The notes beneath the pieces were generated by a model. That model was given only the letters and a program-made list of their open reading frames with translations. It was not told the origin of the DNA and made no database searches. Both the position numbers and the translations under genes were made by a program. DNA of 11,232 nucleotides from Candidatus Wukongarchaeum yapensis (GTDB lineage Archaea; Asgardarchaeota; Wukongarchaeia; Wukongarchaeales; Wukongarchaeaceae). Where the stretch lies: positions 1 through 11,232 of the forward strand of contig JAEOSI010000056.1 of assembly GCA_016840425.1 (NCBI GenBank). Reading direction: 5' to 3'. Of the stretch, positions 1 to 11,232 are shown piece after piece. Positions within the stretch are counted from its first letter, which is position 1. Every line of letters starts with the position of its first letter.

Positions 1-853
1 AGAAGTATCTAAAACTCCCCTTCAAGTTAAAAGTTAGGTGGAAAGGACAGAACAGGGGGAAGGAAAGCAAGGTCGCTTAGAAATACGTTATGATAACCTC
101 TCAAGGCGATGGTATGCCTATATGCCAGTGGAGGTAAAACCCCTACATCAACCAAAAGGAGACAAAAAGAAGAGGGCGTACGTTGACTTGGGGATCATAA
201 ACATCATAACCAGCTGGATAGAAGAAGAAAAAGGGCCAGAAATATATTCCGGGAGAAGCGCTTTAAGCGACTGGTGGTACTGGAATAGAAAAATAGGAGA
301 ACATCAAAGCATAATAGAGAGAAACGGAAAAACAAAAAGAACATCAAGACAACTAAAGAGATTGTTTAAGAAGAGGCAGAAAAGGTTTAGACACTTGATA
401 AACACGATAATAGCGAGATTTGTCAAAAACTGCTGGGAAAAAGGAGTGTCAGAAATCGTTATAGGAGACGTAACACACATAAGAGAAAACAGTAGAAAGA
501 AAGAGAAAAGGAGAAAAGCTAGCGCGATGATAAACAACTTTTGGTCTTTTAGATACATCTACGAAAGACTAAGAACAACGGCAGAAAACTGCGGAATAAA
601 GATGAAGAAAAAGGAGGAGAAATACACATCTAAGACATGCTCTCTTTGCGGGAAAATACATCGAAACGGTAGAAAGCATAGGGGACTATACGTTTGTAAA
701 ACACATAGAGTAACGATGAATGCAGATGTTAACGGTGTAGCGAACATAGCTAACCCGATATTCCCGAAGCCCTACTGGGATAGGGATAACTGGCTGGTGG
801 CACAGCCACTGCTCCACAAAACAAAAATAGGAGTAGGAACCCCACAACTTTAG
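1..853 (+). pseudogene. tnpB: TnpB RNA-guided nuclease, 5'-truncated by the window edge, apparent 1-nt frameshift near 56
   Basis: RuvC-I VDLG (D at 185), IVIGD at the RuvC-II position, EKYTSKTCSLC zinc finger with CKTH, RuvC-III NAD (D at 725). Frame 3 (3-56) reads KYLKLPFKLKVRWKGQNR and frame 2 continues EGKQGRLEIRYD, so the GTG at 38 is probably not the real start. Confidence 0.88.
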
Positions 854-886
854 TTGTGGGAGGATGTCAGCCCTGCTTTCAAGTTT
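760..886 (+). ncRNA. Predicted TnpB omegaRNA (scaffold overlapping the tnpB 3' end, guide starting at 871); 5' boundary uncertain
   Basis: Consecutive hairpins CCCTA/TAGGG (770-785), TGGCTG/CAGCCA (791-808), CTGCTCC/GGAGTAG (809-837) and the RE hairpin (841-860). Position matches the known omegaRNA location in IS200/IS605 elements. Confidence 0.6.
807..870 (+). repeat. 64-bp right-end repeat, copy 1
   Basis: 63/64 identical to 3412-3475; the only difference is G811 vs A3416. Confidence 0.97.
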
Positions 887-916
887 TATGGGAGGAAAAA
901 AGGAGCATTGTTTTGT

Positions 917-1516
917 TTATTGTTGTTGTTGTTCTGCGGCTTCTACGTATTTTATGATCATTTTGCCGAGAAGTTCAAAGGCTCGTTCTACGTTTTCCCC
1001 TGTTTTTGCCGAGGTTTCTAGGTAGGGTATTTCGAAGCCGTAGGGGCGGGTTACTTCGGAAAGTTGTACTGCGTAGGATTGTCCATGTTCTGGTCTTAAA
1101 GTGCGGGGTACTTGGTTTCTTAGGTCTATTTTGTTTCCTGCGAGTATGAATGGTGTGACGCCTCGTCCGTTATTTTTCCATAGTTCGTTGATCCAGTTTG
1201 GGATGTCTTGGAAGCTGTCGGTGTTGGTGACATCGTACATAACGATGGCGCCTAAAGCGCCTTTATAGTAGCCTTCTCTTACAACTTGGAATCTTACTTG
1301 ACCTGCGAGGTCCCATACTTGGTATTTGCAGGTTATGGGGTTCTTGTTGGTTTTTATTTTTATTATTTTGACGCTGAAGTCCGCGCCGATGGTCATGAGG
1401 TATTGGCCTGTGAAGCCTTCGCCTATCCATCTTTTTCTGAGGGAGGTTTTTCCTACGGCACCGTCGCCTAAAAGCACGACTTTTACTAGCATGTCTACTT
1501 GTTCTTTTTCATACAT
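917..1516 (-). CDS. Rab-like small GTPase (Ras superfamily), Asgard type, 199 aa
   Basis: G1 GDGAVGKT, G2 MTIGADF, G3 WDLAGQ, G4 NKID, G5 ETSAK. RabF-like IGADF, KYQVW, RFQVVR, YYKGA, VMYDVT. No C-terminal Cys. GAGGG RBS upstream. Confidence 0.93.
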   Translation of the reverse strand: MYEKEQVDMLVKVVLLGDGAVGKTSLRKRWIGEGFTGQYLMTIGADFSVKIIKIKTNKNPITCKYQVWDLAGQVRFQVVREGYYKGALGAIVMYDVTNTDSFQDIPNWINELWKNNGRGVTPFILAGNKIDLRNQVPRTLRPEHGQSYAVQLSEVTRPYGFEIPYLETSAKTGENVERAFELLGKMIIKYVEAAEQQQQ

Positions 1517-1892
1517 TAATGAATCCCTCGTTTATCGCTTTTCTTTGCTTTTTTGGAGACTTGGAAATTTTTTGATTTTAAAAAAATTTGTTAAGGTTCA
1601 AGGTGAGTGTTATTTGGTTGATGCAGTTATGGTGTGTTTTCTTTTGGATTAGTTTTTATCAGATTATTTTGTTTTCTTACTTTAGTTTTTTATTTATTGT
1701 ATTGTAATGATAAATGATAAATTTTTCTTGTTTTTTTCTTCACTTTTTTTGGGTTTTTTATTTTTGGATAAGTGGCTGGATAGTGGGGAGAATATTTATT
1801 TGTATTTTTACTTTTTCTTTTAATTTGTATAGATTGTGTTTTTGTTGTTTTTATAGGTGTATGTTTTTGTTTTTTGTGGATGGTGTGTTTTT

Positions 1893-3089
1893 ATGGATGA
1901 GGAAAAGGTTATGGTTCTTGGGTCTAGGTTGGCTTCATTTAGAAGTTCTTTAGTGAGATCTTTGGAGGAAGCGGTTCCTAAAAATTTGCTTATAGGGGCC
2001 TTTAAGAGCGCTCAAGAGTTGGGTTTTTCGGAGGAAGCTGTTTTTATTAAGGAGATTTTTGATGATCTTAGCTGGGTTCCTGACCCAACTTTTGAGGAGA
2101 GAAAGGCGATTTCCTTAAAAATTGAGAGGTTTGTGGAAAGTTTTAGTGGGAAGTTGGAGGGTGTTATGAGAAGTGTTTTTGAGATCTCTTTTAAGAGTGC
2201 AGAGGCTTTAGAGATTGTGGAAAAACTGTTAGGGGGAGGAGGGGAAGGATTGAGGGTTTTACCGGAACTTTTGGGGAAAATAGGGTTTCACCTTAAAATT
2301 TTAGGTTTTCATGAAACGAGCGAGGAGGTCGCTGAACTGAAAGGGAGGATAGGTTATGGAGAAGAAGGGGATAAGCTGGCTTATTATTATCTTTTTGATT
2401 TTTTAAGACGGGTTCCTTTTGATATGTTGGGTCGGATTATCAGGAGGGCGGAGGATGGTGAGATAGAGTTTCCTCGAGGGATTGATTCTTGGCTTCTTTT
2501 AGGGCTTTTTCTTTCACGTTTAATGCATTTAAAGGGCGAGGAGGATTTCCCTTGGATCCTTTATAACGTATCGTTTACGGTTAAGTTGACGGAAAAAACA
2601 GGCTTTAGTGGGGAAGATTTTGGGAAAAACTTTGCCCGTTTAAGAGATATTCAGAAATCTTACAACACTTCAGGAAAAACCTTGCCTCGGGAAACTCCGT
2701 CTTCAGTAAGATCGGTTCTTCCTATGGTTACTAGGGATATTGAGAACTTTTACAAAAAACTTGAAAAAGATAAGCCGGATAAGAAGGCAGAAGCCTTAAT
2801 TTTAGGGGATAATTGCGGAAAAATGCTCGAAATTCTTAGAAGGCTCAAGGAAGGAAGAACTAGAGAAAACTTGGGAATGATACCCTTACTTTTAAAAGAT
2901 ACGATTAAGCTCATGGAATCCCTTAGGATCAGCCCAAGAATGATTGAGAAAATAGCGCTCTTAGAAAGATCGCTTGCCCCTCGCAAACCCCAGCTAGAGG
3001 CCTTTCTTACAAAGCATGAAGAGAGAGAAAGAATTTCTGAAGAAGTTTTTCAAATCTTTGCAAAAACTTTAGGCTTCCTTAAAATCTAA
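1893..3089 (+). CDS. Hypothetical soluble, probably all-alpha protein, about 398 aa
   Basis: Long E/K/L-rich ORF. Start moved from 1857 to ATG 1893 (GGTG 8 nt upstream; the extra N-terminal residues come from T-rich intergenic sequence). No motif recognised. Confidence 0.75.
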   Translation: MDEEKVMVLGSRLASFRSSLVRSLEEAVPKNLLIGAFKSAQELGFSEEAVFIKEIFDDLSWVPDPTFEERKAISLKIERFVESFSGKLEGVMRSVFEISFKSAEALEIVEKLLGGGGEGLRVLPELLGKIGFHLKILGFHETSEEVAELKGRIGYGEEGDKLAYYYLFDFLRRVPFDMLGRIIRRAEDGEIEFPRGIDSWLLLGLFLSRLMHLKGEEDFPWILYNVSFTVKLTEKTGFSGEDFGKNFARLRDIQKSYNTSGKTLPRETPSSVRSVLPMVTRDIENFYKKLEKDKPDKKAEALILGDNCGKMLEILRRLKEGRTRENLGMIPLLLKDTIKLMESLRISPRMIEKIALLERSLAPRKPQLEAFLTKHEERERISEEVFQIFAKTLGFLKI

Positions 3090-3289
3090 AACCTTGAAAA
3101 TCTTATAAATACTACTATATATCTCCCTCTCTGCTAAAAGGGAACTTCTCGGTGAATAAGTTAAAAAGACGGTATATGGAGGAGGACGGAAGATTTACAA
3201 AAAATATCGCAGAAAGCCAACGGCTTCTTTAGTCGTTGTTGGATGAACGCAATAGGGCTAGCATAATAAATTATTATTTGTGCTTTTAT

Positions 3290-3435
3290 ATGAGAATTGA
3301 TACAAGTTTAAGTGAGGAAGAGGGTGAAAAGAGTATCCAGACAAGAGGGGTTTAAAGCTGAAAAGAGCTATTACAGAACTCATCAGAAAGGGGTTAGAGT
3401 GTGAGAAGAGTCACTACTCCACAAAACAAAAATAG
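3290..3435 (+). pseudogene. Frameshifted small ribbon-helix-helix (CopG-like) ORF inside the mini-element
   Basis: ATG 3290 gives MRIDTSLSEEEGE; the -1 frame from 3328 gives KEYPDKRGLKLKRAITELIRKGLECEK. Joined, this has a strand-helix-helix pattern. Palindrome ATAATAA-A-TTATTAT lies upstream (3263-3277). Confidence 0.45.
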
Positions 3436-3475
3436 GAGTAGGAACCCCACAACTTTAGTTGTGGGAGGATGTCAG
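3412..3475 (+). repeat. 64-bp right-end repeat, copy 2
   Basis: 63/64 identical to 807-870. Confidence 0.97.
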
Positions 3476-3488
3476 TGTTTGTTTTGTA

Positions 3489-3878
3489 CTATTTTTCTCC
3501 TCCTTTGAAGGGGAAGCCTCCGAAGAATCCGGGAAAGCCTTTAGGTAAGCTTAACGTGAAGCTGGGTCCTTTTTCATCTCTTGTTTCTCTTACTTTTGAG
3601 AGGCGGAAGAGGTGGAATTCGTCTAGGAAATTTTCTAGTTTTTCGATGAGGGGTATTATGCAGTCAACATCCCCTATGAGGAATCCTAGGAATCCGTGCT
3701 TTTGATCCTCTTCTTTTATTTGGGTAGTGTCTGTTTGAAAGCCGTCAAAATCCGTATGTGGGATGTTTGTGTCAACGCATTGTCTTATAATATCTACTAA
3801 TTTTTCGTTTGTAACCCCTTTTAACGGGAATCTGAAAACGGCGATCCATTTTTCTTGATGTGGTGTCATTTTCTCCAT
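3489..3878 (-). CDS. Hypothetical protein, 129 aa
   Basis: Protein-like composition, GAAGGT RBS-like motif upstream, co-oriented with the padR and sdpI-like genes. No motif recognised. Confidence 0.7.
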   Translation of the reverse strand: MEKMTPHQEKWIAVFRFPLKGVTNEKLVDIIRQCVDTNIPHTDFDGFQTDTTQIKEEDQKHGFLGFLIGDVDCIIPLIEKLENFLDEFHLFRLSKVRETRDEKGPSFTLSLPKGFPGFFGGFPFKGGEK

Positions 3879-4052
3879 AATAAAAACCTTCTAAATAATA
3901 ACAAAAACAAATTATTCAATTTACCTTATTTTTTTCTTTATTTTTCTATTTTTTATTCTTATTTTTTGCTGATAAGGTTAAGAAAAATAGAAGATTTAAG
4001 ATACTTAAAACCTTTTAAAAAATGTTTTTTCTTTTCTTCTTTTTCATTTTTC

Positions 4053-4955
4053 TTATTCTTGGTTTTCTTTTTCTTCTTCTCCCTCTTCTTCCTCTTTCTT
4101 TTTTCTGAATTGGAATATTCGTTTTATGAACCATGTTATTGGGAGCATTATGATTATTATGATCATTGCTATTAGGGCCCAGAAGGATATTATGTGTTCT
4201 TCTTGGAGGTCGTACCATATTAGGTCTGCTTGAAGCGGGATGAATATTGCGCAAATACCTGTGAACATTAAGCTTGCAAAACGTAGAGGGTCTGATCTTT
4301 CCATGCTTAGGCTTCCTCTGTGGAAAATCATGGGTCTTACTTTGCCAATCCAGATGAAGAGGAGGTTTAAGAGAGCGAAGGATAGGGCGAAGATGATCAT
4401 TATGCTTAAAGCAGTGAATTTGTCACTCCAACCGTCTGGATTTCCTCCAGTGTCAAAGTGGGTAGCCATGCGGGATGACAAGTCGTCATAATAAAAGAGG
4501 GACATCATGATCAAGATTGCGACGGGTATGAAGGGGGCTATGGCGAAAAATTTACTCACAGTGATGGGAGCCATGGGTTTGGAGTAAACGATTTCAACCT
4601 CTTCTGTAACTACTTTATATTTTTCTTTGTAGCCTTTTTCTTCGGCAATACGTGCAGCATACTTAAAACTTAAAACAAGCACAAAGCCTATTGCTACAAA
4701 TAGTAACACTAGGTAAACTCCGAAATATTTTGCTTCTTCTGGTAAGATGAGGGAGATAAAGGTGAGGATCAAAGCGCTATAAGTCATTATTTTGCCGCTG
4801 TAGATGTTTGAAAGATCCCATGCTTCCTTGCTTGATAGAGAATAGCCTATACGAAACCCAAACCAAGGATTGGGACCTATTTTTGGGGCGATAAACCACA
4901 TTGCCAATCCCGCAATAACAAGGGCCAAACTAATAATAACACCAAATAGTAACAT
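4053..4955 (-). CDS. Multi-pass membrane protein with an SdpI/YhfL-like domain followed by a DUF1648-like domain, 300 aa
   Basis: PNPWFGFRIGYSLSSKEAWDLSNIYSG (SdpI-like), DLSSRMATHFDTGGNPDGWSDK (DUF1648-like), several hydrophobic segments, charged C-terminal tail. Confidence 0.8.
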   Translation of the reverse strand: MLLFGVIISLALVIAGLAMWFIAPKIGPNPWFGFRIGYSLSSKEAWDLSNIYSGKIMTYSALILTFISLILPEEAKYFGVYLVLLFVAIGFVLVLSFKYAARIAEEKGYKEKYKVVTEEVEIVYSKPMAPITVSKFFAIAPFIPVAILIMMSLFYYDDLSSRMATHFDTGGNPDGWSDKFTALSIMIIFALSFALLNLLFIWIGKVRPMIFHRGSLSMERSDPLRFASLMFTGICAIFIPLQADLIWYDLQEEHIISFWALIAMIIIIIMLPITWFIKRIFQFRKKKEEEEGEEEKENQE

Positions 4956-5045
4956 TTTGAACCATCTCTTCCTTTTCTTCTCCTTTTTATCTTTCTTTTA
5001 ATTTTGTGTGCTTGTTTTTTTTTTGTGTTTGTTAGGTTTGTCATG

Positions 5046-5438
5046 TTATGTTTTTTCTTTCGAAATTTTTGTTATCAGGTTTGCTGTTTCTTTTACTTCT
5101 TGCAAAAGTTTTAAGCCCTCCTTTAGTACTATTTCTCCGTTTTCTATTAGTTTGTAGCATTTTCTTGGTGGTCCCTCGGTTTGTTCGCTCCAATATGCTT
5201 TAAGCAGTTTTTTCTTTTCTAAATGTCTCAACAAGGGATAAATATTAGGGCTTAAGTCTATTTTTCCTTCACTCCATTTGGCGATGATTTCAGCTATTTC
5301 ATGGCCATTTGCCGATTTTTTATGTTTTATTGTTTGGAGGGTGAGAAGAATGTTTAGACTTGTTTTAAGCTCTTTATCAAGGGTTTTTAGAAATTTGTAA
5401 GCTTCTTTTTTGTGTTTTTTTCTTTCAGTGTTTTTCAT
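5046..5438 (-). CDS. PadR-family winged-helix transcriptional regulator, 130 aa
   Basis: NGHEIAEII..WSEG, IYPLLRHLEKKKLLKAYW, EGPPRKCYKLIENG match the PadR pattern. Confidence 0.88.
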   Translation of the reverse strand: MKNTERKKHKKEAYKFLKTLDKELKTSLNILLTLQTIKHKKSANGHEIAEIIAKWSEGKIDLSPNIYPLLRHLEKKKLLKAYWSEQTEGPPRKCYKLIENGEIVLKEGLKLLQEVKETANLITKISKEKT

Positions 5439-5496
5439 AGTTATCTCCCTTACTAGTTAATTTAGAGAGGGGGTTTTATGGGGTTTTCGAAATTTT

Positions 5497-5573
5497 GTTA
5501 AAAAAAGTTCTTTCGATTTTTTGAGGTCGTTAAAAAAAGTTTTATTGGATTATTTTGATAGTTAAACTTTTTT
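5497..5573. promoter_or_regulatory. Phased repeats in the padR / M20 divergent intergenic region (candidate operator array)
   Basis: GTTAAAAAAAGTT at 5497 and 5529, GTTAAACTTTTTT at 5561; exact 32-bp period. Confidence 0.4.
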
Positions 5574-5629
5574 ATTTTAGTGTTTGATTTTTGTCTTAGT
5601 GTATGTTTTCTTATAAGGGGTTTTTTATT

Positions 5630-6844
5630 ATGAATTTTATTGATGTTTCTGACGCGGTTTTTAAAGCGATTAATCGGGATAAGATTGTGAAGCTTACCCG
5701 GGATTTGATTCGTGCTGGTCCGATTACCGGCTTGGAGGAAGAGGCTGCAAATATTTTGGCAGATTTTTTTTGGGATGCCGGGATTGATGTTTGGCTTGAT
5801 GAGGCTTTGCCTGGGCGTCCGAATGTTGTTGCAAGGGTTAGCGGGGTGAAAGAGCAGGGTGACAGTGGAGCGGGAGCGCGTTCTTTTTTGTTTCATACGC
5901 ATATAGATGTGGTGCCTGTAGAGAATAGTGAGGAATGGGATTTTCCGCCTTTTGAGGGTGTTTTGAAGGATGGTAGGATTTATGGTAGGGGTGCTTGTGA
6001 TGATTTGGGTACGGTTGCTGCCGCCGCTGTCGCTTTGAAGGCTTTGTCGGAAGTGAAGGAGGTTTTGGAAAATTGTGCCGTGTATTTTGTGGGGGTTGTT
6101 GATGAAGAAAAGTTTAACCAGGGAGTTCGTCATCTTGTGAAGACGCCGTGGTTTAAGTATGTGGAGAGTTGTGTTGTTAGTGAACCTACGGGTCTTAAGG
6201 TTGTGATGGCGCATAAGGGTAACTGTTGGTTTAGGTTGCAGACTAAGGGTAAGGCGGCTCATGCTTCTTTTCCTGAGAAGGGTATTAATGCTATATTGAT
6301 GATGATGAAGCTTTTAGATAGGATTAAGGGATTGAGTTTTGATTACGAACCTCACCAATTTTTGGGTCCTCCTACGATTAATATCGGCACGATAAGGGGT
6401 GGCTTGAAGATTAATGTTGTTCCCGCGTTTTGCAATGCAGAAGTTGATATCCGTATTCCTCCTTCTCTTACTTCCGAAAACGTCATTGCGAAGATTTTGG
6501 AAAACATTGAAGCGTTAAAGAGAGAAGATCCTTCTTTTAAAGCGGATTTTGAGCCTTTATCTTTAAATCCTCCCTTTGAAATATCTGAAAAAGAGGATTT
6601 GGTCCAAGCATTAATTGATGCTTCAAGCTTTGTTTTGGGGAAAATGCCAGAAGTTGGAGGAATAAGCTTTTTCACTGAGGCTGCAATCATAAATAACGAG
6701 GCAAAGGTACCTTGCGTTGTTTTCGGCCCTACTGGAGAGCCTCACGCCTTAAACGAAAATGTAAGCGTTGAAGAACTGGAAAAAATAACGAAAATTCTCG
6801 CATTAACAGCGATAAAAAAGATAAGTAAAAGAAAGGAATTATGA
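5630..6844 (+). CDS. M20A metallo-amidohydrolase (ArgE/DapE family), probably N-acetylornithine deacetylase
   Basis: HTHIDVV, GRGACDDLG, DEE, SEPT and HALNE metal-binding motifs; next to argB/argH. Start set at ATG 5630 (AGGGGT upstream) rather than 5603. Substrate inferred from context only. Confidence 0.85.
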   Translation: MNFIDVSDAVFKAINRDKIVKLTRDLIRAGPITGLEEEAANILADFFWDAGIDVWLDEALPGRPNVVARVSGVKEQGDSGAGARSFLFHTHIDVVPVENSEEWDFPPFEGVLKDGRIYGRGACDDLGTVAAAAVALKALSEVKEVLENCAVYFVGVVDEEKFNQGVRHLVKTPWFKYVESCVVSEPTGLKVVMAHKGNCWFRLQTKGKAAHASFPEKGINAILMMMKLLDRIKGLSFDYEPHQFLGPPTINIGTIRGGLKINVVPAFCNAEVDIRIPPSLTSENVIAKILENIEALKREDPSFKADFEPLSLNPPFEISEKEDLVQALIDASSFVLGKMPEVGGISFFTEAAIINNEAKVPCVVFGPTGEPHALNENVSVEELEKITKILALTAIKKISKRKEL

Positions 6845-6884
6845 TTTGAGTTAAAATTTACGTTTAGATTTTGGGTTTTATTTT

Positions 6885-7691
6885 TTATGGTTTTGGGTTT
6901 TTTGTGATTTTTGTTCCTTGGATTTCTTTGTTTATTATGGCTTTTTTTAGCGTGTTTTGTTGTTTTGTTCCTTGGATTATCATGGCTTCTTTTGTCCCTT
7001 CTTTTAGGGCGTTTATACATGCTTTAAGTTTTGGGATCATTCCTTTTGAGGCTATTCCTCGTGAAATAAGGTTTTCTGCCGCTTTTATGTCCATTTTTTC
7101 AATGGTGCTTTCTTCATCTTCTGGATTTTCTAAGACGCCTTTCGTGTCTGTTAGTATGATAAAAACATCAGGTTTTAATGCTGCGGATAAAGCGCCTGCT
7201 ACTTCATCAGCGTTAACGTTTAAGATGAGGTCTTTTTCAGAATAGCACAATGGCGAAAAGACAGGAATTATTCCCTCGCCCAATAGGAGGCTTATGGGTC
7301 TTGTGTCGATTTTTTTAACTTCCCCTACCAAACCTAAGTTTTGGGGTTTTTCGCCCTTTCTTTCTGCTGTTATGATGGCGTTGTCTACACCGCTTAAACC
7401 TAAGGTTTTAACCTTTTTTGATACAAGTTTTGAAACTATTTTAAGGTTGATTAACCCTCTAAGCGTCATTATAACGAATTTTAAAGTTTCTTTGTCTGTT
7501 ATTCTGAGACCTTTTACAAATCTTGGTTTAAGACCAATCCTCTCCATGAGAAGGGAGGTAGTTTTTCCACCTCCATGAACTATGACAACTTTATAGTTTT
7601 TCATGTATAACTCTGTGATTTCTTGGATAATACTTTCTAGTACAGGGTCGTTTTCCACTATTTCTCCGCCCATCTTTATTACTAAAAGCAA
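6885..7691 (-). CDS. argB: Acetylglutamate kinase, 268 aa
   Basis: IKMGG, VHGGG, VKGLRITD, LGLVGEV, NVNAD, LTDTKGV, GMIPKL. TTG start with GGAGG RBS. Confidence 0.93.
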   Translation of the reverse strand: MLLVIKMGGEIVENDPVLESIIQEITELYMKNYKVVIVHGGGKTTSLLMERIGLKPRFVKGLRITDKETLKFVIMTLRGLINLKIVSKLVSKKVKTLGLSGVDNAIITAERKGEKPQNLGLVGEVKKIDTRPISLLLGEGIIPVFSPLCYSEKDLILNVNADEVAGALSAALKPDVFIILTDTKGVLENPEDEESTIEKMDIKAAENLISRGIASKGMIPKLKACINALKEGTKEAMIIQGTKQQNTLKKAIINKEIQGTKITKNPKP

Positions 7692-7743
7692 AAATAACGA
7701 TCCTCCTTGCTAAAAAAGCGATTATTATTCACTTTGTTTAGGA

Positions 7744-9315
7744 TTACTTCTTGGACCACTTAAAAAGCCCGTTTTTATGTTTCTTAAGGAGGTCTTGGAT
7801 TATTTCTTCCAGCATTTTTTCGCTCTCTTTTATCCTTGTTTCCCTGTTTTTATTGCGGGTTTTAATGTTTTCTAGGGTTTTTTTCCGTTCTTTTATCGTT
7901 TCTTTTAGCATGGTGGGGTTTGGACTTCCCAAGCTTTTTCGCTCATTTATGCTTTTTAGGGGGTCGAAGCAGTCCTTTAGAGCGGGTAGATTTATAGGAG
8001 TTTCTTCGCCTAAAATTTCCCTCCATGCTTCTTTTAAATCGTTGAAAGCTTCTTCGTTCAAGAGGGCTTTTTTTACCACCAATTTTTTTATCGTTGTGCC
8101 TACTATGTTGTGGGCTTCTCTGAAAGAGATTCCTGTTTCTTTCACTATTTTCTCAGCCAAGTCTAGGGCTGTAGTATAACCCTTTTTCACAAGTTTTAAT
8201 GCGGCTTCTTTATCGATTTTTATATCTTTAAGTAGGCCTGAAAGCATTTTGGTTGAAGATTTCACGGTGTCTATAGCGTTCCATAAAGGGGATTTTGTCT
8301 CTTGGAGGTCTCTGTTATACCCGCTGGGCAATCCTTTAACCATGGTAAGGATATAGGTTAGCGCTCCTAATACTTTGCTTGTGCGTCCTCTTATGAGTTC
8401 TAGAGAGTCTGGGTTTTTTTTCTGGGGCATGACGCTGCTTATTGAGCAGTATTCGTCAGGTATTTCTAGGAAGCCGAACTCTGTTGTTGACCAGAGTATG
8501 AGGTCTTCTGCTATCCTTGAGAGGTTTGTTTGATGGATTGCGAGGACTGCTATAGTTTCTATGGCGAAGTCTCTTGTTGTGGTGGCGTCTATTGAGTTTT
8601 CTATGATGCCTTCAAACCCTAGGAGTTCTGCTGTTCTTTGCCTGCTTATTTCAAAGGAGGTGCCTGCAAGGGCGCAAGCTCCCAAGGGGGACTTGTTTAC
8701 GCGCTCGTACAAGTTTTCTAAGCGTTCTATGTCCCTTAGTAGGGAGTCCGCGTAGGATAGAAGAAAGTGGGCAAAAGTTGTTATTTGGGCTTGTTGGAGG
8801 TGAGTGTATCCTGGCATAACGGTTTCTATGTGGTTTTCTGCAAGGGAGATTTGAACCTTTATTAAGTGCCTTATTTGCCGAGTTAGGGCAATGATTTCTC
8901 GCCTTATGTACATTCTTACGTCGGTCATTACTTGATCGTTTCTGCTTCTTCCTGTGTGCATTTTGCCCCCGGTCTCTACCCCTAAACGTTCTACTACATA
9001 TTTTTCGACTACAGGGTGAATATCTTCTAAGCTTTCATCTATCTTTAATTTGTCTTTTTTCCAGTCATTTAAGGCATTTTCTAACTCTCTAAGGATTTTT
9101 GAAGCTTCTTCTTCTGTTAGTATTCCTGCTTCTTTAAGCATTATTACGTGGGCTTCACTTCCTCTGATATCGTCCTCAAAAATACGTATGTCATCCCAGA
9201 GACTTGAAAGGAAAGAGGTAACTTCTGCAGACTGTTCTTTTTTTTCAAGTCTTGCTTTCCATTCTCCTTTTTTTTCTTTTTCTGGGATTTTTTCTTGGAG
9301 TTCTTCTTTGTTCAA
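7744..9315 (-). CDS. argH: Argininosuccinate lyase, 523 aa
   Basis: EDIH, HTGRSRNDQ, MPGYTHLQQAQ, SSVMPQKKNPD, LPSGYNRDLQE. TTG start with AGGAG RBS. Confidence 0.97.
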   Translation of the reverse strand: MNKEELQEKIPEKEKKGEWKARLEKKEQSAEVTSFLSSLWDDIRIFEDDIRGSEAHVIMLKEAGILTEEEASKILRELENALNDWKKDKLKIDESLEDIHPVVEKYVVERLGVETGGKMHTGRSRNDQVMTDVRMYIRREIIALTRQIRHLIKVQISLAENHIETVMPGYTHLQQAQITTFAHFLLSYADSLLRDIERLENLYERVNKSPLGACALAGTSFEISRQRTAELLGFEGIIENSIDATTTRDFAIETIAVLAIHQTNLSRIAEDLILWSTTEFGFLEIPDEYCSISSVMPQKKNPDSLELIRGRTSKVLGALTYILTMVKGLPSGYNRDLQETKSPLWNAIDTVKSSTKMLSGLLKDIKIDKEAALKLVKKGYTTALDLAEKIVKETGISFREAHNIVGTTIKKLVVKKALLNEEAFNDLKEAWREILGEETPINLPALKDCFDPLKSINERKSLGSPNPTMLKETIKERKKTLENIKTRNKNRETRIKESEKMLEEIIQDLLKKHKNGLFKWSKK

Positions 9316-9587
9316 AGGTTTTTCTCTCCTAAAAGGATGTGGGAGCTTTTTACTTTTGTTTTTAAGAGGGAAGTTTTTTATTACTTTTTGCTATTCTTAA
9401 CCTATTTTTAAATTTGTTTTTTTTGGTCGATTTTTAGCTTTTAGTGTCTTGGGGGTCGTTGCGTAACTTTTTTAAATCTTAGATATTTTACAATCATGAA
9501 ATAATTAAGATTGTTACTTTTATTCGATATTTATCACATCGATTTTTTAATTTCCTAAAAGAAACTAAAATTATTATAAAGAATCTC

Positions 9588-9642
9588 TAAATATACTGTG
9601 CTGTTAAGTAAATTTTTTAAGAAAAACAAGGCTTTAAGGAGG
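9588..9642 (+). promoter_or_regulatory. Possible ino1 TATA box (9588-9595) and Shine-Dalgarno (9638-9642)
   Basis: TAAATATA 55 bp upstream of ATG 9650; GGAGG 7 nt upstream of it. The region is AT-rich, so the TATA call is weak. Confidence 0.4.
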
Positions 9643-9649
9643 ATTTTTT

Positions 9650-10729
9650 ATGGGCGAGATCAGAGTAGCTATCTCCGGTATAGGAGGATGCGGATCCGCC
9701 ATCGTACAAGGAATATACTATTACCAAAACGCGAAAGAAGATGAGTTCGTTCCAGGGCTCATGCACGTAAAGTTTGGAGATTATCATATAAGAGACGTAA
9801 AGTTTGTCGCTGCCTTTGATGTTAACAAGGAGAAAATAGGGAAGGACTTAAGCGAAGCGATTTTTGCAGAACCTTGCTACATGGCAAAGATCATAGAAGT
9901 ACCCCATTTAGGAGTTAAAGTATTACCCGCGCCCATTTTAGACGGGGTAGCCCCTCATATGGTGGAAGAGTTTCGGTGCTATAACCCTGAAGAAATGGAG
10001 CCTGTAAACGTAGCAGAAGAGTTGAAGAAAGCTAAAGCAGACATCTTAGTAAATCTTATCCCTGTAGGGAGCGCGGAAGCTACAAGGATATATGCCGAAG
10101 CCTGTCTTGAGGCAGGTTGTGCTTTCATAAACTGTATACCGGAGTTTATAGCAAGCGATGAAACTTGGGCGAAAAGGTTCGAAAAAGCAGGTTTACCTAT
10201 AGCAGGAGACGATATTAAAAGTCAGCTTGGGGCTACCATACTTCACAGGACTATTGCTGATTTGATGCGGGCAAGAGGTCTTATCATAGAGGAGACGTAT
10301 CAGTTAAACATTGGTGGGGATTCAGACTTTCTCAACATGACTGTGGAGGAGAGGTTGTCTTCTAAACGGATCTCAAAAACAGAGGCTGTAACCTCCCTAA
10401 TAGGCAAAGAAATACCCACAAGGATAGGCCCATCAGACTACGTTCCCTTCCTTGGAGACCAAAAAATCTGTTACATTTACGCAAGGGGAAGAAAATTTGG
10501 AGACAGACCCGTAAGAATAGATCTCAAATTGAGCGTTGAAGACTCGCCAAACAGCGCTGGGGTTCAAATAGACGCCATTCGGGCTACAAAGATAGCGCTG
10601 GATCGGGGTGTTTCAGGCGCTCTTACAAGTATAAGCGCTTACTCCTTCAAGCACCCTCCCATTCAAGTTCCAGACCACGTAGCAAGACAGTGGGTTGAAG
10701 AATTTATAGAAGGAAAAAGAGAACGGTGA
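9650..10729 (+). CDS. ino1: myo-inositol-1-phosphate synthase, 359 aa
   Basis: IRVAISGIGGCGSAIVQG Rossmann motif, VAAFDV, GDDIKSQLGAT, QLNIGGDSDFLNM, SKRISKT, DQKICY, VEDSPNSAG, FKHPP. Confidence 0.95.
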   Translation: MGEIRVAISGIGGCGSAIVQGIYYYQNAKEDEFVPGLMHVKFGDYHIRDVKFVAAFDVNKEKIGKDLSEAIFAEPCYMAKIIEVPHLGVKVLPAPILDGVAPHMVEEFRCYNPEEMEPVNVAEELKKAKADILVNLIPVGSAEATRIYAEACLEAGCAFINCIPEFIASDETWAKRFEKAGLPIAGDDIKSQLGATILHRTIADLMRARGLIIEETYQLNIGGDSDFLNMTVEERLSSKRISKTEAVTSLIGKEIPTRIGPSDYVPFLGDQKICYIYARGRKFGDRPVRIDLKLSVEDSPNSAGVQIDAIRATKIALDRGVSGALTSISAYSFKHPPIQVPDHVARQWVEEFIEGKRER

Positions 10730-10906
10730 ACTATCCCTCAATTTGGAAAGGGGCTTCCTCCCTCGCGCTCTGAAACGCTAACGGGTCTCCTTTCGGAGCG
10801 ACGTACTCTGGGGAGGTTTTTGGACTGGTTCACTTCCCTTTTTTGTTTGTGCCACAGACAAAGGACAGCCCTGCTCTTAAGCATAGAGCCTAAGAGCCTG
10901 TTCCTT
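10710..10906 (-). ncRNA. Predicted stand-alone omegaRNA (about 180-nt scaffold plus guide reading into ino1)
   Basis: 15-bp bulged 5' stem (10861-10906), GTGAAC (10827-10832) complementary to the terminal GTTCAC, CCTCCC/GGGAGG stem, CTCC-GAAA-GGAG tetraloop (10787-10798), TATA about 25 nt upstream. Confidence 0.6.
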
Positions 10907-10990
10907 CTGACATTTAATAGTTCAAAACTCTATTTAAGCTCCCCGCAATTTATCCCTCTCTTATGAAAGGAGTCTTCTTATGGCATAAAA
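10726..10990 (-). mobile_element. 265-bp protein-less IS200/IS605-family mini-element (second family)
   Basis: Minus strand: target TTAT (10991-10994), AAGA (10973-10976) plus bulged hairpin (10956-10972), and right end GAAG-CCCCTTTCCAAATTGAGGG-ATAGTTCAC. The two ends resemble each other (CCTTTC...GAGGGATA). Removing the element restores the ino1 end as CGA-TAA. Confidence 0.82.
10931..10937 (-). promoter_or_regulatory. TATA box inside the mini-element, pointing at the omegaRNA-like region
   Basis: TTAAATA on the minus strand, 24 nt upstream of the first paired base of the 5' stem. No good BRE seen. Confidence 0.45.
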
Positions 10991-11056
10991 ATAAATAAAA
11001 ACCGTCTAAACCCTTTCTTTCTTATTATTATGCAACTTTTCTTCCTTTTTACTTTT

Positions 11057-11232
11057 TTATAGGGTTTGAGTGTGGGCTTTTGCGATTAATTCAAACAAAG
11101 TTTTAGCTGCTAATACTGCTGTAATCCCGCTAGGATCAAAAGGAGGGCAAAGTTCTACTACATCAATTCCACATATTTGGGTTTCAAGTCCCCAGATTAT
11201 ATCAAAAACATTTGTAGGGGATAAGCCTTCAG
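11057..11232 (-). CDS. Ureohydrolase (agmatinase/arginase family), C-terminal 57 aa, partial; absent from the ORF track
   Basis: Translation EGLSPTNVFDIIWGLETQICGIDVVELCPPFDPSGITAVLAAKTLFELIAKAHTQTL*; GIDVVE-x-x-PPFD-x-SGITA is the typical agmatinase C-terminus. Confidence 0.85.
   Translation of the reverse strand, partial: EGLSPTNVFDIIWGLETQICGIDVVELCPPFDPSGITAVLAAKTLFELIAKAHTQTL

Follow-up and report, generated by a model that had tools for sequence, protein, structure and literature searches.

Gene-less relatives of tnpB transposons which retain the guide RNA have already been reported. The PATEs of Geobacillus stearothermophilus 'often encode omegaRNAs' and need a TnpB acting in trans, and a role of TnpB in the homing or retention of its element was also shown (Meers et al., 2023; PMC10055086). 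As a name, PATE goes back to Haloquadratum (Dyall-Smith, 2011; PMC3119063). The part of Altae-Tran et al. (2023; PMC10691335) that refers to Altae-Tran (2021) states that there are mobilised omegaRNAs which stand alone and act in trans. The element described here is of this published kind (stand-alone omegaRNAs and omegaRNA-encoding PATEs) and constitutes only a new example of it; what goes beyond a routine example is the recurrence of independent deletions, a natural empty allele and a habit of sitting on stop codons.

The window, that is, the whole stretch of 11,232 nucleotides that was analysed (contig JAEOSI010000056.1 of Candidatus Wukongarchaeum yapensis, assembly GCA_016840425.1), belongs to a 2.16-Mb MAG of 277 contigs with a completeness of 92%. 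Its minus strand carries a 259-bp element which, with a probability of about 0.65 for this explanation as a whole, would be a non-autonomous, gene-less (PATE-like) deletion derivative that uses the RNA-guided retention of a sister TnpB in an Asgard genome. The parts of the element and its surroundings are the following.

9650..10729, plus strand: host gene, myo-inositol-1-phosphate synthase (MIPS, ino1; Pfam PF01658)
10988-10985, minus strand: TTAT target, the predicted transposon-adjacent motif, within the T-rich ATTTTTAT (ATAA on the plus strand)
10984-10726, minus strand: the element, 259 bp, with G10984 as first base and cleavage after C10726
10909..10984, minus strand: left end, 76-84% identical to the left ends of the tnpB-bearing elements C265, C228, C216 and C172, and containing the motif GATAAATTGCGG
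10976-10973, minus strand: left-end foot tetranucleotide AAGA, immediately 5' of a short hairpin
10970-10955, minus strand: weak left-end hairpin (DNA fold of -2.4 kcal/mol, z of +0.65)
10937-10931, minus strand: TATA-like box TTAAATA, conserved in the family
10920-10912, minus strand: second A/T box of the left end
10898..10911, minus strand: deletion junction, placed by alignment to full-length elements, where the left end is fused to the last ~57 tnpB codons
10897-10873, minus strand: helix 1 of the minimum free energy fold, a 10-bp stem-loop (GCUCUUAGGC / GCUUAAGAGC) including GCTCTTA/TAAGAGC
10822..10871, minus strand: helix 2, conserved and covarying, GGGCUG (10871-10866) with CAGUCC (10827-10822)
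10865-10835, minus strand: extra hairpin of ~31 nt in the loop of helix 2, 81.6% paired against 23-55% in slid controls
10833-10828, minus strand: GUGAAC, likewise within the helix 2 loop and the complement of GTTCAC at the terminus (10731-10726)
10757..10816, minus strand: helix 3, CCUCCC (10816-10811) with GGGAGG (10762-10757), enclosing helix 4
10798-10787, minus strand: helix 4, CUCC-GAAA-GGAG, inside helix 3
10757-10754, minus strand: right-end foot GAAG
10753-10749 with 10738-10735, minus strand: helix 5, CCCCU with AGGG, which is also the short right-end hairpin and is weak in this copy
10726..10757, minus strand: right end with the terminal TAGTTCAC at 10726; all copies end in AGTTCAC, after which their flanks diverge
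10706..10725, minus strand: predicted guide in the flank past the right end, lying antisense to the final codons of the synthase gene

All the motifs that a sequence-only reading of the window had listed (TTAT, AAGA with its hairpin, TTAAATA, the GTTCAC pairing, CCTCCC/GGGAGG with the GAAA loop, and GAAG) were present on the minus strand, and the element is protein-less as that reading had claimed. The longest ORF inside 10726-10984 comprises 48 codons (48 aa) and is a relic of the TnpB tail, not conserved and halted early by stops in sister copies; neither a transposase nor an accessory gene was found within these limits. Elsewhere in the window, the 410-aa ORF at 1857-3089 was considered as a TnpB and rejected, as it is not TnpB-like.

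The boundaries of the element were fixed exactly by an empty allele. The ENA contig L071, whose MIPS protein is 92% identical, reads ...GAGAACG/ATAAAAA... at this place (the slash marks the joint), and the window with 10726-10984 removed is identical to it across the joint, without any target duplication. The right boundary at 10726 that had been proposed from the sequence was thereby upheld, and the left one was shifted: the element begins at 10984 and not at 10990, 10985-10990 being the target motif plus two bases. The insertion lies 3' of a fixed tetranucleotide, TTAT, and inverted terminal repeats are absent. Such a precise joint without duplication is a signature of IS200/IS605 elements, and the left flanks of all the copies of the family finish in TTAT or TTTTAT. 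In L071 the synthase gene is followed by an arginase-family gene with 64 nt between them. Similarly, in metagenome contigs from three studies the positions corresponding to 10730 and 11065 are joined by 77 letters, compared with 334 in the window (~257 nt fewer), and contigs with the element are present in the same metagenome runs as those devoid of it. The insertion site is polymorphic among close relatives, as both L071 and the metagenome contigs indicate.

The plus-strand ATAA at 10985..10988 is the former home of the TAA stop of the synthase gene. The gene now takes its stop codon, TGA (10727-10729), from the last bases of the element, so that its end reads ...CGG TGA here versus ...CGA TAA in relatives and the protein is unchanged. 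The arginase-family gene converges on the MIPS gene from the opposite side of the element. A search for records with exactly the sequence of this MIPS gave none. It was also observed that the family tends to sit on stop codons, and that the guides predicted from read-through would be antisense to the 3' ends of host genes (ino1, a radical-SAM gene and a lipoate ligase). In the sister genome G001, a full-length element lies where a MIPS gene ends; it was examined as a possible occupant of the same site, and this was rejected because that MIPS is only 43% identical. The orthologue of the G001 locus in the present genome is a second MIPS paralogue, on contig C216, which indicates that the two insertions are separate and fell on equivalent codons of paralogous genes.

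Concerning its parentage, the assembly contains 31 TnpB-domain matches and one intact Y1 tnpA. The left ~76 nt of the element match the left ends of four tnpB-only elements (C265, C228, C216 and C172), and its last ~175 nt match the tnpB 3' ends plus right ends of the same four. By tblastn, TnpB residues 343-392 were recognised at 10902-10726; ~1.04 kb of the gene is gone and the last ~57 codons survive. The search for a tnpB-bearing parent thus found relatives in the same MAG, two of them intact (C265 and C172). These elements, and also L074/L075 from another Asgard genus, have the left and right ends, the TTAT, the scaffold helices and the AGTTCAC terminus in common with the mini-element. 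By its ends and its scaffold, the element derives from a tnpB-only IS200/IS605 element through an internal deletion.

It is the sole C-type copy in this genome. A metagenome contig, L063, shows the same deletion junction at a different locus with 78% identity. Two other gene-less subfamilies were recognised: M, represented by five full and several partial copies here and by a single full copy in the sister genome, and D, found in metagenomes. Gene-less copies are mutually 75-89% identical, with no sign of recent bursts. The ~31-nt hairpin of helix 2 is common to all the minis and missing from the tnpB copies of this genome. Nevertheless, it was rejected as a mini-specific trait, since a search with the model through 151 Asgard genomes located it in L074 and L075, which bear a full tnpB and also retain the GAAA hairpin. 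Judged by this hairpin, the true parent of the element is the hairpin-bearing type, P3. An intact tnpB of P3 type was not found in this assembly, 92% complete, and was seen only in the other genus.

For the RNA scaffold, TnpB-bearing relatives were used to build a covariance model. This model matches 10726-10915 with 129 bits (E about 1e-33), in agreement with the earlier proposal that the scaffold had been kept: the element retains the complete omegaRNA scaffold of a tnpB-bearing family, and all five helices are intact in this copy. The fold of the tnpB-bearing copies consists of five nested helices and a GUGAAC/GUUCAC pseudoknot. Because fitting the alignments to the structure of the covariance model favours pairing, slid controls are the fair comparison for the following figures. 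In 15 tnpB-bearing copies, 94.3% of the cells were paired (42-51% when slid), with 14 double-sided changes (2-4 when slid). Among gene-less copies, the values were 88.4% paired against 41-57% and 10 double-sided changes against 1-4 for a set of 10, and 89.7% against 43-58% and 11 compensatory pairs against 2-4 for a set of 13. The covariance check on the stems suggested from the sequence therefore gave conservation with compensatory changes among gene-less copies. A MAFFT alignment of all the copies misplaced the middle region of subfamily M, and model-based alignments were used in its stead.

Individually, helix 1 is paired at 91-97%, and compensatory pairs occur among the copies; in the region of helices 3 and 4, two compensatory pairs (C-G/U-A swaps) distinguish subfamilies; and helix 5 covaries as CCCCC/GGGGG, CUCCC/GGGAG and CCCUC/GAGGG. 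The RNA fold of the element has a z of -2.97, and no Rfam family matched it at either gathering or permissive thresholds. A 15-bp bulged stem had been proposed at the position of helix 1. Its inner 10-bp hairpin is conserved, and its outer CAG/CTG and AAGGA/TCCTT pairings are not kept in relatives; this extension competes with helix 2 (GGGCTG/CAGTCC). A GCG/CGC pair within helix 3 of this copy was also dropped as not conserved.

In Asgard genomes, deletions have occurred independently at least four times (C7/L063, L091, L093 and L076), the M and D types apart. Each one strips nearly all of tnpB, stops 10-25 nt 5' of helix 1 and spares the scaffold up to the right end. The distance from helices 1-3 to the end of the element is 60-170 nt, and TnpA in IS608 biology requires only a subterminal hairpin and the cleavage site. 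The remoteness of helices 1-4 from the right-end cleavage site points to selection on an RNA and not on a TnpA substrate, so that the retained scaffold, on this comparison of copies, argues for its being under selection as RNA.

The sequence-only reading had expected the cognate TnpB to lie outside the window, and the family was indeed located on other contigs, with open genes in C265 (399 aa) and C172 (386 aa) and broken ones in C228 and C216; TnpB was identified through PF07282. In an alignment of 46 homologues of this clade, D152, E300 (in NEAYTS), N336 and four zinc-finger cysteines are invariant and D334 is nearly so; an invariant Gly249 is found where canonical TnpB carries the RuvC-II Glu. 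This rearranged RuvC-II layout (Gly249/Glu300 type) has been described and predicted to be active (Altae-Tran et al., 2023; PMC10691335). The homologues were named from Hodarchaeota, Heimdallarchaeota, Promethearchaeota, Odinarchaeia, Bathyarchaeia and Archaeoglobus. The intact TnpBs of the assembly all belong to subfamily P1. Their own scaffold has no 31-nt hairpin, and their identity to the hairpin-type (P3) TnpBs is about 71-72%. For both reasons a P1 TnpB is only a candidate partner of this RNA, and the element may be orphaned in this genome.

The only Y1 tnpA of the assembly, C70, is intact (PF01797, 139 bits). The element that carries it resembles the present one in the layout of the left end (a hairpin and GATGAATT), but the foot is AAAG and the target TTAC. 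The logic by which AAGA had been said to predict a TTxT target fits both cases, AAAG with TTAC in C70 and AAGA with TTAT in the family, in agreement with the IS608 pairing rule; with these differences, recognition of the element by the C70 TnpA is only putative. The end hairpins of this copy, as single-stranded DNA, reach -2.4 kcal/mol at the left and -2.2 kcal/mol at the right, no better than shuffled sequences, and they are stronger in relatives (-10.1 kcal/mol with a z of -3.7 at the right end of L059). Because of these weak hairpins, the present-day mobility of this copy is doubtful.

The guides were examined for the 12 copies in this genome by taking the 16 nt past each right end. Each of the 12 guides matches only the DNA adjoining its own right end, and no other TTAT-adjacent site with two or fewer mismatches was found in the genome for any of them. 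In the vacant allele of L071, TTAT is followed by a 26/26 match to the right flank of the element. Since the only match of the guide is the vacant site of the element itself, homing or retention of the element by a TnpB acting in trans is favoured over an array of guides and, as part of the explanation given above, is the best reading of the locus. A deletion removed ~1 kb of tnpB and fused the left end, with the promoter-like TATA box of tnpB, ~10 nt upstream of the omegaRNA scaffold. Self-expression of the element is predicted from TTAAATA, which is conserved, and from the spacing of this box: transcription would begin ~25 nt downstream of TTAAATA, run through the scaffold and exit at the right end, so that the 3' tail of the RNA would be neighbouring host DNA (CGTTCTCTTTTTCC...). 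The TnpB of a full-length sister element would load this RNA in trans, and the complex would recognise and cut the sole matching site, the vacant allele TTAT-CGTTCTC..., which could arise by TnpA excision of the element or be provided by element-free copies of the genome. Homologous repair from an occupied copy would then reinstate the mini-element, and a move to new TTAT sites would require a Y1 TnpA in trans.

Other explanations were weighed against this one. This copy could be an inert fossil, once mobile and no longer transcribed, loaded or moved, which persists because its position at a stop codon is harmless. Its weak end hairpins, the failure to find a matching hairpin-type tnpB in the assembly, its condition of lone C-type copy, the relic ORF that sister copies have not retained and a host protein unaltered by the insertion would all be expected of a fossil. 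However, the five helices intact at 129 bits against a model of tnpB-bearing elements, the intact TATA-like box and the polymorphism of the site among close relatives speak against it, and we consider it unlikely, although it deserves to be kept in mind. That the last 175 nt were needed solely as DNA in cis for TnpA excision and integration, with no function as RNA, appears very improbable. Helix 5 is the right-end hairpin and covaries, and the left and right hairpins of the D-type copy are alike, as in TnpA substrates. Nevertheless, helices 1-4 are distant from the cleavage site and coincide with the tnpB 3' end, the region that encodes omegaRNAs; G-U pairs, which suit RNA better, are frequent (U-G in 6/12 copies at one pair of helix 1); and the independent deletions never enter helix 1.

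The gene-less copies could also act jointly as a dispersed guide array, which had been suggested from the sequence and would steer TnpB, in regulation or defence, to targets in the genome or in foreign DNA. In its favour, a genome contains several gene-less copies and their flanks all differ. Yet none of the 12 guides has a second TTAT-adjacent match with two or fewer mismatches in the genome, the guide of this copy having its own vacant site as sole target, and guides are set by the insertion site and not acquired; the proposal consequently did not hold and is regarded as very improbable. A broader combination would treat the guide-only derivatives as a recurrent, selected life-style and not as decay, i.e. 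as 'promoter + omegaRNA + ends' hyperparasites of TnpB homing, from a family adapted to ATAA stops whose TCAC terminus restores TGA and leaves the host unharmed, and whose antisense guide leaves room for a host regulatory or addiction-like effect. Taken with all its parts, this combination is rather improbable.

The locus offers a natural and well-documented stand-alone TnpB guide-RNA element in an Asgard archaeon, with an exact empty allele that provides a predicted TAM and target. The independent deletion derivatives show that what is kept is the guide-RNA scaffold and not the nuclease gene, and a five-helix fold supported by covariation is now available for an archaeal TnpB clade with a rearranged RuvC-II site. 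In addition, the TnpB of C265, C172 or L074, this RNA and a TTAT-CGTTCTCTTTTTCCTT target constitute a ready test system, which can address both loading in trans and the activity of TnpBs with the rearranged site. Among prokaryotes, Asgard archaea are the nearest relatives of eukaryotes. The element leaves the present view of OMEGA systems unaltered.

Comparison with known systems places the element closest to those described at the beginning. Like the PATE-like elements of G. stearothermophilus, it has no conserved ORF, its ends are common with those of tnpB elements of the same genome, it keeps the omegaRNA for a TnpB in trans and its mobilisation by a TnpA in trans is presumed. It differs from them in its Asgard host, in a partner TnpB clade with the rearranged RuvC-II (Gly249/Glu300), in the extra hairpin of helix 2, in a TATA-like box ~35 nt ahead of the scaffold and in the location of this copy exactly on a host stop codon. 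As with the stand-alone omegaRNAs of OMEGA systems, it is mobilised, devoid of effector and transposase, and accompanied by effector-bearing loci in the same genome; the trans function reported for those is only predicted here, hosts and TnpB clade are different, and a vacant allele that occurs naturally and matches the guide perfectly is particular to this case. With respect to its IS1341-type parents (C265, C172, C228, C216 and L074/L075), it has lost ~1.04 kb of tnpB, leaving a non-conserved relic of the tail. Finally, it resembles the MITEs of cut-and-paste transposons in being a short, non-coding, internal-deletion derivative dependent on a transposase in trans. Unlike MITEs, it has neither terminal inverted repeats nor a target-site duplication, its transposition is strand-specific at a tetranucleotide, and its interior is a functional-looking guide RNA and not filler.

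Six of the 12 family copies in the genome of the window (G000) adjoin a convergent ORF at its stop codon, and at these six copies the TGA stop is provided by the right-end terminus TCAC. They abut the stops at the following positions:

window 10726-10729, the mini-element
G000 C110:21100, family copy
G000 C258:1564, family copy
G000 C228:10278, family copy
G000 C20:8095, family copy
G000 C216:3929, tnpB element on the second MIPS paralogue (in the sister genome G001, locus L029, C47:13435)

Among the ORFs concerned are MIPS, a radical-SAM gene and a lipoate-protein ligase. As background, a stop of this kind is present at just 2.6-3.4% of TTAT/TTTTAT sites (binomial p ~1e-6). This excess can be due in part to harmless insertions having survived.

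The second MIPS paralogue is divergent (43% identical) and its C-terminus reads ...DFVAGRKER. A full-length tnpB element was found at its final codon, the same codon being occupied in G000 and in the sister genome, and therefore the two MIPS paralogues were hit independently at an equivalent ...R-stop site (CGA/AGA TAA AAA = TTTTTAT).

Coding remnants and other genes of the window were also considered:

window 10738-10884 (-), 48-codon ORF whose first codon is a Met inside the TnpB tail (MLKSRA...)
window 1857-3089 (+), 410-aa ORF inside the region termed element 2 in the sequence-only reading
window 38-853 (+), different TnpB (OrfB_IS605 and TNB domains) at the contig start
window 917-1516 (-), Ras/Rab-like small GTPase adjoining that TnpB

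The 48-codon ORF persists in the mini-element of the window. In copies of the gene-less M-type subfamily the reading frame closes after about 13 codons, so the ORF appears to be a remnant of the TnpB tail rather than a gene. For the 410-aa ORF, a Pfam search as permissive as E = 1 found no domain, and profile comparison with the TnpB clade showed no similarity. The contig-start TnpB shares about 29% identity with the partner clade (the TnpBs of C265-type elements) across about 110 residues, and the neighboring GTPase is consistent with an Asgard genome.

In the partner clade, which is widely spread across Asgard, Bathyarchaeia and Archaeoglobus, the alignment of the C265 TnpB (L007:425-1621) with 45 homologues (A6) showed that the position of the canonical RuvC-II Glu is always Gly and that the Glu within NEAYTS, ahead of the zinc finger, is invariant. 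Judged from this alignment, the clade has the rearranged catalytic layout.

Copies that carry tnpB (e.g., L007:~395-425) have in their left end a short hairpin around the Shine-Dalgarno-like GAGGTCTGTGRCC, directly 5' of the tnpB start. This hairpin has a C-UGU-G loop motif in common with the extra hairpin of helix 2 (GUCUGUGGC, window 10858-10848), a likeness that may have arisen by duplication or mark a binding motif common to both.

The assembly has a single intact Y1 tnpA, which is found together with a different tnpB:

G000:C70:7590-8568 (L025), tnpA-bearing element

Its left end, AAGAAAG-hairpin-GATGAATT with a TTAC flank, is similar in plan to that of the mini-element family, AAGAAGA-hairpin-GATGAATT with TTAT.

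Follow-up and report, generated by a model that had tools for sequence, protein, structure and literature searches.

Background

Insertion sequence IS608 of Helicobacter pylori is excised and inserted as single-stranded DNA, its target being base-paired with a guide by the left hairpin, and its excision is seamless (PMC3201880). The element described here, at the 3' end of an archaeal ino1 gene, is like IS608 in having no inverted terminal repeats and subterminal hairpins at both ends (PMC3201880), in inserting on the 3' side of a short fixed target, which stays in place without duplication, and in having its right-end motif a few nucleotides past a hairpin. It differs in its target, TT(T/C)AT (TTTAA in a subfamily), in its right end, TTCAC, in its Asgard host, and in that its relatives carry tnpB only and the non-autonomous (MITE) copy itself no gene. 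On the other strand the TTAC/TCAA pair of IS608 reads G-TAA and T-TGA, and the literature search found no reports of stop-codon landings for IS608.

TnpB of the ISDra2 type works with a guide RNA from the right end (PMC8612924) and is a homing or retention nuclease (PMC8612924; bioRxiv 10.1101/2023.03.14.532601). The full-length relatives of the ino1 element also encode TnpB, and the likeness would extend to a scaffold overlapping the tnpB 3' end and the right end, a guide taken from the flank beyond, and a TAM that equals the target. The ISDra2 target TTGAT has the reverse complement ATCAA, which holds no stop, and therefore ISDra2 cannot rebuild a stop codon. PATEs or stand-alone omega-RNA elements and archaeal IS1341-type tnpB-only elements are similar in being internally deleted with their ends kept, in lacking an ORF and in being multi-copy; by contrast, the ino1 copy has eroded hairpins and is common to lineages about 10% diverged. 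Harmless sites at the ends of conserved genes are also used by Tn7, at attTn7 behind glmS, and by integrative elements that rebuild tRNA 3' ends. Those elements use dedicated target-recognition proteins or integrases, whereas the effect at ino1 follows from a 5-nt motif. The nearest published case is in Borrelia, where stem-loop remnants of IS605 have ends within or abutting the 3' end of a host lipoprotein ORF (Delihas 2009, PMC2775950); these overlap coding sequence, with no exact register-preserving stop replacement and no frequency given. The stop-codon rule set out below is simple and derives from known mechanics, and it is apparently unpublished: no statement of it was found in the literature searched, which left subscription papers mostly outside.

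Results

The stop codon of ino1

The window, that is the whole stretch of 11,232 nt analysed here, is contig C7 of a 2.16-Mb Asgard-archaeon assembly of 277 contigs with 38% G+C. The ino1 gene (myo-inositol-1-phosphate synthase, 359 aa) occupies 9650-10729 on the plus strand (Pfam Inos-1-P_synth, E=1.9e-30); an exact-protein look-up in public assemblies returned no record. Its 3' end reads AGA GAA CGG TGA at 10718-10729, with AGA at 10718-10720, CGG at 10724-10726 and TGA at 10727-10729. The G at 10726 and the TGA at 10727-10729 are the reverse complement of the element-terminal TCAC; the stop codon of ino1 and the third base of its last codon are element-derived. The right end TTCAC gives the gene a G, which changes CGA silently to CGG, plus the new stop TGA. 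About 24 of 30 orthologues across the phylum have the C-terminus ...KRER* or a close variant, ending at the same residue, and several of them have CGx TAAAA, resembling the window's flank.

Beyond the element lies the original spacer between ino1 and the convergent downstream gene (72 nt, 10985-11056). The 3' end of that neighbour, known from the ORF list, is at 11057-11232 on the minus strand; the gene runs off the window and continues in the metagenome contigs L060 and L061 described below. Inside the element and on the ino1 strand, a T6 tract at 10839-10844 (plus) lies about 110 nt past the new stop; it could be the present ino1 terminator, replacing T-rich tracts of the old spacer.

The inserted element

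The insert, at 10726-10984 on the minus strand, is a 259-nt non-autonomous (MITE) derivative of a TnpB-only IS200/IS605-family element, with its left end at 10984 and its right end at 10726, and it matches the two ends of full-length copies. A genome search with 10726-10990 gave matches to its first ~94 nt and its last ~70 nt that lie about 1.2 kb from each other on contigs C172, C228, C216 and C265, where the full-length copies are 1.3 kb. The intervals between the end matches hold frames of 386 codons (C172) and 403 codons (C265), or frameshifted versions, and both frames carry the TnpB zinc-ribbon domain PF07282, among 31 such loci. Since its end matches flank tnpB frames, the insert is read as an internally deleted, gene-less derivative of a tnpB-only element. 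Its longest ORF has 63 codons, and at least seven sibling MITEs of 240-275 nt are present in the genome. Among solved structures the autonomous relatives come closest to TnpB/Cas12f, with weak matches (E-values from 1e-7 to 3e-4).

Besides the 31 TnpB loci the genome has one intact Y1 transposase gene (PF01797, E=1.4e-40), on contig C70 and adjoining a tnpB; because this gene is outside the MITE, mobilisation would have been in trans. The transposase gene (C70:7637-8568) is directly followed by tnpB and preceded by a hairpin and a GATGAAT left end resembling the TTCAC family; contig C70 stops short of the right end of this transposase-bearing element.

The family has no terminal inverted repeats, and its fixed right-end motif follows shortly after a subterminal hairpin. 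Profiling the last 150 nt gave 39 right ends, and wider profiles gave 58; a strict hairpin filter missed 14 of the 39 ends already known and was replaced by the profile searches. All 58 right ends show the hairpin and TAGTTCAC, followed by unrelated flanks, which puts the last element base in the window at 10726. The cleavage motif TTCAC (GTGAA on the plus strand) at 10726-10730, minus strand, is the invariant terminus of the 58 copies. The right-end half, 10726-10868 (minus), matches positions 8-150 of the nhmmer right-end profile (E=1e-37) and is homologous to the last ~145 nt of the full-length copies, where the tnpB 3' end and presumably the omega-RNA scaffold lie. It holds an internal GTGAAC able to pair with the terminal GTTCAC. 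Of the 42 pairs in a consensus fold of this half, computed from eight family members, 5 are compensatory, which is weak support, and the Rfam scan of the window gave no family at gathering score.

The left end, 10943-10984 (minus), consists of GCCATAAGAAGA, a subterminal hairpin region and GATAAATTGCGG (nhmmer left-end profile, E=3e-18), in a register common to the ino1 copy, C265, C172 and other MITE copies. Left ends of the family have a hairpin like that of the right end, then GATGAAT. Folded as DNA, the ends of the ino1 copy have z-scores of +1.0 and +0.7, no better than shuffles, and its hairpins are eroded, the terminal one included; this makes its present mobility doubtful. The element is an ordinary IS200/IS605 member and the MITE is old, and the ino1 copy is probably a fixed fossil and no longer an active cassette.

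Occupied and empty alleles

We scanned JGI metagenomes with a degenerate 28-mer having R at two variable positions, which covered CGATAAA, CGATGAA, CGGTGAA and CGGTAAA. The matches were two contigs of one metagenome, one with GTGAA (L060) and one with ATGAA (L061). L060 is occupied, reading ...GAACG|GTGAA, 257 nt, |ATGAAAG..., and its element is about 90% identical to that of the window. L061 is empty, with the junction GAACG|ATGAA (...GAACG|ATGAAATAATG...) and the ino1 end CGA TGA, still R-E-R-stop; it is the only empty ino1 allele read, its lineage differs by about 15% in the spacer, and it could be the product of precise excision and not a never-occupied site. The window and L060 differ from L061 by exactly the element, with TT(C/T)AT kept on the left flank only and no duplication.

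Flank homology among the three extends to ...TTTAT| in the window and ...TTCAT| in L060 and L061, beside GCCATAAG / ACCATAAG. With the left boundary drawn there, the distance to a common landmark is 22, 20 and 21 nt in the window, L060 and L061. This alignment and these distances place the boundary at 10984/10985 and make the element 259 nt, not 265. The retained target is TTTAT (ATAAA on the plus strand) at 10985-10989, minus strand, by the same alignment, and TTCAT (ATGAA) in L060 and L061; the TAA at 10986-10988 within it marks the position of the pre-insertion stop codon. Read from these flanks, the target is the 5-mer TT(T/C)AT, with TTTAA in a sister subfamily, and a 5-mer of this form allows both TAA and TGA as the replaced stop. 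Given the empty allele CGA TGA, the stop replaced at ino1 may have been TGA, not TAA.

In Logan contigs of runs X1 and X2 (sediment or seawater), 10730 is joined to 11065 through 77 other letters and the element is absent; the identity of these 77 letters is not readable from the contigs, the tables of the two runs are near-identical and may be one data set, and parts left uncovered are not evidence. A marsh run (Logan) has the occupied allele with a diverged element.

The insertion at the ino1 stop is confirmed. The original prediction had read the occupied allele as AGA GAA CG|G TGA with G-TGA supplied by the terminal TCAC, and this was borne out in the sequence and at the 58 right ends; its statement that the protein ends in R-E-R-stop with and without the element agrees with L061. 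Its deletion of 10726-10990, giving CG|A TAA, was computed correctly from a boundary that the flanks move to 10984/10985, and the correct one, by the window/L060/L061 alignment, is the boundary it had offered as an alternative, at TTAT 10985-10988. The empty string that it predicted was absent from the JGI metagenomes, where the 28-mer covering CGATAAA returned only GTGAA and ATGAA alleles; the ATGAA allele, L061, gives the same protein end.

Recurrence at other genes

For each right end we measured how far an opposite-strand frame stays open coming in from the flank, both in the register of the element TGA and in the other two. At twelve of the 58 right ends a convergent ORF of at least 90 codons terminates in frame on the element TGA, against 2 and 4 in the other frames. 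A thirteenth (C216) runs off its contig, and the corresponding site in the sister species G001 is the stop of a 361-codon ino1 paralogue. The twelve genes are ino1, aIF5B, aIF2alpha, FEN1, V-ATPase subunit F, lipoate-protein ligase (LplA), two radical SAM enzymes, an HD hydrolase and three hypotheticals; the stop-sited host genes are real and often essential. The stop positions that were checked are native. At aIF5B the site is empty in G001 as ACT TAA AAA (target TTTAA) and occupied as ACG TGA, and at a hypothetical gene on C109 it is empty in G001 as TTG TGA A and occupied as CTG TGA. Both species carry an element at LplA and at the C110 radical SAM gene, whose more distant homologues end at the same residue, and the HD hydrolase orthologue of G002 has the same end position. 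Four stop-sited insertions are common to the genome and G001.

In G001 the 9-mer GTAGTTCAC occurs 31 times and its reversed control twice, and 12 of the 31 sites are in-frame stops of ORFs of at least 90 codons (the other two frames have 1 apiece). In two distant Asgard genomes, sampled at 30 sites each, 4 of 23 hairpin-bearing ends (G040) and about 2 of 11 (G024) were on stops, a stop-sited share of about 17% for the two samples. About one fifth of the family copies in the genome supply a host stop.

The gene set for the null expectation was our own codon-usage-scored ORF calls (2,124 genes, 82% coding, with TAA as 62% of the stops), a crude set from which the expected share of target sites on convergent stops among non-genic sites was 3-6% for 5-mers and at most 8% for T-rich 7-mers. 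Under the strictest null, T-rich 7-mers with sites up to 80 nt upstream of gene starts excluded, it was 12%. With the discovery case set aside, the P values for 12 of 57 are 7e-5, 0.004 and 0.036 at nulls of 5.7, 9 and 12%; at 12% the excess in the genome is only about 2-fold (P ~0.02-0.04), and the 12 of 31 in G001 give P = 1e-4. The genome-wide enrichment at stops that the original prediction had named as its check is thus present, at 12-13 of 58 here and 12 of 31 in G001 against 3-12% expected. Its reading of target and end as reverse complements of the form N-stop in the same register, neutral for the protein, agrees with the empty alleles at ino1, aIF5B and the hypothetical gene; the interpretation as a whole is supported, with corrections on the boundary, on the 5-mer target and on the replaced stop, which can be TGA or TAA.

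Several side observations concern the wider family. The 9-mer GTAGTTCAC was also counted in the relatives G019, G030, G040, G024 and G003 and is 4- to 12-fold above its reversed control in several Asgard families (132 vs 32 in G040); this over-representation marks the right-end type as widespread in the phylum. Among about 426 genes called with a TGA stop in the window's genome (G000), 13 (~3%) take the TGA from the TTCAC family. A paralogue 44% identical to the window's ino1 has a same-family element exactly on its stop in both species (G000 C216:3929; G001 C47:13435-13443, locus L124); the right-end flanks of the two paralogues are alike at 12 of 17 positions, and both proteins end in ...ER*. 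A sibling MITE (G000 C98:1345-1392, L057) landed in another frame, in the 3' end of a xylose-isomerase-like TIM-barrel gene. This ORF runs 16 codons into the MITE right end, which makes the protein tail transposon-encoded and the landing near-terminal but non-silent.

Discussion

Proposed mechanism

We favour, with good confidence, a silent stop-codon landing by an old gene-less MITE of a TnpB-only IS200/IS605 element, combined with persistence of the copies that landed in this way. The family inserts 3' of TT(T/C)AT without duplication and ends in TTCAC. On the opposite strand the target then reads A-T(A/G)A-A and the right end G-TGA-A. Since both reverse complements are N-stop in one register, the protein is unaffected when the element lands antisense on a stop. 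Where the target coincides with the third base A of the last codon, the stop and a following A of a convergent gene, insertion swaps A plus TAA or TGA for G plus TGA; the last codon remains synonymous, the protein does not change and the old stop moves to the left flank, and ino1 followed this course. Movement would have been as single-stranded DNA by the Y1 transposase in trans. The MITE presumably keeps a promoter-proximal left end and the omega-RNA scaffold. The flank 3' of the right end, 10706-10725 (minus), is 20/20 nt as in the empty allele L061 and would act as the omega-RNA guide, antisense to the last ino1 codons. Such a guide, antisense to the last 20 nt of ino1, could aim the TnpB of full-length copies at empty alleles, and the identity of these 20 nt in L061 means that a TnpB-guide complex from the ino1 copy could in principle cut the L061 allele.

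Under the favoured interpretation, stop-codon landings would take up some of the few positions in a compact genome where insertion does no harm. As soon as the right end serves as the working stop of a gene, right-end remnants would be kept while copies elsewhere turn over, and an excess would build up. Imprecise loss would extend the protein, and this would account for the right-end remnants that stand alone at aIF5B, LplA and a radical SAM gene. When the 58 copies are roughly sorted into young and decayed, with some 'intact' copies called from host ORFs, stop siting is seen in 10 of the 27 copies that are broken or reduced to a right end and in 3 of 31 MITE or long-ORF copies (Fisher P=0.025), and the ino1 element is common to lineages whose element copies differ by about 10%. 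As the stop-sited copies are mostly decayed remnants, harmless and persistent landings are favoured over active targeting, and the enrichment looks like differential persistence and not site choice.

Alternative explanations

The boundary first assigned to the element, 10726-10990 and 265 nt after TTTAT at 10991-10995, takes its first six bases, TTTTAT, as part of the left end, comparable to CTTCAT in sister copies. The two boundaries imply different empty alleles, GAACG|ATAAAAATAAAT for the inner and GAACG|ATAAATAAAAACC for the outer. Several sister copies do read TTTAT|CTTCATGCCGCAAG, and three copies, that of ino1 included, read TTTAT|TTTTATG; however, the MITE siblings read TTAT|CCAT, the junction has TTTCAT in both L060 and the empty L061, and the outer boundary turns the landmark distances into 16, 13 and 21 nt for window, L060 and L061, so that flank lengths and identity fit the inner boundary only. 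We regard the outer boundary as improbable. That the case is a single coincidence, an assembly chimera or 259 nt of native ino1 3' UTR is hardly credible. The window does hold a single case, in a fragmented metagenome assembly of 277 contigs, but contigs assembled independently from other samples run across both junctions, an empty allele exists, the sequence is repeated elsewhere in the genome, and the same junction is found at 12 further genes. With KRER* or a close variant at the end of about 24 of 30 orthologues and recurrence at 12-13 of 58 right ends, the coincidence exceeds chance.

A more substantial rival is adaptive targeting of safe harbours, in which a stop-like target and TAM evolved, convergent stops are preferred, the guide falls in conserved coding sequence and TnpB homes into diverged empty alleles. 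It would fit the excess above availability in several genomes, the conserved and essential nature of many host genes, the 20 nt beside the right end that are identical between the window and a diverged empty allele, and the related element on the stops of both ino1 paralogues with flanks alike at 12 of 17 positions. The potentially mobile copies, however, are only about 10% stop-sited, which is inside the 3-12% availability, the excess being in decayed remnants, and target choice by the transposase of this family requires just 4-5 nt (PMC3201880). We consider active targeting distinctly unlikely. The related proposal that this IS200/IS605 lineage is adapted to antisense stops of conserved genes as safe harbours, its TAM being a backward stop and its right end a replacement stop, is slightly less so, and still unlikely. 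On that view the guide RNA would always lie in constrained coding sequence, and TnpB homing would therefore work across diverged strains; if true, the lineage would parallel, among transposons, the homing elements found in conserved genes.

Implications

Silent landing explains how abundant RNA-guided-nuclease transposons can crowd a compact archaeal genome without gene breakage, as a 5-base motif turns the stops of convergent genes into silent landing pads. About 0.6% of genes (13 of ~2,100), translation factors and FEN1 included, end on a transposon-donated TGA, and in annotation, genes ending inside repeats are to be expected in this genome. Such landings also offer an internal control for separating insertion preference from survival. 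The rule predicts that IS200/IS605 families with a TTAN-like target and a TCAN-like end are capable of silent landing and that ISDra2, with its target TTGAT, is not. By sequence logic only, IS608 (TTAC/TCAA) and a second family in this genome, TTAC/TCAG, may have the same property. The genome yielded five TTAC/TCAG right ends, none of them on the stop of a long ORF, a number too small for a test.

Other features of the window

A TnpB gene truncated at its 5' end, with OrfB_IS605 and zinc-ribbon domains, lies at 38-870 of the window, and its right end (804-870) reads ...GGAGGATGTCAG. This TCAG right end recurs alone at 3409-3475, in a 67-nt copy of 97% identity. The copy was considered as the right end of an element carrying the ORF at 1857-3089 and rejected, being a bare 67-nt fragment. 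That ORF (plus strand, 410 aa) has a good coding score, matches no Pfam family and is unrelated to the upstream TnpB fragment. A Ras-family small GTPase, typical of Asgard archaea, is encoded at 917-1516 on the minus strand (Pfam Ras, E=3e-42).
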